From Mobula hypostoma (taxonomy: Eukaryota): a stretch of DNA of 64,000 nucleotides. A program made the position numbers and the translations under genes. The stretch spans positions 44,766,001 to 44,830,000 of the forward strand of contig NC_086097.1 of NCBI RefSeq assembly GCF_963921235.1. Reading direction: 5' to 3'. Under the pieces are notes generated by a model. It worked only from the letters and a program-made list of their open reading frames with translations. It was not told the origin of the DNA and did no database searches. This document shows, one piece after another, positions 1-64,000 of this stretch (position 1 is its first letter; every line of letters begins with the position of its first letter).

Positions 1-236
1 GTTATTTCTTTAAATAATCCCAAACATTTGTCAGGAAAGATGTTCCCCTCAGGAAATGGTTACTGCAGCCTATTTTATCATGTGTCTTCAGGTACCCTGA
101 GACCTCATCCTTAACACATGACTCGACATCTCCCCAATCACTGTCAGACTAATTGGCCTATAGTTTCCCTTGTTTTGCCTCTCTCCTTTCATGAAGAATG
201 GAGTGACATCCACAGTTTTCCAGTCTTCTGGAACCA
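1..236 (-). mobile_element. Degenerate CR1 LINE RT fragment
   Basis: Resembles the 'PEDW..VTP.F.K..NYRPISLT' region of the other CR1 copies. Confidence 0.7.
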
Positions 237-914
237 TTACCTACCATTTTGAGATTCTATTCCCAGCTGCAACTGCCATAAACATTGGGATTTCCACCTA
301 AACCATTGTACAGCCCTCTTCTCTTTTAAAACAAATTTTGAACCACACACCTGGCTATGTCTGATATCTTTACATGTAACTTCGAGATTGATAACACCTC
401 TGTTAAGTGTCTTGGACATTTCACATTGTCAGCCTGTGCTACGTAAATAGAAGTTATCAGAAGTCTGGGGGCATAGTACACAGTACGATGGAGTTTATGA
501 TACAGACCTTTCAATTACTACTGGAGGTGGTGTACTGAGATTCTCAATAGTCAATTGCGATTTTGAATGGTAGAGTTGATTCACTCATCAAATTTCAGAA
601 AGTAGTGTTAATCCTAATCTTGTTCATTGCAGCTCTGTTGAGCAGTCGATGGCTTGGTTGTTTAACTGACAACATTGTGCAAAAAAAGTACTTCTAAAAT
701 AGCATTGGTAATAACTGTGAAATACACAGACCAAATTTCTAAAACAGAAGAGACAATGTTAGGCTCTTAAGGGACTGTGAAATGAAGGGAGAAGTAAATT
801 GGAACAATAACATAATACATGATGCATTTATGTTGTGTTTTTTAACATAAAAACCCTCAGCTCTTAAATGGAACCGAATGGAATAGAATTAATATTAAGG
901 CAAATGACCAAGAG

Positions 915-1055
915 ATGATCAAAAACCATGTGGAAGAATTCTGCAGATGCTTGAAATCTTGAGCAGCACACCCAAAGTTTTGGAGAAACTCTGCAGGTTG
1001 GACAGCATGAATGGAGGGAGAGGAATAGTCAGCACTTTGGGCCGAGACTCATTAG
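915..1055. mobile_element. Short degenerate Penelope-type terminal repeat fragment
   Basis: ctgcagatgct...agcacac...gggccgagac matches the termini at 25731-25830 and 27555-27690. Confidence 0.55.
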
Positions 1056-1321
1056 CTCTAACCTTGTTTCTTGCCTCGTTGAACAATGATATAAAAATGG
1101 AGGGTTGATGCTTCATTGGTGATATGTTGGAGAGGCTGCTGCACGAGGAAGTAACAAAGCGGTGATTACTGTATGTGTGAGGTACAAGAAATTGGGCTTT
1201 TCTAGATAGAATAGTGAGGCTGGTGGACAATGCATATAGCAAATATGGTGTTGAGCTTGAGAAGTATAGGAGCTACTTGCTCTCTACAAAATAGAAGATT
1301 CTATTCTCTACAGAATATAAC

Positions 1322-4300
1322 TATGTAACCATATAACAATTACAGCACGGAAACAGGCCATCTCGGCCCTTCTAGTCCGTGTCGAACTCTTATTCTCATC
1401 TAGTCCCACCGACCTGCACTCAGCCCATAACCCTTCATTCCTTTCCTGTCCACATAGCTGTCCAATTTAACCTCAAACGACAACATCAAACCTGCCTCAA
1501 CCACTTCTGCTGGAAGCTCGTTCCACACAGCTACCACTCTCTGAGTAAAGAAGTTCCCCCTCATGTTACCCCTAAACTTTTGCCCTTTAACTCTCAACTC
1601 ATGTCCTCTTGTTTGAATCTTCCCCACTCTCAACAGAAAAACCATGTCAACTCTATCTATCCCCCTCATAATTTTAAACACCTCTATCAAGTCCCCCCTC
1701 AACCTTCTACGTTCCAAAGAATAAAGACCCAACTTGTTCAACCTTTCTTTGTAACTTAGGTGATGAAACCCAGGTAACATTCTAGTAAATCTTCTCTGTA
1801 CTCCCTCTATTTTGTTGACATCTTTCCTATAGTTCGGTGACCAAAACTGTACACAATACTCCAAATTTGGCCTCACCAATGCCTTGTACAATTTCAACAT
1901 TACATCCCAACTCCTATACTCAATGTTCTGATTTATAAAGGCTAGCATACCAAAAGCCTTCTTCACTACTCGATCCACATGAGATTCCACCTTCAGGGAA
2001 CTATGCACCATTATTCCTAGATCCCTCTGTTCTACTGCATTCTTCAATGCCCTACCATTTACCATGTATGTCCTATTTTGATTAGTCCTACCACAATGTA
2101 GCACCTCACATTTATCAGCATTAAACTCCATCTGCCATCTTTCAGCCCACACTTCTAACTGGCCTAAATCTCTCTGCAAGCTTTGAAAACCGACTTCATT
2201 ATCCACAACTCCACCTATCTTAATATCATCTGCATACTTACTCATCCAATTTACCATCCCATCATCCAGATCATTAATGTATGTGACAAATAACATTGGA
2301 CCCAGTACAGATCCATGAGGCACACCACTAGTCGCCGGCCTCCAATCTGACACACAGTTATCCACCACCACTCTCTGGCGTCTCCCATCCAGTCACTGCT
2401 GAATCCATTTCACTACTTCAATATTAATTCCCAACGATTGAACCTTCCTAACCAACCTTCCGTGTGGGACCTTGTCAAAGACCTTACTGAAGTCCATATA
2501 GACAACATCCACCGCTTTACCCTCATCAACTTTCCAAGTAACCTCTTCAAAAAATTCAGTAAGATTTGTCAAACATGACCTTCCACGCACAAATCCATGT
2601 TGACTGTTCCTAATCAGACCCTGTCTATCCAGATAATTATATATACCATCTTTAAGAATACTTTCCATCAGTTTACCCACCACTGACGTCAAACTCACAG
2701 GCCGATAATTGCTAGGTTTACTCTTAGAACCCTTTTTAAACAATGGAACAACATGAGCAATACACCAATCTTCCAGCACCATCCCCGTTTCTAATGACAT
2801 TTGAAATATTTCTGTCAGAGCCCCTGCTATTTCTACACTAACTTCCCTCAAGGTCCCAGGGAATATCCTGTCAGGACCCGGAGACTTATCCACTTTTATA
2901 TTCCTTAAAAGCTCCAGTACTTACTCTTCTTTAATCATCATAGTTTCCATAACTTCCCTACCTGTTTCCCTTACCTTACACAATTCAATATCCTTCTCCT
3001 TAGTGAATACCGAAGAAAAGAAATTGTTCAGAATCTCCCCCATCTCTTTTGGCTCCACACATAGCTGTCCACTCTGATTCTTTAAGGGACCAATTTTATC
3101 CCTCACTATGCTTTTATGCTATTAATATTACGGTAGAAACCCTTGGGATTTATTTTCACCTTACTTGCCAAAGCGAACTCATATCTTCTTTTAGCTTTTC
3201 TAATTTCTTTCTTAAGATTATTTTTACATTCTTTATATCCTATATTTATTGTAGATATCTCTCTTTTTTCAAACCAAGTTTCCAATGTCCCTTATAAACC
3301 ATGGCTCTCTCAAACTTTTAACCTTTCCTTTCAACCTAACAGGAACATAAAGATCCTGTACCCTCAGAATTTCACCTTTAAATGACCTCCATTTCTCAAT
3401 TACATTCTTCCTATAAAACAAATTGTCCCAATCTACTCCTTCTAAATTCTTTTGCATCTCCTCAAAGTTAGCCTTTCTCCAATCAAAAATCTCAACCCTG
3501 GGTCCAGACATATCCTTCTCCATAATTATATTGAAACTAATAGCATTGTGATCACTGGACTCGAAGTGCTCCCCAACACAAACCTCCATCACCTGACCTA
3601 TCTCATTCCCTACAAGGAGATCTAACACTGCCCCTTCTCCAGTTGGTACCTCTATGAATTGCAGCAAAAAACTATCCTGCACACATTTTATAAACTCCAA
3701 ACCATCCAGCCCTTTTACAGAATGGGCTTCCCAGTCTATGTGTGGAAAATTAAAATCTCCCACAATCACAACCTTGTGCTTACTACAAATATCTGCTATC
3801 TCCTTACAAATTTGCTCCTCCAGTTCTCGGTCCCTATTAGGTGGTCTATAATACACCCCTATAAGCATCACAACACCTTCCCTATTCCTCAATTTCACCC
3901 AAATAGCCTCCCTAGACGAGCCTTCTAATCTATCCTGCAAGAGCACCGCTGTAATATTTTCTGACAAGCAATGCAACACCTCCCCCTCTTGTCCCTCCGA
4001 TTCTATCACACCTGAAGCAATTAAATCCAGGAATATTTAGTTGCCAATCACACCCCTCCTGTAACCATGTTTCACAAATAGCTACCACATCATACTTCCA
4101 GGTATCAATCCATGCTTTATGCTCATCCACCTTTCTTATAATGCTCCTAGCATTAAAATAAATGCATTTAAGAAATTTTCCACCTCTTTCTCTCTGTTTA
4201 TCACTAACAGTGCAAACAACTTTACTAACTCCTTTTTCTTCCTTCTCCCCTACATCTGTTCCTACACTCAGTTCCCCTCCCCCCTTGTATCTAGTTTAAA

Positions 4301-5160
4301 TCCACCGGAGCCTCTCTAGCAAACCTACCTGCAAGAATATTTGTCCCCCTCCAGTTCAGATGTAAATCGTCCCACCGGAACAGGTCCCACCTTCCCTGGA
4401 AAACTGCCCAATTATCTATAAATCTGAAGCCCTCCCTCCTGCACCATGTCTTCAGCCACATGTTGATCTGCGCTATCTTACTATTTCTAAACCCGCCTGC
4501 ACATGGCACTGGTAGCAATCCTGAGATTGCTATCCTGGAGGTCCTGTCCTTTAACCTGGTGCCTAACTCCCTAAACTCACCTTTCAGGACCTCCTCACTC
4601 TTCCTACCCACGTTATTGGTCCCTACATAGACCACGACATCCGGCTGCTCACCCTCCCTGTTGAGAATACCGAGAACTCAATCCGAGATATCGCGGACCT
4701 TGGCACCAGGGAGGCAACAGACCATCCGGGATTCTCGATCTCTTCCACAGAAACTCTTAACTGTTCCCCTAACTATTGAATCCCCTATCACTACTGCTCT
4801 CTTCTTTTCCCTCCTTCCCTTCTGAGCTGAGGGTCCAGTCTCGGTGCCAGAGACGCAACCACTGCAACTTGCCCCTGGTAGGTTGTCCCCATCAACAGTA
4901 TCCAGAATGATATACTTATTATTGGTGGGAATGGCCACAGGGGTGCTCTGCTCATTCTGTCTATTCCCCTTCCCTCTCCTGACAGTCGCCCAGCTACCTG
5001 CCTCCTGACTCTTAGGGGTGACTATCTCCCTGTAACTCCTGTTTATTTCTGCCTCTGCCTCCCGAATGATCCAAAGTTCATCCAGCTCCAGCTCCAGTTC
5101 CCTAACTCGGTTTGTCAGGAGCTGCAGCTGGATGCACCTTTCACAGGTGTAGTCATCAGG
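1322..5160 (-). mobile_element. Near full-length, lightly disrupted CR1-clade LINE (esterase-type ORF1 + APE endonuclease/RT ORF2)
   Basis: ORF1 pieces VVIGDSIVRG, VYVGTNNVG, DDLHLN (4291-4938); endonuclease YYRPP, GDFNFP, SDHN (3269-4130); RT KSPGPD, QHGF, SGVP.GS, YADD (1400-2893); CR1 3' UTR. Confidence 0.95.
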
Positions 5161-6289
5161 AATAGTAAGAGTGAATTACATGATTAAAAATCCTGGTGAA
5201 TTTCACAGAGATGAACAGAACCAGAGACAAAGAGAGGAAAGTATTGCCAGCATAACTGACTCTCAAAGATAAGCAAAAATCTAGATATTGCAAAGGAGGA
5301 CTTAAAACACAGTAAACACAGAATATAGAACAGTACAGCACAGGAATAGGCCCTTCAGCTTACAATGCTGTGCTGAACTAATTAAAATAGTAATTGTAAA
5401 CTACATTGAAAGTATTACACAGTTCTTCACTGATTATTGAAGTACTCAAAATACTTAAAGTACTCAGCCAAGTTTTTTGTTTAATTGATTGGGCTGCTTT
5501 TTGTCTAACAGCAGTCATTAAAACTTGTAGAATGTTTTCTGATTCAGGTAAGTGGCTTCTTTCCTCCCTGCACAGTCCAGCAATACAAGGGCTGCCTCGT
5601 AAGAAGCATAGTGCTGGGGATTTAGTCTTTGTTGCTCACCATGATAGTCAGCCCACACAATCTCATTGATAAAAGGCAACGTATTCAGACCATGGCAATC
5701 AATATTGTCCTCATACCGACATTCCATCTCCATCCATTTGCTGCATAACTTGTGCTAAACCTGCTGCTGAAATTCTTTTTCATCCACTTACCTCTGGATG
5801 TATTTTGCTCCATAATCTGATCACTATTGAGTGGTAGTGCTACAAGCTGAACCTTTTATTAAAACAGGAGAAAGGGAAATATATAATTTTTAAAAATTGT
5901 CCAATTGCATTTCCTACATTAAGGAATTTTTAGTGAGAATAAAAACAGATGATCCTACACTCACGTAACTAAGATGTCATCTTCTTTATGTGGTTGGATT
6001 AAATATCGCAATGGCTATTTGCATGGCACTTTTAGTACAGCAAGAATGCACCGTGATGTTTTAGACGAGCGTTATCACGGAGACATTGTCACTTCCTCAC
6101 GTTAGGTGAGGATGATTAAAATTTATTCAAAGATACAAGTTGTACGCGTCTTTTACAGAGGAAAGGAAGATTGAGAAAAGGACGGAGTTAAGAAGGAATT
6201 TCAGAGCTAAGCATCTGGGCAACTGAAAGTATATCCACTGATAATGGAAGGAGTATGTTCAGGGATTACCAGGTTTCTTTGAATGACAG

Positions 6290-6986
6290 AGATAAGGAGG
6301 AGGAGGAGAAGATGGTGGCACGACGGCAGCGCCCGCGGCCACTTCGGTGGTGATGTCTGTTATCTGTCAAATCGGGGACCGTGCACAATTCTGATTTGAT
6401 GGAGACGGACATGAGAGTACGGAGGAACATCTGGAAAACTCCTGAAATGCCCGCTTCTCTGCCACTGCTACTGTGTGGTAACCGGAATCTCCGGAGCAGA
6501 AGGCCCCGAAATCCTCGGCTTTGCATGTTTCAACAACCAGGGCAAGGTCGAAGGCGCTCGGCAGAGGATGACGCTCAGGAGGCTGTATCGGAGGGGCTGG
6601 TCGGAAGCTCGAAGTTTTCGGACAGATGGACTCAGTGTCGTCTGTGGTCGGCTGCTTCCAAGGCATCGGCAAGTTGACGCTGCCTGGAGGTTTATGGCAG
6701 TGAGTTTCTCCCTTTTGCTGCCTGCTATTGGGGACTCGGGAGTCGATCAACTCGAGGACTTTTGAGACTTTATTTACCGTGCCCATGGTTTGTTCTTCAT
6801 CAAATTACGGTATTGCTTTGTACTGCTGTAACTATATGTTATAATTATGTGGTTCTGTCAGTGTTGGTCTTTGGTTTGTCCTGTTTTTTGTGATATCACT
6901 CTGGAGAAACATTGTATCATTTCTTAATGCATGTATGCATTTCTAAATGACAATAAAAGAGGACTGAGTGTTCTCATAATCTAATC
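6290..6986 (+). mobile_element. GC-rich non-autonomous retroposon/SINE-like repeat
   Basis: Abrupt GC-rich block starting near AAGATGGTGGC and ending AATAAA...(CTAAT)n; overlapping ORFs are not recognisable proteins. Confidence 0.5.
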
Positions 6987-7823
6987 AAAATCTGGGAAAG
7001 ATTTAAACTGAGCCTGTATTTAACTGGAACCCAGTGTAAATCAGCATGAAAAATGGAAAATGGAACTCATGCAAAACAGAAAATAGGACACAGGTTGCAG
7101 AGTTTTGTTGTAAAATTGTTGGGGAATGGAACAAGGGACAGCAGCCAAGAATGATTAACTCTAGAAGTAACAAAGACAGGAATGAAAATTTCAGCATCAA
7201 GCAACTGAAGTAAGGGTGGAAAATGGGAGCTAACTAAGGCTGTAAGTAGTGGTACTGGTACAGCAAGGGTTTGTCTTCCAAAGAACATCTGATTTTAGCT
7301 CTAGCTTCAGTTAGAGACAATTGCCAGGGAGAGGAATAGAACTGTTGATAAGGGGATGGAGCTTCAGAGACAGATCAAAGGCAGTTGTTTCCCCAAAACC
7401 AATGGGCAAAAGTTCTACACACTTTGTACTGAATTATGGACAGGAGAAGTATTGAAGAGCTAAGTTTGGGCATCCTCAGTGTGCACATGGAGAGTAAATC
7501 TATGTTTCCAAAGATGTTCTTGACAGCAGCACAAAATTGGAAATCAGTGATAGTTCATTGCAGGGGCACAAAGGCGACTCAGTAAGTAACAATGGGAAAG
7601 GAGAAGGGGCACGTCCCTCCAGCAGGACGCCGGTGGAGTTTTGGAGGGGAATAGAGTAGTAAGGCACTGCTAAAACTCTTACTAAGAAAAATGCACAACA
7701 GTGGACAAACTTCATCATAAGCTTAAAGGAGTCTAATTTTTTAAAAGTATGTTTGGAATTCCCTCATTTTATGATCTTATGAGTTTATTTGCCACCCATA
7801 GATCTTTCACCAGTTGAAATATA

Positions 7824-7840
7824 TTGCGCCATCTGGTGTG
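7824..7840 (-). promoter_or_regulatory. CTCF-like motif
   Basis: Minus strand CACCAGATGGCGCA, close to the CTCF core CCACCAG(G/A)(G/T)GGCGC, in non-repetitive DNA. Confidence 0.45.
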
Positions 7841-8497
7841 TGCTATTTAAAGCGCGGTTACATTTCTTTTCTCCAGTTCTGTAATGTTAATAACACATTA
7901 TCTGAAATAAATAATGCTTTATATAAACCATGGCAACATCAGCCAGTGCAAAGTTCTTCTACCCATTTCAGGTTAAAAGATATCAGGACATTAGAAATAA
8001 GAGCTGGTATACACGATTTGATCCCTTGAGCCCATCCTGCCAATTTAACAAGATCATGGATGATCGTCTCTGTACATCAAAACAATTTTTCTACACTATC
8101 CCCATGTAGCTCGATTCCTCTAATGGCCAGAAATAAATTGATTTCAGGTTTCAATACAATCATGGATTGAGTTTTTAAGAATTCTAGGTAGGGAATTCCA
8201 AGGATTCACCACATGATGAATAAAGATTTTTTTCTGACGTGTTGCTGCTGCAAAATAACAAATATCATGATATATGTCAGTGATAATAAACCTGATTCTA
8301 ATTCCGATTTTCATCTAAGTCCTCAGAGGCTTGCACGTGACCCTTAATTCTAAACTTCTAAACAAAGGGAAAACATCCTCACTATAAAAGTTCCACTGAA
8401 TCATCTAATTTTGTCTGTTCAAATGAAGTCACCTCATTCGTCTAAAATTTAGAAAATAGAGAGCTAGTTTACTCAACCTCCTCTCATATGAGAGATC

Positions 8498-9290
8498 TGT
8501 AATGTACAGATCTTCTTTTAGAGCAATGACCCCTCCCCCCCCCAGCACTACATATTGGTCTGTTGTCTGTGCGTGGTGCTGTTGTCTACGCATGCACATT
8601 GTTCTCTCTCTCTCTCTCTCTCTCGTTGCAATGTGAATTCACTAATTAAAGCCACCTCCCGCGTGCCTGCTTTTATTTAATTGATATGTAGTTGTGCACA
8701 GACATAACAAATTAGCAACGAGTACAAAACTGAATTCCAGAGAATATCACCAACTACACCAACGGTTACAGCACAATGATGGGACGAAACAGTGAGAGTT
8801 AAACTATAGGCCATCTGAGACGTTAACAGAAGTGTGAGAACAGAGCATAGTAATAGTGAAAGACATCCTAAATTTAAAGTGAAGCGATGGCTTCAGTCAG
8901 GAAAGTTGACGAATTTAATAGCGTTAATGAAGGCTGGGAGTTGTTTATCAAGAGGATTGAACTGTATTGTTAATGTGAACAATGTGGTGGAGCAAAAGAA
9001 AGCCCTTACTCTTCTTATTTTAATGAACCCAAGAATATACAGTCTCTTACGCAATCTAGTAACCCCTGAAAAGCCAGCAAGATGTTCCATGAAATTGTTA
9101 CAATTTTACAATATCAATTGAGCCCTAAACAACCGGCAATAGCTGAGAGATTTAGATTTACAAAAGGAGCCAGTCAAAAGGTGAACACCTTTCTGAATAC
9201 ATTGCATAACTGCACCAGTACTGTGACTTTAGAGATGGACCTTCTGATGCATTAAGGGACAGGCTTATATGTGACATGCATAGCGTAGCT
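8498..9290 (+). mobile_element. Gypsy LTR retrotransposon 5' fragment (LTR ~8498-8709, degenerate PBS, gag)
   Basis: TG...CA-bounded LTR, attagcaacgag (cf. tggcgacgag PBS), gag-like IYSLLRNLVTPEKP. Confidence 0.75.
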
Positions 9291-9756
9291 GTGTCTCCAA
9301 AGAAGATGGCAGAGTTTGTCATTGAAATGTCAGTTATAATAGATACCTGTACCTGGCTGGAAGCCTGAGAAGAGTTTATTCAGCACACAGTATGTTTCAA
9401 ATGTTGTGCTTCAACAACAAATTGAGAAAAAGACTGTGAAGCTTTCATACACTGAACTGAGTACAACAGTAACCTGCATACAGTATATCAGCAGTTCATA
9501 CAGGCTCAGCGCCTTGGGCTCCTACTGGTTCCAGCACACCCAGAGCAGAGAATGGCTGGTAGCCAGCTGAGCATCTTTCACTTACAGCTACTTCCTCATG
9601 CACGTAGGTATGCAGAAAGGCTTCCAAGGCAAATCCTGCTCTAAGATATGTCTGGTCAACATCTACCCGAGAGGACAGCCTGAGGAAAACGTGATATTGG
9701 ATGATCAGAACAATGTGTCTGGCAAAATGAACATTCTTTGACACATTCAGTATTCA

Positions 9757-10515
9757 AGATGGCAGTACGATAAGATTGTGGTGCACTCGGACACAATGGA
9801 TTCTATGGAGTCAAACTTGTTATAGTCTTTTTTAAATATATTTTTTATGATCGCAAGACACTGCTGGACATTAAGAACATAAAGTACTGCAGGCCTACCC
9901 CATCAGTGAGTTGCTCGTTGGCAGAGAAAGTGAAGGAGGTGGGCTTGGTGTGAACCGTGAAGCTGCCTGTGACAGAGAGGCGTTGTTGTGTGAAGGAGGT
10001 GTACAGTCTAACAGCAACAGATCATCTCAGTCACTTTTCTTGTGATCACAAGACCCTGTTGAACATTAGTGCTGTGGAATTTTACAAGTCCAATTCATTG
10101 GTTTACTGGAAAACGGTGGGGGTAGATGGTAGGGGAGCTGTGTGGACTCAGTCTAAACCTCAAACTGCGGTGCTACCTGTTTGCTGCCACCCAGGGGAAG
10201 GCATCAGAGTCAAGCGCTCCTCCAGTGTGCCAGAGACAGTGTGGCCTGGTGTCCGTGCTGGAGCCCGTGCTGCCTGCCAATGTTCACTCAGCAGAAGGCA
10301 AGCTGGATTGAGATCAACCTTAGACTGCTGCAAAATTCATGGCTTCAGGGATTTAGATGATGTATTTTTTATGATTGCTATCTTATATGTGGTATATGTG
10401 CCCTGTGTTGTGTATGATTGCTGGTGTTGTGTCTTACACCTTGGTCCAAGAGTGACGCTGTTTCATTTGCCTGTATTCATGTATGGTTGAATGACAATTA
10501 AACTTGAACTTGAAG
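9757..10515 (+). mobile_element. Non-autonomous retroposon inserted in the BEL/Pao element
   Basis: Starts AAGATGGC, ends ATTAAA(CTTGAA)n; BEL sequence resumes after it. Confidence 0.5.
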
Positions 10516-12207
10516 ATTCTGAATCGCCGTACATAAAGACATGTTCTGAAATATAAAAAAATGCCCGAAGAAAACCAATGGATTTGTCATGGAGTCCATA
10601 GGAGGGAAGGCCTGCTTACCCTTGCCATTTCTCATTGACTGTGACCATATTCCCAATGAAATTCCAACTCCTGAAGCCGCATACTATCATTCACATCTTA
10701 AGGACATAGCCAACAAGATATCCCAACTTGACTCTTCTGCTGAGATTCTTCTGTTGCTTGGCAAAGACACCATCTGTGCACCTTAGGCACGTGAACGGTG
10801 GAATGGTTGGCACAATGTGGCTTATGCCCAATGAATGGACTTGGGCTGTGTGATAGTGGGTGAAGTCTGTCTCAATGATGCCCATCAGCTCACTGTCAGC
10901 ACACTCAAGACTAATGTCCTGGAGAGCAGGTGCCCAAGTCACTTCAGACTCCGTGAGAGTAGAATCTGTATGAAGGAGAAGATTGTAGGCGAGCAAACCA
11001 AGTACCCTGACATACTTACCTCTGCTCAATCAGATTTAAGCAAGATGGTCTTCTGACACTCAGAAGATAATTATAAACTGGCTCCTTCCATTGAAGATGA
11101 GGTCTTCCTTTGGATCATGAACAAAGAGTTCAGCAAAGACGAGTCAAACAGTTGGGTAGCTCCTCTTCCATAAGATCATAAAATATAGGAGGAGAAGTAG
11201 GCCATCTGGCCCATTGAGTCTGCTCTGCCATTCAATCATGGCCTGATCCAGTTCTTTCAGTCATCCCCACTCCCCTGCCTTCTCCCCAAACCCCTTGATG
11301 CCCTGGCTAATCAGAACCTGTCTTAAATGCACCCAATGACTTGGCCTCCACAGCCACTTGTGGCAACGAATTCCACAGATTTACCACCCTCTGACTAAAG
11401 TAATTTCTCTGCAGATCTGTTCTAAATGGACGTCCTTCAATCCTGAAGTTGTACCCTCTCGTCCTAGTCTCCTCTACCATGGGAAATAACTTCGCCATAT
11501 CTAATCTGTTCAGGCCTCATTCTCCTGAACTCCAGGGAATATAGCCCAAGAGCTGCCAGACTTTCCTCGTACAGTAACTTTTTCATTCCTGGAATCATTC
11601 TTGTGAATCTTCTCTCAACCCTCTCCAATGTCATTATATCCTTTCTAAAATAAGGAGCCCAAAACTGCACACAATACTCCAAGTGCGGTCTCACGACTGC
11701 CTTTTCGAGCCTCAACATCACATTCCTGCTCTTATATTCTGTACCTCTAGAAATGAATGCCAACGTGGCATTCACCTTCTGCACCACCAACTCAACCTGG
11801 AGGTTGACCTTTAGGATATCTTGCACGAGGACTCCCAAGTCCCTTTGCATCTCTGCATTTTGAATTCTCTCCCCATATAAATAATAGTCTGCCTGTTTAT
11901 TTCGTTCACCAAAGTGCATGACCATACACTTTCCAACATTGTATTTCATTCGCCACTACTTTGCCCATTTCCCCAAACTATCTAAGTCTCCCTGCAGGCT
12001 CTCTGTTTCCTCAACACTGCCCGCTCCTCCACCTATCTTTGTGTGATCGGCCAATGTAGCCACAAATCCATTAATACCATAGTCCAAATCATTGACATAT
12101 ATCGGTAAAGGCAGCGGTCCCAACACCGACTCCTGTGGAACGCCACTGGTAGCTGGCAGCCAGCCAGAATCGGATCCCTTTATTCCCACTTTCTGCCAAT
12201 CAACCAC

Positions 12208-12408
12208 TGAGTGGAATGGGCTGCTGGCAACGGTGGTGGAGGTGGATACGATAGGGTCTTTTAAGAGACTTTTGGATAGGTACATGGAGCTTAGAAAAAT
12301 AGAGGGCTACAGGTAAGCCTAGTAATTTCTAAGGTAGGGGCATGTTCAGCACAACTTTGTTGGCCAAAGGGCCTGTATTGTGCTGTAGGTTTTCTATGTT
12401 TCTATGTT
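12208..12408 (+). mobile_element. CR1 3' tail nested antisense in the host CR1
   Basis: WNGL..VVE..TIGSFKRLLD and (TTCTATGT)n tail. Confidence 0.8.
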
Positions 12409-13579
12409 TACCCATGCTAGTAACTTCCCTGTAGTTCCATGGGCACTCATCTTACTAAGCAGCCTCATGTGCGGCACATTGTCAAAGGCCTTCTGAAAAT
12501 CCAAGTACACCACATCTACTGCATCTCCTTTGTCTACCCTGCTCGTAATTTCCTCAAAAAATTGCAGTAGGTTAGTCAGGCTGGATTTTCCTTTCAGGAA
12601 ACCATGCTGGCTTTGGCCTATCTTGTCATGTGCCTCCAGGTACTCTGTAATTTTGTCCCTAACAATTGATTCCAACAACTTCCCAATCACTGAGGTCAGG
12701 TTTAGAGTTTATTTTCTTAAATAGCGGAGTAACATTTGCAATGTTCCAGTCATCCGGTACGATCCCAGAATCTATTGATTCTTGAAAGATCATTGTTAAT
12801 GCCTCCGCAACCTCTCCAGCTACTTCCTTCAGACCCCAAGGGTGCATTCCATCAGGTCCAGGAGATTTATCCACCTCAGACCATTAAGCTTCCTGAGCAC
12901 CTTCTCAGTTGTAATTTTCACTGCACATACTTCATTTCTCTAACACTCTTGAATGTAGATTACTGCATACTGTATACTGCAGATGTCTTCCACTGTGAAG
13001 ACTGATGCAAAATCGCATCCAGTTCCTCCGCCATTTCAGTGTCTCCAATTACAATATCTCCAGCGCCATTTTCTATTGGTCCTATATCTACCCTCAGCTT
13101 TCTTTTACCCTTTACTGTATATGCTTAAAAAAGCTTTTAGTATCTTCTTTGATATTAGTCGCCAGCTTCCTTTCATAATTCATCTTTTCCTTCCTAATGA
13201 CTGTCTTAGTTTCCTTCTGTAAGTTTTAAAAGCTACCCAATCCTCTACCTTCCCACTTGCTTTGGCTTCCTTGTATGCCCTCTCTTATGCTTTTACTTTG
13301 GCTCTGACTTCACTTGTCAGCCACGGTAATGCCCTTCTTCCATTCAAAAATTTCTTCTTATTTGGAATATATCTGTTTTGCACTTCCCTCATTTTTCACT
13401 GAAACTCCAGCCATTGCTGCTCTGCTGTCCTTCCTGCTAGTGTCCATTTTCAGGCAACTTTGGCCTGTTCCCATCTCATGCCAATGTAATTTCCTTTATT
13501 CCACTGAAATACTGACACATTAGAATTTAGTTTCTCCTTCTCAAATTTCAAAGTGAACTCGATCATATTGTGATCACTG

Positions 13580-13752
13580 GCCAGGCAGCATCTAGGAAGA
13601 GGTACAGTCGATGTTTCAGGCTGAGACGAAGGGTCTCAGCCTGAAACGTCGACTGTACCTCTTCCTAGAGATGCTGCCTGGCCTGCTGCGTTCACCAGCA
13701 ACTTTGATGTGTGTTGCTTGAATTTCCAGCATCTGCAGAATTTCTGTTGTTT
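13580..13752. mobile_element. Miniature fold-back Penelope-type insertion with 15-bp TSD
   Basis: TSD ATATTGTGATCACTG at 13565-13579 and 13753-13767; ~50-bp inverted arms around a 5-nt loop. Confidence 0.88.
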
Positions 13753-15272
13753 ATATTGTGATCACTGTTCCCTAAGGGTTCCTTAACTTTAAGCTCTCTT
13801 ATCACCTCCGGATCATTGTACAACACCCAATCCAGCACAGCCGATCCCCTCGTGGGCTCAACAACAAGCAATTCTAAAAAGCCATCCCTTAGACATTCTA
13901 CAAATTCTCTCTCTTGAGGTCCAGTACTGGCCTGGTTTTCCAAATGCACTTTCATGTTAGAATCCCCAACGATTATCATGGCATTGCCCTTCTGACATGT
14001 CTTTTCTATCTCCTGCTGTAATTTGTAATCCACGTCCCAGATGCAGTTTTGAGGCCTGTATACAACTGCCATTAGGGTCCTTTTACCCTTGCCATTTCTT
14101 AAACTCAACCCATAGAGACTCTACACCTTCTGATCCTATGTCATCTCTTTCTAATGATTTAATATTATTTCTTATACACAGGGCCACACCAACCCCTCTG
14201 CCTACTAACCTATCTTTCAGACACACTGTTTATCCTTGGACGTTCAGCTCCCAATGGCAGCCATCCTTTAGCCAAGGATTCCTTTCTGCACTCCATGACA
14301 ACCTCTACCAAACAATGGAGAGCAGGCCCATAGTTATCTCATGTCCCTCAGTGGCATCTTGAGAAGGAAACCAGAAATGAAAGATCATTACATGGAGTTG
14401 ATGGAAGGACTCTTCAGGAACAATCATGCTGAGCTAGCACCTCCATCAGATCCCAGCGAAAACTGGTGTTTGCCAACCCCAGAAACCTGCACAAGTACAG
14501 ATTGTCTGTGGTTCAAGTGTGCAGTTCAAAGGCAATGTGCTCTTGTGGGGTTCAGACCTCAATAACATTCTACTCAGGAGCCTTGTGCACTTCAGTGATG
14601 GCAGACAGCAAACAAGTGTTCCACACTTTCCTAGTGAAAGAGGATATCGACACAACCTCAGATCCTTGTGCTTTAATGACCAGCAAATGCACAACTAGAT
14701 TCTGGAATGTTGTGTGAGAGTTCATGTATTTGGTAACTGCCCCTCTCCAGCTGTGGCAATCTATGGGTTAACAGGACAGCTATCAAGGAAGAGAAAGAAT
14801 TTGGCACTGAAGCATGGAGGTACATAGAAAGGCATTTCTATGTTGATGATGGTCTTAAATCATTTTCTAGTGCAGAAGGAGAGAGTGTGCTGAAAGCAGT
14901 GCAAGACATGTTGACACAGTCTAATCTCAAATTGCATAAGATTACTCCAACAGTGCTGAGGTTATGTGATGGTCCCACCTGAAGATCTGGCCAAAGGTCT
15001 ACGGATCTTGATCTTGGGCAGGACCTCCCTCCTATGCAGTGCAGTCTGGGCCTTGGCTGGAGCTTGTTATCAACACCCTTACTTTCCAGGTCACTGACAC
15101 TGGAAGACCAGTTACACATCGTTGCATGCTATTGACAGCCTATTTGACCCACATGGACTTGCTGCTCCAGTCAGTGTCCAGCAATGCTTCATGTTAAGAG
15201 AGTTAACCTTGGACACTTGTGGATGGGATGTCCCACTCCCTAAAGTAAAACAGGAGCAGTGGCAGCAATGGT

Positions 15273-16188
15273 ATTAGACCATAAGATATAGGAGCAGAAT
15301 TAGACCTATAATTCTGCTCCTCCGTTTCATCATGGCTGACCAATCCCTTCATGCTCTGACCAATGAAGAATCTATCAACCTCTGCCGTCAATATACATAA
15401 AGATTTGGCCTCCACAGTTTCCTGTGGCAACAAATTCAACAGATTCACCACTCTCTGGCTAAAGAAATTCCTTCTCATCTCCATACTAAAAGGGCATCCC
15501 TCTATTCTGAGGCTGTGTTCTCTGGTCTTAGACTCTCCAACCAAAGGAAACATCCTCTCGACATCCACTCTGTCAAGGCCTTTCACTATTCAATTGGTTC
15601 AAATTAGGTCATTCCTCATTCTTCTGAATTCCAGTGAATATAGGCCCAGAGCATGTGACAAGCTGTTAATCCTGGAATCATTTTGGTGAACCTTCTTTGA
15701 ACCCTCTCCAGTTTCAACACATCCTTTTTAAGATAAGGAGCCCAAAACTGCTCACAATACCCTAAATGATGCCTCATCAGTGCTTTATAAAGTCTCAACA
15801 TTACATCCTTCCTTTTGTTTTCTATTCCTCTTCAAATGAATGCTAACATCACATTTGCCTTCCTCACCAGACTCATTCTGCAAATTAACATTTAGGGGAC
15901 CCTGAACAAGGACACCCAAGTCCCTTTGTGCTTCTGTCTTTTGTATTTTCTCTCTATTTAGAAAATAATCATCTCCTTCATTTCTTCTACCAAAGTGCGT
16001 GGTCATACGCTTCCCAACACTGTATTCCATATGTCACTTCTTTGCCCATTCTCCCAACCTAAGTGCTTCTGTAGCCTCTCTACTTCCTCAAAACTACTTG
16101 CCCCTAAAACTATCTTCATATTGACTACAAACTTTGTAACAATGACATCAATTCCATCATCCAAATTACCGACATTTAACCTTAAAAA
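15273..16188 (-). mobile_element. 5'-truncated CR1 LINE
   Basis: ORFs 15203-16030 carry CR1 RT C-terminal motifs. Confidence 0.9.
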
Positions 16189-17084
16189 AGGACTTCTTCC
16201 CTTCAGGATCTTAAAGGTTTGAAGATGCCAAAAATCTACACAATTCCTCTTATCTACAGCTTAAAAGAAAGAGGTCTGCATTTTCTGTGATGTGTCAACT
16301 AAAGCTATTTCTGGTGTTGCATACCTGAAGGTCACGGACGTGGCAGGATATAGTGAAGTTGGATTTATCCTGAGCAAGGCAAAGCTTGCTCCCAAACCAG
16401 ATCTCACCTCTGTTCTCATTGCACAGTAACACATAAATGTCAAGGATGATATTTTGGAAGTGAGAACAGTTAAAGATGGTGTCGTAAGTCTGCTTTCAAG
16501 ACCAGTCTTCTGAGATACCTTTCTTCTGCTGAAGACTGAATGAAATGATCACTTGACTTTTGTTTCATTGGTTAAGTTTGGGGCACAGTTCATTTTGTAT
16601 TATATGGACATCACTTCCTGCAGATAAGCTGTATTTATATAATTTCCCTTCACAGAATAATTTGGATTTCAACTTCAACATGTGGTGGAAAGACATCCAT
16701 TTCCATCCACTGTTTATTCGCTCTTGAAACAGCAAAATCTTTCACAATAAGATGTTATTAAAAAACCCCAAAGGAAGCTTCCATCCTGGGTGATTTTTAA
16801 GGTGTTTAACTCACTGCATAGCTTTGTATACCTGCACCACGAGGCAGTAAATTTACTTTGTTTCACTTAAATGCTTGCTGTTTTTAATCATGATAGAAAA
16901 GCTAGCAGGATAAGCCAACAGTTTTAACACAGTTGAAATATTTCCATTCAGAAACAAGTCTGTGAAACTTTGATTACCTCAAAATGCTTCTCATGGTCTC
17001 AAATTTGCCAAGACATCTCTGTGGATCACATGATTGTAATAGGGGTTCAAGTCATTCTGATTGGCTACATGTCAATAATGTTCA

Positions 17085-18390
17085 AATAAAGCAGGCCAAA
17101 GTCAGCATGGTTTTCTTAAGGGGAAATCTTGCCTGACAAATTTGTTGGAATTCTTTCAGGGAATAACAGGCATGATAGACAAAAGAGAGCCAGTGGACTA
17201 TGTCACTTTGATTTTCATAAGGCCTCAGAAGAAGTGCCACGCATGCAGCTGTTTAACAAGATTAAAGCCCTACATTACAGGAAAGATACGAATATGGATC
17301 ATAGATTGGCTGCCAGGCAGGAGGCAAAGAGTGGGAATAAAGGGGGCAATTTTTGGTCAGCTGCTGGTAACTACTGGTGTTCTTCAGCGGTCCCTATTGG
17401 GGCGGATTCTTTTCACATTATATGTCACCAATTTGAATGATGGAATTGATGGCTTTGGGCCAAGTTTGCGGAGGATACAAAAATAGGTGGAGGTGCAGGT
17501 TGTCGGTGAGGAAGCAGAGAGTCTGCTGAAGGACTTAGATAGACTGGGAGAATGGGAAGTGGCGGATGGAATGCTGTTTAGGGAAGTGTATGTTCATGCA
17601 CTTTGCTAGAAGAAATTTGTAAAGGTGAAGACAATTTTCTGAATGGGAAGACATTCAAAAATCAGAGATGCAAAAGAATTTGGAAATCCTTGTGCAGGGT
17701 GCCCTTAAGGATGAGTTGGTGGTAAGAAAGACCAATGCGATGTTAGCATTTATTTTGAGAGGACTGAGATATAAGAGCAAGGATGTAATGCTGAGGCTTT
17801 ATAAGACATTGGTCAGACCACACTTGTGGAGTATTGTGAGCAGATTTGGGCCCTTTATTTAAAAAAAAAAGATGTGCTGGCATTAGACAGGGTCCAGAGC
17901 AGGTTCATGAGAATGATTCTGGAAATGAAAGGGTTAACATGTGAGGAGAGTTTGATGGCTCTGGGTCTGTACTCATTGATGTTTAGAAGAATGAAGGGGG
18001 ATTGCAGTGAAACCTTTTGAATATTGAAACGCCTAGACAGAGTGATCGTGGGAAGTATGATTCTGTCATGGGTGTCTCTAGAACCAAAGGCCACAGCCTC
18101 AGAACAGAGGGAAGTCCATTCAGAACAGAGATGAGGAGGAATTTCTTTAGCCAGAGGTTGGTGAGTATGTGGAATTCCTTGCCACGGACAGCTGTGGATG
18201 TCAAGTCACTGAGTATATTTAAAGCGGAATTTGATAGTTTGTTGATTGGTCAGGGCATTAACAGTTACAGGGAGAAGGCAGGAGAATGCATTTGAGAGGG
18301 ATATTAAATCAGCTATGATGGAATGGTAGAGCAGACTTGATGGCCTGAACGGCCTAATTCTGTTCGTATATCATATGTCTTATGGTCTTA
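17085..18390 (+). mobile_element. 5'-truncated CR1 LINE
   Basis: QHGF..GKSCLTNLLEFF through to (TTATGGTC)n tail. Confidence 0.9.
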
Positions 18391-18419
18391 TAATTTGAAT
18401 AACTTCCTACCATCTGCAT

Positions 18420-18468
18420 TCTAACACAGACACAGAGACTGCTTTGTATTGACGTACCTTGTTTTAAT
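18420..18468 (-). terminator. Candidate EVL polyadenylation signal (ATTAAA) with downstream GU-rich element; implied 3' UTR ~18445-19109
   Basis: Minus-strand ATTAAA at 18468-18463 followed ~25 nt later by TCTCTGTGTCTGTGTT. Confidence 0.5.
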
Positions 18469-18655
18469 AAGATTTGAAAGATTGGTTGAGAAATCAGTTT
18501 ACTTTGTCATATTATAACTAGTACAAGTTTCTGCCTTTTCAGTGATGTTACAAGGATCTCTTTGTTGGCAAAGACTTTTCAATAAGAGTTAATAATACTG
18601 TGGAAATGTCTACTGGTAGTAATAACTGAAGTATTTACCTACAAAAAGCAAAAGA

Positions 18656-18730
18656 TTTGTGGTTTGTGTGTGTGTATGTGCGTGTGTGTATGTGTGTGTG
18701 TGTGTATATGTGTGTGTATATATATATATA
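18656..18730. repeat. (TG)n(TA)n microsatellite in putative EVL 3' UTR
   Basis: Directly visible. Confidence 0.9.
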
Positions 18731-19109
18731 AGCTCTTATCTAAAAACACAATCTAAAAGTAATGTAAACTTTTAAATAATCTAATAAAAAATACAAAGGC
18801 TAACATAAAACAGATGTGCAATTTTCTGTAAAACCTAGAAAATAAGATTCACAAGTTGTATTAAAAATCATTGAGTTTCTGTTGTTGTTTTGGAAAATTA
18901 TTAAGACTTTTCATGTGAAGCAGATCCAAGGCAGCAAGCAGCAGAGCACGTCGAATCCACTATTCAATGAAGGATTTGAAAGCAACTGTGACATTCAGTG
19001 CATAGCTTCTCTCCTAGTCTATCTTCCACATTATCCTCCATAGAACCAGCCATCTCTCATCTTCCCAGATCCCTTTGAGGACTTCTCACGTTCTGAAGTG
19101 CAAAATTCA

Positions 19110-19147
19110 TTACGTTGTACTGATTCTGCTCAATTCTTGTCTAATGG
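19110..19147 (-). CDS. EVL: EVL terminal coding exon (AIRQELSRISTT*)
   Basis: ttcag|CC ATT AGA...ACG TAA; C-terminus matches EVL (AIRQELSGISTT) rather than ENAH or VASP. Confidence 0.96.
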
Positions 19148-19927
19148 CTGAAAAACATGAACACTGCCATTAATGAGAAAGTCAAAGCCTTGCTAAAGCC
19201 AGAACCAAGAATAAAATACCTTATTTAAAATAGAACACAAAAGAAGCTAATGTTCCAGTTTTCTTGGTCACAGAAAGAATTACAGGCATATTTTTGTTTA
19301 AATATATTTCCAAATGCTTATGTTAAATAAAAAAAACATTAGATATTTCATTATGTGTTGCTTGTACTTAACACATCAGTTGCTTGAAACTGATGCAATA
19401 ACAATTGTGGCAAAGATAGCTTGGAAACTTTGAAAAGATAGGAGGTCCATTTCTCAAGTATTCCATTAAGGGACAACACTGAAACATTGAAAACAAACAT
19501 TTTGTTTGAAAAAAAGAGATGAGTCATGTAATTGCCTTCCCAAACTGTGTTTAATACAGAAACTAATTATTTAAGGAAAAAGCCTAAAGCTGCAGAAGCT
19601 AAAAATCTATTGAAAGAAAAGCCAAGTTAATATTCTTGTTTCTTCCTTTCATCAGAACAGGGTTCTCTAGAGTACTTGTAGCACTTCCTGCTTTTACTTC
19701 AATTATGTGGACCTTGTTGAGGACAGCCAGCAATCTACTATCAACGACTAGAATTTTAGCTGTGCTGAAAATGATAAAAATTCTGATCAGGTGTAATGAA
19801 ATCCGGAGCATGGTGTAAGCTGCAAAGGCAATTAAACACATTTACAAATATAGGCAAGAAATGGAACCTATTCTTACATGTTTGATGGCAGCTTTTAATT
19901 ATGGCCAATAATAAACACAATGCTTAC

Positions 19928-19985
19928 CATCTATAATCTCTTCTTTCACCTTATGCAACTCCTTTACCACTTCTTCCAGTATTTC
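19928..19985 (-). CDS. EVL: EVL tetramerisation coiled-coil exon (EILEEVVKELHKVKEEIID)
   Basis: cacag|GAA ATA...GAT G|gtaagc; 58 nt, phase 0-1. Confidence 0.96.
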
Positions 19986-20170
19986 CTGTGGGTTTAAGTT
20001 ATAAAAATGGAAGCTGATTTACATAAAGTCCTGGAAAAGTTTCTTTCCGTGCATTTCATAGATAGGATGGAAAAGAATGAAATCATATACCACTACTCTT
20101 GATTAAAAATATAAATATCTTGTAGAAAACACATTATGCATTTTAGCCTTTTCAGCTGTATGTTACATAC

Positions 20171-20240
20171 CTGCTTCAATCGATCAAAATCTAAGGCATC
20201 TGCGGCCACATCGTTAGAGGTTACACTTCCAGGTTTCAGT
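20171..20240 (-). CDS. EVL: EVL exon (LKPGSVTSNDVAADALDFDRLKQ)
   Basis: catag|A CTG...AAG CAG|gtatgt; 70 nt, phase 2-0. Confidence 0.95.
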
Positions 20241-21277
20241 CTATGGGGTAGGGAAATATGTAAAACAGAGAAATTAGGTGTGGATTTCCATGCTAGTTAC
20301 ATTTAAGTTGTGCAAATCTATGTAGCAGCAAGGGGCATTAGGTCAGCATTCTCACAGAAAAGCCAAGGCAGTTTCATTTACAATTTTTAAACTAATATTT
20401 GGATTTCAGAACATTGCTATGCCACTGTCATATAGTTAGATTTCCTCTATCATGGTTATATGCATAAAACTCCGGGACACTGTTGCATTCATTGTATAAA
20501 ATCCATCATGCAAAGAAGCGTAAATGCAAAATCTATTGAAATGCTCTGTTCAAAAGCCAAAGAGCAGAAAGCTATAATTAAATGCTTCATTGGAACGAAT
20601 CCCTTTAGATCAAAATGCTCAATGAATATGCTTAGAACCGAACACATTAATAAATTCCATTACCAAATGAAAGTTAGAAAGGAGTTGGAGCTGGGGAGTA
20701 TCAGAACTCCAAAATTCTTTGCTTTCATACCACAGATGTTGGAAAATATTGTTACTTCTAACCATTGGAAATCTGTATTTAACTACTTAAGTGGGTACTA
20801 GCTTACTAATTAAAGTAAAACTTTTCTTTTACTTTTTTTTGGTGATCATCATGGGTTTTAAAAGAGTTTTCAGTCCTAGGGACATTTCAGGGTAAAGATG
20901 ACTTTCTTCACATTTTTTATACATTTTCATCATCATATTTATAATAGTATCTAGGTGTGCTGCTTTTTATTTTCCTACACTTAACTCCTACAGCACTCCT
21001 GGTGGGAGGATACAATTACAATAAAGCAAATTGCCACATACAGCTTCATTATAAATTCAGACATAAAAATATTAAAAGATAAAAACAAAATGCTTTAATT
21101 TAAACCCAGGACTGATTACATCTGGTCTCTAACCCCCATTTCACCTGAGCTATACTCGCTCTTTGTCCCTTAATGATAAATTTGTATAAAATCAATTATA
21201 CACTTTGGAGTTGGACAATGATTCCCTTGCTGAAACAAAACAGAAGTGAACATTTCTTGAAGTCAATGATTTTATAA

Positions 21278-21293
21278 CCACTAGGAGGCAGTA
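21278..21293 (+). promoter_or_regulatory. CTCF-like motif in EVL intron
   Basis: CCACTAGGAGGCAGTA vs core CCAC(C/T)AG(G/A)GGGC(A/G). Confidence 0.45.
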
Positions 21294-21824
21294 TGGCTTG
21301 TTCCTGGTAAAGTCATCTTTCTCTAGCTAAATCCCTCACACCTGCTTGTCAGTTTCCGAGATCCAGTCGAAACTGGACCTTTGTGTGTTTGTAGTAATGA
21401 GAGAGATTATGTTCTCCAGTTGCAAAGGCACACCAGTGTAATAATATCACTGCATTGCTTCAGTGTCAGGGACAGGTTCCAGTCTGTACAGAAACCAAGC
21501 ATAGATCGCCCTGCTGGTTGCATCAACTGTGAGTGATACATCGCTGAATTTTATTAGTGTACATAGCAGGGTTTACAAAACCAACAGGTCGTTGGAATAT
21601 AAAAAGATAAGAATGTAAAAAATAGCCATTTGACCCATTATCCCTGCTTTGCCATTCAACAAGAGACAATCTAATGTTGAACTAACTCTCTACCTCTTTA
21701 TTCCCTTAATATCAAAAAAATCTGTCTATAGATTATATTGAACTACTGGGCCTTCACTGTCATTTTGGATAAGAGAATTTCAAAGATTTAATGCACTTTG
21801 GATTATGATATTTTCTCACTGTTA

Positions 21825-22232
21825 CCATAAGACCATAAGACAAAGGAGCAGAAGTCGGCCATTCAGCCCATCGAGTCTGCTCTGCCATTTTATCATGAGC
21901 TGATCCATTCTCCCATTTAGTCCCACTCCCCCGCCTTCTCACCATAACCTTTGATGCCCTGGCTACTCAAATACTTATCAATCTCTGCCTTAAATATACC
22001 CAATGACTTGACCTCCACTGCCGCCTGTGGCAACAAATTCCATAGATTCACCACCCTCTGGCTAAAAAAATGTCTTTGCATTTCATTCTGAGTGGGCGTC
22101 CTTCAATCCTTAAGTCATGCCCTCTCGTACTAGACTCCCCCATCATGGGAAACAACTTTGCCACATCCACTCTGTCCATGCCTTTCAACATTCGAAATGT
22201 TTCTATGCGGTCTCCCCTCATTCTTCTAAACT
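21825..22232 (-). mobile_element. CR1 3' fragment inside an older CR1 remnant (~21600-22770)
   Basis: (ACCATAAG)n tail and CR1 3' UTR. Confidence 0.85.
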
Positions 22233-22239
22233 CAAAGAA

Positions 22240-22556
22240 GAGTTACCATCAGGTAGGAGATACAGAAGCCTGAAGGCACACACTCACCGATTCAGGAACA
22301 GCTTCTTCCCCTCTGCCATCCAATTCCTAAATGGATACTGAACCTCTGGACAATTCCTCAATTTTTAAAATATATAGTATTTCTGTTTTTTTGCATGATT
22401 TTTAATCGATTCAATAAATATACATTGTTATTTATTTAATTATTATTATCATTTCATTTTGTGTTTTATTTTCTATATTATGTATTGCATTGAACTGCTG
22501 CTGCTAAGTTAACAAATTTCACGTCACATGCCGGTGATAATAAACCTGATTCTGAT
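22240..22556 (+). mobile_element. Rex1/Babar-like LINE 3' end
   Basis: LPSGRRYRSL...RFRNSFFPSAI followed by AATAAA(CTGATT)n; related tails at ~8240-8305 and, reversed, ~37450-37615, 38073-38215, 54050-54260. Confidence 0.7.
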
Positions 22557-22776
22557 ATTTCTTCCCATCCCTATCCTGAACAGCTGACTGTTTATATGAG
22601 ACTGAATACCGGTCGTGGACTCCCTAGGCAGGTAAAACTTAACTTTGCATCCATCCTGTTAAACTCTGTAAGAAAATTGCATATTTCAATTAAAACACCT
22701 CTCCTTCTTCTAAACTCAAGTAAATATAGTTTGGTTAATCACCCTTCATAAGACAAACCTATAATCCTGGAATTTA

Positions 22777-24414
<1,638 letters not shown>

Positions 24415-25256
24415 TAATCTAAATTAACTTCTGCTGCACTACAGCAAGTACATGCTTCCTTCCCTGCATATCTGCATTTTAATTTACAGTGATTCATACA
24501 CAAAAACATCCAGGTACACTGAATATCAACACCTTTAGATCTCCCACCACCTAATAAATAATCTGTCTCTCTGTGTTAAAATAATTTTCAGACGCAACAT
24601 CACATGAGATGGTTAACTTCGATCAGCAAATTAGCAAGGAGGTTGATAAATTTATGCAGGATTTATGGAAACGACAACAGGAATGACTTTGACTTTAAGG
24701 TTTTCTACAGTGTCAATATTTCATAAATACTCAATTGGTACTGTTAATGGTCCTTGAAATATTACTCAAGATGGTGTCCAACGCTTCTTAACCAGAGCAA
24801 GTAAGTGAGCAGATAAACTGAATAAGAGTTATGTGCTCCCATATGAAAGCTACACTTACTGAGCAGAGATGGCATGCCTGATTTATAACCTGAGTAAAGG
24901 ACTGTATGAAGTTATGGTTGGATTATTTAAATTTTGGTTCCTTGTACTTCCAAACCTCCTACAGCTATTTGCAGTACAGTCCGGAGTTTTGCTAATGATT
25001 CTTTGTATAATTTGGTGAATACAAACTTTTTTGAATATATATGAACCAGGGCACCATTTTCAGGAAGGATGCACACATGAAATAGCACATTACGTACATT
25101 TGCATTGACAAGGAAGCGCAAGTTGAAGCAAGCTGTTAAGTAATGCAATAGGGGCTATACATTGTTTGTGGATATTCAGTTTGCAGTTGGCAAGGAGATG
25201 CGCATCCACGAATGGGCAAGCTGAGAAAGGTGTGAAATCGTTGCTTTCATTTGTAC

Positions 25257-25322
25257 CTAGAGGATGGAAGATGAGACTGCAAAATAGTCTTAGCTTCAGA
25301 ACTCTTCATCATTAATGCACTT
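25257..25322 (-). CDS. EVL: EVL-I-type alternative cassette exon (SALMMKSSEAKTILQSHLPSSR)
   Basis: tttag|A AGT...TCT AG|gtacaa; 66 nt, phase 2-2; same position as and similar to the mammalian EVL-I insert [21 protein letters not shown]. Confidence 0.85.
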
Positions 25323-25793
25323 CTAAAACAATGAAATGGAATTAGAGAAAGACTGAATGCAATATTCTTCTGACATCATTATTTCAGAAATATATGCCTA
25401 GAAACTGTACACATTTTACCTGTCCTTTCATGCATAAGTCATGCAAAAAAACTCAATTTTCATGTTTTGAAGTGTGTGTACTCATTTCCAACATAATGCC
25501 CCACCCATGGAAAATCCGACTAGGCATTCCCAGGCATCAATCATCCTCTATTTTCTGCACATGACATCATCAATGTGTGCAGCTTGCATTCCATAAGTAT
25601 TTCTGTTATTTAATAACAGAAATTAGACTGAAAGTCAAGACATACTTAACTTTGGACTAAACACCGCTGAAAGCCATGAACTGAACACAATGTAAAGGGG
25701 CCCACTTAAAAAAAAAGCCCTCCATTGTAAGCAACACACATCAAAATTGCTGGTGAACGCAGCAGGCCAGTCAGCATCTCTAGGAAGAGGTAC

Positions 25794-25829
25794 AGTCGAC
25801 GTTTCAGGCCGAGACCCTTTGTCAGGACT
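25794..25829 (-). ncRNA. Hammerhead motif copy with mutated core (CTGACAA)
   Basis: Inverted twin of 27555-27590; the conserved G of CUGANGA (G8) is A. Confidence 0.6.
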
Positions 25830-27554
25830 AACTGAAGGAAGAGTGAGTAAGAGATTTGAAAGTGGGAGGGGGAGGGGGAGATCCAAAATGATAGGAGAAG
25901 ACAGGAGGGGGAGGGATAGAGCCAAGAGCTGGACAGGTGATAGGCAAAAGGGATATGAGAGGATCATGGGACAGGAGGCCTAGGGAGAAGGAAAAGGGGG
26001 AGGGGGGTAAAAGCCCAGAGGATGGGCAAGGGGTATAGTCAGAGGGACAGAGGGAGAAAAAGGAGAGAGAGAAAGAATGTGTGTATATAAATAAATAACG
26101 GATGGGGTACGAGGGGGAGGTGGGGCATTAGCGGAAGTTAGAGAAGTCGATGTTCATGCCATCAGGTTGGAGGCTACCCAGACGGAATATAAGGTGTTGT
26201 TCCTCCAATCTGAGTGTGGCTTCATCTTTACAGTAGAGCAGGCCGTGGATAGACATATCAGAATGGGAATGGGATGTGGAATTAAAATGTGTGGCCACTG
26301 GGAGTTCCTGCTTTCTCTGGTGGACAGAGCGTAGGTGTTCAGCAAAATGATCTCCCAGTCTGCATCGGGTCTCGCCAATATATAGAAGGCCACATCGGGA
26401 GCACCAGACGCAGTATATCACCCCAGCCGACTCACAGGTGAAGTGTCGTCTCACCTGGAAGGACTGTCTGGGGCCCTGAATGGTGGTAAGGGAGGAAGTG
26501 TAAGGGCATGTGTAGCATTTGTTCCACTTACAAGGATAAGTGGCAGGAGGGAGATCAGTGGGGAGGGATGGGGGGGCGAATGGACAAGGGAGTCGTGTAG
26601 GGAGCGATCCCTGCAGAAAGCGGGGGAGGGGGGTAGGGAAAGATGTGCTTAGTGGTGGGATCCTGTTGGAGGTGGCGGAAGTTACGGAGAATAATATGTT
26701 GGACCCGGAGGCTGGTGGGGTGGTAGGCGAGGACCAGGGGAACCCTATTCCTAGTGGGATGGCGGGAGGATGGAGTGAGAGCAGATGTGCGTGAATGGGG
26801 GAGACGCGTTTGAGAGCAGAGTTTATGGTGGAGGAAAGGAAGCCCCTTTCTTTAAAAAAGGAGGACATCTCCCTCGTCCTGGAATGAAAAGCCTCATCCT
26901 GAGAGCAGATACGGCGGAGATGGAGGAATTGCGAGAAGGGGATGGCATTTCTGCAGGAGACAGGGTGAGAAGAGGAATAGTCCAGATAGCTGTGAGAGTC
27001 AGTAGGCTTATAGTAGATGCAGACTGGGAGATCGTTTTGCTGAACACCTACGCTCTGTCCGCCAGAGAAAGCAGGATCTCCCAGTGGCCACACATTTTAA
27101 TTCCACATCCCATTCCCATTCTGATATGTCTATCCATAGCCTCCTCTACTGTAAAGATGAAGCCACACTCAGGTTGGAGGAACAACACCTTATATTCCAT
27201 CTGGGTCGCCTCCAACCTGATGGCATGAACATTGCCTTCTCTAACTTCCACTAATGCCCCACCTCCCCATCGTACTCCATCCGTTATTTATTTATATACA
27301 CACATTCTTTCTCTCTCTCTCCTTTTTCTCCCTCTGTCCCTTTGACTATACCCCTTGCCCATCCTCTGGGCTTTTCCCCCCCTCCCCCTTTTCCTTCTCC
27401 CTGGGCCTCCTGTCCCATGATCCTCTCATTTCCCTTTTGCCAATCACCCGTCCAGCTCTTGGCTCTATCCCTTCCTCTCCTGTCTTCCCCTATCATTTTG
27501 GATCTCCCCCTCCCCCTCCCACTTTCAAATCTCTTACTTGCTCTTCCTTCAGTT

Positions 27555-27590
27555 AGTCCTGATGAAGGGTCTCGGCCTGAAACGTCGACT
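27555..27590 (+). ncRNA. Minimal type I hammerhead ribozyme motif, intact core
   Basis: AGTC-CTGATGA-AGGGTCTCGGCCT-GAAAC-GTC-GACT: stem I AGTC/GACT, CUGANGA, stem II, GAAA, palindromic ACGT stem III, GUC cleavage triplet. Confidence 0.75.
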
Positions 27591-27770
27591 GTACCTCTTC
27601 CTAGAGATTCTGACTGGCCTGCTGCGTTCACCAACAACTTTGATGTGTGTTGCCTGAATTTCCAACATCTGCAGAATTCCTTGTGTTTGTGTCCCTCCAC
27701 TGTAATTTTTATTTAGTAAAATTTAAATGTTGCCTGGCCTCTGTATAAATGTAACCTTCTGTAGTTCACA

Positions 27771-29054
27771 TCCTGGAAAAAGGTACAGTTGATGGTTCGG
27801 GCTGAGACCCTTCGACAGGACGTAGAGAAAAAGACGAGGAGTAGATTTAAAAGGTAGGGGAGGGGAGAGAAAAACACAAGGTGATAGGTGAAATTGGGAG
27901 GGAGAGGGATGAAGTAAAGAGCTGGGAGGTTGATTGGTGAAAGAGATACAGGACTGGAAAAAGGGGAGTCTGACAGGAGAGGACAGAAAGCTATGGAAGA
28001 CAGAAAAGGAGGGGAGGAGCACCAGAGGGAGGCAATGGGCAGGCAAGGAGATAAGGCGAGAGAGGGAAAAGGGATGGGAATGGTGGTGGGGGGCGGGGTG
28101 GGACACATTACCAAAAAGTTCAAGAAACTGATGTTCATGCCATCAAATTGGAGTCTACCCAGACAGAACATAAGCTGTTGTTCCTCCAACCTGAGTGTGG
28201 CCTCATCACAACCGTAGAGGAGGCCATGGATTGACATCGGAAAAGGAATGGGAAGTGGAATTAAAATGGGTGGCCATTGGGAGATCCCACTTCTCCTGGT
28301 GGATCGAGCGTAGGTGCTCAGTGAAATGGTCCCCCAATTTACATTGGGGTTCTGACCGATATATAGGATACACCGGGAGCACCAGGCACAATATATGACC
28401 CCAACAGACTCGAAGGTGAAGTGTTGCCTCACCTGGAAGGACTATTTGGAGCCCTGAATGGTAGTGAGGGATGTGGCCACTCATTTTAATTCCACTTCCC
28501 ATTCCCATTCTGATCTGTCAATCCGTGGCCTCCTCTACTGTTGCCATGAGGCCAGACTAAGGTTGGAGGAACAACACTTTATATTCCATCTGGGTAACCT
28601 CCAACCTGATGGTATGAACATCAATTTCTTGAACTTCTGGTAATAATCTCCCTCCCCACTCCCCATCCCTTTTTCTCTCTCTCACCGTATCTCCTTGCCT
28701 GCCCATTGCCTTCCTCTGGTGCTCCTCCCCTCCTTTTCTGTCTTCCATTGCCTTCTGTCCTCTCCTGTCAGACTCCCCCTTCTCCAGCCCTATATCTCTT
28801 TCACTAATCAACTTCCCTGCTCTTTACTTCATTCCTCTCCCTCCCAGTTTCACCTATCACCTTGTGTTTCTCTCCACCCCTCCCACCCCAATCTTTTAAA
28901 TCTACTCCTCATCTTTTTTTCTCCAGTCCTGCTGAGGGGTCTTGGTCAGAGACATCGACTGTACTTTTCCCATAGATGCTGCCCGGCCTGCTGTGTTCCT
29001 CCAGCATTTTGTCTGTGTTGCTTGGATTTACAGCATCTGCAGATTTACTTTTGT
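27771..29054 (-). mobile_element. Second Penelope-like element (different subfamily) with inverted duplication
   Basis: GVIYCAWCSRCILYIGQ GIY-YIG remnant; inverted arms ~27780-28275 and ~28473-28965; perfect 14-bp TSD TTCTGTAGTTCACA at 27757-27770 and 29055-29068. Confidence 0.9.
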
Positions 29055-30562
29055 TTCTGTAGTTCACAGGTATTTTGATCTGTGGATGGCAAGTGCTTGG
29101 AGCCACTTTTGGCTATGGTGTGCCATTGTACCCGCTCTTTTAGGTAGGGAGTATCACCCTCGAAGTTCCATGTGCCATTATCCTCTCTCATTCTTGTGGA
29201 GAGATCTCTTTAAATCCCTTAGGTCAGTGCATGACAGGACAGCTGCCTGTTGAGTAAGTTACTGCTGTTTCACTACTTTTAAAATGGAGCAACATGAGAT
29301 AATGATTGTTTAATGCAAGACTCCCCAATTTCATGAAATTATTGTGATTCCTAATCCAACATTAGCACCACACATGACATTCATTTAGCTTTCTTAAAAG
29401 GCCTAAAGTCCAATTTCTAGATAATCATGTTCCTGCACCTAAAAAACAACTTTTACAGCATAAACAACCAAAACGTGGAGGAACTATACCATTGCATGCC
29501 TTGCATTTTTAGAGAGAATGGTGCCATGACCTCTCAACCAAGAAACGCATCTGTACAAGAATGCACTTCACCTGATGCATGTGCTCTGTTTTCAAATCAT
29601 CTAATACTGGGACTTAATAGAAAACCCACAGCCAGTAACTTAAATTACTTCATTGCGATAACAGTAAGTAAAAATAGGCATATTTCACTGAAATTAGATA
29701 TGATAGAATTTGAAATATGGGAATATTTCTTAATAATTCAATAGCATAGGCTTTTTCATGAGTCCAAACTTAATTCACAAAACTACCTATTGATTCTATT
29801 TGCACAAATAATTTGTTTGTAGACATTTTTTGGAAACAAGGTTCCCTTTAGCTGCAGATAATGGCAATTTCTTGGTCACATTTTGTAGTCCACTTGGTCT
29901 AAATGCAGACTGCAGCCGCACGTGCACTTTTACACTTGCAGTGGTCTAGTCCTACAAAACTCAGCACTGTGAGTCATACACTGCACATGTCATGTTGGTA
30001 CTGTGCTAAATAAGGGCAGAAAGCCATAGCACAATGTTACCGCACTTAGTCTCAAAGGCAACATCTATAGCTCCACCTTGTCAGCAGTATATAACAACAG
30101 TTTGAAAGTTCTCAAATCAGGGGTCTAAGTTGTTCTTTTTCCCTCTGGGACCAAATCTACCCCTGATTTGTGGTGAAAATTGCTGAAATACTGCAATCTA
30201 ATTCATCATTCAGTTACTTCCATCTTCTTTCGAAAGCTGATGGACAATACCAATCAGTCAAGAACAAAGCTGCAAGTTGCAATGTTGAACTATGATTCTG
30301 TCCTTCCATAAAGACAAAATCTTGTTCCAAATCACAGGGAATCTTAGGCTTCAAGAAACAGTTATAAATTAGACTATCAGGGTTAAGACTAGTTATTGTT
30401 ACTTAATTGTTGTCTGGCAATGGCTATAACTGAAATGGAGTTGTTTTGTCTTCTTCTTCCTTTTAACTCAAAATAATTGGTGTTTTCCAAAGAATTTTTC
30501 CAGCTTTTTAAAGTATGGCATTATCATCAAGGTAAGGAATAAAAGTGTTTTAGAAATTGTTC

Positions 30563-33400
30563 ATAAGACCATTAGATATAGGATCAGAATGAGGCCATTT
30601 TGCCCATCGAGTCTGCTCCACTATTTCAACATGGCTAATCCAATTCTCCTCTCAGCCCCAATCTTCTGCTTTCTCCATGTATCCCTTCATGCCCTGACCA
30701 ATCAAGAATCTATCAACCTCTGCCCTAAATATATATAAAGACTTGGCTTCCACAGCTGCCTGTGGCAAAGACTTCTGCAGATTCACCACTCTCCGGCTAA
30801 AGAAATTCATCCTCACCTCCATTATAAAAGTATACTCCTCTATTCTGAAGCTGTATCCTCTGGTCTTAGACTCTCCCATCATAGGAAACATCCTCTCCAC
30901 ACTCTATCAAGGCCTTTCACCACTTGATAGGTTTCAATGAGGTCACCCCTCATTCTTCTGAATTCCAGTGAATACAGGTCCAGAGCCATCAAATCTCTTC
31001 CTATGATAAGCTGTTCAAACCTGGAATAATTTTTGTGAACCTCATTTGAAGGCTCTTCAGTTTCAGCATATCCTTTCTAAGATAAGGAGACCAAAAATGA
31101 TCATAATACTCCAAGTGAGGCCTCACCAGTGCTTTATAGTCTCAACATTACATCCTTGCTTTTATATTCTAGTCCTCTTGAAATGAATGCCAACATTGCA
31201 GTTGCCTTCCTCACCACAGACTCAACCTGCAAGTTAACCTTTCGGGAATCCTGCACAGGCACTCCCAAGTTCCTTTGTGCCTCAGTTTTTTGTACTTTCT
31301 CTCCATTTAGAAAATATTCAACTCTTTCATTTCTTCTACCAAAATGCATGACCATACACTTCCTGACACAGTATTCCAACTGCCACTTCTTTGCCTATTC
31401 TCCTAATCTGTCCAAGTCCTTCTGTAGCCTCTTCACATCCTTAAAACTACCTGTTCCTCCACCTATCTTCATATCATCAGCATATCATTTGCAACAAACC
31501 ATCAATTGCATCATCCAAGTCATTGACATACAACATAAAAAGAATCGGTCTCAACACAGACCCGTGTGGAACACCACTGGTCACTGTCAGCCTACTAGAA
31601 AAGGCTCCTCTTATTCCCACTCTTTGCCTCCTGCCAGTCAGTCACTGCTTTATTCATGCTAGAATCTTTCCCGTAATAACACAGGCTTGTAGCTTGTTAA
31701 GCAGCCTCATGTGTGGCACCTGGTCAAAGTCCTTCTGAAAATCCAAGTACACAACATCACCCGATTCTCCTTTGTCTATCCTTGTTATTTCTTCAAAGAA
31801 TTCCAACAGATTTGACAGGCAAGATTTTCTCTTGAGAAAACCATGCTGATTATGGCCTATTTTATCATGTGCCTCCATAAACCCTGAGACCTCATTCTTA
31901 GTAATCGACTCCAACATCTGCCCAACCACTGAGGTTAGACCAACTGGCTTGTAGTTTCCCTTCTTCTGCCTCTCTACTTTCTTGAAGAGTGGAGTGAAAT
32001 TTGCAATTTTCCAGTCTTCTGAAATCATTCCAGAATGTAGTGATTCTTGAAGGATCATTATGAATGCCTCATAATCTCTTCAACCACCTCCTTCAGGACC
32101 CTGGGGAGTACACCATCTGGTCCAGATGATTTACCTACCTTCAAACCTTTCAATTTCCCAAGAACATTCTCCCTAATAATGGATGTAAAATACTTATTCA
32201 GTTTGTCCACCATTTCCTTGTCTTCCATTAATACCTCTCCAGTATAATTTTCCAGTGATCTGATATCCACTCTCATCTCTCTTTTACACTTTATGTATCT
32301 GAAGAAACTTTTGGTATCCTCCTTAATATTCTTGGTTAGCTTACTTTTGTATTCCATCTTTACATTCTTAATGACTTTTTTAGTTGCTCTCTGTTGGTAT
32401 TTAAAAGCTTCCCAATCCTCTAACTTCCCACTAATTTTCGCTCTATTATATGCCCCCTTCTTTGGCTTTTATGTTGGCATTGGCTTCTCTTGTTAGCCAT
32501 GGGTGTGTCATCTTGCCTTTAGAATACTTCTTCCTCTTTGGGAGGTATATATCCTGTGCCTTCCGAATTGCTTCCAGAAATTCCAGCCATTGCTGCTCTG
32601 CCATTATAACTGCCAGTGTTCTTTTCCAATTAATTGTAGCCATCTCCTCTCTCACGTCTCTGTAATTCCCTTTACTCCAAGAGGTCACAACATCAGGATT
32701 GAAGGACATCCGTTTAGAACTGAGATGCGGAGAAATTACTTTAGTCAGAGGGTGGTAATTTTGTGGAATTTGTTGCCATGAGCGGCTGTGGAGGCCAAGT
32801 CATTGGGTGTATTTAAGGCAGAGATGGATAGGTTCTTGATTAGCCAGGGCATCAAAGGGTATGGGTGAAAGCAGGGGAATGGGGATGACTGGAAGAATTG
32901 GATCAGCCCATGATTGAATGGCAGAACAGATTTGCTGGGCCAAATGGCCTACTTCTACTCCTATACCTTATGGTCTAATGGTTATACTGATACATCTGAC
33001 TTTATCTTCTCCTTTTCAAATTTCAGGATGAATTTGATCATATTATGATCACTTTTCCCTAAGGATTCTCTTATCTTAAGCTCTCTAATCAATTCTGGTT
33101 CTTTGCACAACACCCAATCCTCTAGTGGGCTCAATCACGAGCTACTCTAAAAAGCCATCTCGTAGGCATTCCAGAAATTCCCCCTCGTAGAAACCAGTAC
33201 CAACCTGATTTTTCCAAACTACCTGCATACTGAAATCCCCATGACTATTGTAACATTGCTCTTTTGGCATGCGTTTTTTATCTCCCATTGTAATCTGCAG
33301 ACCACATCCTTACTACTGTTTGGGGGTCTGTATATAACTCCCATCAGTGTATTTTTTTACCCTTGCAGCTCCTTAGCTCTATCCACAATGATTCAACACC
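30563..33400 (-). mobile_element. Degenerate CR1 LINE ORF2 with nested antisense CR1 tail (~32678-32985, +)
   Basis: ORFs 30652-32709 with KSSGPDG, QHGF, VVYLDFQK motifs. Confidence 0.92.
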
Positions 33401-34406
33401 TTCATGTTCTCTTTTGCGTTAGAGATCACAGAATATTCACTGTGCACTGAGCACAATATAACTGGTGTACCCAGGAGCTATAGTCTTTAACTATATGGGA
33501 TACACAGCAACTATACCAAAAATGCATTGCTATTTTTGCTATTCTGTTTAACTAAAATTCTGGACAAATAAAGAAGTAATAAGAAAACATCAGCAACTAT
33601 ATATTTCTTTTCTCAACTGATGTTTCAAAGCGGTTAACAAAAACTGAGTAATGAAGTGAAGTCAGTGCACAATGTAGAGAAGCAAGATAGCCAATGTACC
33701 TAACATGATCCCATGAAAAATAATGAAACAATTACTAGATAAACAGATTTTAATTATATTCATTAGGGTATAAACATTTTCCAGGATATTAGGATATATA
33801 TCGTGATCTTCTTTACTGAATAGGCATTTGAACCACCGTAGTTCAATATTTCACATGAAAGGTAGCACACATAACAGTACAGCATTTAGAAATTGGCTTT
33901 GAATCTATGCAAGCATCAGAAAGTAAGAAAATAATCACAGAAGTAAAACTTCTATCAAATCTATCTGATAGGCTGCTCTGTTCCTAAGTGTTGTCGTCAC
34001 ATCGCAATCAAACAAATCTTGAACAAATGAATCTTGTGCAAAAATATTGAGTTAGCAGTAAAAATAGAATATTATCTGTACCACGCTTAACCCATTAATG
34101 CTCAGATGAAATCATTGTTCCACATTAGTGTGATGTTAGAACGTTATAGCCTAGGAACAGGTCCTTTGACCACCAATGTTTTCTAATAGTCAAACCATAA
34201 TGTCCTTACTCATTGTGCTAACACAAACACTCTTAAAATACTTCATCACAGAATTTAGTTATCTTTCTAGGTCTAAATAACCTATTGCACGTACAATATA
34301 GCTTAATCCTGTTTACATTCTTCAATAAAACAAAATTATTCATAAACTATTAAAACATAACTTTGCTTCATAATTTTAAAATACCATATATTCCTTAACT
34401 TCTCAC

Positions 34407-34467
34407 CTTGAAATCGTTCCTGACTTTTCGACAGAATTGGCTCTTTCCCATGGCTTTTTAACAGCAT
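34407..34467 (-). CDS. EVL: EVL exon (DAVKKPWERANSVEKSGTISR)
   Basis: aacag|AT GCT...TCA AG|gtgaga; 61 nt, phase 1-2; conserved KPWER motif. Confidence 0.95.
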
Positions 34468-35884
34468 CTGTTGAGAAATACTTATGTTTATTCAACAGAT
34501 TTACAGCTTGCATTGATCTTATTAGGTAAAAGATGCCTCTGATGTAAAGCTCTCAATACACATATTATTATTTATAATAAATTACTAGATAAAGAAAATC
34601 ACTGGACACTCATGCATTTTGCATCAAAGAACACCTGGTGTTTTTGGTACCTATAATTCTTCTCAGGTACGTATTGAATTATTGGCACTGTTTTCTTTAC
34701 AACTGGGAGCACTGATCCTGCTGACAGCCTCTACAGCTACAGATTCAAATGATGCATCAATAGTATGACAGCTGTCCCACACAAATAATGATTCAGACCA
34801 AATATTGTTTTTGCCAAATTCAAAATCTGTGATCCCTATTTGGAGCAAACTGCCAGACCTTCAACATTATCTGTATCTCCATTTGATAATGCCTTGTACC
34901 AAATAGCTCCTAGATGCTCAGCCACCGAGCTACATTGGATTGCTCCATCAAATTGAGGATAAATGGGTTCAAACCCAATTTAAACTAAAAGCTGTCTGGG
35001 CATGTGAATGGGATATTTTTGTGCTAAGCATAGATATGTGGAGTATATTTTCCAATGGTATTATTTTGATATTTATTCCATTTATACTTCGCAATACTAT
35101 TTTGTGATCAAATATAAAGGTATATAATTAAAAATTAAATGATAACATTAAGTAGTTTAACTTTTTCCATCATTTCTTTCTTTTTCTTGCAAGATTTTTG
35201 ACTCTTACCAGGATATGATCCAAAATGTTATGTTTGCTTGACAATTTTAATTGTTTCTAAACTTTAATTATTTAAAAAAATTAATTAGCTCTTCTCTCAA
35301 ATAAATATAATTATTGATTAGGTGATTAAATGCTAACTAATTAGAAATCTTACAATTTCTGATCAATTTGCATAAGATCTTCTGACATGATCAAATTTCA
35401 TGTATGCACAAATGCATGGATCGTCTAAGCTCTGATGAGATTATATTTTAACAGATTTCCCACAGGCAGAGGAAATTACAAAAGGAAAACAGTAATGGAA
35501 AAGTCACAGAATTGTATAGCAAGCAAACAGACTGGTGGGCAGCCTTCTGTAATAATTCTATCTCCCAGCACTTGGTTCCTAGCCTTTTGTGCTGAAGTGA
35601 TCCAAGTGCTCATCTAAAAACTTCTTAAATGCTGTCAATGAACTGGCTTCTCAGGCAATGCATTCCAGATACTTACCAATCTCTGGGTGCAGAAGCCCCC
35701 TCCCCACCCCCACAGATCCCCTCGAAATCTCTTACTCCTTTACCAAGCCCTTTTATTTCATCTACCTCTCATTTGAAGAAAGGTTTTCTGCATTCTACAC
35801 AGTTGATACCCCTCATTAATGTTATACATCTCAACCAATTCTCCTCCCACAACTCTGGAGAATAGCCATTGTTGTTCCTCCGGA

Positions 35885-36010
35885 GACACAAGAGACTGCA
35901 GATGTTGGATTCAGGAGCAATACAAAAAAATGCAGGAGGAACACAGCAGGTCAGGCAGCATCTATGGAGAGAAATGGACGGTCAATGTTTCTGGTCGAAA
36001 CACTTCATCT
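35885..36010. mobile_element. Short degenerate Penelope-type terminal fragment
   Basis: ctgcagatgttgg...cagcaggtcaggcagcatctatggaga. Confidence 0.6.
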
Positions 36011-37290
36011 GTTATTCCAATGTTTAAGAAGGTAATAGAGAGAGAGAGAGAGAGAGAGAAGCATTGTCTATAAGCATAGACTCACTAGGAACTGTTAGCA
36101 TGGCTTTGTGTGAGGGAGGTTACATCTTACAAACTTGATTCTGTTTTTTTTTGTCGAGGTGATTAAGTTGATGAGGACTTGACAGTGGATGCTGTATACG
36201 TGGACATTAGGCAAACTTTCAAAGGTCCTTCGTGGTAGGCTGATCCAGAAGGTTAAGGGCATATGAGATCCATGGAGAATTGGTAGATGAGTTTCAAAAT
36301 TGGCTTGGCCAAAGAAGACAGAGGGTAGTGGTGAAAGGTTATTGTTCTGACTGGAGGTCTGTGACCAGTGGTGTGCTGCGAGGATCATTGATGTGACCTT
36401 TATTGTTCTTGTCATATACGGTGGACGTGGACAAATAGGTTGATCAGCTGATAAGTAAGTTTGCAGATAGCACAAAAATTGGCAGTTGTGGATATTGAGA
36501 AAGAGTGTCAAAGAATTCAGCAGGATATAGACTGGTTGGCAATGCAGGCAGAAGCATGGCAGGCCGAGTTTAATCTAGATGAGTATGAACTGTCAAATGC
36601 AACAGGAAACTATGCAGGAGTGAATGGCAGGAGCCCTAACAGCATTGATATAAAGATGTACCCTGGGTTGTAAATCCATAGCTTCTTGAAAATGGCAGCA
36701 TATAGAGAGGGTGGTAGAGAAAGCTTCCAGCATACTTGCATTCATTAGCTGGGATGTTGTGTATAAAGTTGGGAAAACATTGCATTTGGAGTAATGTGTA
36801 CTGCTCTGGTCACTGCATTACACGAAGGATGTGGTGGATTTGGAGAGCATATGGAAGAGGTTCATTAAGTTGTTGCCTGGATTAGAGAATATTACCCCTA
36901 GGAAAGGTTGGAAAAACTTGGATTGCTTTTCTGCAGCAGCAGAGGCTGAGGGGTGACCTGACTAAAGTATATAAAATGAGGAGAGGCACAGATTAGATAG
37001 ATAGTCTTTTCTGGTTCAAATGTAAATTATGAATGGGCACAGCTACAAGGAGAGAATGGGTGAAGTTTAAAGGACATTTATGAGGCAAGTTTTTTTTACA
37101 TAGAGTTGCAGATGCCTAGAACATGCTGCCGGGGGATATAGTGGAAGCAGATACAAGAGTAACATTTAAGAGAAATTTAGACAGGTGTATGAACAGGCAG
37201 GGAAAGGATGGATTGAAGACTATGTGAAGGCAGATGGGATTAGTTAGATGAGCTAAATGGCCTATCCCTGTGCTATACTGTTTGATGTTT
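36010..37290 (+). mobile_element. Old CR1 LINE RT region and 3' tail
   Basis: cagcatggctttgtg (QHGFV), KFAD.TK, 3' UTR gcctatccctgtgct; further old minus-strand CR1 pieces at ~35560-35870 and 37290-38035. Confidence 0.8.
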
Positions 37291-39784
37291 AACTGTCTCC
37301 ACTCAGGACTGAGGCACCCAATTGCTGAAGTGTTCCATTCCAGTGAAACTCCTCTGCATTCTCCCCAGAGCTAATCAAAACCCTCCTATAATTTGGTGGC
37401 CAGAAATGTAAACAGCACTCTTGCAGAGGCTTGACTAAGGTCTCAATCAGAATCTGGGTTATCATCATTGCCTTATTTGACATGAATCCTGCTGTTTTGT
37501 GGCAGTAGTACAGTGCAAATGCATAAAGTTACTATAAATTACAAAATAGATAAATAGTAAACAAAAAGATAGAATTCATGGACCATTCAGAAATCTGGTG
37601 GTGGAGGGGTAAGAAGTCTTATAAAGTTGTAGCATAACCTCACTACTTCTGTGTTTAGTGGCCCCACTAATGAATGATAGTATCCAATATGCCTTCTTAA
37701 CCAAGTTACCTACCTGCATTGCCGTCATCAAGATTTATGAACTTGTACTCCAAGATCCCTCTATTCTTCAATACTCTCCAAAGCTCTGGACTAAACTCCA
37801 TCTGACATTTTTCTGTCCATTTCATCAGCATATCATTATCTCTCTGCAGTCTGACTACCTTCCACACTATCAATAACTTCACTCATCTTTGTATCATCAT
37901 GAAGTTAGATCTTGCCTCTCACATCCACATTACAAACAGCAAGGATCCCACACCAATCCTTGTGGAACACCACTAGTCAAAGGGAATGAGCTGCTGAAAC
38001 AACCCTCTATCATCACTGTCTGTCTCCTGCTGCTGATCAGCTGGATAGCAGATTATTTGTTGAATTACACCAGAATCGGAATCAGGTTTATGATCATTAA
38101 AAGATGTGAAATTTGTTGTTTAGTGGTAGAAACACAGTGCAACATGAAACATTACTATAAATTACAAACAAATACATAGGGCACAAGACAAATAGTGAAG
38201 TAGTGTTGATGGATTCAAAGATGTGCACTGTATCATTTTATTTCCATTCCTCGAAAAACAATGAAAGTTTTTTAAAATCAGAAATAAACTTGTATGTCAT
38301 CTCTGTAACAATAACCTACATAATAATATTCTGACTCAATGAAAGAAAGCTGTTGCTTGATCTTTGATTTTGTAGATAACCCAAGTGGATTGTGAAAAGC
38401 TCTTAAAACTTGTATGAGAATTCAAGAGTGCATTTGGCAGAAGTTATTAATGAATAGTTATCACATAGTTTCAGGATAACTTCTGAAAAAATATATTTTC
38501 GTATGTTAAAGACAGACCTTTGGATATTGTTGGAATCAAAGGATATTTGGTTTGTCAAAGAACCTGGCCTGAGCATGATCTCACTCACTGACGTAGCAAG
38601 CCTATCCTTGCTTCTATTTCTTAATTCCTGTGTAATTAAGTATATGATAAGTTAAAACTGTAACATCTAGATGGCGAGAATTATTGAGTCGGTGCCTCAG
38701 AGTTCCACGTTAGCAGCAATTTTCATAAATGACCTGGATTCTGAAACTCAATACAAAGTAAACAAAATTGCAGAGGATGGTAATGAAAATGGCCAATGGA
38801 TTTGGAGGTATCAACCTAGAAGCCACAGGGTGGTTGGATTGAATGTGGACTCTGGCAGTAATCAGCTAATGGAACTCAATTTAGAAAATGCTAAGTGCAG
38901 CACATTGCTAGAAATATTAGATGACACATGTACTTCATAAATAGTATAAAGATTACTAAGGAAACTCCAAAGGAGATGCATGGTTCTTACTCATCTCAGT
39001 AACTAATAAAAGCAAAGCAAAGCAGAAAACAACCAAAATGAATAGAAAGCTCAACTATATCATTAAAAGGCAATCTGTCAGACAGTATCACAATTAAATG
39101 ATGCATTGTTTCTTTGAATGCACCTTGCACACTGTGGTTATGTCTGCTTCATGAATACAGCTGTGTGCTGCAGATAGTGAAGAGAAGTACCACAATATTG
39201 ATCAGGCTCACATTTTGAAGGCTGAGCATAGCATATGATGCTGTGTGCCTGTGATGCGGCTGCAAGTAAGCTTTTCATTTGCAAATGTGCATACATTTGT
39301 TCCAACATATGACAAAACACTCAACTTCAACTTTGAGAAACCTCTGGTTTTTACAGTGGCTTATAAGAAGTCTAAGATAATGGAAATGGTACCTTATGGT
39401 GCATAGATTCAAACTGATAATATGAAAAATTAGGAATAGTATCAGGAAATTCTACATTATACAAAGAATGATCCATCATAGAAATAAAAGTGACAAAAAC
39501 TGCAGAATAATTTAGAAATCATCCTATGCTAAATTTGAACTGTGCTTAGGAACCTACAAGACGAATTTATTAAAAGGGCAAAATAATCTTCTTCTTCCTT
39601 ATGGTCTTTGTGATCCTTGTACATAAACTGCAACTTCTATCTAATCTGCAAAACTACATCCCCATTCTTTGACAAACTCTGCACAGATTTTATACATATA
39701 ATATTTCAAAAAGGTCTGTGATACCCTGTATGTTAAACCAGTTACGTACTCAAAATTCCACAAAGGACAGACTATAGACTTCAC

Positions 39785-39845
39785 CTGTTGAATTCTGCAC
39801 ACCAGGTCCTCGTGAATTGGGTGAAGGTGAAAGGCTTGCATCCTC
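39785..39845 (-). CDS. EVL: EVL exon (EDASLSPSPNSRGPGVQNST)
   Basis: atcag|GAG GAT...ACA G|gtgaag; 61 nt, phase 0-1. Confidence 0.9.
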
Positions 39846-40094
39846 CTGATGAAAATAATGATAGTGAAGACACAAGTTACCTCAATTCTTGTATTGAAAA
39901 TATTCTTCTATTACTCCATTTTTTTGTTAACATGCAAATGGTAACTAAGGGTATTCAATTATTGAGCAACAATGTGTATTCTACTTTCAGTTAGATTTAC
40001 AATTCTTTCCAGAACATGTCAGGGAAACAGAAATACAACTGTTTTCATATATGCAACATTAGCTTGCTCATTTACATTTGACTGACAGGTGTGA

Positions 40095-40415
40095 TATGAC
40101 AGCGGCTCCTCACACTTCAACAGCCCAGGTTTAACCCTGATCTCCAATGCTATCTGAATGGACCTTGCATCTTTTCCCTGTGACAATGGAGGTTTGCCCT
40201 AGATACATCAGTTTCCTCCAACATCACAAACATGCGCAGGTCGGTAGGTTAATTGGCTGCTGTAAATTGCCTTTAGTCTAAGTGAATAGTAGAATCTGGG
40301 GAGAGATGATGAAAATGTTAGGTTGATTTAAAAAAGTGTAAGATTAGTGTAAATGTGTGCTTGGCGTGGACCTGGTAACCCCAAGGGCCTGCTTCAATAT
40401 TATGTCACTCCTTGA
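40095..40415 (+). mobile_element. Degenerate V-SINE/HE1-type tRNA-derived SINE
   Basis: Core cagtttcctccaacatcacaaacatgcgcagg...ggttaattggctgctgtaaattgcc typical of V-SINEs. Confidence 0.7.
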
Positions 40416-40470
40416 CTCTGTGATAAAGGTTCATGAATGCAATCAATCTAGAAGAAAGCTGAGTACACAC

Positions 40471-40531
40471 ATTCTGGCTTTCCTCCTCTTTTTTGTCACT
40501 TGGTTTATCTGTTTGTTGGGCAGCTTTTCTC
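40471..40531 (-). CDS. EVL: EVL exon (RKAAQQTDKPSDKKEEESQN)
   Basis: ttcag|G AGA...CAG AAT|gtgtgt; 61 nt, phase 2-0. Confidence 0.93.
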
Positions 40532-40599
40532 CTGAATGAAGAGAAAAAACACAATTTAGTCCTGTGCAGTGGATTACTATTATTAATTTTGTTGAAATA

Positions 40600-41427
40600 C
40601 AGCTGATTTTCTAACTGGGACACTTCAAGACCATTACGTTTTGGCCCAATTAAATGGCTGTCACAATTGGCCGCAGTTTCAAGGAAATAATTCAGTGTAT
40701 AAAATAGACCAACTACTATTTAACTGAGTAACAAATTATGTATTTAAATGGAAATACAGAACAAATTAGAACACTAACAATACCACTACAGTACTATAAA
40801 ACTGTAGTTCCTAATAGTTATCAATGAAGAAATTCATCCATTCTACGCTGTCATGTTCTACTGATTGACTGTAAATGAACAAAATCAGAGCAGACATCTA
40901 GTGCAGATAATAGATTGCCTTCATACAATGCTTTCAATGATTGCATTTTCCAAATCTACATCTTCATTGTAACTTTCAAGATGATTGTTGATACTTTCAA
41001 ATTCTTCACAGTTCCTAAATTATTGAAGTGTGAAGTCATTTCATTTTCACTCATGGTCATTTCTACATCTGCAAGCCTGAATGCTTGAAACTGAAGCGAG
41101 CAAAACCGTTTTGAGTTGTCTGATTGTTTATTTCTCACCAACTACCATTGACAAAAATCACTGCCTTTTGAACAGAAACACGTGCTACTGGCACTATTTA
41201 AAAACTGTTCTCTTTAAGCAAGGTGTTGTGTCTAATGGCCACACAAGTGGACGTGACTGATGTTAGTTAGAAACTTTAGTAACCATCTCCTGACCCAATT
41301 AAATGGCATAGTATCACAAATATACAAAGGGAATTCCAGCTATTTTCTCAGTTTTTGTTCTCTAAGAGTTGTCCCAAATACGTGGCTGCCCCAATTAACT
41401 GATGGCCCAATTAGCTGGAATCCACTG
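40600..41427. mobile_element. Non-autonomous TA-flanked DNA transposon (Tigger/pogo-like)
   Basis: TA|cagctgattttctaactggg ... cccaattagctggaatccactg|TA with repeated cccaatta subterminal motifs. Confidence 0.55.
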
Positions 41428-42779
41428 TACCCTCTTGGGAGATTATCTTATTTTCTTCTGCTTAAATATGACTATATCGAGAACATAAATTGTCCTGCTG
41501 CCATCACCATTGCCACCACCTCCCTCAGCACTATGCTGGAGACCATTCCGATTAACTTTCTTAGCAAGTATGCTTTGCATTGGCAACAGATTCTGTTCTA
41601 AGTTCTGATGCACCTCACCTTTTCATTATTTTTTCAAATTTCTTTCCTGTATTGATAGCCAGTCACTCTTAGATTCAGTCTGATGACAGGTCTTTGACCT
41701 AAAATATTGCTGTGCATTTTCATCATTTTCTTTATTTCAGATTTACAGCAACAACACTTTTATTGTATTGCCTGGTTCAGCCTGCTTTTTTGTTTAATCT
41801 TGCATTTCTCCGTTATCATTCTTATTCAGCTTGACTACTAAACATTTCCATCATTCAATGTTTTAATTATAATAATCCAATTGGTGTTTAATCAATGTCA
41901 TTTGCTAGACAATTATACTGCTTTTAAACCTAATACTTTCATTTATAAGTGCTTGGGGGAGATGGTCAAATATTCTGACCAATGCTAAATGCATGAGAGT
42001 CTAATAGCTGTAATCTTTACTCATCTAAATATACTGGATTATACTAAAATCAAATAATCTTCTGAAAGTGCATTTGAAAAGCCAAATTGCATCCTCCTCT
42101 TATACATAAACTCCAGCAGATCCTCAAAAGAATTGATTTCATTACATTTGACTGGCTCTTTATAAAACCATGCAAAGTGTTCCAGTGCCTTTCTCAGTAC
42201 TTAATGCTCCATTATGTATTGTGGTGTTGACCTACTTATGTACTACTAAGCTAAGACTTAATGGCCAGTCATTCCTAGGCAAATCTTAGACCATTTTGAG
42301 ATGTATAAAACTTGTTAGACAGCAGTATTCCTACACAATGAAAAATATAGTTCATATTTCTGTTCTTTTTTCCTCTAACCTGTTTCAATATCTTGAGCTA
42401 CCAGTATCTGTACCTGGAGACAGTGAATTACAACCACAACATCAATACAATTGCGTGTTCCACAAGCCGATAACTGTTTTGGTTGTTGCTCTACTACTTG
42501 AAAACTGGATGGGACCCGGGCATTGTTAAGGGGCCATTTAACCCAGGATAGGGGCTAATCAGTGGCTGTTTGGGGAGAGCGGGTGGATTGGTTGAAAGAG
42601 ATCAGTGGATGGAGTGTCAAGAGATCAATGGCTTGAGGAGGAAGAGCCTGAAGAAGCCTACGTAAGAAAGTAAATTAAAGCTAATTTTGCCAGGGTGGCT
42701 TACCTGCACCAGGTTGCACACTGTGTGTATAAGCTTGGGCAGGGAAAATATTTGGGACCGCTTTTTTTCATGTTGTATG

Positions 42780-44800
42780 TCAATGATCAGATGACGGAAT
42801 TGATGGTGTTGTGGCCAAGATTGCAAAGATAATACAAAGATAAGTGGACAGGCAGGTAATGATGAGGAAGCAGGGGGTCTGCAGAAGCACTTGGACAGAT
42901 TGGGAGAATGGGTAAAAAAGTGGCAGGTGGAATATAGTGTAGGGAAGTGTATGATCATGGACTTTGGTAGAAGGAATAAAGGCATAGGCTATTTTCTAAA
43001 TGGAGAGAAAATTCAAAAATCAGAGGTTTAAAGGGATTTGGAAGTCCTTGTGCAGGAGTCCCCAAAGGTTAAGTTGCAGGCTGAGTCGGTGGTAAGAAAG
43101 GCAAATACAAAATTAACATTCATTTTGAGAAGACTAGAACATAAGGACAACGATGTCATGTTGAGTCTTTATAAGGCATTGGTCACTTGGAGTGTTGTGA
43201 GCAGTTTGAAGAGGGTCCAGAGGAGGTTCACAAGAATGATTCCAGGAATGAAAGTGTTAATGTATGATGAGCATTTGATGGTTCTGGGTCTACACTTGCT
43301 GGAGTTTAAAAGAATGAGGGGGGAATCTCATTGAAACCTATTGAATACTGAAATGCCTAGATAGAGTGGATGTGGAGAGGATATTTCTTATAAAATGAAC
43401 ATAGAAGAATACAGCACAGGAACAGGCCACTTGGCCTACAAAGTTGTGCTGAACCAACTAAAGAGCAAATCACATATACCCAAACACCAACCAATCTTAC
43501 CTACACCATGTCCACAACCCTCCATTTTCCATACATCCAGGTGTATATCCAAACATTTCTTAAAAGCCTCAAATGCATTTGCCTCTACTACCATAGCGAG
43601 CAGCACATTCCAGGCATTCATGACTCTCTAAGTAAAAAAACTTATCTCTCACATGCCCTTCGAACCTACCCCTTCTCACCTTCAATGCATACCTTCTAGT
43701 ATTAGACATTTCAACCCTGGGAGACAGATACTCTCTGTCCACTCTCTCTATGCCTCACATAATCTTGTAAATCTCTATCAGATCTCCCCTCAGCCTCTGA
43801 CACTCCAGAGAAAACAACCCAAGTTATTCAGCCTCTCATGATAGCACATGCCCTCTAAACCAGGCAGCATCCTGGTGAATCTCTTCTGCACCCACTCCAA
43901 AGCCTCAACATCCTCCCTATAGTGGGGTGATCAGAACTGAACGCAATACTCCAGACGTGGCCTAACCACATAAAGTTATAACATAACTTCCTGAATTTTG
44001 ACTCACTGCCTCAACTAATAAAAATAAACATTTCATAAACCTTCTTAACCATTTTATTAATCTGTGTAGCCACTTTCAAGAAGCTATGAACTTGGATCCC
44101 AAGACCTCTCTGCTCAGCAATAAAGTTAAGGACCTAATCTCAAACAAGAAAAAATCTGCAGATGCTGGAAATCCAAGCAACACACACAAAATGCTGGAGG
44201 AACTCAGCAGGCCAGGCAACATCTATGGAAAAGAGTACAGTTGACGTTTTGGGCTGAAACTCTTTTCCATAGATGCTGTCTGACCTGCTCAGATTCTCCA
44301 GCATTTTGTGTGTGTTGCTGTTAAGGAACTTGCTCTTAATGCCTCCTTGTATTTGCCCTACCAAGGTGCAACACCTCACATTTATCTGGGTTAAACTCCA
44401 TCTGTGATTACTCAGCCCATATCTGCAACTGGTGTATTGTGTGCCGTATTCTTTTCCAGTCTTCTACACTATCCACAACCCCAGTGGGGGAGCCTAGGCC
44501 CAGACAGCACAGCCTCAGAACAGAGGGACATCCATTTAGAACAGAGATGGGGAGGAATTTCTTTAGCCAGAGGGAAGAAAATCTGTCTAACACATTGCCA
44601 CAGATGGCTGTGGAGGTCAAGTCATTGAGTATATTTGAAGTGGAGGTTGATAGGTTCCTGATTAGTCATGGTGTCAAAGATTTTGGGGAGAAGGCAGGAG
44701 AATGGAATTGAGAAGGATAATAAATCAGCCATGAAGGAATTGTGGATTAGACTCAATGGGCCAAATGGCCTAGTTCTGTTCCTACTTCTTATGTTCTTTA
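42780..44800 (+). mobile_element. CR1 3' portion (42780-43392 and 44481-44800) split by an antisense CR1 (~43396-44480)
   Basis: RT C-terminus stops at 'DRVDVERIF' and resumes at 'PVGEPRPRQHSL' after the inserted minus-strand copy. Confidence 0.85.
44133..44319. mobile_element. Miniature fold-back Penelope-type insertion
   Basis: Inverted arms 44176-44236 and 44259-44319; candidate TSD GTTAAGGA at 44125-44132 and 44320-44327. Confidence 0.78.
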
Positions 44801-45573
44801 TACCAGCTGCTAAAGAGAAAGTAGCATTAGTTGTTTGAAGATCCCCAGTAACAGGTGTAGCTCAGAACCATGTGATTTAATTTCCCTAGGCAAGCTCTTA
44901 ATGAGTGTAGCATACGGAATGACCTCATTAGATGTTGATCATACATAGAAAACGTATCAACTGTGCAATGCTACCTATCTATTTCACAGTCAATTTCCTT
45001 TTGAATAGTGATCTTCACTGATGACCTACTCAGACATTCATACCATCCAAATTTTCCTTTTCACAGTTACAACAGAAGCGAAGTATATATAAAGCATCTT
45101 CCCCATTCCCTGCATTCAGTTGGCCCTCTTCATCTCCAATAATCTATATTGACTAATTGCACCTGGGTGCTTGTTATTTTGTTCACCCTTGCTGCTCCCA
45201 CTCCATTAATTACCAATCTTAATGCTTTAACCTTTCTAATCTCCCTTTTTGTTACATCTTGACAGTTTCTTCTCATTGTTCATTCAAATCTCTTTTTGTT
45301 TTAGTTTGTTTACCTTTAGAATTTTGATTCTCCATTTATGTCCACTACTTCTTCTCTATTATACTTTACCTCTGTCTTGTACATCTTAGACTTATGTATC
45401 CTCCTCCCCCCACCGTCTTGTTAGTATTTTATCCAACAGAATCTTTTAAGTAAGATTCACTTTCCTATTGTGACGGAGTACATGGTATTATACTGGAATA
45501 TAAACATAGTTTCAAGTTACTCAGTCTACAGCACCTTGGATTAGGACCTACCTTTTACAGGTTAAGCACATAC

Positions 45574-45710
45574 CGTTTTGCTAGTAATTTATTCATTTCA
45601 TCCATCAGCCCTCCTCCTCCTCCCCCAGAAGGTGCTGCCCCACAGCTATTTCGATTGGTGTCAGATTTTGACACCCCCCCAGGACTAGAACTTCCAGAAC
45701 CATCCTCAGG
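45574..45710 (-). CDS. EVL: EVL exon with F-actin-binding motif (EVH2)
   Basis: cacag|CCT GAG...AAA CG|gtatgt; 137 nt, phase 0-2; [12 protein letters not shown]...[17 protein letters not shown]. Confidence 0.95.
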
Positions 45711-47171
45711 CTGTGAAAGATTGAAAAGATTGAAAAAGCAGAACAATTAATAATATTTTGCATCAATCTGCACATCCTATATATATATTTTACATTAACT
45801 CTTCTACCACATGCTTCCAACAATCTCCATCATTTTGTATGGACCAAGAACAACAGTTTAGCTGTTGACCCAATCACTTAGCACCACCTCTCCTCAGACA
45901 GTCACTGCTGAACAATTCTGGTACATGCAAGTGGTTGCGCTAGATGGGCATCAACAGCAATGGAGCAAGCTACTGAACTTTATCAGCAATATGTTTTACC
46001 AAAATCAATCCTTGCTTTTAACTGTACAAGTACATTCAATGTAAGATACGGATAAAGAGAAAAAATGACCATTCAGTTCATGATTGGAAAACTAAATTCA
46101 GTAATAGCTGCATTTCCCTAACATGTGAATATTTTAATTTGAGGGTTTGGTGAGAAGGGGGTAATAAGAATTAATTCGATATCCTCCTCATACGAGGAAT
46201 GTAAGATTCTTTGAGGTGCCTGTTCTCAGTATCTTTTCCCGTGGGCAGTTAGAATGCACAAATGTTCTCCACACTGCAAAATAATGTTAGAAATTAGTAT
46301 TCACAATTGGTGAAAAGGAACCGCAGAAAGCTATCTTATACTTTGAGGGACAGGCTTTACACAAATTACCTTTGTCATTGGTATCATACAGAACTGCTTT
46401 CCTAAGCACTGCTGGTTCAGGTTTATTCAAGGCAATCAATTAATGCATTGACAATTTAAACAGAGTTTATGCTCCTTTATGAAAAAGTGAAGGTGTGGGC
46501 CCTGGGTTCTGATGATGGGTAGCACAACATGCTTGCAATTGCTTGGCCAAGTTGAGGGCTTATGAAGCTGTATAACATCAAAAAAATATTGATAGCGTGA
46601 TTAAACTTTTGACACAATATTTGAAAATGAAGTTCCACTTACAATTTTTAAGAGTGTCTGTAATAAATCCATGTAATGCAAATAAAATAAGGCAACAACC
46701 TCGACAAATTATTAAAATTTCATGGTAATGAGTAGAGTGTCTATTAAATTTTAAAGAAAAAAAACACATTACCTTAAATCAGTCAGCTGCATGCAAATAT
46801 GCCTCAGATGTGACTTACAGCGCGCTTGACGCAAATGGGTTTTACACATCAAAATATATGAGTGATTTGGGTTAGTAGGTTACTGATTTTAAGTATACAG
46901 TGCTGGTGTTATAAATTTACATCAGGAGATCCAGAACAGTTATATGCTTTCAACACTGAGCTGCCATTTTAAATTTGATGAAAATGGGTAACAAAACTGC
47001 CAACTTGTATTAACATCTTTGGCAGTGAAATTCAAATTCAGCCACAGATGAGCAGATATAATAACAACAGTAATGAATCATTATGCAATCTGTCTAATTT
47101 TCTGTTCTACTGAATGCACAGGAAGAAAAGTTTTCTGAACTGAATAAACAGCTGATCCAATAATGCCCACA

Positions 47172-47460
47172 TTAGAACACAGAATAGTACAGCATAGTAC
47201 AGGCCTTTTGGCCCACAATGTTGTTCCGATTTCTATAAACTTACTGCACTGTCAATCTAACTATTCCTTTCTACACAGCCCATAACTTTTCATTTTTCTT
47301 ATATCCATATGCCTATCCAAAAGTCCCTTGAATGTCCCCATTGTATCAGCCTCTCTACCACCATTTCCGACAGAACAGTCCAGGCACCTAGCACCGTCTG
47401 TGTAAAAGACACCTACTTCTGACATCTTCCCTGAACTTTCCTCCGCTCATCTTATTGCCT
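47172..47460 (-). mobile_element. CR1 3' tail
   Basis: agaacacagaatagtacagcatagtacaggcc tail and 3' UTR. Confidence 0.7.
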
Positions 47461-48501
47461 TCCTGATTCATGGAATTATGCAAGACAGAAGCAGGGCCTT
47501 CAGCCCCGCATACCCATGCCAATGAAGTTGCCTGCCTAAGCTAATCCTATTTGCCTACATTGGTCCATATCCCTCTAAATCAGGGGTTTCTAATCTGACT
47601 CAAAGAGTTATTAATTAACAAAAGAAAATGACTTATCACATTTACAAGCTTATAATTAATTCAGGTGAGCATGCAGCCTGTATTTTATATGCATTTCAAG
47701 CAAATGTCAAAATGTTGTTAGTAAGATAAAGCAAGAACAAGTTTGAGTTCTTAAGTTACAGATTTTTGTGAATTAAGTTTGACATTTAAGTTACAGGTAA
47801 TGTAATGAAAATAAAAATTGCTGAATATTCTATCAACAAAACAATGTCTTAAGCAGAAGGCTATTATTAACCCATTTCAGGATTCACTCCATGAAGTTCC
47901 TTCTAGGTTGTTCCTTGATTTTCATGAGAAATGCCAAGCATTTCCCTCTGTAAGTGTCGGGAAGTTCAGATCTCCCACACTAATGTGTAAATTCTAAACA
48001 GCTTGACAAGTTGGGTTCTTGGTAACTGGGCTCCTCTGCTTGACTCCACAAGGCCATGTGCAAGTCCCAAACCTACAGCGATGTTCCAGTTACTCCCCTT
48101 TAGTGAACAGTAAATTTGTGTCATTAGACCTCCACACTGGGACAGTAATTTCATTTACTTCAGTGGAGATGAGCAACTGCAAACTTCCCAATTAAATGTC
48201 AGGTAATTTATATTTTTTAATTAATCGAGTTTATAGAAATATTTTATTGCACTTTTATATTTCATGATTTTTCCATTTTAATATATATTCAAATAATTTC
48301 TGAACATTATGAATATGAGTGATTTAGAAACATTCATACTTTTAACAGATAGTGGCCTCTGTCAAGTTTAAATTTTCAGCATTTCTGTGAACAGAGATTA
48401 ATCTGAATACACCCTTACAGCCAGGAAATTCTAAACTTAAAAGAAGGGTCAAAATTATATTGTGTTACAGATGCAACTCAAGATATTGATATCACCTTCT
48501 T

Positions 48502-48502
<1 letters not shown>

Positions 48503-48556
<54 letters not shown>

Positions 48557-48600
48557 TATATATACATACATACACATACATACACACACACACACACACA
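48503..48600. repeat. (TA)n(CA)n compound microsatellite
   Basis: Directly visible. Confidence 0.95.
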
Positions 48601-49198
48601 TTTAAAAATTATTTTTGCACATTGTCTGCAAACACCTGAGTTTATTGTAATTGTCAAAATGTTTGAAAGTTTTGTTAATCACTCCTGCGGTGAAATAACT
48701 TTAATTTTTAGTGTTGAATCATGGTTGTTGAATTCTTACTTTAAAGCAAATGAACTAAAGGTATCTAAAAGGTGAAAAAATCAGTTAGCTTTAGACCATT
48801 TCTATTCATTTACCAAAGAGACTACCATAAGTGCCATGGTCTGTGTTACGTGATAATAGCAATCCTTCCACCAATATTTTTTTCACAGCAAGGTCTTTCA
48901 CTGCACAGTTTTATACTGTAGTTCTTGATCTTGAAATATTAGCACTTAGGAAGTTCATAATCACATGTTGACAATAAATATATCACAGTAATTTTCAAAA
49001 TCAACATTACTTGAATATATTAAGCTAATTAAAAAACATTAAATGTTAAGTTGTTAAGTAAGAATTTCATTTTGCCACGTACGGACTTAGAAGGAGAATG
49101 ATCATGGTGTACCACCCATTCACCAACTGAACCAACAAACAACTTTCCAAGTATTTTACATGGTGCAAAAATGTTAATAAGAAAAGCAAGGCTCCTAC

Positions 49199-49437
49199 CC
49201 GGCTAGTTTTCCTCAGTTTAGCCCCAGCGATTGCTGCTGCTAGTCCTGAAGCTGAGTGTCCCTCATCACCTCTAGCTCCAGGGCTTCCACAAGCTGGCAA
49301 CGGAGGAGGAGGAGGTGGTCCACCTCCAGAAGCTGGTGGAGGCCCTGGTGGTGGTGGAGGTGGTGGGGGACCACCAGCAGGAAGAGGTGGGGGGCATGTA
49401 GGTTGTGCATGGGGTCCTCCAGGAGGAACTGGGGGAG
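49199..49437 (-). CDS. EVL: EVL proline-rich region and G-actin-binding motif exon
   Basis: ttcag|CT CCC...AGC CGG|gtagg; 239 nt, phase 1-0; GPPPPPPP runs and [14 protein letters not shown]. Confidence 0.95.
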
Positions 49438-50217
49438 CTGAAATAAAAGTTAAAAAAATATAACAGGGTTAGTCTACTTCAACAGCATCATGTCTATGCA
49501 AAATGGTCAAAATGTTATCAAACACCATCAAGTAAATGCTTAATTAGGTTGAACTCCATAACATGTTAATGCTTCATTGCTGGTTATACATTTGTAGTTA
49601 AGTTTACTTCTGTGGTTAGTTATTAAGTGCAAGTTAAAATTACTGGTTAAAATTATGTGTCATATGTTTAACTCCATTAATATATCATTCTTGGATATTT
49701 TTTGAGAAAGGTGGTGAATATATGCACCTTCCCCTCTAATAAGGGCTATTTTAAAGGACTAATATAATAGATGAAAATATAATTTGCTTGCTTTATAGTT
49801 ACACCATAAAGCATTCAATTCTTTTCTTCTCTATCTATATTCAAATAAAGTATTAAGTGGAAAAGAATAACATCTTCAGGAAGAAACAAATCAGATGAGT
49901 GTTGCTAATTGCTTAACAATCCTGCTTTGTAGCATTTGTGTTGGAATATTATAATAACCTGTAATTAGGATACAGATTTCCAATATTTTTAGAAAAACAG
50001 AAAACAGGCACTATAATTACTAAAAGATTTCCTAAAATTAAAATAGTGTAAAACTGCAAACAAATCTCATTAAAGTAGTCCTTTAAAATTTTGTACGTCA
50101 AAAATCATTTAAGTAAAAAATATTCAAGCCAAGCAGAGAAGAAACAGAAAATAAAATGAGATGTCTTGAGTAAACAACACAAACATATTGTATGATGCCA
50201 GCAATAGCACCACTTAC

Positions 50218-51093
50218 CCAACTGGGTAATAGAAGTTGAAGTGACTGATGTCATAGAAGATGAGGTCTTCATGGACATTGCTGCCTCACAGAAGGCAGCG
50301 CGAAATGGAGGAGATGTAATGAAGTGTGAACGGGACTTGTAAAGCTGTTGTGCAGAAAGTGATGAGAAAACTAGTAGCTGAGGATGAATGTAAGAGGAAG
50401 GTGGACCACTTAAAATTGGCATGTGAGATTCAGGACCAGATTTTAATGTGCAAGAGCCCTCTGCATTCTTTACTCTTGTTGGAGGCCTGGAAAAGGCAGG
50501 GTGAGTTGATGCTAGAATATTATTTTCATCATGACTCCTCTGGTTTGTTTCAGACGAAGCTAACTGCACTGCAGAACCCACTGGCCTTTTAATCTTCTCA
50601 TCATGCAGATGAATTAATGAAAGACTATCTGGAATTGTAGGCTGAGATCCAACAGCCTTGTGGGGAGGAGTGGCGATTGTCACAGGGGGCAATGAAGGAA
50701 GTGGAGTAGATGTATGATGAACAGGTTTAGGCTGTAAAGTTGAAGATGGGAAAAGAGTAGAGGTCAGGGATAATGGGATCTGTCTAATACTTCGACTCAT
50801 GGTCCCATGGCTTGGTTGTGTAGGAGATAAAGCAGGAGTTAGGGAAGTAGATAATTGTACTGAAGAAGATCTAAGAAGTGAGGGTTTAGTAGAAGTTCCA
50901 CTGGATGGCAAGTGGCAAGGATCATCAGCAAACACTCGTTTAGCAGAAGCTGCAGAATCAAAGGAGGTGGCTCTGGTATAAGAAGGTGGAGAGGGAGCTT
51001 TAGTAGACATGGTTACACTGTAGGTGTTATATTGATGTGGAGGAGACTGGCTATGGAAAGGGGAGTGGGCAACTTTGATCTGAAGGGTAGAAA
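50218..51093 (-). CDS. EVL: Large in-frame Ser/Pro/Thr-rich cassette exon of EVL (292 codons), Mena '+' insert-like
   Basis: Long polypyrimidine tract + cttag|TT TCT ACC; ends CAG TTG G|gtaagt; 876 nt, phase 1-1, stop-free (inside ORF 50105..51172), phase-compatible with both neighbouring exons; no TE motif recognised. Confidence 0.8.
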
Positions 51094-51204
51094 CTAAGCA
51101 ATAGAAGCAAAAAAAGAGAAGAAACAATAAGTAAAATATATTAAAAAAGTCAAAACAGAGAAGAATAAACAAAGTTTAAAATATTCCATTGTTAATGCAA
51201 ATAC

Positions 51205-51709
51205 CTAATACGCCAGTGAAATAGCAGTAATTCAATGCATGCAGACATGGTCAAGACGTTCAGTTGTTGTTCAGACCAAACATTAGCATAGGGAAGAAAT
51301 ATGATCTAAGTGACTTTGACCGTGGAATGTTAGTTGGTGCCAGATGGGGTGGTTTGAGTATCTCAGAAACTGCTGACCACCTGGAATTTTCACACGCAAT
51401 AGTCTCTAGAATTTACAGAGAATGGTGCGGAAAAAGAAAAAAATCATCCAGTGAGTGGCAGTTCTGTGGGAGAAAAAGGCTTGTTGATGAGAGGTCAGAC
51501 GAGAATGGCCAGTCTGGTTCAAACTGACAGGAAGGCAACAGTAAATCAAATAACCATGCATTACAACAGTGGTGTGCAGAAGAACATCTCGGAACGCACA
51601 ACACATTGGAACTTGAAGTGGATGGACTACAGCAACAGAGACCACAAACTTATACTTAGCAGCCACTTTATGAGGTACAGGAAGTACTTAATAAAGAGGC
51701 CATTGAGTG
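51205..51709 (+). mobile_element. Internally deleted Tc1-like transposon
   Basis: GKKYDLSDFDRGMLVGARWGGLSISETA (Tc1 HTH); right end ataaagaggccattgagtg|TA. Confidence 0.8.
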
Positions 51710-52229
51710 TATATGTTACCACATACTACCCTGAAATTCATTTACTTGCAGATATTTATGGGAAAAAATACAGTAGAATTTTTACCAAAAAACATACACA
51801 ATTAAAGACAAACAACCAATGTGCAAAAGACAAACTGCATATAAAAATAATACTAAAACATGAGTTATAAAGAATCTTTGAAAGTCTCTGAATGTATATC
51901 ATAGATGAAAAATCATGCTGACAGAGTGGGATGGTAATAATGATTTTCAACTATATTTTCATTTTTGCATACTGTAGGTTATTTACTTCCTGTGGAAAAT
52001 CATACTTTTAATTGTGACATGTTCATGGTTAATATGCAGAGAATTAAGGAATAAAAGTATTCAAAGTGAATTGTATTCCATGCTGTTGTTATGAATGTGC
52101 TAGTCATGTAGAAGTTAAGAAACTGGCTTATATAACATTGAATTCTCGTAAGGGGGAGTATTTGAACTTAAGAAAGAAATAACAATTTTGCTGCATTTTT
52201 AGGTTTAAAAAAAAGGGAAACCATTCCTC

Positions 52230-53594
52230 TGCCTTGATCTACGGGATGCAAGACTCATTTTGTTTGGTGTATAAAGCTCATTTTGTGCAATGACGGAAAC
52301 AGCCGAGCCAGTGACTGATTCCATTTTAATTAATAAGCCATTGATTTCTGGTATAAGACACATTGCTTATCCCTTGTTAGTTTTCATATTGTAAATCTCA
52401 AGGTTACCTTGTCCTGTGTCTCTCTCATCACTATCAGATTTTTCATCAACAGCATGCAAATTAATACCCTTTTTCAAAGTGCAACTTGACTTCTTATCTT
52501 TTCCTCTTCCCTATGTAGTCCATTTACTTTTGTCGGCCTGACATGCTCTTTGTATGTGTCCTACTTTGTTGAATTTTCTGCATGTTTCACCTTTAAACCT
52601 GCATTGGTCTGGGTTACGTGAGCCCCTGCCAAAAGGTAACACAATTCATTCAGCTTCTGTTTAGACATTGCAATTTTGTTCATGCTCATTTTCATTCCTG
52701 ACTGGAACTCAATTGTGTCTCTGTCTGCTGTTTTCATTGATACAGCAATTTCAACTGCTATTTTAAATGCAAGTTGTTCTTCAGTTAGGTGCTGTTTTCG
52801 AATGCTTTCTTGTAATATTCCACAAACTAAATGATCTCTCGTTGCATCATTAAGCCCATCATTGAACTGACAAGACTCAGACAACTTCTTCAGTTCAGCT
52901 ACGTACCCCTTCCTTTCGATTCCACTTATAAAACCTAATGTGTTCTGCAATCAACAATGGCTTTTGTTCTAAATGTTCCTGAATTACTTTCACAGTATTA
53001 GCAAAGCTCATTTTGGCTGGCTTGGTTGGAGCAGTTAGACATCTAAACAAAGTGTAAACCTTTAAATCCAATGCACTCAATACAATTAGCACTTGCACTG
53101 GCTACTTCATTTCCTTCAAAATACTGTTCAATTTGCTCAGTATACAATATTTAGTTATCCCTTGAGCAACCGAATATGTCTATCTTTTCAATGTAGCCAT
53201 CCACTTCTGGCCTGGTACTCACTGCTTATGAACCCATGAATCTAGTCTGTTTTCTGCCTTTTTTTTTAACTCGACAGTTTTTTAAAAACTCAAATGTCTT
53301 GCTGTGCTTTTTTAAAAAGCTCAAACATCACGCTGTGCTTTAACAGGCAGGTAGTCATCTCAGGTCATTTAAAACTTACACGTAGCAACTGTTATGTTTT
53401 GTAACCCAGGAGAATGTATTTTAGTTTAGTTTTTACTTTAGTGAGGCACACACTTATGACATGGTGGTGTAATGATGTTTGCCAGTCATGTACTTTTAAA
53501 TACAACCCATAATGAATTATGGAGACAACAAAGAATGCTCCGTCAAACAATATACTTACAATATTACTCAAATATCAGTGAAATATTAAATACA
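52230..53594 (-). mobile_element. Gypsy LTR retrotransposon 5' fragment (LTR ~53390-53594, gag, start of protease)
   Basis: YTLFRCLTAPTKP, YVAELKKLSESCQFNDGLNDATRDHLVCGI. Confidence 0.82.
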
Positions 53595-55011
53595 AATCAT
53601 TTGGTATTATTAAAGTGGAGGTTGATAGGTTCTTGATTAGTAAGGCGTCAAAGGTTACTGAGAGGAGGCAGAAGAATGGGGTTGAGAGGGAAAATAAATC
53701 AGCAATGATTGACCCAATGGGCCAAATAGCCTAATTCTCCTGCTGTATCTTATGGGCTTATTCTACTCAAGTGAGTCTCCAAGAAAATGCCCGTTAGTCG
53801 TGATGAATACAGATCTTTTCCTTCTACCAGATTGAATGTTCAGTGACTTATTCACAATTACAACAGGCAGCAATTTTTTCCCCTAAGATCCTAGGTTATA
53901 AGCTCTAGCACAGGATGGTGTGAATTACATGCATGCAGTTTCAAGGCCACAATTCTTTCTGATAGTAAAACGGAAAGAAATTTCACTCTCTTAATATCAA
54001 ATGATATGAGGTCAAAACAACAAATTATGTAAACAGGTGACAGTATGAATTAGAACCAGGGTTATTATTATTGACATATAGTATGTCATGAAATTGTTGC
54101 TTTGTGGTAGCAGTACCGTGTAAAGCATGCAAAAATTATTATAAATTATAATAAAAATAAATAAATAGCGTAAAAGAGGAATAGTGAGGCAGTGTTCATG
54201 TCCGTTCAGAAATCTGATGGCAGAGGGGAAGAGGCTGTTCCAAAAACGACGAGTGTGGGTCTATACCAGCTCTAATTAAGATATCTTCATCCTTCACTAG
54301 TCTACTGTGTAAAATTCAATGGGTTAGCAGAGTAAAGTAAGGGTGATTATTTGGGACTGAGTATCTTATGACATGGGTAATGACTCCAACATGTAACAAA
54401 TATGTAGATACAGAGCATATGTGTATTGAAAGCTAAGCCGCTCTGTGAGCGTCATCTAGCTGACCACTGATCTACTGAAACGATGCATATACAGCCTGGA
54501 TTACTCTTCCCTGTCACGAGTTATAACAGTGTCCCCATTACCACAATGCCAAAACGAAAGCCAATGCAGAATAAACATTTGAAACCAAACTTGTATATTA
54601 CATCACACCATATTTACAACAGCCAGCTGTCACACTGTTGCATCTTTTACAGCTAGCCTTACTGAAATCCTCATGAGACCTTTGCAGCAAAAGTTCCTTG
54701 TTATCTATCCTTGCTGCCTGCCTTCTACTTTTGCCCATCACTGTATGTAGTGGCTACTTCTATGGCACCAACATCTGAGCTAATGGCTCCATTTGTGAAA
54801 TGCAGTGACTGTATGCCTCGAAATGAGAAAGAAGACTGCTTGTACAAGGATGTAATTTTGTTAGCTGATCCATGATTACACCATCTAAATGGAGTTTGCG
54901 TTGATGCAGAGATAGGATTAGTTAAGAGAACATTAACGTTTTAAGTGTTTTCACTCCTGTTAGTGTTTGTGATTTCAGCAATAGGAGTCTTGTGGAGAGC
55001 CAGCAGTGACT

Positions 55012-55856
55012 TCACAAGATCACAAGACAAAGGAGCAGAAGTAGGCCATTCGGCCCATCGAGTCTGCTCCACCACTCCACCATGAGCTAAACTATTCTGC
55101 CACCTAGTTCCAATTTCTGGCTTTGTCCCCATATCCCTTGATACCCTGGCTAATTAGATACTAATCAATCTCCTCCTTAAACACCCTCAATGATCGGGCC
55201 TCCACAGCTGTATGTGGCAATGAATTCCACAAATCCACAACCCTCTGGCTAAAAAAATTTCTCCTCATCTCTGATTTAAATGGGTACCCTCTAATTTTAA
55301 GATTGTGGCCCCTTGTCCTGCATTCACCCACCAAGGGAAACAGCCTTTCCACATCTACTCTGTCCAACCCTTTCAACATTCAAAATGTTTCTATGAGATT
55401 CCCTCTCATTCTTCTATACTCTAATGAACACAGTCCAAGAGCCGACAAATGCTCCTCATATGTTAGCCCCTGCATTCCAGGAATCATCCTCGTAAATCTT
55501 CTCTGAACTCTCTCCAACATCAGAACATTCCTTCAGGGGGGCCCAAAACTGCACACAGTATTCCAAATGAGGTCTCACCAGTGTCCCATAAAGCCTCATC
55601 AACACCTCCTTACTCTTATACACTATTCCTCTTGAAATGAATGCCAACATAGCATTTGCTTTCCTTACTGCCGATCCAACCTGGTGGTTAACCTTTAGGG
55701 TATCCTGCACAAGGACCCCCAAGTCCCTTTGCACTTCCGATTTTTGAATTTTCTCCCCATCTAAATAATAATCTGCCCGATTAGTTCTTCTTCCAAAATG
55801 TACAACCATACATTTCTCAACATTGCATCTCATCTGCCATTTCTTTGCCCACTCTT
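55012..55856 (-). mobile_element. 5'-truncated, relatively young CR1 LINE
   Basis: ORFs 55161-55833 with RPHLEYCVQFWAP and tail (CACAAGAT)n. Confidence 0.92.
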
Positions 55857-56187
55857 GTGCATGGAATTCAGAACATTTAGGTGCCCACAGTTTATTCGTG
55901 CTGCCTCTGAATGTGCAAGATCAAAACCTACAAGAGAGAGTGAAGTTTGTTATTGAATGTTGTGTAAGGTGTTTGGCCTTTATGTTTATCATGGCAATGT
56001 ACGTAAGCTACGCATTATGGATGTGAGGTTTACAGCAGTGTTTGTTAGTGTGTGACGGAGAAAATGAATGAGTATAGATTGGTGGGCGTTGACCATAAGT
56101 TATAGAGCAATACAGCATAGATACAGATATATGCCAATAATGTAAATCATGATTCTGAGAGAACAGTATAGTTAGTACTGACTAGAC

Positions 56188-56798
56188 CAGGTGTGGTGAA
56201 ACTGGCACACATGCCCAAGGTGGCACACACAAAAACTTGGTTGGCATGAGGCATGCAGGGCTGCCTCTTGATTTTTTAAACCCTACCCATAAAATAAAGG
56301 TACATAATGATTATCCTAACTGCCAAATGAAGCAGAGAATGATTTTACAACCTGAGAGCAGTGAAAAATTTTCACAAGGAGCATCGTAAACTGGCTGTGA
56401 GAACACATGACATTGTATGATATATTTTGAAATCCTCACACACCTGGTGTACCTACCAGTATTTGGATAGTAAATGGTTACATTAGCAGTACTTTTTAGA
56501 AATGATAATAGTTTTCAAATGTCTTTTCAAAAGATTAATGTTAATAATTTTGAATAGATTTTCTAAAATGCTTCATTTATTTCAATTTGTCTGTTATACT
56601 TATATTAATAGTTAAACAGTCAATACACATAAATAAGTGATAGAACTCATTTCTTTCCTTAAAGTCTATAATTATTGTTACTAATTCATTAATCAATAGC
56701 AATCTCTGCTCAAAATTACCATGGCACTTAACAGTATGTTTTTCAGAATATTGTTGCTATTTTGAGTACATACTCTCAAAGAAGGTTCGCCACCCCTG
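56188..56798. mobile_element. hAT (Charlie-type) MITE
   Basis: TIRs CAGG(T/G)GTGG(T/C)GAA; 8-bp TSD GACTAG(A/G)C at 56180-56187 and 56799-56806. Confidence 0.82.
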
Positions 56799-57732
56799 GA
56801 CTAGGCCATTGAATTTATTATTTTCAGCATGTAATGTAAAAGTGGCGTGATAGTTTAATTTCAATCACAAGACAACAATTATTCATACATAGTAGCCCCC
56901 GTCTCCATAATCAGGGATATCAAATTTAGGCCACTAACTCCTCTGCCATGAGATAATGTGAACTATTGTAATGCCCATGGAAACACTGGCTCTACTATTA
57001 GCCTATCGTTGTGTACGAACACTGATAGCATTCATAGATCAAAATCCAGTGCAATACTGAAAGTATGTTGACCCACTAATATGTACCAACACTGTCAGCT
57101 CTACAGCTCAGTTGGTACGCAGAAACAAACAGAAGTAACATTTCTGTTTGTATCCAGCCCCAATGCTTACTCTTGGGCCCTCTTGTCATTTATATGTTCC
57201 TCTGCATTTCCATTCTCTTGTGAGCAACAACAAAAAAAGTTTCAACTTCTGAATGGCCTCTAGTGTTCCCTTAAGAACTGCTCAATGCCAGGTTTAACTA
57301 GACCAAGTGTGTATGTCACAAACCCTGTATATTTGCACATGGGCTTCAATCAGCATCCTATATTTGCTTAGAATTTGTAAATAGCCTCATGCCCATTTTT
57401 GGTGCTGGGCTGCCTAACCCTTTTAAATTCCTTGAGCATATAAGGGCTGATAAGATTCCCTCTCCCACTACCACACACTCTTCCTGATTAAATCCAAAAT
57501 GCTGGTCATCTGTTTCCTCCTGAAATGCAACTTTGTATTAAGTATCTCCCCAGGTACCTCTGCTCATTCCTATCTCTGTGCCCATATATAATTCTGATGC
57601 AAAACTTCATAATTATTTTCCCCTAGGTCTTTACCATTTTATTACTGTCCCTGAAATGATCCATAAGGAAATTGACTAAAGAAATAAAATTCAAGACAGC
57701 ACCATGCCCGAATAAGTTCAAGAGCTCCTCAC

Positions 57733-57791
57733 CAGACATGGAAGCCCGTCGATCTCTTTCCATTTGCTCATGTCGTTGTTCCATTATTTGC
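57733..57791 (-). CDS. EVL: EVL coding exon (QIMEQRHEQMERDRRASMS)
   Basis: tttag|G CAA...TCT G|gtgag; 59 nt, phase 2-1; keeps the RRxS PKA-type motif of EVL (RRTS). Confidence 0.9.
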
Positions 57792-59465
57792 CTAAAGAAG
57801 TTATTCAAAATAATTATCTACAGAATCCATTTAAGATGGAGGTGCAAAAGAAATTCAATTTTATTAACAAACAAAGTTTACCAGTTGCATAGCTTAAACT
57901 TAAATAAATGTAACAATGTAAAGCTAAATACACATCATTATAATATTGCTTAAATTCACTGCTTTGGGAATCACCAAAAAGAACAAAAATGACTTTGGGG
58001 AGATTATAATCTGGCTCACCATGTTAATCTTTATATAGGTGCGGTCTTAGCAAAGCCCCTAATGTTGTTTCTGAAACTGACATATCACAGGCTAGAATGC
58101 TAAAGCTTTTTATTTTAGGAAGTTGCATTATATAGTGGTATTTTCCGGATGTCATGCAATTGAAAATAATTTTTCCTTAAGAGTGAAATGTGATAATGGC
58201 AATTTCTGGCCTATTTTACATCAGACAAAAACGTGATACCTGGTTTGCACATTGTTTGTGTCATTCTCTATATAATGCATTGTGGGAGAACTGGACCACG
58301 CTATCCAAACAGTAACCATTCCAGGGCAGTACTAGGTCAAGTTGGTCCTCCTATCATAGTGTTCAACTGGGAAATCCATCAGATGTCTTTCTATCACCCT
58401 TTAGGCTATTGTCTTCATATGTTATATTCCCCACTCCTCACAATAGATCACATTTCACCCCCCCCCCCCACCCACCCACCCACCACACCAGCTCCAATCT
58501 CATGTCTTCCTAAGACCCTCAATCTACCGGATGTATTGATCTCACAACACCATCATGCTCTCAAAATCTACCCCTATTCTTCTCCAACCTATCTCATACT
58601 TGGTCTAATTGTCACCCTTCATCTTAAACTGCATGCTTTTGATGGTCCTGAAAATGTGACTTCCCCCCCTCCCCTTTCATTAGATCCAGCTGAAGCTTGC
58701 AGCTGGTGGGCAACTGTCATTGTTATTGATACTCCTTTATGGTGTACTAGAATTCCTAGGCTGAAATATCTTAAGGCAATGTATCATAATACATGATACA
58801 TGTTTCCAAAATTTAGCATTTTCATAAAATATTGATTATATTCTCAGATGGCCAGTTTCCAAGTCCAGTTGCCATGTTAAGCAGTTTTAGGCCCAAGCAA
58901 CCTGCATAGTCACTGGAAAAATATTCAGCACAACAGTGGAGAATTGAGAACAAAAGCAGAGTGAAAAATACCATAATTCTTCAGTTAGCCTTCAAATGTA
59001 ATAGAGTTAGTCCTAGTCAGCGGATGAATCAGTATATAGCATTATGTTTCATCATCTAAGTTTCAAGCGTATACTCATTGCAGGATGAAGAGCTGTCATA
59101 GTCATATTAAATTATACAGCTGTACTGTATGTTGAAAACAAAATAAAAATGTGCCCAGAATGTGATAAATTGAAAAAGTATTTTGTTTTCTGAAACAATA
59201 TATTTTAAGAACCTGTATCGGTCAGTTTGCAATACTTAAGTTACATAGTTTGTAAAATTTTTATTTATAAATGCTCATGTATCATTTTCTGTTGCACTGT
59301 TCTCCATCTGCAGCAGTTTTAAATTTCCCTGCTGTTAACAGCAATGATGTATTTCTTGTTTAAGTTAGTTATTTTACAAATATTTCTTATACATCACTCT
59401 TTCGTACAAAATATAAAAATCTCATTTTCAATAATCATACGGAAAATGTTTCAACTGCACCTTAC

Positions 59466-59535
59466 CTTCGCTGTGCTTCCTGATCTTCAGGGGGTGGCCC
59501 ATTCTGGACCTGAATTTGACGTTGCACCGCAGGAC
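59466..59535 (-). CDS. EVL: EVL coding exon immediately after the EVH1 domain (most 5' exon in window)
   Basis: tttag|GT CCT...CGA AG|gtaag; 70 nt, phase 1-2; (G)PAVQRQIQVQNGPPPEDQEAQR(R) resembles EVL GPSSQRQVQNGPSPDEMDIQRR. Confidence 0.9.
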
Positions 59536-59959
59536 CTAAAGGATCAAGTCAAAATGTTCATCTTTATTTTCATTTCTACAGTTGACAATAATTCAAAGGA
59601 GTATTCTAACATCAAAATGAAATGTAAAACCAGTCTTCAAATCTTTCAGTGGTGTTGTTTTCAAAATAGCATAGCTTCGATGGTAAAAGGAGTTCAGAGC
59701 ATGTAGTGCACAAGAGTGTGCAGACATAGAGGTCATGTGGATCTCTATGACATGGCTTTGTTTAAATAAGTGTTCCTGAAAACTGTTCAAATGCATTATC
59801 TAGCTGACGAGTGGGACCGTGAATTTATGGCAGATAAGCTGCACTTGGGAATTCATGAAAATGTTCCCTGTTCAATAGCCAGGAAGAGAAGGGATTCTGG
59901 GCAAGTGGGAACTGAGATGGTGAGAGGCTGGTACTGGGATTCTTCTCCTTTTGGATCAT

Positions 59960-60980
59960 ATCAAACTATAGAGTTACAGAGAAATCCAGAATGGATACAG
60001 GCCATTTGGCCCAACCAATCCATGCTGATCATAGTGCTCACCCAATTAGTCATAGCTTCCTGCGATGGCCCATCTCCCTCTAAGCTCCGCTCCTCATGCA
60101 TCTATCTAAAATTGTTCTATTATATCTGACTCAACTACAGCTTCAGCTGTTCCATTTACTCACCACCCTCTGCCTGAAAAGGTTGCCCCTCAAGACCCTT
60201 TCAAATCTGTCCCCTCTCACCTTAAATCTATTCTCCTTAGGTTTGGGCTCTTATACCCTGGGGAAAAGATTGTTATTGTCTACCTTATTTATACCTCTCA
60301 AAATTTTAAACATTTCTATAAGGTCGCACCTCATTCTCCTACATTCCAATAATGGCCATATTGTCCCTATAAGTCAGGCCCTCTCGTTCTGACAAAATCC
60401 TCTTAAATCTTTTCTGCACTCTTTCCAGTTTAAACACATCCTTCCTATAACAGGGTAACCAAAACTGCACATAGTACTTCAAGTTGTGGCCTCGCCAATG
60501 ACTTGTATATATTCTAAATATTCTAAAATCTCCTTGGTCTTCCTTGCCCCTGGGCTGCAGACTAACTCTGGTATATTAAAGTTATGTTATCAGAGAATGT
60601 AGAATAGTGCAGCACTGGACAGGACATTTATCCTATGACGTGGAGCTGATCTTGATGCCAATTTATACTAATTGCCCTGCTCCTGTGTATCATCCTTATC
60701 TCTCGGTTCCCTGCACATTATAAAAGCTTCTTAGATTCCACCGGACTGACTGATTCCACTACTACCACTGGTAACCTACTCTAGGCACCTACCACTCTCT
60801 GTGTATAAAAGAAATACGTGCCCTTCTTGTTGCCTTTAAACTTCCTTCCCTAACCTTAAAAGCCCGTCCTTGATCTTTGGCATTCCTTCCCTGAGGAAAA
60901 AAATTCTACCTGTCTACCTTTATTGTGTTTCTCATAATTTAAATAACCTCTATCAGGTCTCTCTCTCTGATGCTGTAGAG
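59960..60980 (-). mobile_element. Two old CR1 3' fragments (~59965-60505 and ~60592-60980, the latter resuming at 63952)
   Basis: CR1 3' UTR and RT C-terminal remnants. Confidence 0.65.
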
Positions 60981-63951
60981 CAGGGGTAGCAAATCTTTTT
61001 GAGAACGTGTGCCCAAATTGGCAATAATCTTTGAAAAAAATTCTCTCGCATACCATAGTAATTTTGAGCAGGGTTACTGATTAGGGACTTGTTAAAGGAA
61101 AAGGGATGAATGCGGTTTCTCATTTATGTATACTGTAGTCATGCTTTTATTATTAATAAAAAATAAGAGATTAAAATAAATGAAGCATTTTAGAAAAACT
61201 GTTCAGAAATCATTAATATTAATGTTTTAAAAAGATAATTAAAAAGAACATCACTTCTAAATAGTATTGTTATTGTACCTCATATATAACATAAGAACTA
61301 TGGATGTGAAATTATAAGCTTTGGTGTACATTCATAAAAGATCAAGGAAAGGAAAATAAAAGCACTTCACTCTCAGTGAGACTTTTGTTGCTGCACTAAA
61401 GATGACATTTTATATCCTGTTTGCATTTGGTTATTTTGAGAGCTATGCACATAGCACTAGTTTCATCATTAAATCTACTTCTATAATTAGACTTGGCCAA
61501 GTTCATTGAAAACAATGACTCACATGAATATGTCGATAAAAATACCGTAAATATTTGCCATTTCAAGATTTATCAGACAGTTAAAAGTTACAGGAATGGA
61601 ATTCTAGAGTTTTAGAACATTATTGTCTGGATTTTTATGCTTTTATCCAGTCATAATCAATTTCTTTTGATGTTTTCTGCTTTGTAAATCAATCATTTGC
61701 ATTTCAAAATTATCCAAATTAATCCACTGCAACATTTCAGAATTCAGTTTGTCAAATATTACACTGAAAAAGGATCTAGTGCTTTCCCAGTGTATATGAT
61801 GAATAGACTCTTCTTGGGCTTCAAGCCAGGTGCAGGTATCAACTATAACTGATGTTTCAATGAAGAAGAAACCAATGTTTTGATTCAAGAAGATGGCAGA
61901 GTTTGTCATCGAAACATTGGTTATAATTGATACCTGTACCTGGCTTGAAGCCCAAGAAGAGTTTACTCATCATATATTACACTGTTTGCATACTTCATGA
62001 ATTTTGCAGTTTCTTCAAATGGCCTGAATTTAATGAGTCTTTAAGAAAATTGTTCAGTAGTTGAACCAATGATGCCCAAAAATGCTCTGAATGTCTGTCT
62101 TTTCAGGAATTTCAATTGTCATGTTTTATCTAGGTTTGCAAAATATTCGGCACTATATTTAAATAAATCCAGTTTGATTTCAAGGGTTACATTATCAAAT
62201 ATAATATCAGGTGTTCTGCCTGATCCCTGCAACTGACGTTCAAGTCATTTAAATGTGAGGAGAAATCTGCAAAAAACATCAATCTACAAATATACACAAT
62301 GTCATATAATCCTTGTCAAAAAATGTTTTCATTCATCTAAGACAGGTGAATTTTATCCAAACATTCAATTCACCTAAGGACAGAATCTCCATTAAGTTAA
62401 CGAACATTGTTATACATAAGTAGTCCTATGTACACTGAATTCACCTTCCTTATTAAATTCAGAAATTGTTTATTTTTCAAAGCATGCCCAGAAATAAAAT
62501 TAATTTCCTTGGTTACAATTTTTCTTCTTCAAGTTCCTTAAGGCCAGATTTTGCTTGTACTATACAATGAAAGTCCATCAGTGGAAATTAGACTTGAAAA
62601 CAGATTGATTCAACCTGCCTCTTTATCAAACACGCTACATGCACCTTCAGCTGTCAGGCAATGTATTTTTGAAAGGTTAACTGTTGATCAGACAATTCTT
62701 TTACCACTACTTTAGATATTTCAAATGCTGTGGTGTGTGCAGGTAGCGTTACCAAGAAGACCAATTCTTCGCATATGTCATCATGCCTACAAAATCGAAC
62801 AATAATATCTACCCTAGCTCTCATCAAAACAAATGAAAAAAAAATACATGAACTAATATCTCATTTTAGAATCTAGGATTTTATTCTATATCTTATGGTC
62901 TTATGCTCTAATATCTTTTGTTAGTTGTTCTGCTAAGTTTGTTCTCTTCATTAATATTCTATCTTTTACTGTTTTCTGCTCACTGGCAAATTCCTAATGT
63001 GCTGAATAATTCTTATTTTTCTGGCAAAAGGCAAACCATCAAAAATGAAAGGAGCACACTCTAGCCATGATTATTCAAAATAATATTTCCCAACACTGAT
63101 GGATTTCCATGTTTCCATGTAGAGCTTTGAAACCTCAAAGCTAGCAGCAACTGAAATAAATGTCGACAAAATATTTGACCATATTTTTTGATGCTGATCT
63201 CTCAAGAAATGTGTTTTCTTTTTTAACTCTTGCTCACTTTTATCACAAAGCCATTTACGAACAGTTTCATAAAGCTGCTTTCACATCGCTGTTTCAGAAC
63301 ATAAGATTCAAAATGTTTCATTATCCTTTTTAATCATATCAAATCTTTCTCTCCACTACTCTTGAAACTCTGTTGCTTTTCCCGCCATTTGAATGTTTTT
63401 GGTTTTTGCTGGTGTATCTGACGTTCTGAACAAGTTTAAAAGGATAAACACAGTTTTAAAATATCACACAGGTAAACTTAAATAACATTTTATTATTAAT
63501 ATAATTATGTCTATTGTGTAAAAAGTAATTGTTCATTGAGGTACTAAACTATATACAATTTTTACCATTATTGTCACTGAATATCAGCTGTTCACTCACA
63601 AACAACAAAAGAAAAAAAATAATCAGAACGAAGCCAATGCAAACTGGCCCAACTATTTACTATCCAAGTACTGATGTATACACCAGGACTGTGAGGAATT
63701 TGCACATATCAGTCGATGTCACATGTTTCTGCAACCATCTGGTTGTTGCCAAGTTGGGATGAGATGTTTCCTGTGAAAACATATCACTGCTCTTCAGTTG
63801 TAAAAAAATTGTTGCTTGATTTGGCTGTAAAAATATTCAGCATGTACTTTTTTATTATAGGTGGGGTTTAAAGAATCGAAGGATGGCACTGCATGTCATA
63901 TGCCAACAAAACTTCTGTGTGTGCCATCTTGCCTTAGATTCACTAAACCTG
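60981..63951 (-). mobile_element. Degenerate ~3-kb hAT (Charlie-type) transposon
   Basis: Ends CAGGGGTAGCAAA...AACCTG; both subtermini match the MITE at 56188-56798; minus strand ~61550-61460 reads FLSTYSCESLFSMN...RSRFND (hAT dimerisation motif). Confidence 0.78.
61791..61982. mobile_element. Fold-back insertion of a second Penelope-like terminal family inside the hAT element
   Basis: ~70-bp inverted arms 61791-61863 and 61906-61981; a single related arm occurs at ~9300-9385. Confidence 0.6.
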
Positions 63952-64000
63952 CTCTAGGAAGAACAACCCAGGTTTGTCCAACCCTTCTTTATAGTTCATG

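Follow-up and report, generated by a model that had tools for sequence, protein, structure and literature searches.

A long cassette exon in the EVL gene of Mobula hypostoma, probably related to exon 6L of ENAH (Mena)

The EVL locus and its exons

The 64,000-nt stretch of Mobula hypostoma DNA analyzed here (the window; contig NC_086097.1, positions 44,766,001 to 44,830,000) was compared by tblastn with a Hemitrygon akajei protein annotated as 'ena/VASP-like protein isoform X3' (P0001). EVL exons were matched on the minus strand from position 59536 down to 19034, and over the 11 non-insert exon matches the identity to P0001 was 86–100%. The exons recovered include those encoding the polyproline and G-actin-binding region, the F-actin-binding region (~45728–45573) and the coiled coil. 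The minus strand at ~19148–19113 encodes the canonical EVL C-terminus (..AIRQELSRISTT, followed by the stop). Outside the insert, the window scored 150 bits against newt EVL versus 35 bits against lemur ENAH. The exon preceding the insert is 59 nt long and is not the LERER repeat exon, whereas the ENAH matches carry long LERER runs. The EVH1 exons (P0001 residues 1–118) gave no real match within the 64-kb window by tblastn, and presumably lie beyond its end. On these alignments, the gene hosting the insert is EVL of a ray-like elasmobranch.

Two details of the 3' portion of the gene are recorded separately. A short exon at 25250–25324 (minus strand; ..RSALMMKSSEAKTILQSHLPSSR..) matches P0001 residues 637–661; some shark isoforms, P0005 and P0006 among them, lack it. 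Its location corresponds to that of the optional EVL-I exon 10a, between the actin-binding sites and the coiled coil. The Hemitrygon X3 model terminates instead with another tail of 20 residues, whose coding sequence follows immediately after that of the canonical C-terminus, at 19093–19034 (minus strand; 90% identical here). This points either to an alternative final coding segment or to an artefact of the model.

The insert lies in a stop-free minus-strand frame of 356 codons (50105–51175), the sole frame of at least 100 codons within 49900–51400 and the longest stop-free run of the 64-kb window; in 30 mononucleotide shuffles the longest run reached at most 186 codons, with a mean of 142. 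The exon acceptor reads ...ttgtttcttctctttttttgcttctattgcttag/TTTCTACC (slashes mark exon borders), with position 51093 as the first exon base, and follows a long, pyrimidine-rich tract ending in ..ttgcttag/. The donor reads ...CCAGTTGG/gtaagt, with 50218 as the final exon base. These borders define an exon of 876 nt, or 292 codons when the split codons are counted, and by frame arithmetic the exon is of phase 1-1, contributing one split-codon base at each end. The upstream exon ends in ..GCTTCCATGTCTG/gtgagg (ATGTCTG/gtgagg) at 57733, likewise in phase 1, and the downstream exon begins with ag/CTCCCCCAGTT at 49437. Because phase 1 is found at both cassette ends and at 57733, the reading frame is intact with or without the cassette. 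The anatomy at 51093–50218 is thus that described in the original prediction, which had proposed an 876-nt stop-free segment with a strong acceptor and a G/GTAAGT donor. Its placement between the RRAS exon (57791–57733) and the polyproline exon (49437–49199) was borne out as well, and the phases at 57733, 51093, 50218 and 49437 agree with the claim that a phase 1-1 segment could be skipped without a frameshift. The features are collected in Table 1.

Table 1 Features of the EVL cassette region, in window coordinates
Feature	Position	Strand	Basis
Upstream EVL coding exon, at least part (..GPAVQRQIQVQNGPPPEDQEAQR..)	59466..59536	-	tblastn with P0001, 100% over 24 aa
59-nt exon with RRAS kinase-site motif (QIMEQRHEQMERDRRASMS)	57733..57791	-	sequence, tblastn, joints
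Polypyrimidine tract and AG acceptor of the cassette	51094..51160	-	16-nt uninterrupted pyrimidine run 31 nt upstream; AG at 51095-51094
876-nt cassette exon, Ser/Pro/Thr-rich predicted-disordered segment	50218..51093	-	frame, borders, contigs
Part homologous to ENAH exon 6L (5' part of 6L), insert residues ~16-157	50621..51046	-	profile, hhalign, tblastn
PPSY, the lone PPxY motif kept in Mobula hypostoma	50978..50989	-	sequence
PLPSLPPVTIATPPHKAVGSQPTIP, counterpart of the ENAH PLPPSPP(V/I)MISSPPGKATGPRPVLP block	50630..50704	-	hhalign alignment; ENAH block in P0019-P0023
Cassette donor GTAAGT	50212..50217	-	sequence
Polyproline and G-actin-binding exon	49199..49437	-	97.5% to P0001; accepts from the cassette or directly from 57733

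Inclusion and skipping of the cassette

Splicing of the exon was examined in contigs from four sequencing runs of two studies, three from organism A (X1, X2 and X4) and one from organism B (X3). The runs are not recorded as RNA, and the nature of the molecules was judged from the behavior of the contigs. Four intron bins (56854–57567, 57925–58281 and 58996–59352) had zero depth in all four runs, and contigs jump introns at CT..AC borders, equivalent to GT..AG on the minus strand; the contigs therefore behave as RNA. The joint between the two upstream exons (57790/57791 to 59465/59466) was found with CT..AC ends in each run. The same is true of the joint 49437–57733, by which the 59-nt RRAS exon, ending in phase 1, donates straight to the polyproline exon instead of to the cassette. 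An exon-less, canonical-type EVL mRNA therefore exists.

Inclusion was read from contigs whose match stops precisely at an exon border, with 30-letter overhangs, the letters of which were not displayed; the inclusion joints themselves (57733–51093 and 50218–49437) are not among the 15 of 105 joints listed. In organism B, a 935-nt contig (X3 record 18, depth 12.6) comprises exactly 50218–51093 plus 30 letters at each end. In organism A, one contig starts exactly at 50218 (X1 record 2), and two end exactly at 51093 with 30 letters beyond (X1 record 5 and X2 record 10). Such exon-exact contigs, found in three runs of two organisms, are the expected output of k-mer assembly for a cassette exon. 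Contig pieces of the downstream exon were recovered as 49199–49437 in three runs and as 49199–49438 in X3. A single contig (X4 record 26, depth 2.2) extends beyond the donor and into intron sequence, a pattern expected of unspliced RNA. Contig depth is unsuited to ranking isoforms or expression. The 876-nt exon is a real EVL cassette, which is both included and skipped, and the proposal that it is optional is upheld by the skip joint 57733–49437 in all four runs together with the exact-border contigs in three.

Near the exon, GCATG was found at three places only, 149 and 466 nt upstream and once within it, which is approximately the background rate of the window. No YCAY clusters or GU-rich runs were found there, and other neural splicing motifs were not in excess.

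The neighboring intron contains abundantly covered segments. In the stretches 51142–51855, 53284–54354 and 54712–55782, the summed contig depths reach thousands in all four runs, and joints and changes of strand are numerous, a pattern that expressed dispersed repeats would produce. The intron open reading frames at 51231–51870 (plus strand), 55456–55920 (minus strand) and 52561–52950 matched no Pfam family. Another EVL intron sequence, at 31654–32079 (minus strand), contains part of a reverse transcriptase (Pfam RVT_1, E 6.1e-10), and by eye similar-looking reverse-transcriptase-like frames are present at 42.6–43.3 kb and 55.2–55.9 kb. A compound TA/CA-type microsatellite at ~48490–48640 appears as open frames of YIYIYI/THTHTH.

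Relationship to ENAH and distribution among vertebrates

According to PMC2898656, mouse Enah exon 6L is 843 bp long, comprises the '+' segment together with exon 6 and is generated by splicing to an upstream acceptor; it occurs abundantly in brain and was also detected in heart. That paper reports the discovery of two EVL splice variants, EVL and EVL-I, and states that Mena exon 6 is absent from Evl.

We built a profile from eight elasmobranch inserts (A1) and searched it with HMMER against 1.84 billion representative proteins at E <=0.001. The 21 matches obtained comprise 14 proteins of EVL type and 7 of ENAH type. Two of the latter, from Lemur catta (P0022) and Panthera tigris (P0023), are named 'protein enabled homolog', and the other five (P0019, P0020, P0021, P0024 and P0026) were assigned to the ENAH type by their LERER repeats and the shared motifs. 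The E-values of the ENAH-type matches for the whole library range from 8.4e-11 to 2.1e-5, and the matched region is always confined to profile positions ~16–161. Profile–profile comparison by hhalign of 82 unique EVL inserts with eight ENAH regions gave a probability of 98.8%, an E-value of 1.2e-16 and a score of 118.3, with 44% identity over 139 aligned columns (EVL columns 16–160). Controls of identical composition, one reversed and ten column-shuffled, scored 9.7–14.2. The lemur ENAH sequence used alone in tblastn matched the window exon at 50896–50630 with an E-value of 7.6e-4. The blocks shared by EVL and ENAH occur in the same order: (P/L)PxY; PPPSYAK; ..RHSAS..(S/T)SLxSAF(S/H)PV..; and (F/S)SPLPPSPPVM(I)(S/T)SPP.(K/R)A.GP.P..P. 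For the last ~45% of the exon (residues ~161–291), neither the profile search nor the profile–profile comparison revealed an ENAH counterpart.

The matched region of P0022 (residues 281–419) begins a few residues past the end of the LERER/RRVSS segment, and is therefore placed at the 5' end of exon 6L. We take the '+' part of ENAH to be long enough to hold the whole of this region. These alignments significantly relate the first ~55% of the EVL exon to the 5' portion of ENAH exon 6L. The resemblance to the Mena '+' insert claimed in the original prediction accordingly stands for the first ~55% of the exon, where comparison by HMM gave bias-corrected E-values down to 8.4e-11 and an hhalign score far above the controls; no ENAH match was detected for the last ~45%. 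Both Mena motifs that the prediction had quoted are present verbatim in the lemur 'protein enabled homolog isoform X4' (P0022). The equivalence of position was also borne out, as the EVL cassette occupies the slot of ENAH exon 6L, from the kinase-site exon to the polyproline exon.

The exon is widespread. When the exon peptide served as query in a word-based search, 8 of 5939 candidates matched, all of them elasmobranch proteins named 'ena/VASP-like protein isoform X..' in NCBI/UniRef, which are 52–90% identical and cover 100% of the exon. Seven of these proteins are 703–724 aa long, and the remaining one (P0006) is a 598-aa isoform. Word-based searches with residues 172–454 of a newt isoform (P0014) and residues 148–440 of a turtle isoform (P0045) returned 89 and 106 matches, respectively. 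Apart from three unnamed rows in the newt-query search and two in the turtle-query search (P0015, P0017, P0118 and P0155), every match of these two queries is named as EVL (or evla) of a non-mammalian vertebrate. Among fishes, the exon was found in sharks, rays, Callorhinchus, bichir, paddlefish, gar, bowfin, coelacanth and lungfish, to which cluster look-ups added the evla of sturgeon, arowana, salmon and killifish. Among tetrapods, it was found in salamanders, frogs, turtles, crocodilians, squamates and birds. No mammalian name occurs among the 8, 89 and 106 matches of the word searches. The eight-insert elasmobranch profile aligned to nearly all of these proteins along close to its entire length. 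In 82 unique full-length matches the insert measures 253–305 residues (median 293), and whole-exon identity to the window falls from 90% in Hemitrygon (P0001) to ~32% in the newt. Most of the long EVL entries are automatic predictions carrying isoform X numbers.

An origin as an exonized transposon or as a lineage-specific exon is ruled out by this conservation from chimaera to birds. One long-insert EVL model of 1111 aa, from Varanus komodoensis (P0010, KAF7251615.1), contains an internal RVT_1 domain, which most likely stems from a retroelement in an intron that was joined to the model.

The absence of mammalian names agrees with the claim that canonical mammalian EVL lacks the segment, as does PMC2898656. 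The description of the exon as cryptic did not survive, since it is already present in predicted EVL isoforms of ~700–720 aa from many species in NCBI and UniProt, including the 90%-identical ray protein P0001. Similarly, of the suggestion that the exon was lost or overlooked in mammals, loss fits the absence of mammalian names; the exon as such was not overlooked, for many gene models annotate it. A literature search, in which subscription journals were outside the coverage, found no publication on a long EVL isoform, including in Xenopus. Nothing pertinent was listed either for the 140-kDa form of Mena or for WW-domain binding through its PPSY motif. The link between the ENAH and EVL exons looks undescribed so far, although the exon itself is already annotated. 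On the sequence comparisons above, the statement in PMC2898656 that exon 6 is absent from Evl appears to hold for mammals only.

Peptide properties, alternatives and evolutionary reading

The insert consists of 20% Ser, 12% Pro and 10% Thr. No Pfam family was detected in the insert and its two neighboring exons, and a search of the ESM Atlas gave no usable match. AlphaFold2, run with an eight-sequence alignment, returned a mean pLDDT of 43.4 and a pTM of 0.11 without secondary structure, and the peptide is accordingly predicted to be disordered. Conservation is concentrated in short islands. These are the STLQIKV start, SPPP(E/D)Y, PPPSY, the SLxSAFSP block, LSPPP, the PLPPSPPV block, a basic (K/R)I(K/R)(R/G) patch and, toward the C-terminus, ..QQLY....F(V)(S/T)(L/S)PPxYAA(V/F)SE..SK(K/R)TP. 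PPxY motifs occupy up to three conserved places among EVL inserts; of the 82 unique inserts, 60 have a PPxY within the first 70 residues and 69 have one within the final 70. In the window insert only PPSY is retained, the other two sites reading PPHQY and SPPFR. Lying in a predicted-disordered region and being of a type conserved among orthologues, PPSY is a putative WW-domain ligand.

The contig of organism B, a close relative, differs from the window exon at 15 positions; 4 of the changes are synonymous and the other 11 are not. Given 222 synonymous and 651 non-synonymous sites, this corresponds to a pN/pS of ~0.94, a value resting on very small numbers. Over this short distance the exon shows no sign of amino-acid constraint and is indistinguishable from neutrality, given the small numbers. 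Such a value is somewhat unexpected for an exon whose frame is intact and which is deeply conserved. Disordered linkers usually evolve fast outside short motifs, and the value fits such a linker, or some relaxation in rays.

The best explanation, in which we have high confidence, is that the exon is a genuine alternatively spliced cassette, corresponding in EVL to exon 6L of ENAH, which gives rise to the long, brain-enriched form of Mena. The alternative that bears most directly on the constraint data is that the exon is real but decaying in rays, with some inclusion, near-neutral evolution, the loss of most docking motifs and a long isoform of little function. Besides the pN/pS value, two of the organism B changes fall at positions that are invariant in the eight elasmobranch inserts (S83 and A247), only one of the three PPxY sites is kept, the ray inserts carry a 3-residue deletion, and rays are 51–58% identical to sharks within the exon, with flanking exons that are far more alike. 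However, the frame is intact over 292 codons both in the window and in Hemitrygon at 90% identity, both splice sites are strong, and the exact-border contigs come from two organisms; moreover, fifteen differences are too few to measure constraint in a disordered linker, where rapid change outside short motifs is normal. We regard decay in rays as unlikely.

A different objection concerns the similarity to the Mena insert, which could reflect convergence of low-complexity, proline- and serine-rich sequence rather than common descent. The composition of the peptide, the alignment of only part of the exon and the weakness of the direct pairwise match to lemur ENAH (E 7.6e-4) would be in keeping with this. 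Against it stand the bias correction applied by HMMER, after which the whole-library E-value still reached 8.4e-11, the 44% identity over 139 ordered columns, the low scores of same-composition controls (9.7–14.2 versus 118.3), and the same position in both genes with a similar length (876 nt versus the 843 nt given in PMC2898656). Convergence is largely refuted, and we consider it highly improbable. Still less credible, and refuted in practice, is the notion that the segment results from faulty gene prediction or is an intronic frame open by chance, outside the mature EVL mRNA. It could draw on the fact that most named matches are automatic predictions, that the runs are not recorded as RNA and that the low-depth X4 contig reads through the donor; yet the 356-codon run is far beyond the shuffle maximum of 186, the frame is conserved from chimaera to birds, and, in runs where other contigs jump introns at GT..AG borders, contigs terminate precisely at both splice sites.

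Inclusion of the exon inserts ~292 Ser/Pro/Thr-rich residues, predicted to be disordered, between the EVH1 domain with its RRAS site and the actin-elongating half composed of the polyproline region and EVH2. The segment might serve as a docking module, through putative PPxY (WW-domain), PxxP (SH3) and Ser/Thr-Pro phosphorylation sites. It might also act as a spacer, lengthening the tether from the EVH1 anchor to the actin end, as is presumed for the homologous part of long Mena. By analogy with Mena, inclusion may be regulated by tissue.

The same exon slot is occupied in ENAH and in the EVL of all sampled non-mammalian jawed-vertebrate groups, and we therefore infer an ancestral exon that predates the ENAH/EVL split. 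The simplest account is that the exon was present in the ENAH/EVL ancestor, was later lost from mammalian EVL, and is absent or was lost in VASP. The earlier proposal that the exon is older than the ENAH/EVL duplication probably holds, given its presence in EVL from chondrichthyans to birds and its homology to ENAH. The origin of the Mena '+' module would then be dated to before this split.

More speculatively, a single optional exon of ~850 nt may already have been alternatively spliced in the ENAH/EVL ancestor, such that non-mammals would retain both EVL+ and Mena+ while mammals lost EVL+, the cluster of PPxY sites marking the long products as WW-recruiting forms. We put this forward tentatively, as an account that may well not hold. 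If true, WW partners of the long isoforms could include NEDD4-type ligases or YAP/KIBRA-type scaffolds. The PPxY sites, the SLxSAFxPV block and the PLPPSPPVM block are candidates for the poorly understood function of long Mena. A ~290-residue optional exon is present in EVL models of every jawed-vertebrate group sampled other than mammals, and the logic of mouse knock-outs regarding the redundancy of Mena and EVL may not carry over to fish, frog and chick.

Among the closest known systems are the predicted long EVL isoforms of Hemitrygon akajei (X3), Pleurodeles waltl (X4, XP_069064423.1), Scleropages formosus (evla X2, XP_029114345.1) and Xenopus tropicalis (F6V1N0), which carry the same exon in the same place. 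There is no difference in kind, and the window provides one more orthologue. EVL-I exon 10a resembles the cassette in being an optional EVL exon with a counterpart in the window (25324–25250), but differs in its small size (25 codons matched here) and its location within EVH2, and neither its sequence nor its position is related to that of the cassette.

ENAH exon 6L and the cassette occupy the same slot, which directly follows the RRxS kinase-site exon and precedes the polyproline region. Both are optional in the mRNA, and their sizes are similar, 843 bp in mouse according to PMC2898656 versus 876 nt here. The first ~140 residues are homologous, with PPPSY, ..SLxSAF(S/H)PV.. and PLPPSPPVM..PP.KA.GP.P..P in common. 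The two exons differ in their host genes, exon 6L belonging to ENAH and the cassette to its paralogue EVL, and neuronal enrichment is a feature of Mena. They also differ in the mode of splicing. As described in PMC2898656, the 3' part of the mouse Enah exon (exon 6) is constitutive and the '+' segment is added via an upstream acceptor; unlike this, the whole 876 nt of the EVL cassette is skipped (57733–49437), without a constitutive 3' part. Whole-exon skipping is nevertheless also seen in ENAH, since the same source describes Enah ESTs of Xenopus and zebrafish from which exon 6 is missing altogether.
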